Shown here: piece by piece, positions 1 through 64,000 of the stretch | Numbering within the stretch: position 1 is the first letter of the stretch | Layout: the number at the start of each line of letters is the position of its first letter | Source: Eledone cirrhosa | Lineage: Eukaryota | Assembly (NCBI GenBank): GCA_964016885.1 | Contig: OZ024742.1 | Location: forward strand, 297,228,001-297,292,000 | Direction of reading: 5' to 3' | Length of the DNA stretch: 64,000 nucleotides | The notes under the pieces: model-generated | Told to the model about the DNA's origin: nothing | Database searches by the model: none | The model's input: the letters and a program-made list of their open reading frames with translations, nothing else | Position numbers and translations under genes: made by a program

Positions 1-384
1 GAAACAGGTTGTACTGGGATACATGTTACCAGTAGCACCAACTGGTGACCTGACATAATATATATATATACACAAACAAACATACACATACATGCCCATA
101 TGGAGATTAATATGAACACACGTACACAGAACGATACGCATACAAACGAACGGCCACTCATACAAATACATACAAACATGTACTCACAAATATATGCATA
201 TACACAGGCACATAAAAACAGCTCTACAAGCAGAACATGCAGATAGTTAAGAGCTACTTACATAACCAGAGTGCCGTGTTTCAGGTTGAGAAGGAGTAGG
301 GGTAGCGTAGGAAGGGGGTAGAGAGGCTATTTTGTCGGGTGGCGTTTAAAAAAAAGGGGGGGGGGTCGTTTTTAGCCATCGGGC

Positions 385-1410
385 ATTAACACTGGCTTAG
401 GGTATTTGAAAGTTGCAAAGTTTTTGTGCATGCAGTTCGGGCAGTGTTCAGAGAGTTTGTTCAGTAGCGTGCCCTTGGCGAATAATATTTCGTAGCTCTC
501 TGCGATACAAAGATCGCAGCACTTGTGTCCTCCGTTGTATTAGCGCGCTTTCTGGAGTATTTTCCATTTAAGCGTGAAGGGGGTAGAGTTCCTTTTGAGG
601 TCCCAAACATAGGAGGTGAGTGTTGTCTGATTTGATTTGTCCGGTCCTCTGAAGGAGTAGGTATGGGCATAAAACCGGGTCTTAAAGTTATTGGATGTCA
701 TGCCGCTGTAAGACTTTTTGTTGTTGCAATCATCGGTGCCTGAGATGACATCGCATTTGTATACGATATCATTTGTCAGGCATTTGTTTTCAAGTGGGCA
801 GGCTTCCTTATTTAGGCAATTACACAAGGCCTCAGTCCGGGTGTTGGGTTCGGAGGTGGTTGGCTTATTTAATTTTTTAGAATTGAGATTGGCTATATTC
901 CTAGCTATTTTCCTAGCTTATTGTATTCTTATTAAAGATCGTGTAGTACCTATGTTGTATGGGGAAGTGTGTGTTCAACAAAGTGAAGAAAATCCTAGCT
1001 ATAGGTGTAGAGACCTCTCTATTGAAGGGAGGGTTGTACCAGCTAATCTGCCTATGCCTATTCCTCCTATGCAATCTTGCGGTGGTTTCTAGGTAGGTTA
1101 TCTTTTCTTTAAATCCGCTGCGGGCGAGGGCGTCATTCTAGTAGGAGGCAGAGGCGTTAAATATGTCTTCATTGGCCGAGAGGCCAGAGATTCTAATAGA
1201 GACGCTTTTTACTAAGTTATCAGTGATGTTTTGGGGGTTGTTAGAATTAACATTAATATATCTAAGGGACTCATTATGTTTGTGGTACGAGTAATAGAAG
1301 AAAGTATCTAGGTCGAGAGTGACATCTCAAAGGTTGGCCCTAGTCATATTAGATTCTATAGTTATACTAAATCCTAGATTAAGGAAGAACGAGCTTAAGT
1401 TTCTCCGAAA
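385..1410 (-). mobile_element. Decayed 5'-truncated Penelope-like element (RT thumb + GIY-YIG endonuclease)
   Basis: ORF 540-827(-) CNC..CPLENKC...IVYKC...YSGMT..FKTRFYAH...W.LK...KWKIL is a PLE GIY-YIG domain, homologous to 8193-8594 and 16140-16757; frameshifted RT-thumb remnants at ~1090-1410; boundaries approximate. Confidence 0.8.
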
Positions 1411-1498
1411 CTAGGGATGCCTGAGAGTGTAGATATGTTGTGATGTTGAGAATAGCTGTTATTGAGTGCTAGTGGAAAGGAGGGGACACGGCAGTAGG

Positions 1499-1541
1499 AG
1501 TGGCCACATTGTACGCCTCAGGTCGGGGCTTCTTCAGCACT
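1499..1541 (-). ncRNA. Degenerate hammerhead-like motif upstream of the PLE fragment
   Basis: Minus strand AGUG-CUGAAGA-A-GCC[loop]GGC-GUAC..CACU; stems I and II are present but the GAAA box reads GUAC. Confidence 0.35.
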
Positions 1542-1914
1542 GTATAATATATATATATATACACTTGTGTTATAGGGCGTTTCCTAATTGGTAGCTGCGA
1601 TAGTATCACTCAAATTAGCAAAAGCTGGGTGTAATAAGTCAAAAACACTCAACGTCATGTGTATCTTCCACTTTTGATGTGATACCACATGGGTAGCCCA
1701 TGATGAACTTAAAAACATTAATAACAAAATACAAAGGCTAGATATTAATAAGTTCGTTTTTTACATAATTATCCATAATATGTATTTCTGTTTTGCAATG
1801 GTTTCATCATAATACCCTGATGCAATCCATGACAATGTTTTCATATAGCCGCTAAGGTAATCCATGTCTAAGGCACTATAACAGATCTGCATTGGTTGTT
1901 ACTGTAAGACAACT

Positions 1915-2085
1915 TCCCTAGTGCTGGTGGCACAAATAAAAGCACCCAGTCCATGCTGTAAAATAGAGGGTGGCGAGGTAGCTGGAGTCCAGTAAGACAA
2001 CCACTCTAGTGCTGGTGGCACAAATAAAGTCATCCAGTCCATGCTGTAAAGTGGTGCTGGTGTTAGGAAGTGCATCCAACCAGTA
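1915..2085 (+). repeat. RTE/SINE 3'-UTR-derived fragment with duplicated ~45-bp subunit
   Basis: ctagtgctggtggcacaaataaa..cagtccatgctgtaaa occurs twice, followed by gtgttaggaagtgcatcca as in the RTE 3' UTR at 23090. Confidence 0.6.
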
Positions 2086-2164
2086 TATAATAATGCCAAA
2101 AATGATGAGCACAACAAATAAGAATTGCAACAACTGCGTAAACAGCAATAACACTAACCATGTT

Positions 2165-5134
2165 AGGGCTGCGCACAGTAGGGGGGGGGGTGTAGCTGAT
2201 ATGGCCATGTGCGAGAACCCCCCGACCGTCGTCAAGCAATCGCACAACAGGAACAAGAACAAGAATATGAAGACGTCAGCGTCAAATCTCAGAGTTGCCA
2301 CACTTAATGTTGGCACTCTAACAGGTAGATCTGGTGAGATGGTGGAGATGCTAGAGAGAAAACAGGTGGATGTGTGCTGTGTGCAAGAGGTGAGATGGAG
2401 AGGGGCTTCTGCAAGGCTAATCGCAGGCAAAAATCTTATTTATAAGCTTTTCTGGGTAGGTAATGATGATGGTGGAGTAGGCATATTACTGGCTGAGGGA
2501 TGGATCGATAAGACAATAGAGGTAGGTAGAATCAGAAATAGAATAATTACGATTAGATTAGGTGTAGGAAAGAGACTACTGACAATCATTTCTACCGATG
2601 CTCGACAGGTGGGCCTAAGTAAAGAAGAGAAAGACTGCTTTTACGAGCAACCTTTAGAAACAGCAACAATAACAGAGGACAGACATCATTATACTAGCAG
2701 GGGACATCAATGGTTATGTTGGACAGCTCCAGGATGGATACACTGGGGTACATGGTGGGCACTGCTATGGCTCAAGAAACGAAAAAGGAGTGAGGCTTCT
2801 TGAATTTTTTGATGCAAGTGCAGAAACCATTTGCAACACTAACTTCAATAAACCTACCAACCACCTAATAACCTACAAATCAGGCGAGCACATCAGCCAG
2901 ATTGACTTCTTGGTAGTTAGGCAGCGAGACAGACAGATGGTGTCAAATACTAAAGCATGCCCCGGGAAAGAATGTACACCATAGCATAGGTTAGTCATTA
3001 GTGACATCTCAATAAGCGAGAGACAAAAATGAGACAAGCAGGAAGGTGTGGAAAAGGAAGGTCTGGAAACTAAAGGACCTTTCACTATAATATAAATTTA
3101 GGAAAGCCTTTCAAGATATGTATGATGAGAAAGAAGACGTTTTAGAATCGTATGACATAGATGATAACTGGAATTTCTGACGCGACAACTTGCTGCAGGC
3201 TACTGAAGAAACTTGTGGCTGGAGCAGATTTCAGACCAGACAGAGAATGACTTGGTGGTGGAACAGCAATGTAGATAGGGCCATTAGAGACAAAAGACTA
3301 GTATGGAACGCTTGGCAAAATGGTGGGAGTAGAGACCGATACACAACTGTTAAGAAAGGAGCTAGACTTCAGGTATACTTAGCACCCACGGAGGCTAAGT
3401 GTAGGAGGTTTGCCAATGTCCTTCAACGGGAAGATCAGAGACGTGCGGTGTTCTGACATGCAAGGGAGTGTGTCAGTGTAAATCAGGGTGTTGTCGGAGA
3501 TAAATGTGTCCGGAATGATGCTGGTGTACTTAGTGTCACTAATGATAAAAAAAGGAGGCCTGGAAATGTCATTATGAGAGACTGATGAATGTGGAGAACG
3601 AATGGGAGAGAGAAAAACTACCCCCAGTAGACCTGACAGAGGGACCAGCTATTGATATTGATGAATATAGGGTCCAAGAGGCAATTAAGGAAATGAAAAA
3701 TGGTAAGGCCGCCTGACCGTCAAGGATAGTTGCTGAAATGCCGAAGGCATCAGGAGAAGTAGGTACTAAACTGGTTGCACACATCATCAATCAAGCTATA
3801 TATGGCAGAGTCATACCTAAAGGCTGGTGCAGCAGTATTCTCATAAATTGTAACAAAGTTAAAGGGAATGCTCTGGAGAGGAGCAATTATAGAGGCATAA
3901 AACTGATGGAACAGGTTATGAAAGTGGCAGAAAGAATATTAGCACGACTAATTAGAGAAAGGGTCAAACTAGATGAGATGCAGTTTGGTTTTCTGGCTGG
4001 GAAAAGTACAACAGATGCTCTCTTCATAGTAAGACAACTACCAGAGAGGTTCTTAGAGAAGAATAAGCCACTACATTTAGCTTTAGTGGACCTAGAGAAG
4101 GCCTTTGATAGGGTACCCCGATCTGTCATCTGGTGGTCCCTATGGAAACTTGGTGTTGAGGAATGGCTTGTGATGACAGTGCAAGCTTTGTACAGAGGTG
4201 CTGTCAGTAAAGTGAGGGTAGGAATGGAGTTTATTGAGGAATTCCAGACACAAGTAGGAGTAAATCAGGGTTCGGTCCTCAGCCCGCTCTTGTTCATTAT
4301 AGTCCCCCAAGCCATAACAGAGGAGTTTAAGACTGGCTGCCAATGGGAACCTCTCTATGCTGATGATCTGGTTCTTATAGTAGAATCAGTAGAGAAGCTA
4401 GCGAATAAATTCTGGCTATGGAAACAGAAGTTGAAATTAAGAGGACTGAGAATCAACCTAGTTAAGACAAAAGTGTTGATAAGTAGAAAAGTGACAAAAC
4501 TCTGATTCCTTCAGGGAAATGGGCATGATCGATATGCAGAAAAGGAAGTGGCATAAATTCTATAAAATGTACATAATGCAGATCTTGGGTATACAAAAGA
4601 TGTAGTGGGATAGCAGGCAAAGTAACAAGTAGGGAAAATACGTATAGGAAAATTAGACAGTAAAAGTCGCAGTGATAGACACATTTTCCAAATACAGATA
4701 CGTTCTATAGAAGTGGTTGATATCTTGCGGTACCTAGGAGATCAGATTAACATGGAAGGGGGTGTTCTGAGACGATTGTATCTAGAATAAGGATGGGTTG
4801 GAAGAAGTTTAGGGATCTAAACTGGGTTGAGAGAGAAACTGTGTATACAAGGAATAACTTGTAGTGTGCGGGAGAGCAGACTGCGTTGGTACGGACATGT
4901 GATGTGCATGGAGGATAACCACTGGGTAAAGAAGGGCCAAGAAATGCCAGTAGAAGGAAGACGCAGTAGAGGAAGAACACGAAAAACATGGGTGGTGGTG
5001 GTGAGAGCGGGCCTCACGGAGGAGATAACAAAGGACCGTGACAAGTGGCGAGATGATGTGCTGAATAGGACCCTCCCACCCTTGCAAGCATGGAAAAGGG
5101 GTCGTAGAATGATGATGATGAATGATGATGAGGA

Positions 5135-5137
<3 letters not shown>
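2165..5137 (+). mobile_element. Decayed RTE-clade LINE (APE + RT), multiple stops/frameshifts
   Basis: APE motifs LRVATLNVGTL, VCCVQEVRW, SQIDF; RT motifs FIVRQL, VDLEKAFDRV, GVNQGSVLSPLLF, LYADDL (3738-4505); RLRWYGHV..GRRSRGR; (GAT)n tail; internal deletion near 4815; 5' end approximate. Confidence 0.9.
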
Positions 5138-5195
<58 letters not shown>

Positions 5196-5507
5196 TAACA
5201 GATTAAAGTTTAAGCAAAGAATCGCTGCTTTCACCCTTAACGGGATCTTCTGAAACTAAAAAAGTCAATCCGTGAACGCGGAAGTAAATATTTCAAAAAA
5301 CGTTGCAACCGATGGAAGACAGGAAGACGATACTTTGGTTCGTGGAAACGTTCCCTGGCAAAGGACGGAAAAAAACGAAGATAATTCGTCATTATTTGGT
5401 GCAATGAAAACAATTACACGCGAAGACAAAACCACGTTTATGGTATAAATGAAGTCGTACACTAATATTCTATTAGGTGGGTCATGGAGACGTTCTCTGG
5501 CAATTAT

Positions 5508-5574
<67 letters not shown>

Positions 5575-6800
5575 AACCAGTAAGACCCCGCCGGCTGAGC
5601 TCAAGCCGTTTCGACGGCTAATTCTGGACTAAATGAAAATTTATCCTAGTATTTAAATAGCCGAGCTTCTCAAGAGGTAATTCCATATATGGTCAAATTG
5701 ATTGTCAAAAGTTAGTAGTAATTCTGTTATGGCAAATTAGTAGGGGAGATGGTGGCTAAACCTGCCAGTAGGAGAAAAAGGGGAGGGTGGGAGTAGACCC
5801 AATCATGCGATGGTAGTGCCGGCTACAGCTGGGAATGAGGTGAAAGAAGATACTGGGGAGGGGGAGGGGGAGTAAGTCGAAACGGTAGGTAGAACAATGA
5901 GGGGTAAAAAAATATATATGAAAGAAAAAAATACTGACAGTGATGAAAAGCGAATAAGTGTAAAGAAAAAAGAATATACAAGCAAGTTCTACGACCTAAG
6001 TCTCTAGCTATTGTTAGGCTAGATAAATAAATAAATAAAGAAAGAAAGAAATAAAGAAAGAAATAAAGAAAGAAAGAAATAAGTAAATAAACTAGGTGGG
6101 ACGGAATAGGAAAGGACCCTTTTAAGAGGTATAAGTACGTAAATCATACGGTGACGGGTCAACAAATGGGGCCAAAATACTAAAGAAACTACCACGAAAT
6201 AAATAATAAACGTTTCTACCCCGGGCACAAGGCCAGCAACCACCCAGTGCAGAAAAGTAAACTAGTACGAGATAATAATTCTGAGTCCCGAAAAAAATAT
6301 ACTAATGCTAACTCTAAATGTACAGCCACGCTACAAAAGTTCTTATACAAGCTACATGAAAGTTGTAGAATACGGAAAAATAAATTCAGAATCCACCCCG
6401 CCCAAAAGAAAAGAGAAGAAAGAAATACTGAAACGAGAAATTAAGGCATAAGTGCCACTAAGAAATATAGAAGGCACGGAAAAAAGGGGGAGCGGTCGGA
6501 AAAGGGGGCAAGTATCCGAGGTCTAACACAGCTGCTATAAAAACGGAGTCCGCCAAATCTATCATAGACTAGGGGTGGGGGGGGGGGGGGGTACTGAGGC
6601 TACAAGGGGCCAAAGGGCAACCTCGGGTGGGCGAGAAAAAGACGCCGACAAAGAAGAACTGGGGTAGAAGGACTAAGGAGGGATGGGGGAAGAAGGAAAT
6701 AAAGGAAGCGATAAAAGAATAAAAAGAAGATCTTACGTCTCCCTTGGCAAGCAGGGGTTACCCATTGCAAAATCGGCAAGTGGGGTGTTATAGCCCTAGT

Positions 6801-7475
6801 CTACCCCCCCCCCCCCCCCGGGTCATTATGGGGTTTGAGGGCGAGGTAAGTCCTACGCAATTTATGTTTACATGCAGTAACCAGTTCATCTTTCTTGTTT
6901 AGGAGTTGGTCGGTCGAAAACAGCATTTGTAAAGTTTCCTCCGAGCATAAATTGCACGGACGGCGTCCTCCCGTGTAAGAGTTGGCTCTGGACAGTAATC
7001 TCCAAGTGAGATCATAGGTGATGTTGTTGTCCTTGAGGTCCCATATGTGGTCCGAAAGTGTAGTGGCGTGACGCCGGGCCGGGTTTCGGAAGGTATGTCT
7101 ATGTTGGTATAGCCGGGTCTTGAAGTCACATGCGGTTAGTCCTATATAAGCTTTGTTGGAGGTGTCCGTCCTCACGTTGCACTGGTAGATCACATTACGG
7201 TCTCTGCATCTATTGTCGAGTGGGCAAATGGATCTATCCGGACAGTTGCACCTCCTGGTCGGCTCTCCACTGCTATTTAGGTTATTTCTTCCATCGGGGT
7301 TGAGTTTTTTGTTGTTGGAGGAGACGATGTTTTGTGCGAAGTTTGGTGTAGTGCTGTAAGAGAGTTTGATGGTATTTTTGTTAATTATGTTGTGGTAACG
7401 GTGTTGTAGTGGGAAGTGTTTTTCAATGAGCCTAAAGAATATTTTCCCGATGGGAGTTGTCGATTGTACCGTGAT
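6801..7475 (-). pseudogene. Inverted copy of the PLE linker + GIY-YIG domain
   Basis: IGKIFFRLIEKHFP...CNC..CPLDNRC..VIYQC..YIGLT..FKTR..CNLC; mirror of 7910-8594. Confidence 0.85.
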
Positions 7476-8594
7476 GATGGGTTCCTTACCCTTAAAGGGT
7501 ACAACCCCAGTAGTACAGATCGGGTCCGGAAACAATTAATCAGCTTCTTCCGCGACTGGGGATTTAAAATAACCCTACAAACGTCCCTGACCCGAGTAAA
7601 CTTCCTGGACGTGACCCTCGACCTCGAAAACGACCTGTACTACCCATACAGGAAACCTAATGACAACCTGCACTACATCCACCGCCGATCAAACCACCCT
7701 AGGAACATCACCAACAACCTGGTCAAAAATATCTCCCTCCGCATATCCCGTTTGTCAGCTAATGAGCGGATATTCGATGAACATGCGCCTTATTACAACC
7801 AGGCCCTCAAGCGGAGTGGTTTACGGGAGGAAATATCCTACTGTCCAGCTCCCATTAGCGGAACCAGCAGGAGACACCGCCGCTCACGCAATGTAACATT
7901 GGAGCCCATAATCACGGTACAATCGACAACTCCCATCGGGAAAATATTCTTTAGGCTCATTGAAAAACACTTCCCACTATAACACCGCTACCACAACATA
8001 ATTAACAAAAATACCATCAAACACTCTTACAGCACTACACCAAACTTCGCACAAAACATCGTCTCCCCCAACAACAAAAAACTCAACCCCGATGGAAGAA
8101 ATAACCTAAATAGCAGTGGAGAGCCGACCAGGAGGTGCAACTGTCCGGATAGATCCATTTGCCCACTCGACAATAGATGCAGAGACCGTAATGTGATCTA
8201 CCAGTGCAACGTGAGGACGGACACCTCCAACAAAGCTTATATAGGACTAACCGCATGTGACTTCAAGACCCGGCTATACCAACATAGACATACCTTCCGA
8301 AACCCGGCCCGGCGTCACGCCACTACACTTTCGGACCACATATGGGACCTCAAGGACAACAACATCACCTATGATCTCACTTGGAGATTACTGTCCAGAG
8401 CCAACTCTTACACGGGAGGACGCCGTCCGTGCAATTTATGCTCGGAGGAAACTTTACAAATGCTGTTTTCGACCGACCAACTCCTAAACAAGAAAGATGA
8501 ACTGGTTACTGCATGTAAACATAAATTGCGTAGGACTTACCTCGCCCTCAAACCCCATAATGACCCGGGGGGGGGGGGTAGACTAGGGCTATAA
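7464..8594 (+). pseudogene. PLE RT C-terminal half + GIY-YIG endonuclease (stop at 7980-7982)
   Basis: ORFs 7416-7982 and 8193-8594 share a frame; TAA here corresponds to CAA (Gln) in the inverted copy 6801-7535(-). Confidence 0.85.
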
Positions 8595-9311
8595 CACCCC
8601 ACTTGCCGATTTTGCAATGGGTAACCCCTGCTTGCCAAGGGAGATGTAAGATCTTCTTTTTATTCTTTTATCGCTTCCTTTATTTCCTTCTTCCCCCATC
8701 CCTCCTTAGTCCTTCTACCCCAGTTCTTCTTCTTTGTCGGCGTCTTTTTCTCGCCCACCCGAGGTTGCCCTTTGGCCCCTTGTAGTCTCAGTACCCCCCC
8801 CCCCCCCCCTAGTCTATGATAGATTTGGCGGACTCCGCTTTTTATAGCAGTTGTGTTAGACCTCGGATACTTGCCCCCTTTTCCGACCGCTCCCCCTTTT
8901 TTCCGTGCCTTCTATATTTCTTAGTGGCACTTATGCCTTAATTTCTCGTTTCAGTATTTCTTTCTTCTCTTTTCTTTTGGGCGGGGTGGATTCTGAATTT
9001 ATTTTTCCGTATTCTACAACTTTCATGTAGCTTGTATAAGAACTTTTGTAGCGTGGCTGTACCTTTAGAGTTAGCATTAGTATATTTTTTTCGGGACTCA
9101 GAATTATTATCTCGTACTAGTTTACTTTTCTGCACTGGGTGGTTGCTGGCCTTGTGCCCGGGGTAGAAACGTTTATTATTTATTTCGTGGTAGTTTCTTT
9201 AGTATTTTGGCCCCATTTGTTGACCCGTCACAGTATGATTTACGTACTTATACCTCTTAAAAGGTCCTTTCCTATTTCGCCCCACCTAGTTTATTTACTT
9301 ATTTCGTTATT

Positions 9312-9377
<66 letters not shown>

Positions 9378-9907
9378 TCTAGCCTAACAATAGCTAGAGA
9401 CTTAGGTCGTAGAACTTGCTTGTATATTCTTTTTTCTTTACACTTATTCGCTTTTCATCACTGTCAGTATTTTTTCTTTCATATATATATTTTTACCCCT
9501 CATTGTTCTACCTACCGTTTCGACTTACTCCCCCTCCCCCCCCCCCAGTATCTTCTTTGACCTCATGCCCAGCTGTAGCCGGCACTACCATCGCATGATT
9601 GGGTCTACTCCCACCCTCCCCTTTTTCTCCTACTGGCAGGTTTAGCCACCATCTCCCCAACTAATTTGCCATCACAGAATTACTACTAACTTTTGACAAT
9701 CGCTTTGACCATATATGGAATTACCCCTTGAGAAGCTCGGCTATTTAAATACCAGGATAAATTTTCATTTAGTCCAGAATTAGCCGTCGAAACGGCTTGA
9801 GCTCAGCCGTCGGGGTCTTACTGGTTCCTATTACCCACTCTACTACCCTAAGTATTGAGTACTTTGGTGCTTTATGGTCCACCTGGTTCCTTACCACATT
9901 TCCTTCG

Positions 9908-9942
<35 letters not shown>

Positions 9943-9945
<3 letters not shown>

Positions 9946-10392
9946 CGTTTCTGAATTTGTTTAGCAAAATTCTTTATCTGAAAACGTGTGTTGAAACCGA
10001 TATTGTTATACTTTGGGAGGGTCATGTTGCCAATAAGAAACACACGCACCAGTTGCTTTCACTTCAATTTATTATAATAAATTTATAAATTTAGGAATTT
10101 ATAAATTTCCGGTTGGTAGGTTAGTTCAACAACCAGATGATTGTTTATATATTGTCAAAGTTCTTTCGTCACACATTCTGTGACCTCTTCAGTGATTGGG
10201 GATTATTTTCTTTGTTTGTGTGCCTCTCCTTTGTTCTGTCCTACGCCATCTTGTTTCTGGTTGTGGAACCAACCTACCAACCGGAAATTTATAAATTCAT
10301 AAATTTATAAATTTATTATAATAAATTGAAGTGAAAGCAACTGGTGCGTGTGTTTCTTATTGGCAACATGACGCTCCCAAAGTATAACAATA
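9943..10392 (-). mobile_element. Short non-coding fold-back derivative of the 11186-14185 PLE family
   Basis: 9943-10260 matches the reverse complement of ~13880-14185; 10258-10392 is an inverted arm; flanked by (TA)n. Confidence 0.85.
10153..10197 (-). ncRNA. Minimal hammerhead ribozyme motif, family B (diverged copy)
   Basis: AAUCA-CUGAAGA-G-GUCAC[agaaugu]GUGAC-GAAA-GAACUU-UGACA; stem I weakened. Confidence 0.6.
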
Positions 10393-10441
10393 TATATATA
10401 TATATATATATAGTTATGTAATAAACAACATAAGGCAATTA

Positions 10442-10502
10442 TTTCATTTACCAGTGGTTTCTTAAAAGCAAACTAATTTTGCTTTCAATCATCAGAATGA
10501 AA
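10442..10502 (-). ncRNA. Type I hammerhead ribozyme motif, family A
   Basis: UUUCAUU-CUGAUGA-11-bp stem II-GAAA-CCACUGG-UA-AAUGAAA. Confidence 0.8.
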
Positions 10503-11325
10503 AAATCCTGGTGTATTTATTGACATTGGATTTTAAAAACAAAAATATAATCTATATGAAAGTGAGGCTGGAAAAGGAAGAAGGAAAGGAAAAATAAACA
10601 CACATGCACACACACACACACAATTACATACACACATATATATACATACACATATATATATATACATAATACACACACACACTTATATATGTATATATAT
10701 ATACATATCCATACATACACATACACACAAATTCACAAACACGCACACCCCCACACACACACATGCATATATATATATATATATACATACATACACACAA
10801 TCATACATATATACACACGTACATACACACACATACATACACACATATTTACACGCATACATACGCATGCACAAATATAGATATATGTACACACACCTAC
10901 ATACGCACACACACAAATAATTATAAGAAAAAATATAATGATAAAAATACCGTCACATAAGAATAAAAATGAATATAAAAATTATTATAAAGTTGACAGC
11001 GATACAGGCAACAAATAAATGAACAAACACACGTGGTAAGCAATACACACAATTGCACATACACATACATACGTAAAAATAAATACATACACACACACAC
11101 TTACACATACATATACATATACACGTAAATACACATACACATATACATACACACACACATATATACATATATATATATATATATATATTGTTATACTCTG
11201 GGAGGGTGATGTTGCCAATAAGAAACACACGCACCAGTTGCTTTCACTTCAATTTATTATAATAAATTTATAAATTTATAAATTTCTAGTTGGTTGGTTC
11301 CACAACCAGATAGTTGTTTATATAT

Positions 11326-11370
11326 AGTCATAGTTCTTTCGTCACACACTCTGTGACCTCTTCAGTGACT
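11326..11370 (-). ncRNA. Minimal hammerhead ribozyme motif, family B
   Basis: Reverse complement of 13937-13981. Confidence 0.75.
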
Positions 11371-12026
11371 GGGTATTCATTTCTTTGTTTCTGTGCCTCT
11401 CCTTTGTTCTGTCCTACGCCATTTTGTTTCTGTGTGTGTGTTGTGTGCTCAGTCTGCGCATGCGCCACATCCGGGTGTCTGTGTGTGTTTATGTTCATTT
11501 ATTTATTTGTTTATTTACATGTTACTGGTTGGTTGTTTGTTCTATGTGTGTGTGTGTTTTCATTTTGTCCTTAATTGTAAGTTGTGATGTTGCTGTTCCA
11601 CTCATATTTTCTATTTAACTTTGGTTGTAATTCTTTTATGTTTATTGCCTCTGTAATTTGTCTAAACATTGCGTCTTTTCTGTGTGTAGATTCTATTTTT
11701 ATTTCTATGTTCTCTAATTTACTCTTGTGTTCTATTTTAGCATGTTGGTAGAGTACAGATGATTCTTTATTATCTTGAAGGTCTCGCCAGTGTTCATTTA
11801 TCCGTTCCCCTACACTACGAGCTGTCTCACCTATGTACACTATATTTTTGTCTCTACATTGTCCTTCAGTACATCTTATGCTATACACTACATTTCTAGT
11901 TTTACAGTTAATATGGGGGCTTATTTTACAGGTTATACATTTCTTATCTATACATGAGGGTCTTTGAAAAGGGTATGTCTTGCTAATAAGTGTTTTTACG
12001 GAGGTACCTGGTCTTTCTACTATCTT

Positions 12027-13740
12027 AAGCAGAATCGTCGTGGGTAACCGATCTGGGGACCTAACAAACTGCATAATAGGCAGTATGGATGTTGTGTCCC
12101 TGTATCCATCTATTGACGTGGATTTTGCTGTGGAGAAATGCGTAGAAATTATCAGTGAGAGCAAGGTTGAGTTCTGTGGGATTGATACAAGTGAGCTGGG
12201 ACTCCTACTTAAGCTTACCTATAGTAATAATTACCTAGACACATATGACCTTAGCAACCTGTGCCCTATAAGACCAGCAAGAGGCAGACCACCTACCATT
12301 ACCTCAACGGCCAAGAAAACCCACACAGATAGATGGAATGGGTGGACCAGAGCCATACGGACACCCGAAAACCACGATGAATTGAAGAAAATGATTGCAC
12401 ATGCGGTAGGGGCCAGCATAAAACTAACCCTTAAGGAACATATGTTCAAATTTAATGGAAAAACATATGCCAAAGAGGAAGGAGCAGCCATTGGTGTTAG
12501 CATTGCAGGCGACATAGCTAACTTATTCATGGTATGGTGGGACAGTAGACTTAAACTTAAACTTAAAGAACAATTAGAAGACCCCTTAACCCTGATAATG
12601 TACTCCCGCTACGTAGATGATATAAACATCGTAGTTAAGACACCCCCACTAGAGAACAGTCAGGAACTAGAGAAAAACACAATGGAAAGCATCCAGCAAA
12701 TAGCAAACTCCATCCACCAGAGTATTAGAGTTACTATAGACTACCCAAGTAAACACCCCAACCATCGATTACCTGTACTAGACACAGAGCTCTGGTTAGA
12801 TACCATTAACAATAAAAAACAAATCCTCCATTCCCATTATGGCAAACCCATGACTTCCAAACATCTGATCCACCGAAACTTGGCCGTTTCGGACCATACC
12901 AAAATCAACATACTGATTGCGGATTTGGTACGGGTGATGAGAAATGTGTCCCGCATGTGCAACCCCGAAGAACTAGAGAGACACATACAACACTTCATCC
13001 ACCGTATGCAGTTCTCTGGCTACAATCAGAGAGATCAAATCAGAGTGTATAGAGGAGCCAGAACCAAATGGGAAAAAATGGTAAATAATGACATAAATGG
13101 GACCTGCCCCTTGAATAGGAGCAAATTTTGGAATAGAATAGAAAGAACTAGGAACAAGGCTAATAGAATAAACTCATGGTATGATAGCAATAAATACCAG
13201 AGTGTAATGTTCATCGATACAACCCCTAGAGGTGAATTAGCTTACAAATTTAGAAGGGCCCTAAATAAACATAAACTCAATATTAAGATAATAGAAAGAC
13301 CAGGTACCTCCGTAAAAACACTTATTAGCAAGACATACCCTTTTCAAAGACCCTCATGTATAGTTAAGAAATGTATAACCTGTAAAATAAGCCCCCATAT
13401 TAACTGTAAAACTAGAAATGTAGTGTATAGCATAAAATGTACTGAAGGACAATGCAGAGACAAAAATATAGTGTACATAGGTGAGACAGCTCGTAGTGTA
13501 GGGGAACGGATAAATGAACACTGGCGAGACCTTCAAGATAATAAAGAATCATCTGTACTCTACCAACATGCTAAAATTGAACACAAGAGTAAATTAGAGA
13601 ACATAGAAATAAAAATAGAATCTACACACAGAAAAGACGCAATGTTTAGACAAATTACAGAGGCAATAAACATAAAAGAATTACAACCAAAGTTAAATAG
13701 AAAATATGAGTGGAACAGCAACATCACAACTTACAATTAA
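12027..13740 (+). CDS. PLE reverse transcriptase-GIY-YIG polyprotein, open but 5'-truncated
   Basis: Motifs SMDVVSLYPSI, GAAIG..AGDIANLFM, YSRYVDD, LPVLD, Cys-rich linker, NVVYSIKC...YIGETARS..ER..EH; the first ~15 codons of track ORF 11980-13740 come from the inverted arm. Confidence 0.88.
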
Positions 13741-13936
13741 GGACAAAATGAAAACACACACACACATAGAACAAACAACCAACCAGTAACATGTAAATAA
13801 AAAAATAAATGAACATAAACACACACAGACACCCGGATGTGGCACATGCGCAGACTGAGCACACAACACACACACAGAAACAAAATGGCGTAGGACAGAA
13901 CAAAGGAGAGGCACAGAAACAAAGAAAAGAATCCCC

Positions 13937-13981
13937 AGTCACTGAAGAGGTCACAGAGTGTGTGACGAAAGAACTATGACT
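13937..13981 (+). ncRNA. Minimal hammerhead ribozyme motif, family B
   Basis: AGUCA-CUGAAGA-G-GUCAC[agagugu]GUGAC-GAAA-GAACUA-UGACU: 5-bp stem I, 5-bp stem II, 2-bp stem III, predicted cleavage after CUA (13976). Confidence 0.78.
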
Positions 13982-14182
13982 ATATATAAACAACTATCTG
14001 GTTGTGGAACCAACCAACCAACCAGAAATTTATAAATTTATTATAAATTTTTTATAATAAATTGATGTGAAAGCAACTGGTGCGTGTGTTTTTATTGGCA
14101 ACATGACCCTCCCAAAGTATAACAATATCGGTTTCAACACACGATTTCAGATAAAGAATCTTGCTAAACAAATTCAGAAACG

Positions 14183-14275
<93 letters not shown>

Positions 14276-14386
14276 TATATATATACATACATATACACAA
14301 ACACATACATACAAATACATTCACACACATATGTATGTGTGTAAATCTCATTCTTAGATATATTCATATGAACCTTGTATAACTCT

Positions 14387-14442
<56 letters not shown>

Positions 14443-14697
14443 CACACACATATATATACACACATACATATACATACATACATACACACACACACATATA
14501 TATAAAAGAAAATACATAAATATTATATATATATAAAAATAAAAAGTTGGAAATACGACAAATAATAAATAAATAATTAGAAAAGGGTATAAATGTTTAT
14601 AGGTGATTTAGAGCACTCAACAATTCCTGGAGCAAATGATCAATGAAAATAAGCATTAAATCACTGTATGTAATAATGCATATACATACACACTTAC

Positions 14698-14750
<53 letters not shown>

Positions 14751-14810
14751 ACCATACAAATACACACACATATACATACATATACATACATATACGTATA
14801 CATATACACA

Positions 14811-14931
14811 TATAGGAAAAGGTATGACCCCACGGCAGAGCTCAAGCCGTTTATGAGGCTATTATATATATACACACAAAAACAATTATATAAAAATACA
14901 CACACACAAATATACACACGCACACACACAC

Positions 14932-14985
<54 letters not shown>

Positions 14986-16870
14986 AATACAACAGAAGCA
15001 TATAAAATACAATTATATACACACATACATATACATACAGATATAAAAACATACATACACACGTACATATACATACATATATATGTATATATGCATATAT
15101 ACACATATGCGCAACACACACACACACACACAGAAATAAATATCTAAAAATAAAAAAGGTGGGTATGTGAAGGGTAAGGTAGAAAGTAGGGGGGAAAAAT
15201 AAGGAAAATAAATGACATAGGAAAAGGTTTAAATATAAGGGGAGATAAGGGAGAAAAAGAATATAAGAGTACAGAAAGTGAATTCAGGAGATAAAAAAAT
15301 CGTAGTGGATGTAAAATGTAGAGAGCAGAGAAGAAGTTCAAGGTGGTTGAGTTATCGTAGGAATGTCAATCCAGTTACAGATCAGATGTGATTTCAGGTG
15401 AGGACAACATCTGAAGATCTCGGTCTTGGAGTTCAGGCAAGTTGAAGTGCCTTTCAAGTTTTGTAAAACCTAAATTTGTCAGTGGTACACAAAGAACAAT
15501 TCTTTGTGCCCCTTTGGTACTCCCTCGAATGGTCTAAAATAGACCAATCGATAGAGTACGAAGATAAGGTAGAAATACTACGGCTAATGTTGGGAATAAG
15601 ATTTTTAAAAACTATAGGGGGATGGCAAGACTCTTTGTGTATATATCTAAGATTTTCGTTAGGTTTATAAAGTTTAAAAGAGTCAGTAAGTAGATCAAGA
15701 TTAATGTCAAGAAAGTTAGCATTGGTAAGGTTTGTATCTATAGTAATTTAAATTACTATTATAATAAATATTATAATAAACCCCTTAATAACATCCCCTA
15801 GAGTTTTTAAAAATCTTATTCCCAACATTAGCCGTAGGATTTCTACCTTATCTTCGTATCTAGATATTTTTAATAAAGCCGCCCCTTATTATAATAACGC
15901 CCTTAATAACAGCGGATTTACATAACAAATTAATTATTTACCTACTCCCCCCTAAAACTAACCACAATAATAGGAAAAGGAAAATTATTTGGTTTACACC
16001 CCCCTTCTCTCTAACTGTCAAAACTAATGTAGGAAGGAAATTCTTTGACCGCTTAGATAAACATTTTCCTCATAATCATAGATATTATAAGATATTTAAT
16101 AGAAATGTAGTTAAAATCAGTTACTCTTGCTGTCCATCAATGAAGTCTAAAATCACTAATTCCAATCGTACGAGAATAAATCCAGGATGCAGTTGCAGGA
16201 AGCCGGATGAATGCCCATTACAGGGCAAATGTAACACCAAATCCGTTGTATATGAGGCCAAAGTGACACCTTTAATTAACAACCAGCCAGCCAGGAGTGA
16301 ACGATATGTTGACATGACCCAGGACAGGTTTAAAACAAGGTTTTATGCACATTTCGCTTCTTTTAAACACTCCGATAAAAGAACAGCAACGGCTCTCGCA
16401 AATAAGGTGTGGGAATTCAAGGATAAAAACATCCGGTACTCTATCGATTGGTCTATTTTAGACCATTCGAGGGAGTACCAAAGGGGCACAAAGAATTGTT
16501 CTTTGTGTACCACTGACAAATTTAGGATTTTACAAAACTTGAAAGCCACTTCAACTTGCCTGAACTCCAAGACCGAGATCTTCAGATGTTGTCCTCACCT
16601 GAAATCACATCTGATCTGTAACTGGATTTACATTCCTACGATAACTGAACTTCTTCTCTGCTCTCTACATTTTACATCCACTACGATTTTTTTACCTTCT
16701 GAATTCACTTTCTGTACTCTTATATTCTTTTTCTCCCTTATCTCCCCTTATATTTAAACCTTTTCCTATGTCATTTATTTTCCTTATTTCCCCCCCCCCC
16801 TACTTTGTACCTTACCCTTCACATACCCACCTTTTTTATTTTTAGATATTTATTTCTGTGTGTGTGTGTA
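14811..16870 (+). mobile_element. Rearranged fold-back Penelope-like element (RT thumb + GIY-YIG)
   Basis: GIY-YIG ORF 16140-16757; ~15125-15559 mirrors ~16435-16870; 15556-15632 mirrors 15792-15858; minus strand at ~15700 encodes NANFLDINLDL; terminus at ~14811-14861 resembles 5571-5620. Confidence 0.85.
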
Positions 16871-16910
16871 TGTATGTATATGTATGTGTGTATATATATG
16901 CGTTTGTATG

Positions 16911-16972
<62 letters not shown>

Positions 16973-16977
<5 letters not shown>

Positions 16978-17815
16978 GAATAATCGAGTATCGAAAAATC
17001 GGCGCACGAGTTCACGATAAACAAAATTCGAGATGAGCGGCAGAGGGCTCAATAATTCAGATAAATCAGAGCTATAACTATCGTTAAAATACCGTCACAC
17101 ATAGAATATGTCTACAATCAACCATACGACCGAAACATTGCGATATGGATGATTCGGGACACTCAGATAAAATATCAATAAATCAATAAATCAAATGAAT
17201 GTAAAAAGCATACCCGGACCCGCTAGAAAGATGGTAAATCTAGCTTCTTGGGTTTCTGTAAATCCTTAAACTGCCCTCTATCAGCTCACATAAAAATATA
17301 TAAGACTTCTAGAAGCCAGCGGACCGGAGTTTACTTCCTCAACGAGCTTTAGTCCGAACGAATGAAAAGGCAAAACCCAGGTTGAAAATACGCACATGGA
17401 TTTCAGCAAGGGAGATAACCTCTATATCCGCAAAAAATATTCGGGATAATGTGGAATTACACATATCGAATAAGAGTGTTCAATAGACATGTTAAAATAA
17501 ACAGGAGCTATTCATCATTTAATAGAATCGACAAAAAATGAACAATAAAATTAACAGGTCAATAGCTAGGTCTAGAGCTAAATATAGTAGAATAATCGAG
17601 TATCGAAAAATCGGCGCACGAGTTCACGATAAACAAAATTCGAGATGAGCGGCAGAGGGCTCAATAATTCAGATAAATCAGAGCTATAACTATCGTTAAA
17701 ATACCGTCACACATAGAATATGTCTACAATCAACCATACGACCGAAACATTGCGATATGGAAGATTCGGGACACTCAGATAAAATATCAATAAATCAATA
17801 AATCAAATGAATGTA
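16973..17815. mobile_element. Non-coding partial tandem (612-nt period) inserted in (TA)n, PLE pseudo-LTR-like
   Basis: 16973-17203 is repeated almost exactly at 17585-17815; (TA)n on both sides; no ORF. Confidence 0.7.
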
Positions 17816-17831
17816 TATATATATATATATA

Positions 17832-17940
17832 TTTAAGACTTATACAAGGTTCATATGAATACATCTAAGAATGAGTTTTACACACATACATATGTGTGTG
17901 TATATATTTGTATGTATGTGTTTGTGTATATGTATGTATA

Positions 17941-17985
<45 letters not shown>

Positions 17986-18020
17986 ATATGTGTGTGTGTA
18001 TGTATATGTGTATGTGTATG

Positions 18021-18055
<35 letters not shown>

Positions 18056-18575
18056 GTGTTCTGTGTGTATGTATTTATTTTTACGTATGTATGTGTATGT
18101 GCAATTATGTGTATTACTTACCACGTGTGTTTGTTCATTTATTTGTTGCCTGTATCGCTGTCAACTTTATAATAATTTTTATATTCATTTTTATTCTTAT
18201 GTGACGGTATTTTTATCATTATATTTTTTCTCATAATTATTTGTGTGTGTGCGTATGTAGGTGTGTGTACATATATCTATATTTGTGCATGCGTATGTAT
18301 GCGTGTATATATGTGTGTATGTATGTGTGTGTATGTACGTGTGTATATATGTATGATTGTGTGTATGTATGTATATATATATGTATATATGTATGTGTGT
18401 GTGTGTGTGCGTGTTTGTGTATTTGTGTGTATGTGTATGTATGGATATGTTGATATATATATGTGTGTATGTATGTATGTGTATATGTATGTGTATGTAT
18501 ATATATATATACATATATGTGTGTGTGTGTATGTATGTGTATATATATGTGTATGTATATATGTGTGTGTATGTA

Positions 18576-18618
<43 letters not shown>

Positions 18619-18880
18619 ATGTGTTTATTTTTCCTTTCCCTCTTCCTTTTCCAGCCTCACTTTCATATAGATTATATTTTTGTTTTTAAAATCCAATGTC
18701 AGTAAATACACCAGGATTTTTTCATTCTGATGATTGAAAGCAAAATTTGTTTGCTTTTAAGAAACCACTGGTAAATGAAATAATTGCCTTATGTTGTCTA
18801 TTACATAACTATTAAGCTCTGTAACCTACATAGAGCACTCTTTTTTCCTGGACCTTTCCGACGGAATTACTTCATTCACA
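17832..18880 (+). mobile_element. Right arm of non-coding hammerhead-bearing element family A, with tail
   Basis: Mirror of 10411-14390; microsatellite-rich body; tail 18813-18880 absent from the left arm. Confidence 0.8.
18720..18780 (+). ncRNA. Type I hammerhead ribozyme motif, family A
   Basis: Stem I UUUCAUU/AAUGAAA, CUGAUGA, stem II UUGAAAGCAAA/UUUGCUUUUAA, GAAA, stem III ACC/GGU, cleavage triplet GUA (18771-18773). Confidence 0.85.
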
Positions 18881-18893
18881 CATATATATAGCA

Positions 18894-19181
<288 letters not shown>

Positions 19182-19427
19182 ATATCGAATGTTCAACAGG
19201 TGATTTCGTTTTAAAATTTTATAAGAAAAAGAAAATTCAAGATTTTCTAAATAAACAAATATATCAAATAATTATTTAATAACAAAAGAAAATACCAATA
19301 AAAATGATTTGCGCAACCAATGTAAATACATTAATTTTGCTATAGATATCAACATTGAATTTCATAAATAAAATGTTAAGTTACTAAAGGTTATGTTTAT
19401 TATTCAAGCCTCATGGAATTTATTGCG

Positions 19428-19554
<127 letters not shown>

Positions 19555-19751
19555 ACACACACACACACACACACACACACCGACATACACGCACACACAC
19601 ACATATGTATATGATGATGATGATATATATATATCATCATCATCATCATTTTACGTCCACTTCTCCTTGCTTATATATATATACTGTATATATATATATA
19701 TGTAAACACATACATATATGTATATACATATATATATATATATGTATATAT

Positions 19752-22700
19752 GCGAGCACTCCTCTTTGTTTCGACCGCGGACGGCTAACATAACCCCATC
19801 GCCATCCAAAACTTCAGAGTTGGTACCATAAATGTAGGCACCTTAAAGGGTCGCGCTAACTAGGTTGTAGAAATGCTTGAACGTAAAGAGGTCGATGTTT
19901 GTTGCATTCAAGAGACCAGGTGGAGGGGTGGGTCTGCTAGATTCATTGAGGGTAAAAAACGATGTTATAAGCTTTTCTGGGCGGGAAACGACGATGGGCT
20001 GGGTGGAGTAGGAATCATGGTAGCAGAAAAGTGGGCAGATAAGATAATAGACGTAAATAGAGTGAACGACAGAATAATTAAAATAAGACTTGTCCTCAAT
20101 AGAACTACGGTGACAGTAATATCTGCGTACGCACCCCAATCCGGACTGCCCGGCACTATAAAAGACAGATTCTATGAGACACTGATGCTCACTACCTCCC
20201 AAATAACCGACAGTGACTATATAATTATCGCAGGCGACCTAAATGGTCACGTTGGACAACATTGTGACGGCTACGACGAAATCCATGGAGGCTATGGGTT
20301 TGGTACTTGAAATGAGGAAGGCTCCAGAATCCTGGAATTCTGTGACGCAAATAACCTAACTATCTGTAACACTAACTTCAAAAAACGTGACAATCACCTG
20401 ATCACCTATAGATCCGGGGAACACACAAGCCAGGTAGATTATATCCTTACCAGAAGACGTGACAGAGTGTCTGTTGTAAACACTAGATCCCTCCCCCATG
20501 AAGAATGCACCTCCCAACATAGACTGATAATTAGCGACCACATAGTCAGGACGAGACGTACTCGACAGCAGAAGAGGACTATCCTCAAGAGAAAAATATG
20601 GAAGCTAAAGGACCCCACAGCCAGAAATAAATTTAAAAGCATATTACTTGATGCTTTCGACAGTAAGGAAGAGCATTTAGAGTCGGACAATATAGAGGGA
20701 CAGTGGGAATTTCTGAAAGCAAACCTTCTGATGGCGACAGACGAAGTCTGTGGCTGGAGCAGGCCTGTAGGCAGGAGGAGAGTAACATGGTGGTGGAACA
20801 GTAGGGTGGAGGGGTCAATTAAAGCCAAAAAGCAGGCTTGGAAAGTATGGCGGGATGGGGGAAGTAGAGAAGACTATCAAGTGGCCAGGAGGGAGGCTAG
20901 GAGACAAGTGTACTTCGCAAGAAGGGAAGCAGAGGAAAGAAAGTTCAAGCATGTTCTACAACGCGAGGACCAAAAACGTGAGGTGTTCAGGATTGCTAGG
21001 CAATGTGTCAAGGAAAACCGTGATATTGTCGGGGAGAAGTGTGTACTTAATGATGACGGCGTACTTGCCATCACCGACGCCGATAAGAAGGTAGCTTGGA
21101 AGTGTCACTATGAAAGGCTACTAAATGAGGAAAATAAATGGGAGAAAGACAGTCTCCCCCACATCGACCCAATAGAGGGACCAGCAGTGTTAGTCGAGGG
21201 TAGTATAATAAGTAAGGCAATCAAGGATATGAAGACGGGTAAGGCGGCTGGGCCTTCGGAAATAGTTGCTGAGATGCTGAAGGCATCTGGCTCGGTGGGA
21301 CACACCTTGGTCACCCGGATAGTTAACCAAGTCGTACAGAATGGGGTTGTTCCGAAGGAGTGGCATAGCAGCATCATCGTTAACTGTTATAAGGGTAAAG
21401 GAGATGCCCTAGATAGGAGTAACTATAGAGGCATTAAATTAATCGACCAGGTCATGAAGGTCACGGAAAAAGTAATAGCGCAACTAATCAGAAAGAGAAT
21501 TGACCTAGATGAAATGCAGTTCGGGTTTGTGTCAGGCAAAAGTACCACAGACGCTCTTTTCATTGTACGTCAACTACAGGAGAAGTACCTAGCTAAAGGT
21601 AAACACCTCTACTTAGCTTTTGTCGACTTGGAGAAAGCCTTCGACAGAGTCCCCCGTTCCATTATCTGATGGGCCCTTAGAAAACTAGGTGTCGACGAAT
21701 GGCTTGTGAGAGCTATACAAGCCATGTATAAAGAAACAGTCAGCAAGGTTAGAATTAACAACGAATATAGTGAAGAGTTTAGCGTAAAAGTTGGCGTCCA
21801 TCAGGGCTCTGTTCTCAGCCCCCTACTATTTATTATTGCCCTTCAGGCTATAACAGAGGAGTTCAAGACCGGCTGCCCATGGGAACTCCTATACGCAGAT
21901 GACCTGACACTCATAGCTGAATCAATGGCCGAGCTAGAGAAGAAATTCCAAACATGGAAGCACGGCCTAGAATCAAAAGGCCTTAAAATTAACCTGGCTA
22001 AGACTAAAGTTCTAGTTTGTAGGAAAGAAAATAAGGCGGCGGTCCCTTCCGGGAAATGGCCATGCTCAGTGTGTAGGAAAGGCATAGGTAGAAACTCCAT
22101 TTTATGTCCCAAATGCAAAGTATGGGTGCATAAAAGATGTAGTGGGATCACAGGTAAGCTAACTAAGAACTTAGATTTTACATGTGGGCGGTGCTCTGGT
22201 GCAATAAGTAGCAGCGAGTGCCCACAAAATACTAACTCTTTCAATTGCGCAGAGGGCTCTATAGAAATAGTGGACAGCTTCCGTTACCTGGGTGACAAAA
22301 TCAGCAGTGGGGGAGGGTGCTCTGAAAGTACAGTAGCTAGAGTCAGAACTGGATGGAAAAAGTTCAGAGAGCTTATACCACTATTAGCCGCTAAAGGGTT
22401 CTCCCTAAAAATGAAAGGCAGGTTGTACGATGCCTGCATACGAACAGCAATGTTGCATGGCAGTGAGGCCTGGGCATTGTGTGCAGAGGATATATGCAGA
22501 CTAGAGAGGAACGAAGCTTGCATGTTCCGCTGGATGTGTAATAGTAATATACGTGAACGGCAAAGCATAAACGAACTAAGAGAAAAATTAGAAATAAGAG
22601 GGATTAGATGTTGTTTACTCGAGAGAAGGCTACGTTGGTATGGTCACGTGATGCGCATGAAAGTCGTTAGCTGATAACAAAGTGCAGGGCAATAAAGATA

Positions 22701-23240
22701 GACGGTAGTCACGGAATAGGCAGACCTAGAAAATCCTGGGACGAGCTGATAAACTCCGACCTCACACACTTACACGTCTCCAAGACAATGTCACTGGACC
22801 GAGACCTTTGGCGGTACTCAGTAATAGAGAAGACCCACCTTACCTAAATACATAGTAAAACCTACTACAGTCAGTAGGCATCCCTAACAAAATACACACC
22901 CGTCCCACAACCCACACCCCATCCACACCACCCCCTCCTATGTAAAGTTATGTTGGTGCCACACCATCCAGGCCGAAACAAATGAGATCGTGTAGGTGTC
23001 ACGACAAAAAAACACACAGTCCACGCTGTAATGTGGCCGTGTAGGCAACACGGTAAAAACCTCCCAGTCCCACACTGTAAATGTGGTTGGTGTTAGGAAG
23101 GGCATCCAACTGTAGAAAACCTGCCAGACAGTCCTATGCGAGCAAGACAATCACTCTTGCCTCAAGTGGGAATACCCCTGTCCAAACCCATGCAAGCGTG
23201 GAACACGGACGTTAAACGTTGATGATGATGATGATGATGA

Positions 23241-23243
<3 letters not shown>
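19752..23243 (+). mobile_element. Near full-length RTE-clade LINE, few lesions
   Basis: APE (INVGTL, CCIQETRW, AYAPQ, AGDLNGHVG), RT (VDLEKAFDRV, QGSVLSPLLF, LYADDL), Cys-rich CSVC..CPKC..HKRC..CGRC, RLRWYGHV; in-frame stops at 19861, 20308, 21667 and a frameshift near 22665; (GAT)n tail. Confidence 0.95.
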
Positions 23244-23281
<38 letters not shown>

Positions 23282-24326
23282 ATGGACTCTCCTGTCGATT
23301 TTCATATATGAGAATCCAAACAATCTATTCAGTTCATTCAGTTTGGATGTTTATATCAGGTATGACATTTTATACTTACCAAGGATTTGTAAACAAGTTC
23401 GCAGATCATGCAAGGGTGAGGTTTACTGGATAATATGGCTGGTATGTTTGATCAGGATTTTTTCTTGCTTCTTGAAGCCTATGGGTACAGCTAGATTCAA
23501 AATTCCTGATGACACTATGATCAGCAGATGTGAAATGATGGTGATATCTTGTATGTGTGTGTGTGTATGTTAATATATGTGTATGAGTGTTTATCATAGA
23601 TATATATGAGTGTTTATAATAGATATATATGAGTTCTTTTTAATATTGCAGAAAGTTGAGAAGTCACTTCCTATTGATTTTAACTATCACCTTATATCTG
23701 TGTGTGTGTGTATATATCAAAAAGACAAATATACACATGTGTAAATCTCTGATTGAAGTCAAAGTTTCTCTTCATAACTACAAACCACTGTCCTCTCAAG
23801 ACTTACAAAGTATTGGGAAAATAGAAATTTCTATATAACTGTAACAGTAAAAAGTAAAATAAATTGAGTAAAGTACCCCTGAGGTGGACAAGTAGACAGA
23901 CATACCTATAGGAAATAAATCATGCATCTCTCAAATGCCAGAAGAGGGTGTCTCTGTCCACCTTTTCCATCTCCTGGTGTACTTTTCCCAGATTTTTTTT
24001 ATTATTTAAATATAGATATTAACCATTATTATAGTTTTCTGTGTTGTGATTACTATATTTTCAAACAGTTTATTGATAAACCTCTGTTTATTGAAAGCCA
24101 GATCTATGATCATGGCTTTTACCCAAACAATGTAGGCAAGATTTCATTATCCTTGATTACATTATCCTAGATTTGGAAAGAATATAGGAGAAGATTTCAT
24201 AGAGATTTGGCTGTCTTTTGTGGGTTATGAAACCATATAAGAAGCCCTCTCATTAGCTTGATTTATCGATATATTGCAGATATATGTTGCATGGTGTAGG
24301 GAGTGGTGTGTTTTAATGTTGTTTAA

Positions 24327-24533
24327 CCCTTTAGCATTTACATTACTCTATATTTACTATTATATTTTCACAGTAAAGGTTTTAACTCACATAATATAGA
24401 ATCTATGAGATTTGATGTTATTTATTTTGAGAACAATACTTTAACATCAGTATGAGCATACGGTTATGGTCTATTTGAACAGAAAGAGGTGAGATAATTC
24501 TGGTTGGATATGGCCAGTTTAAATGCTAACGAG
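24327..24533. mobile_element. piggyBac-like MITE
   Basis: TTAA on both sides; imperfect TIR ccctttagcattta / taaatgctaacgag. Confidence 0.55.
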
Positions 24534-27002
24534 TTAACTTCATGTTAGTCCTCATTAAGCAGACTTATGATCAAACCTATTCCAGCCATGACCATCCTAT
24601 CTTTTTTATCAGACAGTGTGACAAATATTTCATTACCCTTTTCTTTTGTTTAAGACAGAGGAACATTTTCTCGCTATGTCTAGCAATTAAGTGACTCAGT
24701 AAACATTCTTTCAATAGCTTGCATGGAGATTTTGGTATTTGGTGTAGTGTTTTGGTTTGGTATGGTAATGTAGTGATGTGCTCATAGTTTCAAATGATGT
24801 GGAAATGTATAATGTGGCATTGTGGGTTACAAAGCAGGGTCATTGAATATTTGATGTGTCCTTTCCTAAAGGAAATCTTAAGCTTCCTTGAATATCAAGA
24901 GGATATATAGGGCCCTGTAACTCTATTGAAGACTTGACAACATCTCTCATGTTGGTACTAAGATAAAGTACCTCTAGTACACTCTGTAAAATTGCTAGCA
25001 ACTTAATAGAAGCAAGGTAAGGTAGAACGGACTAAGTATATGACAGCTTCTCTAGTGCTGGTGCCATGGTAAAGTGCACCTAGAACACTCAGTAAACAGT
25101 AAAGTGGTAGTGCTGATACAATGCTAAAATGTACACAGTATTCTCTGTAAAGGGATTGGCATCAGAAAATGACCATAACATCTGTCCGTGCCTAAATATG
25201 AAATATATGAGCAATATGTAATTTTCCAGCCTGACTGCTCTAAAAAAATGATTGACACATGGAAAGTGAATGCAAAAAAATGATGATCATGATAATGACT
25301 AGAAACAGCATTGATCTGCCTGGCAAAATTTCTCTCTGATGCACATGTGGTGATGCAGTATGATGGATTGGTGTGTATTGTTTAATATTGTTTGATCTAT
25401 GTTCTAAGAGTATATTATTTAATGTGTCCTTTTTTTCTAATGTGTTATAGTGTGAATTAAGATAGATTTAGCTTCTATTTCTAGCAAATTGGCTGACTAC
25501 ATAAAGGCTGTTTTCTGGATGCATTATTCTACATTGAACCAATGCCGAATAAATTCTCAATCCATCTCAAACCATCATCAAGCATTTTCCCTGAATTAAT
25601 ATTATTCTATCACAATAATATGGTTTGCCTTCATAATTCACAGTAAACCATCTAATAATATAATTGGTTTAGCACCAAAATACCATCATGCCAATCATTC
25701 TATAATATAACTACTGCCATTGCCATTATTGTACCTGTCAATAACACACATATTTTTGGAAACACTGACAAATAGAAATAGAGTAATGTCCTGTTATGTA
25801 TTAAGTGAGCTTTGTGTAATAATTCAAACAATTGCTACATTAGAGTGGTTTTCCAATACCTTGTGGATCACAGAAGGATTTAAAATTACCTCTGCAAATA
25901 TGCCAATAATCATTCATCATACTAAATGCATGTAAGGACCAATATAAACTGTCTATGTATAATAATCACAGCTCTAGTCTTGTGTTTATTCTAAACTGAG
26001 GACATATCACAGTTACATCAGCGTTGGTGTATAAGTGTAATATACATGCATTTCTGGATCGATGCTTTAATCCATCATCAGCAATGTCTATATACTATAG
26101 GATACTGAGGTAGAAGAGGACTATATATTCTCATATATTTTGTAAAGAAATTATTTTTGCTGATAGTTTATTTTATATAGTGTAAGCTTGACTGGCTAGT
26201 GTTAATTAGTGGTAAAACTAACACTGTGATTCAGAAATAAGAGTGTATATATGAATCGATATACAATATATGTATGCATAATATAAATAAACTTGTGAGT
26301 GTTTTAAGATCTGATCGTATCAGAACTACATTGGTATTAATGTAAATGTGCTGGTGATGTTATTACACATCACCAGTAGTAACTTACTTCTGTTAAGATG
26401 CCAAGATATGAAAGACAGAAAAGTCTTATAGATTTTATAAACTAATTATTATTATCCATAAACTTATCATACATGAGTCTATGTATCATCATCATCATTA
26501 CCGTTTTACGTACATTCTTCCACACTAGCATGGTTTGGATGGGTTGTCCTGTTGTGGGCAGTGCCAGGTTGGATGACTTTGTCTTGTTCATTTTTCATAC
26601 TGTATTAGTGCTATTACAAATTTCTCATAGCATCCTCCAGCTTTTACATCAGTTAAATTACATTTCCATATGGTATTCCAAGAATATCCCATAACTTCTC
26701 CTATCTAGATGTCATAATTAGCAGTAGAGGTTGCTCTAAAAACATAGTAATTGAATAAGAACAAAGTGGAAAAAGTTTAGGGAGCTACTACTTCTGTCGG
26801 CAACAAAAGGATTTTCTCATCTAGCAAAGGGAGATTGTATTTGTCTTATGCCCAGTTTTCTCTCAGCTCATCTATGCTACATTATTTGTGCAAATTGCCA
26901 TTACACATCCGATGGATTATGCCCAATTCATTTCATTTCAACTATTATATATCCTCCATATTCACTGCCAATGCCTTACTACCACCAATCGAATATTGTG
27001 AA

Positions 27003-27180
27003 TTGGCAGTATTGGTAGAGGGTCAGATGCCATGCTTTCCAGCATAGTTACGTCCCTTTATAGTCTGAGTTCAAATCCCGTCGAGGTTAACTTTGCCTTT
27101 CATCCTTACCAGGTCGATAAAATAAAGTACCAGTAATGATTTGGGTAATTGCTGGCCTTGTGCCAAAAGTAGAAACAATT
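27003..27180 (+). mobile_element. tRNA-derived SINE (MetaSINE-like core)
   Basis: A-box-like tggcagtattggtag, B-box gagttcaaatccc, core gcctttcatccttac..gtcgataaaataaagtaccag; many copies in the window. Confidence 0.85.
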
Positions 27181-27675
27181 ATCATTTGATATAAAACTTA
27201 CGAATGCATGAAAATATTAACTGTGAGAAAAAAAAAAGAAAAAAGAAAGAAGCTAATCATCAGATTAGATCAAGAAAATAATGTTTCAATTGGTGCTGCC
27301 ATTGTTGATACTATCTACAAGTCACAATTCCAAGCAGAAGGAACAGCACTAAATAAAGTATTTAACTCATGAACACAATGCAGGAATCAAATTCATAATC
27401 ATACAACAGAACTGAATCTTATACTTTATATATTGTGCCTCAGAGTGAGTGTGTGTACATATATAAAGTGGCGGACTGGCCTGGTTGGCCAATGGGAAGT
27501 GGGCCCCCTGGTGCCCACGGTAGCATTGCAAGAGCCCACAGTAGCATTGCAGGGCCCACTGTAGTATTTTAGGGGCCAATGCTTTGCTTTCAAAAAATAC
27601 CTGAAATCTAAGAGAAAGAATAAAATAAAAATAAAAATAATAAAATAATTAAGCAAAGCAATTAGTCAATCAATT

Positions 27676-28022
27676 CCACATCATTTTGTTTTGAAAATTT
27701 TGAAAGTATGAATTTTCATAAGATTTTTTGTAGTTTTCGCTGTGGCCTAGCAGTAGGTACTAGAGACAGTGGAGATCCTGGCCTTGGGTTCAATCCTGGT
27801 CAAGAGGTACATGTAACCTTTTTCAGTTTTTATTTTACAACCCATAGAAAAAAATATGAAGAGGGTTACTGGGAAGCCTACTTCCCAACCAGGAGCGAAC
27901 TTCAGACCAGGATCACTACTGTCTATGATTCCTCCAACTAGGCCACCGAGACAGCTACAAAATTATAAAGAAAATTGATGATTATAAACCTACTTTCAAA
28001 ATCAAAGTTAAAAAGATGTGGT
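27676..28022. repeat. Diverged inverted repeat whose arms each carry a tRNA-like head
   Basis: gtggcctag..gacagtggagatcctgg..gttcaatcctggt (27742-27800) mirrored by accagg..gaac..ccaggatcactactgtc..ctaggccac (27888-27947); outer ccacatc/gatgtgg and ttttgaaagta/tactttcaaaa. Confidence 0.6.
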
Positions 28023-28653
28023 GTCATTCATGGCTTTCCATTATTAGTAATATTTAGGGTCGACTTCTGGTCGCTATTGAAAGTCTCTGGATTTCGCAAA
28101 ATACATAATATTTTTTATTGGAGAAGGTAAGTTATTTTTCCGCAAAAGTTTTATTGCACTGTTTTGTTTCCAATTATGTATCTTTCAAAAATGTAATTTA
28201 TTCATTCTAAAAATTAAATGATAGCATTCTATATGTCGGTGGACCCCCTTCATCTCCTAGCAACCAATATTTGTAGACCGAGTCCGGCACTACATATACA
28301 CTAGGTCCAAACACAACTCTGTATCCAATACACTTACCAATAGACCACACACTTCCACTAGAGTACAACAAACTAGGACAAATATTAAAAGACACTGTTT
28401 TACACTCTAACAACTCTGCTAATTCACTGTTTCGTTCTTTACTCTCTTGGCCTGCTATAAGTACTTTGAATTATCATTTTATTCTGGAATATTCTATAGA
28501 ATTTATTCACATGTGATTTTGATTTGCTACATCACTGAAATTATATAATTCTAGACTCTCCTTGTCCCAAAGAGAAACTTGTATTAAACAACCATATGTA
28601 ATATGCACACACACACATATATACATATTTATGTGTATATATACATATATACA

Positions 28654-28751
<98 letters not shown>

Positions 28752-28778
28752 AGTTAATATATATCATATATACATGAA

Positions 28779-28815
<37 letters not shown>

Positions 28816-29872
28816 TAGATGTACATATGTGTATATATATATATATACAGATATACATATATACACACATGCAAGTTAATATATATCATACATTTTTTTC
28901 CTCATGAACACAAATACTTCTCTCATTGTGGGATTACATTTCAGAGTAGATATTAACTTGAGCATTTTCTAATGGAAGAAGGTGCAATATGATATATAAA
29001 TTGCATCAATTTCTTTATTGCATTCCAATTTACATGTACATTTAAAGTTTTGCTTTAGTCAAATGAAACAGTGAAAGACACAGCTTCATAGAATATTAAT
29101 TTAATACTTCTGTCATTGTGATAACTCTAGAGTAAATGTTACATGATTTCATACGGATATTTCAATAGATGAAATTTCTCATAAGAAATTTGATGATAGT
29201 CAGATAGTAATGTATAGACTTCAAACAGAAGACAAGGATATTCTGCATTTCTTGGATAGGTAGTGTTTGATTTTTTTTTTAAATGTTACATTATATAACT
29301 TTATCTTTCTAAATAATTCTTTTTTTTATATGTGTATATGTGAGAAAGATATAATTTACCATTTTATATAGATTTCCTATCTAGGATTTATGGTTGAGAA
29401 AAAGTTTTCATTTTGAATGGCACTTGGGTATAGGTGCAGTAATGGCTATATGTATGTATATTTTTTATGTATGTAATGTATGTATGTACGTGTGTATATA
29501 TATATGGAGAATAAAAATGGCTGTGTAGTTGCTATTTAAGGTAACTTAAACTGTAGTGGGAATACGAAGAAAGCAAAAACAGGGTGGGAGGGAGTTTTCC
29601 TCAACAGTTGTCTACTGGGGGTCTAGAATATTTCTACGCTTTAAAGACAAGATACCACTTCACCCCAGGGTGTCAATAACTGGATAAGTTATTGGGAAAA
29701 CGAAGGAAGGAGGGAAGGAAAGAAAAGGGGAAGAAAAGAGAAACAGTAACAAAACAGCGGAAAAAACCACAAACAATGTCCGAGCAACTATAGGTAGGAA
29801 ATCCAAGACAACTCGATTAGAAACATACTGGCAGGTCAGCGTCATGCTCCTTATGCTTGTCTATATATATAT

Positions 29873-30218
29873 AGGAGGCACATGGCTTAGTGGTTAGAGC
29901 ATTGGCCTTGCAATCGAAAGGTTTTGAGTTCAATTCTCAGACCGGGTGATGTGTTGTTTCCTTGAGCAAGACACTTTATTTCACATTGCTCCAGTTTACT
30001 CACCTCTAGAAATGAGATGATAGGGACTGGGGTCCCTGTCATTCCACTGCAAAGTGTTCGTTGAGGTGCCACGGCAAAAAAGCACCCAGCACTCACTGTA
30101 AATGAGGTTGGCGTTAGGAAGGGCATCCAGCTGTAGAAATCGAGCCAGAATCAGTTCCCGTCCCACCCTTGCAAGCAGGGAAAAGCGGACGTAAAATGAA
30201 ATGATGAATGATGATGAT
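29873..30218 (+). mobile_element. tRNA-derived SINE with RTE-type 3' tail
   Basis: Head ggaggcacatggcttagtggttag..gagttcaattc; core ccttgagcaagacacttt; tail gttggcgttaggaagggcatccagctgtagaaa..cggacgtaaaatga shared with the RTE 3' UTR. Confidence 0.85.
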
Positions 30219-30271
<53 letters not shown>

Positions 30272-30792
30272 GATATATATATATTAAGAAAGCATAATTG
30301 TGAGAAGTAATAAAATGCTGATTATCACTTGAATCACAAATACAATAATAAATCACTGTTTTTCAATTTGGATCTATTACTTTTATATTTCTCAAAACTT
30401 ATCAAGATATACACTTAGAAGTTATTATTTTAGTAACTATATTTATATCTTGAAAAGTCTCATGAAAGACAAAATTATTAGATTCTCATTATAAAAAAAT
30501 GTTTTAGTATATTCTTTAATTCAAGTGATAAACAGTGTTTTATTACTATATGTAACAATTACACTTTATTAATATATTATTCTGTACACTACTGAAGACA
30601 TTCATCCACACACCACACACCACACCACACCACACGCACACATACACACGATATTGTTTTAGGTTTCCCTAGTTCAGGGTTGAGTATGCTATAACAAGGA
30701 TTGTTTCAGCGTCCAGTGGTTGAAACAAACCCTACTTTATTGCTTATCTGTGTTAATCTGTGTATATATATATATATATATATATACAAAAG

Positions 30793-31162
30793 GTAATCGA
30801 AAGGTTGTGAGTTCAATTCTAAGACCGGGTGATGTGTTGTTTCCTTGAGCAAGACACTTTATTTCACATTGCTCCAGTTTACTTAGCTGTAGAAATGAGA
30901 TGATAGTACTGGGGTCCCTATCATTCCACTGCAAAGTGGTCATGGAGGTGCCACGGCAAAAAAAGCACCCAGCACTCACTGTAAATGAGGTTGGTGTTAG
31001 GAAGGGCATTCAGCTGTAGAAATCAAGCCAGAATCAGTTCCCGTATGAGCAAGACAAGGTCAGCCAACCGGACACTGTCCACAACAGGACAACCCGTCTA
31101 ACCCATGCTAGCGTGGAAGAACAGACGTAAAACGGTGATGATGATGATGATGATGATGATGA
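30793..31162 (+). mobile_element. Second, 5'-truncated copy of the RTE-tailed SINE
   Basis: Highly similar to 29911-30160; ends in (GAT)n. Confidence 0.85.
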
Positions 31163-31320
31163 TATTTATATATATATCAAGTATATTGTGTATTATCCAT
31201 GCACCCATTGGTCTTATATGTATATATATATGTTTTTAAATGTGACACGTTGATAAGATTATAACTGTTATCATTTAACTAAAATATACTACACTAATAA
31301 TACCTAATATATATCTAATA

Positions 31321-31500
31321 ATTGTTTCTACTTTAGGCACAAGGCCAGCAATTAACCAGTGCATTACTGGTACTTTATTTTATCGACCCCGTAAGGATGA
31401 AAGGCAAAGTCAACCTCGGCGGGATTTGAACTCAGATCGTAAAGGGACGTAACTATGCTGGAAAGCATGGCGTCCGACCCTCCACCGATACTGCCAATCC
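31321..31500 (-). mobile_element. tRNA-derived SINE (MetaSINE-like core)
   Basis: Reverse complement of the 27003-27180 family. Confidence 0.88.
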
Positions 31501-32269
31501 ATCTAATAATATGTTGATATCTTGGTTGAAGAATAATTAGTGCATTTACACCCAGTTATACATATGTATATATTTATCCCTAACATCCTTCAATATATTA
31601 TCTTATTTTATTTTTATCTTCGTCGTTATTATTTACCTTAAACATACTGGCTCATTAATATATACCTATATACATAATAGTTATTTAAATATTTATAACA
31701 ATAATGTACTTCAAAGGCTTTACATACCTAATACGTTGGGATATTTGTTAAAGTTTAAATTTAGGTAAATAATCAACAGTATAATATTTCATTCTTTATG
31801 TGGCAGCTAAATCCTTTAAATGTTACTCTCACAATTCAGAAGTTTAGAAATGATAACACACTTATCGAATTTATATAAATAATATATAAATAACCAGCAA
31901 ATAATCCTGAAATCGGGAGTCTTCACCCTAATATTATAAATTAAATATTTTCAAATCTAACCGTTTAACTTTCGAAAAAAAACCCACACTTTATTTTTCC
32001 CTCTTTATAAATCTTTTTCCAGTGGCTATCACTGGCTGTTATGATTCATGAGATGTTTTCCTAGATATATCGTAGTATCATACACTTTAAAATTTTAGAA
32101 CACTTACAGTATGCAACGTTTTTTATTACTCACACATTCTCTAATGAATTTACTATGTTTTCGCATTTTCTCATAGATAGGATATAAGTAACATTTTCTA
32201 TCGGGTTAATCACTACCTTGATTAAATCTTAACCATTTAACATCTCAGGGTATGTCATGTATCATTATA

Positions 32270-32320
32270 TTTTGTCTGATGAGGACGTACTGTTGTACAT
32301 CCGAAATATGTATAATAAAA
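32270..32320 (+). ncRNA. Hammerhead ribozyme motif, family E (partly decayed)
   Basis: CUGAUGA-GGACGUAC[uguu]GUACAUCC-GAAA-UAUGUA; 8-bp stem II with one mismatch; stem I weak. Confidence 0.55.
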
Positions 32321-32475
32321 TGTAATCGATCAAAAGAACATCTATTTTATTAATACTTATATTTTAATATTAATAACTCCAGAAAATTATTTTTACCGTT
32401 GAGTGCTTCCAATCTACTGTAAAACTCATTCTTTGACATAATCATTTAATATTGTTTAACAATTTAATATATATA

Positions 32476-33652
32476 TGGGACGACATGATAAATTCCGACC
32501 TCACACGCTTACACCTCTCCAAGACAATGTCACTGGACTGAGACCTTTGGCGGTACTCAGTAATAGAGAAGACCCGCCTTACCTAAATACAAAGTAAAAC
32601 CTACTACAGTCAGTAGGCATCTCTATCAAAACACACCCCCGTCCCACCACCCCCACCCCATCCACACCGCCCCTTTCAATGTAAAGTTATGTTGGTGCCA
32701 CAACATCCAGGCCGAAACAAATGAGATCGTGTAGGTGTCACGACAAAAAAACACACAGTCCACGCTGTAAATGTGGCCATGTAGGCAACATGGTAAAAAC
32801 CTCCCAGCCCCACACTGTATATGTGGTTGGTGTTAGGAAGGGCATCCAGCTGTAGAAAACCCGCCAGACAGTCCACGCTGTAATGTGGCCGTGTAGGCAA
32901 CACGGTAAAAACCTCCCAGCCCCACACTGTAAATGTGGTTGGTGTTAGGAAGGGCATCCAGCTGTAGAAAACCCGCCAGACAGTCCACGCTGTAATGTGG
33001 CCGTGTAGGCAACACGGTAAAAACCTCCCAGCCCCACACTGTAAATGTGGTTGGTGTTAGGAAGGGCATCCAGCTGTAGAAAACCCGCCAGACAGTCCAC
33101 GCTGTAATGTGGCCGTGTAGGCAACACGGTAAAAACCTCCCAGCCCCACACTGTAAATGTGGTTGGTGTTAGGAAGGGCATCCAGCTGTAGAAAACCCGC
33201 CAGACAGTCCACGCTGTAATGTGGCCGTGTAGGCAACACGGTAAAAACCTCCCAGCCCCACATTGTAAATGTGGTTGGTGTTAGGAAGGGCATCCAGCTG
33301 TAGAAAACCCGCCAGACAGTCCACGCTGTAATGTGGCCGTGTAGGCAACACGGTAAAAACCTCCCAGCCCCACACTGTAAATGTGGTTGGTGTTAGGAAG
33401 GGCATCCAGCTGTAGAAAACCCGCCAGACAGTCCACGCTGTAATGTGGCCGTGTAGGCAACACGGTAAAAACCTCCCAGCCCCACACTGTAAATGTGGTT
33501 GGTGTTAGGAAGGGCATCCAGCTGTAGAAAACCCGCCAGACAGTCCTATGCAAGCAAGACAACCACTCTTGCCTCAAGTGGGAAAATCCCCGTCCAAACC
33601 CATGCAAGCGTGGAACACGGACGCTAAACCTTGATGATGATGATGATGATGA
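32476..33652 (+). mobile_element. 3' fragment of the 19752-23243 RTE family with expanded UTR
   Basis: 32476-32755 matches 22737-23017; 33541-33652 matches 23128-23243. Confidence 0.92.
32756..33540 (+). repeat. Tandem array, 7 x 112 bp
   Basis: Units start at 32756, 32869, 32981, 33093, 33205, 33317, 33429; units 2-7 are nearly identical. Confidence 0.95.
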
Positions 33653-34014
33653 TATATATATATATATATCAGTTCCCGTCCCACCCTTGTAAGCAGGGAA
33701 AAGCAGACGTAAAATGATGATGATAATAAAAAATAAAAAATATATATATATATATATATATATAAATATATATATATGTAAGTATGCATGTATACGTACA
33801 TACATATATGTATACAGACGTACAGTAGCATGCACATATATATATATATATACATATATATACATATGCATACAGGTACACATACATATATGCACGTATC
33901 AGTTTAGCGGCGCTAACGTCGCTTTGTTCGTTTGTAAACAAACTGAACAGCCTGAATTTATGCCATACGGTGTTAAGGCAACCACGTCACCTTTTTGTTC
34001 AACACTGACACAGG

Positions 34015-34059
34015 AACGATGTACTAGTTTCAAGCTTGTTAGCTATCATCAGCACCGTT
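34015..34059 (-). ncRNA. Minimal hammerhead ribozyme motif, family C
   Basis: Reverse complement of 34359-34403. Confidence 0.78.
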
Positions 34060-34358
34060 TACCCATCTGCCAGATAGTTGAACGTTCGAAAGTATATACT
34101 TTCCTTATATATATATATGTGCATGCTACTGTACGTCTGTATACATATATGTATGTACGTATACATGCATACTTACATTTAAGTAAGTGCCATACTAAGA
34201 GTGAGAAATGAAATTTCGTTTTCATTTTGTTTCAATTTATCGTTTTCGGTATGCCTGACCGATTTAACTCACTCAATATGCAAATTAGGCTGCTCAGCCG
34301 TTAATTTTCATAAGGAAAGTATATACTTTCGAACGTTCAACTATCTGGCAGATGGGTA

Positions 34359-34403
34359 AACGGTGCTGATGATAGCTAACAAGCTTGAAACTAGTACATC
34401 GTT
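34359..34403 (+). ncRNA. Minimal hammerhead ribozyme motif, family C
   Basis: AACGGUG-CUGAUGA-U-AGCU[aaca]AGCU-U-GAAA-CUAG-UA-CAUCGUU; palindromic ACUAGU stem III; GUA triplet. Confidence 0.82.
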
Positions 34404-34696
34404 CCTGTGTCAGTGTTGAACAAAAAGGTGACGTGGTTGCCTTAACACCGTATGGCATAAATTCAGGCTGTTCAGTTTGTTTACAAACGAACAAAGCGAC
34501 GTTAGCGCCGCTAAACTGATACGTGCATATATGTATGTGTACCTGTATGCATATGTATATATATGTATATATATATATATATGTGCATGCTACTGTACGT
34601 CTGTATACATATATGTATGTACGTATACATGCATACTTACATTTAAGTAAGTGCCATACTAAGAGTGAGAAATGAAATTTCGTTTTCATTTTGTTT

Positions 34697-34792
<96 letters not shown>

Positions 34793-34994
34793 TATATATA
34801 TATATGATGTATGTGTGTGTGAGACACCAACTGTAACTTTAAACTGGCACTGTTTTAAAGCAAGTTGTTATCTATGTCTATGTCCTGCAGCTTAGCTGTT
34901 TCAGAAAGGTCAGTAGTGTATACCTTGATTTAGCATCAGAAATGTCATCTTACTTCAGAAGTTCTCACACCAGCATGGGAAAAGCAGGCATAAA

Positions 34995-35180
34995 AATGAT
35001 GACAATGATGATACTGTTGCTGATGATAATTGTGATGCTGGTGCTGCTGATGAAGGTGTTTGTGCTGGTGTTAATGCCTGTGTTGAAGCTGGTGTTGATG
35101 CTGGTGATGATAGTATTGGTACTGGTGTTGATGCTGATGGTGTTTGTGTTGCTGCTTTTGTTGATGCCAGTGATGATAGT
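34995..35180. repeat. Degenerate trinucleotide/hexanucleotide (gtgctg/gatg) low-complexity repeat
   Basis: Periodic NTG triplets; produces spurious Val/Leu/Met and Thr/Pro/Ala ORFs. Confidence 0.75.
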
Positions 35181-36589
35181 GTGTTTTTTTTGTTAGTCAC
35201 AGTGGTTATGTTTATGATGATGGCTCTACTAAGGTCTGTAATAATTACAAATCTAATTTAACACAGTGACTTTGTAAATTCTTCTGGTTTAAAATAAGTT
35301 TGTTCTGCTTATCTCTGTTGACAGTTTTGCTGATCTATCTATGAAATGAATAAAACAACAATAATAGAAATAAATTGAATTCAGTATTATTCTGTGTTGT
35401 TGATATTTCACTTTAGACGTTACTATTTCAATGTCTGTTACATATTTTAATTAAATTATAGGTTTTAGATATTTTACAATTTTATGATTTTCACTTTCAT
35501 TTCCTAAAATCTATAAAATAAGTTACATATAACAAAAATATTTCTCTAGTTGATTTTATCACCTTCACTAACAACCATTGCTTCAGAACTAAGTTAAATA
35601 GTGTTTTATTTCACAAATAGAGAAATGTCCAAGTGGTTAATATAACAAACAACCAGTGATATTCTTTATCTCTTAATGCTCACATGAAACCGCATGAGCA
35701 AGACAGTCTTGAAAAATATACAACAACATTAGACTACACCACAGTATAAAGTAAAGTCTTTACTCAACTAGTACTCATGTAACAATTATTTATCTACTTT
35801 TAAAGATACTAAAGATACTAATCCAGCTTTTAGAAATTTACTGTAACATTTGATAGAGTAAATAGGAAAGCAAATGAATTATCAAAGGAGGGAATACAAA
35901 GGGAAATAATAGATATAGACTACATCCTAACTCTATTGCAAGTGAAACCATTTACCAAAAATTTAATTAGTCAAGGGTGGCTCAAATTTTTGGAAGAATC
36001 TAGCTCTCAAATTTCAGTCCTCTACTTTCTCAACCAGATCTGTCAACATTTAAAACAGATCAGACACTGGGCAATGTTAATAAAAAGACTATGCTGGATT
36101 TGAATAAGACATATACCTTTTAACTACATTTTATCATGAAGAGGTCGTAGAGAACCTCTATGTTCTTGTAGTGACTTCCCAGAAACCATTTGTCCAGATG
36201 TAAAAACTATCATTCTAAGAGAGAAGACTTGTTGAAGCCGATCATTAATAAAACTACCAAGATTAAAGATACAATACATTGTAAAAGATCTACCAACTAT
36301 AATCAACATCTTTGAGAACATGGAGGTTACAACCCTTGTTTTCCAATTTTTCTTTATCTTTTTTTATACCTCTTTTGCTTCCAATTGGTCTTCCATACCA
36401 AATTTTTTAATTTTTGATTTTATTAAAAAAGAAATAGGATTTCGCTCAAGCATAGCTTTATACAATATGTATAAATATTTCGTATCTCCAAAGAAACACG
36501 GTTTTAGGAAGCCGTAGTTATGCAAACACCGGGGGTGGGGGGGGGGGGCTGACGCCCTCTGGTCATGTCCAGCAGAAGCAAGGGGGACA

Positions 36590-36633
36590 ACCGTCTATGC
36601 ATTTCAGGCTTAACTGGCCATCGTCAGGACGGT
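36590..36633 (-). ncRNA. Minimal hammerhead ribozyme motif, family D
   Basis: ACCGUC-CUGACGA-UGGC[caguuaa]GCCU-GAAA-UGCA-UA-GACGGU; perfect 6-bp stem I. Confidence 0.82.
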
Positions 36634-36861
36634 CCCTCCCACCACTTGCGACTGCTGGACTAGAAGACAGGCGAGAATATATAGTTTTCTCGTCTTGTAT
36701 AAAGCTATGCTTGAAGCGAAATCTTATTTCTTTTTTATTTTAAGTTGAGCCGACTTATGCAGCTTCATATGCAAAAGAGATTAATCACCTCATTTACACA
36801 GACAAGAAAACTATATATTCTCGCCTGTCCTCTAGTCCAGCAGTCGCAAGCAGTGGGAAGG

Positions 36862-36905
36862 ACCGTCCTGACGAAGGCCAGTTAAGCCTGAAATGCATAG
36901 ACAGT
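36862..36905 (+). ncRNA. Minimal hammerhead ribozyme motif, family D
   Basis: ACCGUC-CUGACGA-AGGC[caguuaa]GCCU-GAAA-UGCA-UA-GACAGU; perfect stem II; palindromic AUGCAU. Confidence 0.82.
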
Positions 36906-37407
36906 TGTCCCCCTTGCTTCTGCTGGACATCACCAGGGGGCGTTAGCCCCCCCCCCGGTGTTTGCATAGCTACGGCTTCCTAAAGCCATGTTTCTTTGGA
37001 GATACGAAACATTTATACATTTTGATTTTATTGTTATATTCATTTATCTCTGTCTATCTTGTTTTTGTTTCTCAACTGTAAGAAGAACTAGACACCTCTT
37101 CTAGTCACCTCTTCTAGTCTATAGATTTAATATATAAATATATCGTTTAAATTTAATATATAAATAAATAAATCTACACATATTTAGAAGGCTTGAGAAC
37201 TTTACTCCCATGCCCCTCCCAGGTATAAGTGGAAGAAGGGGAAGGAGGACGAGCAGGAGGAATAAGAAGAATTATTTTAAATGTTTTAATAAATTTTGGA
37301 CTGACATGAAAGTTCAGCCATGCATGTGATAAATAAGGAAATGAAAGGAATCGATCATTAGGACCAAGAAAACTACATTTCCATTGGTATTTTCATTGTT
37401 GATATTG

Positions 37408-37580
37408 TGTAGGTGTCATGGCAAAAAGCACCCAGCACACACTGTCAATGTGGTTGGCATTAGGAAGGACATGCAGCTGTAGAAAACCAGCCAGAAACTC
37501 TCCTATATGAACGAGTCATGGTCACCCGACCCATGCTAGGGTGGAAGATAGATGTTAATTTATATGATGATGATGATGAT
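37408..37580 (+). mobile_element. RTE/SINE 3' tail fragment
   Basis: gcacccagcacacactgt..ggttggcattaggaagg..cccatgctagggtggaaga..(GAT)n. Confidence 0.75.
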
Positions 37581-40014
37581 ACTATCTGTTGGTTGCAACT
37601 CCTGGAAGAAAAGTATGTGATAAAAACATAATTATATTCTGAATTTTCATTCTAATATCCTTTTCAAAGGGAACAGAACATATTGAACACAAGGAAATAG
37701 ATGTACAAGTGATTTGTTAAGGAGATTGAATGGGACTGTAGTAGTAATGATGTTGGTGTTAGTAGTAGGAACAGCAGCTGCCATAATGGTGTTGTTGGTG
37801 GTGGTGGTGGTGGTAGTAGTAGTAGTAACTTGTAGCAACTGTATTGAGAATTTCCTCTCAATTTCATTAAATTTGGTGTAAGGATGAAAGAATTAGATTA
37901 GAAGTTAAAGGTTAGAACATGCCTCTACATCTGACTTTGATGATGTTTGGATATTCAATTTTTACTTTTTAACTGATTTTAGAAGCACTGTGATAACTCT
38001 TTAAAATAAATTTTGAACAGACTTCAATGATAAATCCATCCATTTTCTGTAGGTTCTTAACTCTTAGTGTAGTTGTAGGGGTGCTATTATGACATATGAT
38101 GGCACTTAAACATTTGGTGATTAAACTGGCCAAAGCTGATGCCCCTCCAGGCCTCAACACAGCTGATTTATTTAAGAGTAATAAAGGGGGAGAGAGCAAG
38201 AGTGAGAAAGAGATATAGAGTAAGTATCAGCCCCAGTACTGTACTGGTACTTTATTTCTTGACCTTGAGAAGCAGAACAAATACTACATGTTATTCTCTT
38301 TTTGGCTCTTTCAATGATAATGATATCATTTATCGAGTAATAATAAAACAATGATCATAATGGTGATGATGAAAATAAACATAGCATATTTAACTAGGGA
38401 AGAAAAACATTGCTTTAAGTCATAACTTTGAGCATGCAATTCATTGTTTAAAATATAGAGAAGTGGAAAGGAATTTCCTAATTTTATTTTTCAATTATAA
38501 GAAATTTAACGATTGCTATGACTTCAAATAATTTTTCATTTCTTTTGTATGAATTGATTTCTCTCTTTTATGTAATAGAGCTCATGGTTCCATTGCATCA
38601 CTTACAATGCTATACACCTTGAAGCCATATTCTATACTGATTTGTAAGGAAACAACTTCTAAAACATTACTCAAACATTTCATGCTAGCGTGGAAGATAG
38701 ACGTTAAACGATGATGATGATGATGATATTTTCAGTTAAAAATTATACCTTTAGGTTGCAACATGTAATTAGAATAAGAGATGTTGACAACTTACTGGTT
38801 AACATGACCAATGATGATCCTCTATTAGCTTCAACGAGGAGCATTCAATTGTTTAATTAACTGACTCTTCAACTCATAAATTAATGTGTAAGTGGTTGAG
38901 TATTCCACAGACGCATATACTCTTAATGTAATTCCCAAGCCAAATCAGCATAACATAATATATCATAGGACGTTCTAGGTACAAGTACATTACAGTGTAT
39001 GTGGCTGAATATTTCACAGTTTATTTATTGATAATATAATTGACAAGAAGAATCTGTGTTACACAATATATCACAAATCCTGACTTTTGGAGTATAAATA
39101 CAATCCATCTTGTATAACAGTGTATGCAGTTGAATATTTCATCCTAATTTTATATAGGTACCTTTGATAAGTTCTGTTCTAAACTTTTAATTATTTTCAA
39201 AATTATTCGAAATTATAGATAGCGTCTTTCATTAGAAATATGGTAACAAAAGGGTTAACAGGTGCAATGTAAGATATGTTTCAGTGATTTGAGAACTTCA
39301 TCTCAGTAGCAAGACTTCAGCTGCTGTAATCTCAATATAATTAATATTATTTGTTTCTTTTAGATAAGGTGATTTAAAAGACGTTGTCAATTTTGTTAGT
39401 ATTGGAGTTGTAAGGAGTTGGAGAAGTATTTGTATGGTAAATATATTTAATGTACATATCAACATTATCTGTGTCATTATCATCACCATCACCACTAACA
39501 ACAGCAACAATATCATTAATCTTTTTTTATACTAAACCACTTTGGTTTTATGATATAAAACTATTTTGAAGTGTTTTGATTTATCTAAAAACTGAGAAAC
39601 TCCTTTCATCAGCTGTCAATGGAAGATGATTATGATTTCAGCCCCTTCCAACAGTATCCTCCTTCTAGCAGCATTGATGTTGGTAGGGAATGCTTAAGTT
39701 CTTTTGGTTTACCTTGAAGCAGATGTTTTTCATCACATGCAATCACCACAACAAACTGGCTGCAGCTGTAACACCTCCTACCACATAACTATTTTGGTTT
39801 ACTCTTTACTGAGGATTTGTTTTTTACTCTCAGCTTTTGTCTTTTATTTACATGAGCCTGGGTTTACAAATAGCAGATATAGAACTCACTACATAAAGCA
39901 GATTATATATATTTCTGTTTTATTAGCTGAGAATGCTAAATGAGTTACTCATGTGACAACAGTTACTCATATTGAAGCACTTTTGAGAGTCCAGACAAAC
40001 AGTAGCTTCCTTAA

Positions 40015-40765
40015 CTATTTCGATACCAAACCACCTGAAACTGTCACTGGATCTATCTTACGGAGCTGTTCATTTTAAAGTATTTATCATCATCATCATT
40101 TAACATCTATTTTTTCCACACTTGCAAGGAGGAGTTGTGATGTTATGAGTCAAGTCAGGTGAGGTGACCCACGTCTTGCTTAGTATTTTAGCTTGGAATT
40201 TACAGCTGGATGCTTTTCCTAATGCCAACCATGTTACAGTGTGGATTCGGTGCTTTTTATTGTGGCACCAAAACGACCATCAAACTGTGCCTTTGTAGCA
40301 GTCTATGATGATACTGCTATGCCAGGCATTGGGTATGGCACCATTCTGTATTACTTGTTTTACAATTTGTGTGGTGGAAGTGTGATCCACCATCCCAGAT
40401 GATTTCAGCACCTCAGCAATTATCTCTGTCTTCATATCCTTAACTGCCTTAATTACTATTCTATTTCTGACTTGCATGGCTGGACACTTTGTTAGGTCCA
40501 TGGGTCAGATTATCCTCCTCTCATACATTTTCTTAATATGGTAGTCTTTCAAAATGGCACTTCCCTGCTTCTTTCTTTTCAACTTCAATAAGGGATTTAA
40601 AAACCTTCCACCTTCAATTTATGTAAGAAACGTTGTTGTGTTATACTCCTACAACCAGTTTATTTAATAATGAGGATGTTACTTATTTTACTAAATACCT
40701 CAAAATTCTTAATTATTTGAAAATAATAGGTAATGTATTTCATTAGAAATGTGATGACAAAAGAG
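40015..40765. mobile_element. piggyBac-like MITE interrupted by a minus-strand RTE fragment (~40085-40580)
   Basis: TTAA flanks; ends resemble 39230-39258 and 61900-61925; insert ORF 40280-40501 (IIAEVLKSSG..GAIPNAWHSSIIIDCYKG) matches the RTE pre-RT region. Confidence 0.55.
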
Positions 40766-41204
40766 TTAAATTCTAGATTTTATTTGCTATTTTCTTAAGC
40801 TGATATTTGTGAGAATAAATCACAAAATGGTTAAAACTTGTTTTGATGAGAAATTCATTTAAAACAAGTAAACTATTATAGTCTTTTTCAATATAGTGTA
40901 TCTAAATGATTGGAATTCTTTAAATCAGAATAAATTAAGTTGATCAAAATTTATGTTAGATAAAATTAATCCAAAACATTTCAATTAAAAATTGAAAAAG
41001 AAATCGTTTTTTATGGTTTACTGTTAGTGTATATGTTAAAGAAAAAGATACAAATTTTATATTAACCACGATTTATGTGGCATTACTTTTCAATTATTTG
41101 TTTCTTGCAAGGGAATAAAAGATATATCTCTCAATTCTAGCTAGATTCCTGTAGTTAATTGTTATTTCTAGTAAAGGTATAAAGGTAAATTCTTTCCTCT
41201 AGAG

Positions 41205-41581
41205 CAGTGATTATCAAACCTTTTTTTACTCATGGCATGGGGAAAAACATGCTGGTGTAATTTATTCCTAAATTCAAATATTTATTCAAAAGAGGTATTT
41301 ATAGATATTAATATAGCATAAAAGAAGATAGATAATCAAATATACAGAAAAACTATTTATACTTTCTTCTTTAGTCAATAAATGGAGCAAAGTTGTCAAT
41401 GATAAACATGTGTCTGTTGTCTTTTGAAATGTTTTTTTTTTCAGTTTGTCTCTTACATTGACAGATATATATGAACTTTATTATGAACTTACAATTTATA
41501 TTTTTCACATTTTCAAATAGAATCTTTCTCTTGTCCAGTGCTGCTAATTACATTGTGTGGCACACAGTATGGGAAACACTG
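41205..41581. mobile_element. hAT (Charlie-like) MITE
   Basis: TIR cagtgattatcaaac / gtatgggaaacactg; 8-bp flanks ctctagag and ttctagac (nTCTAGAn). Confidence 0.7.
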
Positions 41582-42009
41582 TTCTAGACAGTAAATACAG
41601 TGGGAGATTATAGTTATATAATAAGCAATATACAGAAAAGAAATAGCAGTGACATTGTTACAAGTGAATTATAACTTTTATATCTATATGATATATGATG
41701 GCTCCTCCATTAGTTTCAATGATGAGCCTTCAGTTGTCTGATCAACTGAACATTCACCTTGTGAATCAACTTGTAAGTGATTAAGTATTTAATGTTTATC
41801 TGTATGCTTAATGTAATCCCTAAACCTCAACAGTGTGACATGTGACAAGCCTGGCCTTTTTAATTACAAGGACAATCTATCCGATGGGCTTCCACACAGT
41901 TTTCATCTACGCAATACTTGATTCAACTTGAGGTTATGATAAAGACACTTGCTTGGGGAATCAAACCCAAAACTTCATGACTTATGTAAACTAATTAGCA
42001 ACTCAGTTT

Positions 42010-42665
42010 AGCAGTTTAGGTAACATGACAAAAGAGTACCTATCCTCCCTGCAGAGTGGTCATGCTGGTGAGATTATGGTTCATCACCCAGTCCCCCATC
42101 ACCTGTGAGGTGGTCATGTTGACATGACAGGAAGCACTAAGCCCACTCTGTAAGGTAGTCATATTTGTAGCACAAGAGAAGGCACACTGCATCTTGTGGA
42201 GTAGATAGGCTGGTAGTACAACATAACAATAAATGCTCAGCCTTCCCTGTAAAGTGGACGTGACAGCAACATGACAAAAGTACCCAGCACAACCTGTGGA
42301 GTGATCATGTTGGAGACATGACAAAAAGCACTCATCCCCATTGTAAAGTGGTTGTTTAGGTGCCATGAAAAAATCGCCCAGCCCACACTGTAAAGTGGTT
42401 GTGTTGGTAACATAAAGAAAGTGACCAGTCCACACTGTAAAGTGATCATTTTAGTGCCATGATAAAAGGCACCCAGTCCACACTGTAAATATGGTTGGTG
42501 TTAGGAAGAACATCCTGCTTAGAAACCTAGCCAGAAATGGTTCTGTGTGAGCAAGACACGGTCATCTAATCTGACTTGTCTTGCAACAGGGCAACCTGTC
42601 TAACCCATAGTAGTGTGGAAAATGGATGTTAAACAGTAATGATGATGGTGATAATGATGATGATG
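42010..42665 (+). repeat. Old ~45-bp subunit array ending in an RTE/SINE 3' tail
   Basis: About ten diverged units of catgacaaaa..gcacccagtccacactgtaaagtggt, then gttggtgttaggaag..(GAT)n. Confidence 0.7.
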
Positions 42666-43238
42666 ATATATTCTATAATACTGACAAATTCAGGTGTTGA
42701 ATGTACGTTTTTCTCCTATATTATATTATACAAATAGCTGCCATATCGACTTAATACCAAACTTAAAGCTCTCATTCTTGATCACATAATGAAATAGTTG
42801 AAGACTGAGGAGTTATTTTCGATATTTATCCTTTCAATGTATTCATTGTAACAAACAATACCTGTTTGTAACAGAAGATTTAGTCTTTGTAATAGGTGAC
42901 ATTCATATTTTATTTAATTCTGCAGAACTAAAGTATTGATGTTAACTATCAGGAATTATATGAAGCTCGACAATTTCAAAACTAGTATCAAGAAGCCTTT
43001 GCAAATGGCTGTTCTCTTCAATTCTTGTCTTCATATCTTAGAAATATAATTTATTTTGCTGTCCTATAGTAATACATCTATGCAATGCTCAAATTTGCAT
43101 AAAAATCGCCATGTCCAGCCAAACTACTTAAGCCATTTTCAATGCTACATATATATAGCATTAAAAATACTGTGACTACAACTTAGATTTATACCTATCA
43201 TTATTATTATTATTATTATTATTTTTTTTTTTTTTTTT

Positions 43239-46200
43239 GGCGATCTACGTAGGAAATCGTATCATCGTGAGCTCTGCAAAGGTTTGTTGTTTTCGTTTGT
43301 TTAAAATTGCCATTTATGGAAAATTTTTGTTGTTAACTGTTTATAAGCTCAACAAATTTGCTTTCGGAAAAGGACACTCAAATAGATTGGGGCCTTGAGC
43401 CCAAAATTTAAACTTTTATAATTATCAAACAAACAAATTTCTTTGAAAAATCATGCATGACTCACAGCCACATTCCTCACAAACTAACACCTCACACCGA
43501 CACCACCATTGTAAATATTACTACGTTTGGCAACACTAAAAATATAAGCAGTAGCAATGATTTAAATTTGTCTCATGCAGACATTCATTTCCCGCCATTA
43601 CGAATGACTGCAGGTGTTGAAGCCGCCACCCCCACCACCACCACAGCGATAACAGAAACAAAAGAAAAAATAAATTATCTCGTGACATCGAAATGAATTC
43701 ACCCAGAATGGACTCTTCCACACCAAACACCACTGACGCCACCACCACCACAACTGAAACTAAAAATAACAATAACAAAAATAACGATAACAACAGCAAC
43801 AACAATAATGAGAATAAGAAAACCACCCTGCCTTTTGCCAAAGCAGCAAAAAAGTGCGAAGTAATCCAGGTAACTCAGAAGGAATTAGATGAAGCCAAGA
43901 GAATGGTAAAGAAAGATGGGTACAGGGTCAGCCTCACCTCTCCCCCACCTAATAAAATGGATCATCGGCGCCTATGCACCGTGTCTTATCGGACGATTAA
44001 CATAAAATCACGCTGAGTGGAACGGGCATCCGAGTCCCAAATCCAAAAAGCTTTGGGACATGTGTGGGCAAAAAAAACCCACATCAGACGTGGGCAGAAA
44101 TATGGAACAGTGGACGTGTTCTTTGGAACACCACAGGAGGCCAGAGAACACTCCAAGGCCCCATTAAGAAGTGACGACTTCACACTCGTCCCAAGCTATT
44201 GTGGCCAGAGACTCGTGAAGATCAGGGTGACCCACGTTCCACCGGCCATCAAAATTCCCTGGCTAATGGCTTCCGTCCTCGCCGGCATCGAGCCCAACAC
44301 CAAGATAATCGAAATAGCAAAAGAAAAACAGGGGAACTGGTCCGGATCTGGGATGGAACTCCTGATCCAAGCGGACCAAAAAAGCATTGAGGAGATCCCA
44401 GAGGTAATAAACCTCATTGCCGGCAGCCACCTCACCGTAATCGTCGAGGGCAGAAGGCCTAGGTGGTGAAGGAATCTGCCTAAGGGCTTTCTGCCCTCAG
44501 GCTAAAAGGTTGAGGCCACCTCTCTTACCCACCCCAGTGAAAACAGAGCAACTGGAACAGCAACAACCCCAGCAACAGTAGCAAAACCAACACCACCACC
44601 ACCTACGCGCCAGAACTAGCACCAGTGCCTACACCATTAACCACGCCAAACCAAAACCAACACCTGTGGAGGATTTTCCACTCCCCGACCTATAGCAACA
44701 GCAAACAGATTGTGACGACGAGGAGTGGGAAACGGTATCAGGAAAAAAGAAAAAAAAGAAAAAGAAGCCAAAAAAGAAAAAAATCCTCTTCCTTCCCCCT
44801 CCAAAAACAAAATACAGAGGGAAACAAATAAACTACCAAACAAAAACGTTAGGACAGCTATGCCACCATCCACACCAGCATCACCAACCCCATCACCGCA
44901 AACACCAACACCATCATTAACCCCAACACCACCATCAGCAACACCACAAAAGTCACCAAAAAGCGAAACAGAAACAAACCCACAACAAACGCAAACAAAA
45001 CAAAACAACCAAAACGATACACACTACACAGCATTAAATTTGAACAACCAATTATTACACTACATCCAACACATCACCAGCATCACAGAAAAAGACTACA
45101 CAACACCCCAAAAGTTCACACCACCTCCACACATACAAATCACTCGAAACACACAGAAAACGTACACGACACTAAAACAAAAATTCCCCAAAGACATCGG
45201 AGATTTCCGACAAGCACTCTCCAGGAGGATTTATAAGGACATCCTTCCAGAGGAGGCCACAAGCAGTGAAAAGGATGGAGAAACCATCCTTCTTCTAAGA
45301 GAAGTAAGGTAAGTGGTCTTTCCCATCTTTTCCACTCCATTTCAACATGACCTCACTCAGAATAGGCAGCATAAATGCGCGTGACTTGGGGTCGTCATGG
45401 AAGCAGGGCCACCTGCTCAACAACCTCAGGTCACTAAACATAGATGTAGTGGCCATCAGCGAGACCAGAATCTCCGAAGCACGGGCCTTCGCAGCGATCT
45501 TCGGCGGCTACGATGTGTACCCATCTCCCAGCCGTCCTGGATCGGGGGAGGTGTTGCTGTGGTTTTCTGAGAGGTTTGGATCTCGCCATACGGGCCATCT
45601 TCCTGGACCCAGAAGGTAAGTTGGTGGTGCTGGACTTGACCAGCGGAGACGGGCAAGCTTTCAGGCTAGTGGCCGTCTATGCCCCGACAGGAGCAGCGCG
45701 GCCTGATTTCTTCCGGCGTCTGGAGACCTTTCTTGGAACGTCCCACACTTTAGTGTTAGTGGGTGACTGGAACGGGATCTTAGATGCACGCTGGGACTGT
45801 GTGGGATTAGCGAATAGGGGAGGAGGGTGCAAGAGCCTCACCAACCTGCTCAGGCGTTTTGAACTGTCTGACAGGTACCGATTGGATTTCCAGAATGTGC
45901 CAATGTGGACTTGGACAAACCGCATAGGGTCATCCAGATCATATCTAGATAGAGTATTTTGTAGGGAACTAGATAGGTCTAGCATAGGATGTCCAGAATT
46001 CAAGATAGTCAGCTACACGGACCACAGTTTCGTGATCTGTGTGCTTGACTTAGATAGGCTTCATAGATGAGGACCAGGCTTCTGGAAGCTAAACGCGTCC
46101 TTACCAGCGCGCAAGGCCTACAGAGACCGGAGTAGCGAACTAGTTAAGCGGGCGTTGACGGGGGCCATCGTCAACAACAAGTGGTGGTTTGCTCTGAAAA

Positions 46201-48994
46201 GAGCGATTAGAATAGAGTCCATTAGGTTTAGTAAGGCTTTAGCAATAGAGAAAAATAGAGCAGGGGGAGAACTAGTTAGAAAATTAGACGAGGCGCTTAG
46301 CAAAGGCATCGCGACCGACGTACTTGCGGCGCAATTGGCACTTGACCAATTGTTCAATGCAAAGCACGAAGGCTGCGTTGTCAGAGCTAGAGTGCGTGCT
46401 CTCAGACACGAGGGGACGAAAGCCATACAATGGGCCCGAGTGGCGGAGGCGCGTCGTGGCAACAAAGCCACGATCCGGTCTTTGGTGGACCACGACGGGC
46501 GCATGCTACTCGATCCGGGCAACTGTGTGAAGCTTTTCAGCGACACTTCACTCAGCTATTCTGGAGCAGCGGCGGGCCGGATCGAGGGATGGACTTTAGT
46601 GTCTACTTCGACAGACTGCCGCGGCTCTCGGCCACTGAGGCGGAGAGTGGCGAAAAGCCGATAACAGCCGCTGAAGTACGGGAGGCAATGACTGGCTGCA
46701 CGAGGGGTAAATCGCTTGGTTTGGATGGTCTGCCCTATGAAGTTTACGTACAGATGCCAGACTTGTTCGGAGGCCTCTTGGCGGACGTCTACTGCAACTG
46801 GCAACAGAACGGGAGAATTCCCAGCTCTGTGGGCCGAGGAGCTGTGGCGCTGCTGAGAAAGGATCCGAACAAGGGGGATAACATAGATAATTTCAGGCCC
46901 ATATCTCTGCTAAACACAGAGTTCAAGATTTTGGCCAAGGTGCTAGCAAAGAGGTTGGCGCTTGTCGTTGGTGGTCTGGTGAGAGAAGCGCAGACATGCG
47001 CAATTCCCGACAGATCCATCCACGACAACCTCCACCCCATGCGATACATCGTGGAGAGGGTAGATAGGGAACCTGGCACGGGTGGGTCGTTGATCAATTT
47101 AGATCAGTCGAAAGCATTCGATAGGGTCGACCATCGTTACCTAGCGGCAGGCCTGAGGGCGGCTGGCTTTTAGGCTCGTCTTCAGAGGCTGGATCGCTGC
47201 CATGCAAAGCGACATCTGCTCTGTGGTGAGAGTGAACGGTCACCTTTCGGAACCGTTCAACATCATGCGCTCGGTCCGCCAAGGATGTTCCCTCTCGTCC
47301 CTCTTGTAGGTATTGACTCTCGAGCCATTACTGCACAAACTGGAGACGTTGAGGGGGATCCCGCGCGAACTAGGATGCGGAAGATCCGTATCAGCATATG
47401 CGGACGATGTCACCGTAGTGGTGTCGAACGCCAAACACATCAAGGCGATCGGCACTACACTAAGAGAATACGAAGCGGTGACAGGAGCAATGATCAACCA
47501 GGAAAAGTCAGTGGGCCTGCAGCTCGGCAACTGGAGAGGCAGGTCCATGCTGTCCAACAGCGTCGTCGGGCGCTGAACGGACGGAGCGGTTAAATTGCTA
47601 TGTGTCTGGTTCGGTCCGGACCTCCAGACGGACAAAAACTGGGACGAGGTGACCAGCAGGGTGGTTTCTCTCACCCACAAATGGGCGGAGAGGAATTTAT
47701 CCCTGAAAGGTCGAGCGGAGGTGGCTAACGTCCGTCATCTACTACTGCCTGACCATAGTACCTTGTCCTAAGCCCCTCCTAACTGCGCTGGAGCGTTTGC
47801 TCTTTCGCTTTTTGTGGAAGGGACGCGCTCCGATGGTCAGGCGGTCCTTCTGCTGTCAACACCCGCTACGTGAAGGGCTGGGCAATGCCGTGGCTGATGA
47901 TGCGCAGACACGCGCTCAGGCTACGACATCTCCACCTCTTCCTCGACGGTGATCAGGTGTGGTCGCCGTTTGCTAGACGCGTATTTCCCCAGCTCGTCTC
48001 CTTGACGGAGCTGCAGTCCTGGGTCAAGCGAAGACCGAGAGGGAGTGCTTGGAGACTTGAATGTCTTCAGGCGCTCACAGCCCTCGACCAATCGGGCAAT
48101 GTGATCGGTGGAAACTCCACCTTGGCGTTCTATAGAGGATGAGTGGAGGGGAAGGCGATGAAGTACTTGGGGAAACTCTAGGCGTCGACGAAAATCAATT
48201 AGCCAATCTCTCCGGAAGAACTTCCGGGCTGGAGCCTATGGACAACTTCCAGAAATCCCTGGCCTGGCAGTGCTACCGAGGAGCTTTGCCAGTTCGGGAT
48301 AAACACTACAGGCATGGAGGTGCCGTCAGCCGGGCATGTCTGAGATGCGCGCAGGGCGACGAAACCGTCCTGCACGCACTCGTCCAGTGTCCGAGCATTG
48401 CTGACTTGTGAGTTTATGTTGAACACCTGCTGTCGTGTGTAGGACGGATCCAGCTATCAGCTGAGTCGATCGTGAGGATTGCTCCGCCCTCTTCCTTTAG
48501 CCGGGAAGGGCAGGCAGTTTTTATCTGTCTGGTGGCCATGGCGAAAGAGATAGTATGGTGGACACGTTTGAAAGGGCTGAAGACGAGCATTTACCTCTTC
48601 GGTGATGCCCTGATTAACTTTTTCAAATTTCATTTGAAAAGGAAAATCAGGGTAGAGAGGGAAGTGCTCTCTTCCCAGCATTTTGTTGAAAGATGGGTGG
48701 CAAGAATGGCCCGAGTGAATGTGCCTACTCTGTGTATGTGTCTGTAAATTAAAGGTGGAAAACTTGGAGAGGGCACTTGCCCTGGCGGTTAGGGTCACTG
48801 TGGATTTTTAATGGGCTTTCTCCACGAATGTCCCTCAGAAGTCTCCCCCGTATTGGGGAATTTTTCATTGTTATTTTTTTGTTACATACTCTGTTTTTGT
48901 TTTTTACACGCAGAAATGCCCATTTGTACCGTCCTGTATTGTCCTGTACTGTCCTTAATGTCTACTTTATGTAAACCCTTGTGGTTAATAATGA

Positions 48995-48997
<3 letters not shown>
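43239..48997 (+). mobile_element. Apparently full-length, decayed Tx1/L1-clade LINE in (TTA)n
   Basis: ORF1 pieces 43457-45312; ORF2 45347-48747 with APE (SINARDL, AISETR, VYAP, VGDWN, SYLDR, TDH), RT (NFRPISLLN, LDQSKAFDRV, RQGC, AYADDV) and CCHC CLRC..ETVLHALVQC; (TTA)n on both flanks. Confidence 0.92.
45347..48747 (+). pseudogene. Tx1/L1 ORF2 (APE-RT-CCHC), fragmented
   Basis: Consecutive ORF pieces 45347, 45513, 46155, 46430, 47313, 47870, 48139 and 48472 carry the motifs in the expected order. Confidence 0.88.

Positions 48998-49064
<67 letters not shown>
48998..49064. repeat. (TAT)n microsatellite shared by two LINE 3' ends
   Basis: Pure trinucleotide run between the Tx1-like and R4/Dong-like elements. 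Confidence 0.95.
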
Positions 49065-49065
<1 letters not shown>

Positions 49066-52000
49066 TTTGATTCTCAGTCATTGATGTTAGTTAACTGGAA
49101 AGTTTGTTGACATGAATATCAAGCCACTACCTGCAGCCTCAGATATTCAGGACGTATCGTAGGGTTCTTACTGTTCCCAGCAAGCTTGCCCTTTGAAGTG
49201 TTCCAAAAAGCGTGAAGGGGCCAATTTTCTTTAACCAACTCTGGAAACTCCTTGAGATAGTACCTAGTGCGTCTATGACAATCGGGACCACTTTGACTTC
49301 ATGGCAGTTCCAGATCCTTTTAACTACCACTTTAAGTCCGGGTATCGGTTAATTTTCTCCCTCTCCTTCTCTTGCACTCTCGTGTCGAATGGGCAGGCCA
49401 CATCCACAATCAGGCACGATCTTTTTTCCTTGTCCAAAACCACAAGGTCAGGTCTATTGTGTTCCAGTTTCTTGTCTGTCTGTATCCTAAAATCCCACAG
49501 CACCTTCACCTGATCGTTTTCTATCACCGACTCTGGCTTATGCTCATACCACTTCTCAGAATGTGGTAAATTGTTTACTTTGCATAGGTACCAATGGATC
49601 ACCCTGCCCATCACATCATGTTTCCAGCCTTTATAGTGAATCTGGGCTAGGTGTTTACACTCGGATACAATGTGAGCCACAGTCTCCTCTCTCTCTCCAC
49701 AGATCCTGCACAGTGGACTAGCCTCCTCTTCTGCAGCCTTTTTAAGGTCTCCTCTTTCAACCAGTTCCATGTCTGTGGATCTCTGAATTCCATTTTCTCA
49801 AAGAAGGTACTATGAAGAGATTTTTCATGAAGGCTGCTCTTTCTCCTTGTTATTTCCTCCTTGGACATCCCCTGGTCTATTGTCCTCTCCTTCAGTACAA
49901 TTCTGAGCATTGGCTCCTTACTATCGGTCACGTATTTGTGTAGGTTGTTTTTCTCCATCTGAACACAGTCCTCTATGCTGATAAGACCTCTTCCACCTTC
50001 AGATCTCCTTAAGTAGAGTCTATCGACATCACTCCTCTTGTGGAACATGTTGTTGATAGTCAATAGCTTCCTAGTCTTCCTATCCATTTATTTTTGTTCA
50101 GCAACATTCCATCTCAGAATTCCCGCACTGTACCTAATAATAGACACAGCTTGGGAATTTACTGCACTTATGGAATTCCTACTGTTCAGATGTGACTTTA
50201 ATACGCTCCTTACGCTCCGAATGTATTCAGATCTTATCAATTCCTTCATTTTTTTGTTCTTGATGTCATCAGCCTCCAGAACACCCAAATACTTGTATCC
50301 TTCTTCAGTGTCAATTTCCTTTATCATCTCACCTGTTGGTACATGGATTCCGTTGCTTCTGCTCAATTTACCCCCTCTTCATCACAAGGACTCCACACTT
50401 ACTAATACCAAATTGTATACAAATATCATTGGTGAAAATGCGGACAGTGTCAACAAGCACATCCAACTCCTTCTCACTCTTCCCGAAGAGCTTAAGATCA
50501 TCCATGAAGAGGAGGTGATTGATGGTAAGCTCTCCCTTTCCCAACTTGTATCCTGCTCTCACCTTTCGCAGTATAATGGTCAGGGGCATCAAGGCAAGGA
50601 TAAACAACAGAGGGAACAGACTATCTCCCTGGAAGATACCTCTCTTGATCATCACGCCTCCCAAGGATTCTCCAGCTGATGATAACTCTTTTTTCCAGGA
50701 CTTCAGACTTTTGCTCAAGAACTGTCTGATGTTATCAGCCACCCTGAAGATCTCTAGGCTTTTGGTGATCCAAGAATGAGGCACCATGTCAATGCCTTTT
50801 TGTAGTCTATCCATCCCATGACAAGACCAGTGTGTCTCCTCTTGCAATTCCTCATTACCATCTTATCAATAAGTAACTAGTCCTTTGTACCACGGGACTT
50901 CTTTCGGCATACTTTCTGTTCGTCCGGTAACAAGTTGTTTGTGTGGAGGTGATGGTAGATTTCCTCAGACACAATGCTTGTTAACAGTTTCCACATTACG
51001 GACAGACATGTGATAGGTCTATAGTTGGTAACATCATTACCCTTGATTCGGTCTTTCATTACCAGGGCTGTGGTACCTTTTGTCAACCACTGCACACCTT
51101 CTGGGCCCGGTGATTTCCAGTTGGCTATTTCTTTGGCCTGCCCTTTAACAGTTTCAGCTGTGATACTCAAATCAGGTTGTTGGTGTGCTTGTTCACTAAT
51201 CTCCTTTTGAACTGTCTTAATCCACACTGCCTGACTATTATCTTCAACATCCTGCTCCCATATTCCTCTCCGGAATGTTTTAGTCTGTTCAGCTTCATGT
51301 ATCACCTTGTTACCTCTTTCTTTCCCTTCAAGATGTTCAAACATCTTCTGATTGTTGTCAAACAATGTGATTCTGTCTATACTGACTGACACTGTTCTCA
51401 TACTGCCTAATCTTTACACTTTTTGGTACTATACTTTGCTTCAGTTCCTCTATGATAACATTTAGCTCTTTTCCCTCAGATTTGTATTTTATTTTCAATC
51501 TATCTTTAGTGTCTATGTTTTGTAATGTCTCGTTTAGTAAAGACTAAAGCTTTCCAATTACTTTTCTCATTTCCTTGATTTGACCATTCAGTCGTTTCTT
51601 CCACCAGGTTTCTGATCTGTCTTGTTTGTTGTTTCCTCTCGTTTTTATACCAAGTAATGTTTTCACTACATTTGCGGTTGCTTTGAGGATATTGTTGCAT
51701 TGGTGAAAGTTCCTCACCTCAAGGTATGGGATGACCTTGTTTAACTTAGCTGTCGTTTCTTTTAACTTTTTCCTGTCTACAAATCTTAGGTTCATAGGCT
51801 TTCCACTATCATTGTTCATTTCATCTACCACAAAGTTCAGAATATCAACAAAATCTTGCCCTAGCCCGCCAGCATTCATTTCCTCAATGGCCATATCTTT
51901 GTTCCAGATGTTATTTATTTCAGCATTCAGATCATTGTCTGCTTCGGTTGCTTCCTCAGGTCTCTCAACCTCTTCAGCTTCATTTACCACTGGCTCATTT

Positions 52001-52400
52001 GCCTGATATACTCCACTCTCCATTTCCAACTCAATCTCTCTGCTCAGTTCCTCCAGTTCCAAGTCGCTTATCCATCCATTAGTTCTTATTACACAAGCCT
52101 GACCAGCCAATTTTTGTTCGCCTAATTTAAATAGACCAATCTCGTTTCCTATAGCCTTTTTCCATGGGGATACTCTTCAGGTAACATTTCATGACAGTTC
52201 TATTCAATCTTTCGTCCAGTTGGTTCTTGTTCCATTCCTTCTTCTTCCTCCAACACAAGCAGTATTTGGATGACAGCCAGGTCCCTGCTGCTGGGCCAGG
52301 GAGCACTTGCTAGGTGAGCGTCTTTCACATGACGTTCCAGTCTCCTTTTCACCATTATTCGAACTGTTTAGTTTCGACATTTAAACACTCATATCGAGGA
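49065..52400 (-). mobile_element. Decayed R4/Dong-clade non-LTR retrotransposon (RT + restriction-like endonuclease)
   Basis: NYRPITCL, GIFQGDSL.PLLF, HLLFMDDLKLF, YKYLG, CRICG..ETVAHIVSEC, RPDLVVLD..IVDVACP..EK..RY.DL; probable ATG at 52380, stop at 49139; 3' end abuts (TAA)n. Confidence 0.92.
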
Positions 52401-52881
52401 TTAGTAAAGTTACAGTTGCATCACCACCGGTGTTTTTAGAGTGACAACATCATGTTGAAAACAAAAGAAAATAAATAAATAAATAAATAAGTTTCGGGGC
52501 AATTTATGTGACATTTATCTATTGTTATTTTTGTGCTGTTTTTAATGTTTTCCTAATGTGAATCCTGTTTATAAGTTATTATTTTTATCTTACGGAGTTT
52601 ATAAAACGGAGCCCCAGCAACACCCTGGGATAATTGCTGGCCCTGTGGCAAAAGCAGAAACAACCACCATCATCATCAGCATCTACAATTTATGGTCTGA
52701 GCACAAATCCTACCGAGGTCAATTGTTGGCCCTGTGCCATAAGCAGATGCAATTATTATCATCATCAGCATCTGCCATTTATTGTCCTAACACAAATCCA
52801 GCCGAGGTCAACCCTGCTCCTCACTTCTACGGGGTCAACAAGACAGAGCACCAGCAATCCATTATTATTATCATTATTATG

Positions 52882-53024
52882 AATTGGCAGTTACGGCCCT
52901 TTCCATTCTGAGTTCAAATCCCGCCGAGGTCAACTTTGCCTTTCATCCTTACGGGGTTGATAAAATAAAGTACCAGTAATGTACTGGGTAATTGCTGGCC
53001 TTGTGCCAAACGTAGAAACATTTA
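52882..53024 (+). mobile_element. tRNA-derived SINE (MetaSINE-like core), internally deleted head
   Basis: Same family as 27003-27180. Confidence 0.85.
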
Positions 53025-53027
53025 TTA

Positions 53028-55215
53028 CACTGGTCTGCATTTCAAAACTTTTTTTAAAAGGTCAAGGGTTTTCCAAATGATTTAGGACCCTTTTTGCATG
53101 CTGAATTCAAAAATACAATTTATTTTTCTGGGTCAGGTCTGGTTTCTAAGATATAGTCTATTTCTTTTCCAGCATATTTTTCTAAAATATCGCAATCCAA
53201 GCGTTTATGGGCTTTGCTTTTGCAAAACCGAGTCGTGGGTAACCTTTAATAATTATTTTTATTTCTCTTTTCACGTCTAGAAACATGGATCGGAAGTGTA
53301 AAAACCATCCTAATAGGTTCTGTTACATCTGCGGACATGTGGTTCTTCCAGACCGTCAAGCAAAAATCACGGATTTTGTGAAGAAGGCATATCACGCTTA
53401 CTTTGGAGTCAAACTAGGGGACCAGGATAAGCTATTCGCTCCCCATATCTGCTGCAAAACATGTGTAGAGAACTTACGGGATTGGAGGAACAAGAAAAGG
53501 AAGAGTATGCCATTTGGTGTCCCAATGGTGTGGAGGGAAGGGAAAGATCACGTTACCGACTGCTACTTTTGCATGACAAATCTAAAAGGCATCAATCGCA
53601 AGAACAAGCACCATGTTCAATACCCTGATGTTCCTTCTGCCATAAAGCCAGTCCCCCATGGCCCCGATCTTCCTGTTCCTGAGCCAAATGTTACCATGGA
53701 ATCTAGTTCTGATTCCGAATCTAGTGACATGATTGATACAGCTAAGTGTGATGAATACAGGTCAGAAGAGGACGACCAACTGGTGCCTTTGACCCAAGCC
53801 GAACTCAATGACCTGACACGAGACCTGAACCTTTCGAAGGAGTCTACTGGGTTCTTGTCTTCGAGAGAAACGTCTACTGGCGCCAGGAACAACATTCTAT
53901 TATTGGTATCGGGACCGCGAGAGAGAATTTAGAAAATTCTTCATGTTTGATGAAGCATCTTCACTGGTCTACTGTAGCAATATTGCTGACCTGATTGAAT
54001 TACTTGGTCTGAAGTATGATGTTATGGAATGGAGACTTTTCATTGACTCATCTAACAGAAGTCTCAAAGCAGTTCTTCTGAATATCGGAAACAAGTTTTC
54101 ATCGATCCCTGTTGGGCACTCAGTTGAAATGAAAGAATCCCACAAAAGCATGGAACGTCTGTTGTCTGCTCTGAACTACCAGAAACATAAATGGTTGATC
54201 TGTGGAGATCTTAAAGTTGTTGGACGCATCCTAGGACTTCAAGGTGGTTACACAAAGTATCCATGCTTTCTGTGCTTATGGGATAGCCGTGCTGATGACC
54301 AGCATTATGTCAGACAAGAGTGGCCATTAAGACAAGGATTAAAACCTGGATCACACAACGTTTTGTCCCACCCTCTGGTTGAACCGAGCAAGATATTGCT
54401 TCCAACCCTCCACATCAAACTCGGTCTCATGAAGAACTTTGTAAAGGCATTGGACCGGGAAGGTGGAGGATTTGCTTTCCTCCATCAGAAGTTTCAACGA
54501 AAAAGCATGGAGAAAATTAAGGCAGGTATATTTGATGGTCCTCAAATAAGGGAACTCATCAAGGATACTAGTTTTGATGATGCACTGAATCCTGCTGAAC
54601 TCTCTTCCTGGTTGTCCCTAAAGTCAGTCATTGCAAACTTCCTTGGCAACCACAGAAGTTCCCAGTATCAGAAGGTGGTTGATGAGTTAATGGAGAATTT
54701 CCGCCAACTTGGTGCGCGCGTGTCAGTGAAAATGCACTTCCTCCGGTCTCATCTGGACTATTTTCCAGAGAATTGTGGAGACTTCAGTGAAGAACATGGT
54801 GAGCGATTTCACCAAGATATCAGTGTTATGGAGGAACGCTATCAAGGCCGATGGGATGTCAACTTTCTGGCCGACTACTGCTGGTGCCTAAAGAGGGATG
54901 CGCAGTCTGCTCAGCACAAACGGAAGTCCCTGAAGAGACCATTCATCCATGAGTAGCTTCCTTAGTTCATTATACTCTTCTTGCTATCTATTCAAAATAT
55001 TTTGTAAGCCTTCTGTGAATAAATCAGTCTAATATTTTCAATATTGCGTTTTACTCACCTACAAATAGATCGGAATTTAGGATATTTTTAATGTGCTAAT
55101 ATTTCATTAACCTGATCTGATTGAGTAAAATGAGCATGATTTTTGGATTCAGTGCAAAAAACTGGCCTAAAATCATGTATTATATGTTAGACCTTGAAAA
55201 CATCGCAGACCAGTG
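53028..55215 (+). mobile_element. Chapaev3-type (CMC superfamily) DNA transposon, complete
   Basis: Termini CACTGGTCTGC...GCAGACCAGTG; TTA duplication at 53025-53027 and 55216-55218; similar subterminal regions; internal transposase. Confidence 0.88.
53285..54956 (+). pseudogene. Chapaev3-like transposase with one frameshift near 53845
   Basis: N-terminal Cys-rich finger FCYICG..CCKTC..H..DCYFC; WRLFIDSS, CGDLKVV, CFLCLW, LHIKLGLMKNFVKAL, GERFHQDI; the frame of 53943-54956 is open back to ~53848. Confidence 0.88.
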
Positions 55216-55221
55216 TTATTA

Positions 55222-55398
55222 ATTGGCAGTATCGGTAGAGGGTCGGATATGCTTTCCAGCATAGTTACGTCCCTTTACGATCTGAGTTCAAATCCCGCCA
55301 AGGTTAACTTTGCCTTTCATCCATACGGGGGTCGATAAAATAAAGTACCAGTAATGTACTGAGTATTTGCTGGCATTGTGCCAAAAGAAGAAACAATT
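55222..55398 (+). mobile_element. tRNA-derived SINE (MetaSINE-like core)
   Basis: Same family; ends in (TTA)n. Confidence 0.88.
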
Positions 55399-55689
55399 AT
55401 TATTATTACTAGCATAAAAACCACCCTTCAGACGATATTATATATAAACTGCAACATATTATTACTAGCATAAAAACCACCCTAAAAGACGATATTATAT
55501 ATAAACTGCATTAGGAGAAAATTAGTGACAGAAAATTAGTATGTTCATTTAAGCGATGGCCAACAGGAAGTGTTGACTTTTCAGAAATTTTAAAGAAGTG
55601 AATCTTTAAATAAACAAAATATATTTAATCAACAGCCACGAAATTTAGTAGATAAATTATGTAATATTCATTATTTATTCAAAGTAATA

Positions 55690-56060
55690 GGGCAGTGGTT
55701 TGGCAGTATCGGTAGAGTGTCAGACACCATATTTGCAGTATAGTTATGGCCCTTTGCGTTCTGAGTTCAAATCCGCCGAGGTTAACTTTGCCTTACGAGG
55801 TTGATAAAATAAAGTACCAGTTGTGCAGTGGGGTAATCGCTGGCCTTGTGCCAAAAGTAGAAACAAGGGGCGGTGGATTGGCAGTATCGGTAGAGGATCG
55901 GACGCCATGCTTTGCAGCAAAGAGTTACGGCCCTTTACGGTCTGAGTTCAAATCCCGCCGAGGTTAACTTTGCCTTTCATCCTTACGGGGTCGATAAAAT
56001 AAAGTACCAGTAATACACTGGGATAATTTCTGGCCTTGTGCCAAAAGTAGAAACAATTAT
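55690..56060 (+). mobile_element. Two head-to-tail tRNA-derived SINE copies
   Basis: Units ~55690-55866 and ~55868-56058; ttattcaaagtaat occurs on both sides (55675-55688, 56062-56074). Confidence 0.88.
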
Positions 56061-57342
56061 TTATTCAAAGTAATCCAACTTATTTTACTAATGGGATAAA
56101 AAATTATAAACCATACGCACCTTACTTTATTATAGTTTAGCTAATTATATATTGAGTATTTGCAGTACAGAGAGACCATAAATAGTACTTGATACATAGT
56201 ATGAGGCAGAATGTGTATATTATTGAGGTAGAGGAAAGACTGTGATACAATAAAATGTTCTTACAAAGCACTGTAAAGTGGTTGACATTCATGCCAAATA
56301 TGGAATGTATGAGCAAAGTGTATTATCCAAACCATCTTGTCTCAGGCAGTGATGACCCATCAAACCCTTGCTAGCATGGAAAGTAGAACTAAAATGATTG
56401 TAATAATGATGATGAAATATATAACCTTAGAAAGTTAAACCTCAATTGTTTAAATGAGAGAGGCAGAGTGTAAACTGTAAAGAAATAATTAGTGTAACTT
56501 TCTGTAAAATTCTTATCATTTTTTTCATGAAACTGTTGTTTTTACATGTCGTAAGAGGCAAATGATATATTGGCAATATATAGAGCATCTAACTATTAAC
56601 TATAAAACGATGCTTCAGGAGAGTCCTTATGTGGAGTTTGAAGCTTGCCAAGGATGCAACATAATTAGCAACAGTTTTAGTAGGAAAAATGGTCTTCAAA
56701 CACATTTTGTTGTTGTTGTATCAATATTATGAATACATAACTTCCTCTTCTGAAGCTTATATGGATGGTATATAAACCCAAGGGTTCTCTGTATAGTCTA
56801 TCAAGAGTTTCAATGTAAAATAAGTGATAGGCTTACAAGTATATGTTGCAATATCTGTGACAGTTACATCCTTGCTATAAGCAATTTAGCAGAAGTTTGG
56901 AAATATTCAAGTTTACTTTGAAAACAAATATATTTATTCACAAATTTATTTGTTAGATGATTTTATCAATATATCTTCTGTAGATAAAATATACTCCAGC
57001 ATGAGTATAAAAAAACTTTCCTAGAGAACTCTATTAGCTGTACACACATGCTTAAAAATTAATGCATACTCAGCTATTCTTAAGTAACCAAACCTAGTCG
57101 TTGTATTACTGCTAAATCTGTTTATGTCTTACTCAAGGTCATCATTTGATGTTCTACAACAAGCATTTCTCTACCAATTATCAATGACATCAACTTACTA
57201 CCAAGTTATTAGGAAATAAATGAATTATACTTTTATTCACACACAATGTACATGCATATATACACACACATATATGTAAACACATGCACTCATACACACC
57301 CACATATATATATATATACACACACACATGTTCTACACATGC

Positions 57343-57383
<41 letters not shown>

Positions 57384-59214
57384 CACACACACACATATAT
57401 ACACATACACACACACATATGTACATATATACACACATACAGACACATATATACATATACAGATATACACAGAGACATACACATATACACACATGTTCTA
57501 TTGTGGCAATGTTATAGGAATAGATCAAACTCACACAAAAATATCAAATAATATAGACACACCTTTTGTCAATGCATCTGATGTTATATAAATTCAAGCA
57601 TAATATAAGAGAAATCAAATGTGTGTAAGAGTAAAGATTGCACTGGTATGAACACGTGTATGGATAATGATCATTGTGTGACTAAGTAACAAAATGTCCC
57701 AATGGAAGAAAGCTGATGAGGAAGATATGGGATGCTGAACCTTCCAGAGAAGACAAAGAAACACAAGAATTGTAGGGATGATGTGCTAGAGAAGTTCTGT
57801 CGAACCCATGCAAGCATGGAGAGGTAGATGTAAAATTGATGATGGTGATTATGATGCCAACGAAAATGATGATAGTGGTGGTGGTGGTGGTGGTGGTGAG
57901 GTGATGATGATGATGATGAGGATGATGATGATGATGATGAGGAGGAGGAGTAGGAGGAGGATTGATGATGAATATTACAATGCATGTGAATGTACATGTA
58001 GAAATTAAAATGGATCGCCATCAGTCTCAACAATATATGTTCCAGTTGTTCTATCAACAGAACTACCCAATGCTTAAATTAATGTTTAGTGGTTGAGTAT
58101 ACCACAGACACGTGTACTCTCAACCTAATATTCTGGGAGGTTCATCATGACACAGTTTATGACTAGACCAATTATATGAATTACTGCTACAGTCCATCCA
58201 ACAGGCTTACACACAATTTCTATCTGACCAATTTTACTAAAAATGCTGGGGTTAGCCCAAAGCTACAGAAGAAATGCCACACAGTGGGGTCAAACCTGGA
58301 ACTTCATAATTGAGAAGAAAACTTCTAAATCAATTGGCTATGGTGCATCCAACACATACATGTAAATCTCTGTTATATAAATAGATTCACCTGATGTACC
58401 CCTTCCATACACATGCACACATGTGTATATCATAACTCATGCACTGTTCATTTTCCTGACATTTGTACATTACCCTATGTACTATACATACACTTTTTGA
58501 TGAATTGTAGTGCACCTGAGCACCGTACACAATATTTTCATTATTATTATTATATATATATTTTACAATTCATAGCCTCTAGAGCTTCTCTGAATCGGTG
58601 TCTTAATTAATTGAAATTATTGTGACTCTCCTAAGTTAGAACCTACTTAAATATTGGCTCCTTACACAAAAGGAAACTCTAGGAAATTGTTCCCTCTCAA
58701 TACATTTTCCACTGAAAATTGTAGTTTTGTGTCCATATTAGAAATCATTGTTTTAAATATATTAATCTATTCAATATGCCATAATATATATCCCTGGCTT
58801 CAATGATAAAAATAATTTACTTCTACAACATCAAAGTAAAATTTACAGTGGCATTAACCTTTTATTAGGTGACACCAAAGAATTGCCATAGTTAAATTAA
58901 AAAAAACCACCAAGTATTAAAAAATAATATAACATTTTAAGTGTTTTTTTATGTGAGTTATATATACAGTACTTAATTACATATCTAAAACACAATAAAA
59001 TAAATTAAATAAATTTAAGAAATGACTGAAACTACCAAAATAGAATATTTTATTCATTTTAATTTGAAAATAAACGATATTTGTTGTGCAATGTTGGTTT
59101 AGAAAAAGAATTTGCCACAGCCACTGCCTTCTCTCCCTCTCTCCTTCTACACTCTCTCCACCACCTCTCTCTCCCTCCCTCCTCACACACTATCTACTTT
59201 CCATTATGACATGA

Positions 59215-59350
59215 GAGTTACGACCCTTTATGATCTGAGTTCAAATCCTGCTGAGGTTACCTTTGCCTTTCATCCTTACGGGGTCGATAAAATAAAGTAC
59301 CAGTAATGCACTGGGTAATTGCTGGCCTTGTGCCAAAAGGAGAAACAATT
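59215..59350 (+). mobile_element. 5'-truncated tRNA-derived SINE
   Basis: B-box, core and tail of the same family. Confidence 0.85.
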
Positions 59351-59859
59351 ATGACATGAGATTAAAAAAATATATTACTGATGGCATTGCTGCTGCTTTC
59401 AAGACCACCACTACCACCCCTCTCTCTATTTCTCTCTCTCTCTCCTTCTCTCACACCCCCTTCTCTTTCTCTCACACACTTCTTTCCATCCTCTTTCCAC
59501 AATGTGACAGACATTTTATGCCACAAATACAACTTTAATATGATAGTTATTATCACTGATTCTGTAATGAAATTATTCCCTATATGTTAGTACCCTATCA
59601 TGTGCTGATTTTATAATAAATCATTCTTTAATTTTCAGCCAGGACTTCAGCACTTTCAGAAAAATGAATAACCTTCTCCTTTTATGAAGAGTGTAATCTA
59701 CATCAACAATACATTTAATATTGTTGAACACTTTCAATGAAATCCCACTACAAGCTCTTCTTCTTTAATACTATCAAGTAACCATTTTGGTCAATTTATC
59801 TGCATAGTTAAATTCTTTATTATCTATGATGTATTATATTGACTATTCTGTGGTGCATT

Positions 59860-60130
59860 ATTTAATTATTGTGTCTTATACCCCATCCAATTATAGATAT
59901 GCTTTATAGGCTTTTGTTCAATATTCAAGATGGAGTCTAACAATAGATTTGTATACTCCAATATTACTGAGCTGAATATCAAGAGCAGAAAAAACGTGAT
60001 CATTCCTATTTTCTTTACTTTTTATCCATTCATTGATATAAAGCTCAGGGATTTATTAATTGTTGCACCAAAATCTTGCTCTTCATTTGTGGTTGAGCAG
60101 CAGTTCTTAACTTTTAACAATTGCAAGACA
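59860..60130 (-). mobile_element. Old CR1/L2-like LINE remnant
   Basis: Minus strand reads EQDFGATINKSLSF and YKSIVRLHLEY, resembling the CR1 C-terminal motifs ERDLGV..D..L.F and LVRPHLEY. Confidence 0.45.
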
Positions 60131-60951
60131 CTCTGGCAAATCCCCCATGATCCTTTTTCTTTAGATATATCGCGATGAGACATGCCTTTGATGTATTTTT
60201 TGAAAAACTTTCCTCAAATTTTGTTTGAATTAAAAACTATGCCATAATCCTAATGTTGATGACATTGTATAAAAATATTAGTGAAGATTTTACATTTTAT
60301 CTTTGCAACATGTAAGTTGATTACTGTTGTATTAGAGTGTTAGAAAGAAACAAGTCATAAGTGATTTTCTTTCATTTTTCAAAAATATCTAAATAAACTA
60401 TTGTATTAAAAACAACAACATAGTAAGTCATTTGTAAACTTATATATTTTATGAACATATTTCTTCAGTACATAAAATGGTTCAGCAGTGAGACTATAGT
60501 CTAAACGTGGGCAACATTTGATAGTCTGTCATCAACAATGATGTCAATATCGTATATTTATATTAGTAGTGCAAATGGCTAGAATGTCAGATACAATACC
60601 TTGCAGCATTTAGTTACATTCTATTTTTAGATCTTACCAAGTTCAATTTTGCCTTTTGGCATTTTGAAATAAAGTACAGATGTCAGTATAATAGAGTGTT
60701 CTCTTTCTTATAATGTATGGCTTTGTGCCAAATTTAAACATCAATAATTTATATTTATACATTTATATTTGCTGCGTGTATCCAATACACCATATCGTAA
60801 GAGGTGACTAAAAGTGTTAGAACCAAGAAGGACATCTGTCCATAAAATATTGTCTCAAAAAAGACTATGATTAGTATGAAGTCTGCCATATGCCTGTATG
60901 GTTGACCCATGCTTTAACAAGGGAAATCACCTGAGAATACGTGTTGTTTCT

Positions 60952-61536
60952 GTTAATAGATATCTGTGCATTCAAAAGGAAAGTGTGAAAATACATTTAC
61001 GCTCATGGAGATAATGAGTTATTATAGAGGAAAAACATTTGTCCTTTCCAGATATTCAAACTGACATTGGAAAAATCTGGGTTTCTAGATTTGCTCTTCT
61101 TATGGAAAGGATATGAATTACGAAATGATATCAATTTTTCTGAAACACCCTATGTATTTGAAGTGTTAGAATCCAATCTCAGAAATCGTTATAAAAAATA
61201 ATTTTTAAATTGGATAAAATATCCTTTGGAACAGAAAAGTGTGTCAAGCAGCCACTACAGAGAAACAGACTGTATCATTCATTTATATGTTTGTGTGTAT
61301 ATATCATCATCCTCTCCATCACCTTTGGGGACTTATGGAGTGGAGACTTGTGTGATGAAGGAGAGGTGTTTATATATATATATATATATAATTGAGAAAT
61401 AATTTTCATCCTAAAACAGTATCTTCTTTTGAATATCTGGAAAGGACAAATGTTTTTTCTCTATAATAACTTATCTCCTCTATGATTTTAAATTTATTTT
61501 CACACTTTTTCTTTGAATGCACAGGTATCTATTAAC
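60952..61536. repeat. Inverted repeat with ~108-bp arms (MITE-like)
   Basis: 60952-61060 mirrors 61428-61536 with substitutions. Confidence 0.75.
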
Positions 61537-63254
61537 CACAAAAACATTTAATATGGTACTTATAACACCTCCTTGAAATAAAGATATATTACATCAAAAG
61601 GGCCCTAATCTATATAATTACTAATTTGATCAACAAATTTTACGGGATTGTTTATGTATGTCTGTTGATTAGAATATTCTGGCAGTCAAGGTTGAAGAGC
61701 CTGCTTTTCGGATAATGGTATTTTTATTATTGAAATTGGGTATTAGCTCTGAATCTGACTAAGAAATTATTCCAATGGGATTCAAGTGATTTTCTTAGTA
61801 GTTCTAAATTGTGGTTGAAATTGAATTTGTTGTCTCAACCAGAAATGTCTGAAAATATGAGAATCGTTCATGGCTCATTTGTTCCAGTGTTCAAAAGGAT
61901 TAATTCCTTTGATACCAAACTGATACCCCTGGTTTTCTAATACAAAGCTGTTTAAAGTAATTATACTATTTTAAAACCTTCTATCAGAATTTGATGTAAG
62001 AATCTTTGTTAAGCTATGCTCCATACACCAGTATAATAATGAAAAAAATATCATTTTCCTAAATCACTTCAAGTATCAAATTTGTGACTTGGCCTCATTC
62101 ATTTACAGTAATTGCAAATTCCATTCTGATAGTTTCTTCCCTGACCTATGGATTTCTCTTCTGGCTTCTTGCTTTCTGATCACAAAAATTCAAAAACAAC
62201 ATCAATCGTCACTTTCTCTCTTCCTTGAATTATCTTCTCTCTGTCTTGTCCTTTCTATTCCCAATAATCCTATGCATTTTAGTGGCTTTATTGCCTTGCT
62301 TGGGGGAGAAAAAAAGTTTTGATTATTTGCAAAATCGTTTGAAAATCACTTGCAGAGTGTTTCATTATTATGAATGTGGTAATGAAAGGGTTAATATTTT
62401 GGCATTGTCTATAGATTTTCATTATTCCATATTACAGATGTAAGAATGATAAAATACAAAGCACCATATCTCAAAAGTATCTCATTTTAGTGTACTCAGG
62501 ATACTCTAGTGAAAATCTTGATTAATCTGATTTTCTGCTCATAAATCTATCTATAATTCACAATTTATAACACATTTCTCATATACAGAGCCTCTGGGTT
62601 TTTACCATTATTGATGATAAACAAAATCAGTATTATGTAAGCAGGTGTGGCTTCAATACCAAGTTGTTTATGTCATTTGAGTCACAAGATTTTTAGTTTT
62701 AGAATTTATGTTAGACCCTAGAATTTTCTCTGTTCAATAAACCAACAGCAAATTTGTATCTTCCCTTATCTTTCTATACATCTATATTATCCCTATATCT
62801 CCTACAGCAGCATGCTTCAAGTTTTGTTTCCAATGAAATACAGCTGCAAGTTTTCAGTATTGAAATGTCATTTTCAACTGTGATTTGTAGTGGTTATCAG
62901 AGTGCTGAAAGCATTACACTCATCATCTCCTCAGATATCAGAATATATAGATAATAAATTACTGGTGTATTAAGTGTATTGTTTCCATACTATACTGTAC
63001 TAAAGAATAATATCTCTATGAATGTTTAGCAATTACATGCCTACATATAGATTATTGTCTAAAAATCTATAGATATATTATGTATGCATGTATCATCCCG
63101 TAACTCCTGATAGAGATGTAGGCGTGACGTATTGATATACAGCGTTTCTTGGGCACTTTAAGGCTAGTGGAGCCCATCGCTCTACAGGCAGATTTCTTCC
63201 AGAGAATGATAGAATGTGAGAGATAGGAAATGAGAATGAGATATAGAAGAAGTA

Positions 63255-63400
63255 CTAGACTGGTACTTTTTTTATCGACCTCGAAAAGTTGAAATGCAAA
63301 GTTGACCTTGGCAGGATTTGAACTCAGAGAGCAGAGAGCTGGAACAAATTCCATAAAGCATTCTATTTGACATTCTAACGACTCTGCCATTTCGCTACCT
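63255..63400 (-). mobile_element. Diverged tRNA-derived SINE
   Basis: ctggtacttttttatcgacctc..caaagttgaccttggcaggatttgaactcaga is the reverse complement of the SINE core. Confidence 0.75.
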
Positions 63401-64000
63401 ATAGATACATTATATAGTTCAGTAATTCTGTAGGAAGTAAAGTAAAAGAAAGCAGAAGAAAAACATATATCTAAAGATGATGAAGAAATGAAAGCCATGA
63501 GGTTGATAACAGGAGATGCAGAGGTTAGAGGTCACAAGACTAACCTTTGATTTAGCAAAACAGTCTTAAAACGCTTGTAGATCTGTATATTCTGTATACA
63601 GTATAACACTCAGAAAACAATGCTAGTGAATCAGTAATTCATTTATCAAGCTGGCAGTCAAGAATGTTATATATATATGCAAATTGATATAGCCATGTTA
63701 ACTGAAGCCACTAGTATCCCTGACCTTATAGACAGTGTCACTGTGTACAGGAAATGAGGATACTTAATCACTGATGAAATACCAGCACAGGATTGAAATT
63801 TGTATGGCAAATCCCTCTTTTTTCTGTCCACAAATATATGAATGGGAAAAATGTCACTGCTCAGAAACTCCATTTACTATCAACATCCAATCCATGATGG
63901 CCTCAAGATGCCATTACTAATGATGTGCAGACATGTGTTATAGATAATGCACCCACAGAATTACCTCAAATGACACAATGATGATGACTATGAAAGTAAA

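What the first reader, a model, noticed from the sequence alone, without database searches (positions are those of the whole stretch)
33776..34700. Second, unrelated permuted hammerhead element (family C, ~464-nt monomer) with both inverted and direct repeats
Seen: an inverted arm (33776-34108) is followed by a >1-mer sense copy whose terminal ~125 nt also precede its start (period 464). Both arms carry AACGGUG-CUGAUGA..GAAA-CUAG-UA-CAUCGUU. The arms look essentially identical, which suggests a recent insertion. The tail contains a GTAAGT splice-donor-like motif. Inferred: an active non-autonomous element reverse-transcribed past its own end.
Basis: partly seen in the sequence, partly recalled or inferred. 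Interest (0 to 1): 0.75.

Follow-up and report, generated by a model that had tools for sequence, protein, structure and literature searches.

The report
Two-armed hammerhead retrozyme with internal promoter
This is one recent copy of a 464-base non-coding repeat, present in thousands of places in this animal genome, that carries a predicted self-cutting RNA behind a likely promoter resembling those of the host's U6 and RNase MRP genes, and whose ends show the insertion pattern of Penelope-type jumping genes, which likely copy it.

Summary
In detail: a perfect 333-nt inverted arm, a 131-nt direct repeat at period 464, and a type I hammerhead fold on each strand. The 3.0-Gb genome holds 10,333 exact ribozyme cores and 8,272 head-to-tail junctions, so this is a non-coding retrozyme family, not a local duplication. 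Copies end at two fixed sites 58-60 nt apart, almost always in (TA)n. All 43 classifiable two-armed insertions have one long and one short end, and both arms share one sequence variant. This is the known Penelope-like (PLE) 'tail' anatomy; autonomous PLEs in the same window show it too. The unit carries an octamer box and a TATA box just before the ribozyme. The same octamer box lies upstream of host U6 and RNase MRP genes but not U2; spacing differs (41 versus 45-46 nt). The mobilising PLE was not identified, no RNA data were available, and the splice-donor idea is unsupported. This copy has one sense-strand ribozyme and is probably a dead end. Retrozymes, their proposed PLE link and an snRNA-type promoter (newt) are in print; the scan noted this system before on other DNA of this genome.

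The parts
33740..33775 (.). left (TA)n target tract
   Evidence: sequence
33776..34108 (-). inverted arm (unit positions 74-406), ending at the 'short' 3' end, without the tail and without the octamer box
   Evidence: 333/333 exact; end class
34015..34059 (-). type I hammerhead motif of the inverted arm
   Evidence: motif scan
34106..34108 (.). 3-nt overlap at the junction of the two arms
   Evidence: arm ends 34108, direct repeat starts 34106
34106..34236 (+). partial preceding unit (last 131 nt of the monomer, including the tail)
34237..34700 (+). one complete 464-nt monomer
   Evidence: 8,272 head-to-tail junctions genome-wide
34277..34288 (+). octamer box TATGCAAATTAG, same as the box at -76/-77 of host U6 and RNase MRP genes
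34319..34326 (+). TATA-like box GTATATAC; start of transcription predicted at 34350 from the host spacing (inferred)
34359..34403 (+). type I hammerhead: 7-bp helix I, CUGAUGA, helix II with U-U at its base, GAAA, palindromic weak helix III (ACUAGU), predicted cut after 34396
34518..34581 (+). internal TA/TG microsatellite, source of unit-length variation (about 454-520 nt)
34634..34653 (+). hairpin whose loop holds the short 3' end; its 3' arm is the GTAAGT motif
   Evidence: fold (done on the identical first copy 34170-34189)
34643..34700 (+). 58-nt tail, present only on the right arm (long 3' end)
34701..34805 (.). right (TA)n target tract

Best explanation
This is a young insertion of a high-copy, non-coding 464-nt hammerhead repeat (an animal non-LTR retrozyme) that was likely written into a (TA)n tract by the reverse transcriptase and endonuclease of a Penelope-like element, from an RNA likely made from its own internal octamer-TATA promoter. 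Shown: copy number, tandem unit, two fixed 3' ends, (TA)n target, one long and one short end per two-armed insertion, shared variant in both arms, promoter-like boxes that match host genes. Inferred steps: (1) transcription starts near 34350, nine bases before helix I, and reads into the next unit; (2) two neighbouring ribozymes pair through the palindromic helix III and cut out a permuted monomer that carries the promoter boxes inside, which may be ligated to a circle; (3) the PLE protein cuts both strands of (TA)n and primes cDNA from both ends of the break on the same RNA (circle or uncut multimer), one at each of two internal start sites 58-60 nt apart; (4) the two cDNAs stop at variable places and are joined head to head. 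Copying more than one unit restores a promoter upstream of a full unit. This copy has 1.3 sense units and one sense ribozyme, so it likely cannot release a monomer by itself.
For: 10,333 exact cores, control 0; 8,272 tail-to-head junctions, control 0; 3,428 matches of long end plus TA, control 209, some counted twice; 4,278 exact copies of a 52-nt word of this subfamily. 43 of 52 non-edge two-armed clusters are long+short, 0 long+long or short+short, 9 with an unclassifiable end; 125 of 133 classified ends have (TA)4 within 30 nt against 4.1% of random window positions. Divergence 0.73% within an arm, 0.83% between arms, 3.2% between loci; 9 of 12 locus-private shared variants are in all units that cover them. 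Only 1 of 63 mapped 5' ends lies within unit positions 150-170 around the cut site. Autonomous PLEs here have the same anatomy: Neptune-like with a 59-60-nt tail, Hydra-type with an 80-nt tail. The tail equals the distance between two internal RT start sites, and both strands are cut and extended in vitro (PMC11167929). Octamer at -76/-77 and TATA at -31 in two single U6 loci and RNase MRP, a one-base variant in the U6 array, none in three U2 arrays; 0 of 20 motif positions carry a variant shared by 3 or more insertions against 17 of 78 neighbouring positions, p=0.014.
Against: No autonomous PLE with sequence similarity to the unit was found, so the partner and its clade are unproven. Some arrays are not uniform: one variant linked to a unit length recurs in 3 of 19 pieces on both arms of the largest array, and another array alternates; a single monomer circle does not explain these, a multimeric template or later unequal exchange does. 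No A-to-G excess on the sense strand (11 vs 16, 1 vs 4, 9 vs 5), so there is no direct trace of an RNA stage. Octamer-TATA spacing is 41 nt against 45-46 in host genes, and 22 of the first 100 listed junctions hold a T7-T8 run that would be expected to stop polymerase III (host U6 ends in T7-T10), so the polymerase is undecided. The hammerhead region folds no better than shuffles (z -1.34); 8 of 9 Xenopus retrozyme dimers did not cleave in vitro.
Confidence: 0.8

Rival explanations
1. Same PLE mobilisation, but the template is an uncut linear multimer transcript and the ribozyme and circles play no part in transposition.
For: Ordered multi-unit patterns shared by both arms of one array and alternation in another; ribozyme cleavage was not needed for insertion by a lizard PLE in vitro (PMC11167929); 5' ends do not gather at the cut site.
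Against: Most arrays are uniform for locus-private variants (9 of 12); the catalytic core is kept across subfamilies 83% alike, the only shared core change being at the free position 7; circles are shown for coral, mussel and axolotl retrozymes (PMC7229834).
Confidence: 0.35
2. The inverted arm is not primed at the second strand of the target but copied from the first cDNA by fold-back or template switch.
For: Arms share their variant; overlaps or palindromes at several junctions; self-priming was proposed for rotifer PLEs (PMC3846280).
Against: Both arms end at fixed family-wide sites in (TA)n; either arm can be the longer one, and the short-ended arm can hold many more units than the long-ended arm, which a copy of the other arm cannot easily give.
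Confidence: 0.2
3. The copy is a 5'-truncated terminal repeat (pLTR) of an autonomous PLE.
For: Identical anatomy to autonomous PLEs in the window.
Against: The tail is joined directly to the start of the unit 8,272 times; arrays of up to about 14 units on one arm; no ORF adjoins the unit in the loci examined. A rare autonomous parent is not excluded.
Confidence: 0.06
4. A satellite or local duplication spread by DNA recombination, or an assembly artefact.
For: Some arrays show signs of unequal exchange; two fetched arrays are broken by 200-N runs; Li et al. favour local amplification for array growth.
Against: Thousands of dispersed insertions with two fixed ends, a (TA)n target and strict long/short pairing; contigs of public runs hold the unit and its variants.
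Confidence: 0.04

Closest known systems
Metazoan non-LTR retrozymes (Cervera and de la Pena 2020, PMC7229834; seen: passages, part 4 of 6, section 15)
   Same: Short non-coding tandem unit with a type I hammerhead; weak palindromic helix III as in axolotl HHR_Amex1 and a U-U at the base of helix II as in HHR_Amex2; PLEs proposed as mobilisers.
   Different: Unit slightly longer than the 150-450 bp given there; the passages read do not describe two-armed insertions, two fixed ends or (TA)n targeting; RNA circles shown there, untested here.
Retrozymes as non-autonomous PLE derivatives (Li, Clavereau, Pollet, bioRxiv 10.64898/2026.07.22.740005; seen: parts 1-3 of 5, supplements closed)
   Same: Same class and same proposed partner.
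   Different: Their case rests on co-occurrence and pLTR similarity in Xenopus; here the evidence is the insertion footprint, and no pLTR similarity to an autonomous element was found. By their rule (two consecutive ribozyme units) this copy is not an active retrozyme, though the family has such arrays.
EN+ Penelope-like elements, Neptune and Hydra clades (Craig et al. 2021, PMC8557442, passages and section 11; Frangieh et al. 2024, PMC11167929, parts 1-2 of 4; PMC3846280, passages)
   Same: Partial tandem plus inverted 5'-truncated copy, tail at one end only, (TA)n target, hammerhead; non-autonomous head-to-tail PLE derivatives (MRC1) are known in Chlamydomonas.
   Different: No ORF; tail 58-60 nt rather than the 30-40 nt cited; promoter module of host small-RNA type.
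Newt satellite 2 (Coats, Zhang, Epstein 1994; not held, seen only as cited in PMC2220036)
   Same: Hammerhead tandem repeat with an internal snRNA-type promoter.
   Different: Cited as polymerase II; here the module matches host U6/MRP (polymerase III by established knowledge) and not U2, with a TATA box; polymerase undecided.

Membership tests
Animal non-LTR retrozyme | Type I hammerhead in each unit | tested here: met
   (sequence motif; Rfam gave no hit)
Animal non-LTR retrozyme | Short head-to-tail tandem unit, dispersed in many copies | tested here: met
Animal non-LTR retrozyme | No protein coding, no LTR/PBS/PPT | tested here: met
   (only microsatellite-derived frames over the element, on the - strand or inverted arm); no tblastn match of five PLE protein pieces inside the units; PBS/PPT not searched
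Animal non-LTR retrozyme | Self-cleavage and linear/circular monomer RNA | not testable with these tools
   no RNA holder listed
Non-autonomous EN+ PLE derivative | Partial tandem plus inverted 5'-truncated copy | tested here: met
Non-autonomous EN+ PLE derivative | Tail at one end only (two fixed 3' ends) | tested here: met
   43 of 43 classifiable two-armed insertions
Non-autonomous EN+ PLE derivative | AT-rich or (TA)n target | tested here: met
   125 of 133 ends
Non-autonomous EN+ PLE derivative | Sequence shared with the terminal repeat of an autonomous PLE | tested here: inconclusive
   none found against the window and 30 Neptune-like loci or by eye in several Hydra-type ends; most PLE families of the genome were not examined
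Autonomous PLE | RT and GIY-YIG ORF between pLTRs | tested here: not met
U6/MRP-type (type 3 polymerase III) promoter | Octamer box and TATA box as in host genes | tested here: met
U6/MRP-type (type 3 polymerase III) promoter | Host spacing between the boxes (45-46 nt) | tested here: not met
   41 nt here, 41-42 in the sister family
U6/MRP-type (type 3 polymerase III) promoter | Transcription by polymerase III from the predicted start | not testable with these tools
   no T4 run from the predicted start to unit position 446, but T7-T8 runs inside arrays

The most novel reading that the evidence does not exclude
A minimal RNA replicon that has captured the host's U6/MRP-type promoter inside its circular RNA, and that a dimeric Penelope-type enzyme copies from both strands of a (TA)n break at two fixed start sites on one molecule, one enzyme per site, running round the circle several times; several sister families in this genome use the same design.
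Probability: 0.3. Interest if true: 0.72.

Novelty: new variant of a known kind. Interest (0 to 1): 0.5.

Why it matters
How animal retrozymes are transcribed and which enzyme inserts them is proposed but, in the papers read, not shown. This family gives exact predictions: a start near 34350, a cut after 34396, two reverse-transcription starts 58-60 nt apart, and one long plus one short end per insertion. With thousands of near-identical young copies and abundant PLEs with long open frames in the same genome, it can be tested with the existing in vitro PLE assay, and it bears on the open question of how PLE tails and inverted ends arise.

Tried and rejected
DNA search of the own genome with 34237-34520 found nothing, not even the window (the tool skips very common words), so patterns were used. 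Rfam: no hammerhead hit. Expression: no RNA holder listed; the six holders are contig sets of unknown kind; laying all six over two calls (one twice) gave cover in X2-X5 and none in X1 and X6, and no joint that removes an intron from GTAAGT; these say nothing on expression or splicing. Splice donor: set aside because the motif is a hairpin arm, the sister family has the same hairpin with a non-donor sequence, and two older copies read GTAAGA and GTAACA. RNA-editing scars (lead from e1-8803865): no A-to-G excess in 162 pieces from 61 loci. 5' ends at the predicted start: 14 of 63 in unit positions 100-130, p=0.05, rejected because the older loci were picked with a query starting at position 101, all loci needed an intact core or junction, and two 'ends' are N runs. 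Apparent shared octamer variants were mostly misalignments across inversion junctions; the octamer is intact in 124 of 128 pieces that cover it. Partner search: Neptune-like, Hydra-type, older subfamily loci and sister family loci gave no ORF-bearing relative. A PSE could not be defined from the few host promoters. Eleven further U6 hits, and one in L173, have no octamer and look like retrocopies; five of the 11 array copies fetched have a rearranged upstream region. Target-site duplication cannot be read in (TA)n. Literature searches found no paper on cephalopod retrozymes or on this promoter module; Coats 1994 and Ferbeyre 1998 are not held, and supplements of the papers, not read, may list this family.

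Full report
Observation. The inverted arm 33776-34108 is the exact reverse complement of 34310-34642 (333 nt), and 34106-34236 repeats exactly at 34570-34700 (131 nt, period 464). The element sits between (TA)n tracts. A motif scan finds a type I hammerhead on each strand, predicted to cut after 34396: helix I 7 bp, helix II AGCU/AGCU with a U-U at its base, helix III the palindrome ACUAGU. Both weak features are described in axolotl retrozyme ribozymes, which cleave much better as dimers (PMC7229834). Rfam does not find it and the region folds no better than shuffles (z -1.34), so the ribozyme call rests on the conserved core and helices.

Family. The window lies in a 3.0-Gb animal genome (cephalopod by my recollection of its repeats and by earlier notes; not tested). 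It holds 10,333 exact copies of the 37-nt core, 8,272 tail-to-head junctions, 3,428 long-end-plus-TA matches (control 209, some double-counted) and 4,278 exact copies of a 52-nt word typical of this copy's subfamily. Subfamilies range from identical to about 83% alike. Units are about 454-520 nt, varying in an internal microsatellite; arrays reach about 14 units on one arm. No PLE ORF adjoins the unit in the loci examined. The family is therefore non-autonomous and recently amplified; polymorphism was not tested.

Insertion footprint. In 84 loci (61 picked by core or junction pattern: the window and 60 from the first 80 Mb of contig C1; 23 picked with an older copy; six near-duplicate older loci left out), 3' ends fall at unit position about 406 or about 464-466. 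Of 54 automatically defined two-armed clusters, 2 at locus edges were dropped; of 52, 43 are long+short, none long+long or short+short, 9 have an unclassifiable end. Single-armed copies end long (22), short (14) or unclear (5). 125 of 133 classified ends abut (TA)n. This is the published PLE anatomy: inverted truncated copy plus a tail at one end only (PMC8557442; PMC3846280), where the tail is the distance between two internal RT starts and both target strands are cut and extended (PMC11167929). Two autonomous PLE types in this window show it: a Neptune-like family with long open frames, 39,443 first-look candidates and a 59-60-nt tail, and a Hydra-type family (CxCX5C linker) with an 80-nt tail. 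The 58-60-nt tail fits the first, the pyrimidine-rich long end resembles the second; neither shares sequence with the unit. The partner is unresolved.

Template. Units of one insertion differ by 0.73% within an arm and 0.83% between arms, against 3.2% between loci (112, 79 and 7,180 pairs). Nine of 12 locus-private variants seen in two or more units are in all units covering them. Both arms thus come from one RNA or one source. Only 1 of 63 mapped 5' ends lies near the cut site, and many arms run through it, so the template was a circle or an uncut multimer. Against a monomer circle as the only template: in the largest array one variant with a linked unit length recurs on both arms, and another array alternates. 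No A-to-G excess was found.

Promoter. The unit and the 329-nt sister family at 36420-37020 share TATGCAAATKAG, then 30-31 nt, then GTATATA, just before the ribozyme; a third ribozyme element has a similar pair. I then looked at host genes: two single U6 loci and RNase MRP have the same 12-nt box at -76/-77 and a TATA box at -31, the U6 array has a one-base variant, and three U2 arrays lack it. The two-box pattern occurs 19,780 times (control 1); the first 100 listed are these two families. Motif positions carry no variant shared by three or more of 72 insertions (0 of 20, against 17 of 78 neighbours, p=0.014, motif chosen beforehand from the two-family comparison). Host spacing predicts a start at 34350. 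For polymerase III: no T4 run for 330 nt after that start, then a T-rich cluster at the long end. Against: box spacing 41 instead of 45-46, and T7-T8 runs in 22 of the first 100 junctions. An snRNA-type promoter in a hammerhead repeat is known from newt satellite 2 (cited in PMC2220036; original not held).

This copy. The sense arm has 1.3 units and one ribozyme; the inverted arm lacks the octamer. It is likely a dead-end product of the family. GTAAGT is the 3' arm of the hairpin whose loop holds the short end, mirrored in the sister family by a non-donor sequence; I found no support for splicing.

Comparison and verdict. It is a member of the animal non-LTR retrozymes by every feature testable here and works like a non-autonomous PLE. 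The class, the proposed PLE link (PMC7229834; bioRxiv 10.64898/2026.07.22.740005) and head-to-tail non-autonomous PLEs (PMC8557442) are in print. The strict long/short two-armed footprint and the U6/MRP-like module were not found in seven literature searches; unread supplements may bear on this. Earlier notes of this scan describe the same system on other DNA of this genome; I reached the footprint and promoter results before reading them, and could not reproduce the editing scars one of them reports. New variant of a known kind; interest 0.5.

Noticed in passing
window 36420-37020: Sister retrozyme family: 329-nt unit, hammerhead with U-U at helix II, two-armed with a tail of about 43 nt, same octamer-TATA module; 2,692 first-look candidates.
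   Followed up: partly
window 11190-14185: Two-armed Neptune-like PLE with a 590-aa open frame, minimal hammerhead and 59-60-nt tail; very abundant, with copies at 95-98% protein identity.
   Followed up: partly
window 5570-9909: Two-armed Hydra-type PLE (CxCX5C linker) in (TA)n with an 80-nt tail; further Hydra-type pieces at 540-917 and 15864-16757.
   Followed up: partly
window 10410-11095 and 18062-18812: Hammerhead element with a long helix II whose inverted arms lie about 8 kb apart around nested PLE insertions.
   Followed up: no
window 32264-32320: Another type I hammerhead motif with a 12-bp helix I.
   Followed up: no
window 32755-33546: Seven near-identical 112-nt tandem copies of part of a dispersed SINE-like repeat.
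   Followed up: no
L067:5640-7601: 310-nt hammerhead tandem array with a short inverted arm, without the octamer, next to a family C insertion.
   Followed up: no
L034:4550-4900: Third hammerhead element with an octamer and a TATA-like box 42 nt apart.
   Followed up: partly
L177, L178, L179, L206 (upstream of U6 and RNase MRP): Host polymerase III small-RNA genes have an unusually proximal octamer box at -76/-77; U2 arrays have none within the stretch examined.
   Followed up: partly
L066, L084, L117, L129: PLE and retrozyme insertions are nested in each other's (TA)n tracts, which makes these tracts insertion hot spots.
   Followed up: no
window 53243-54956: Long open frames that resemble a DNA-transposon transposase (recalled resemblance, not tested).
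   Followed up: no
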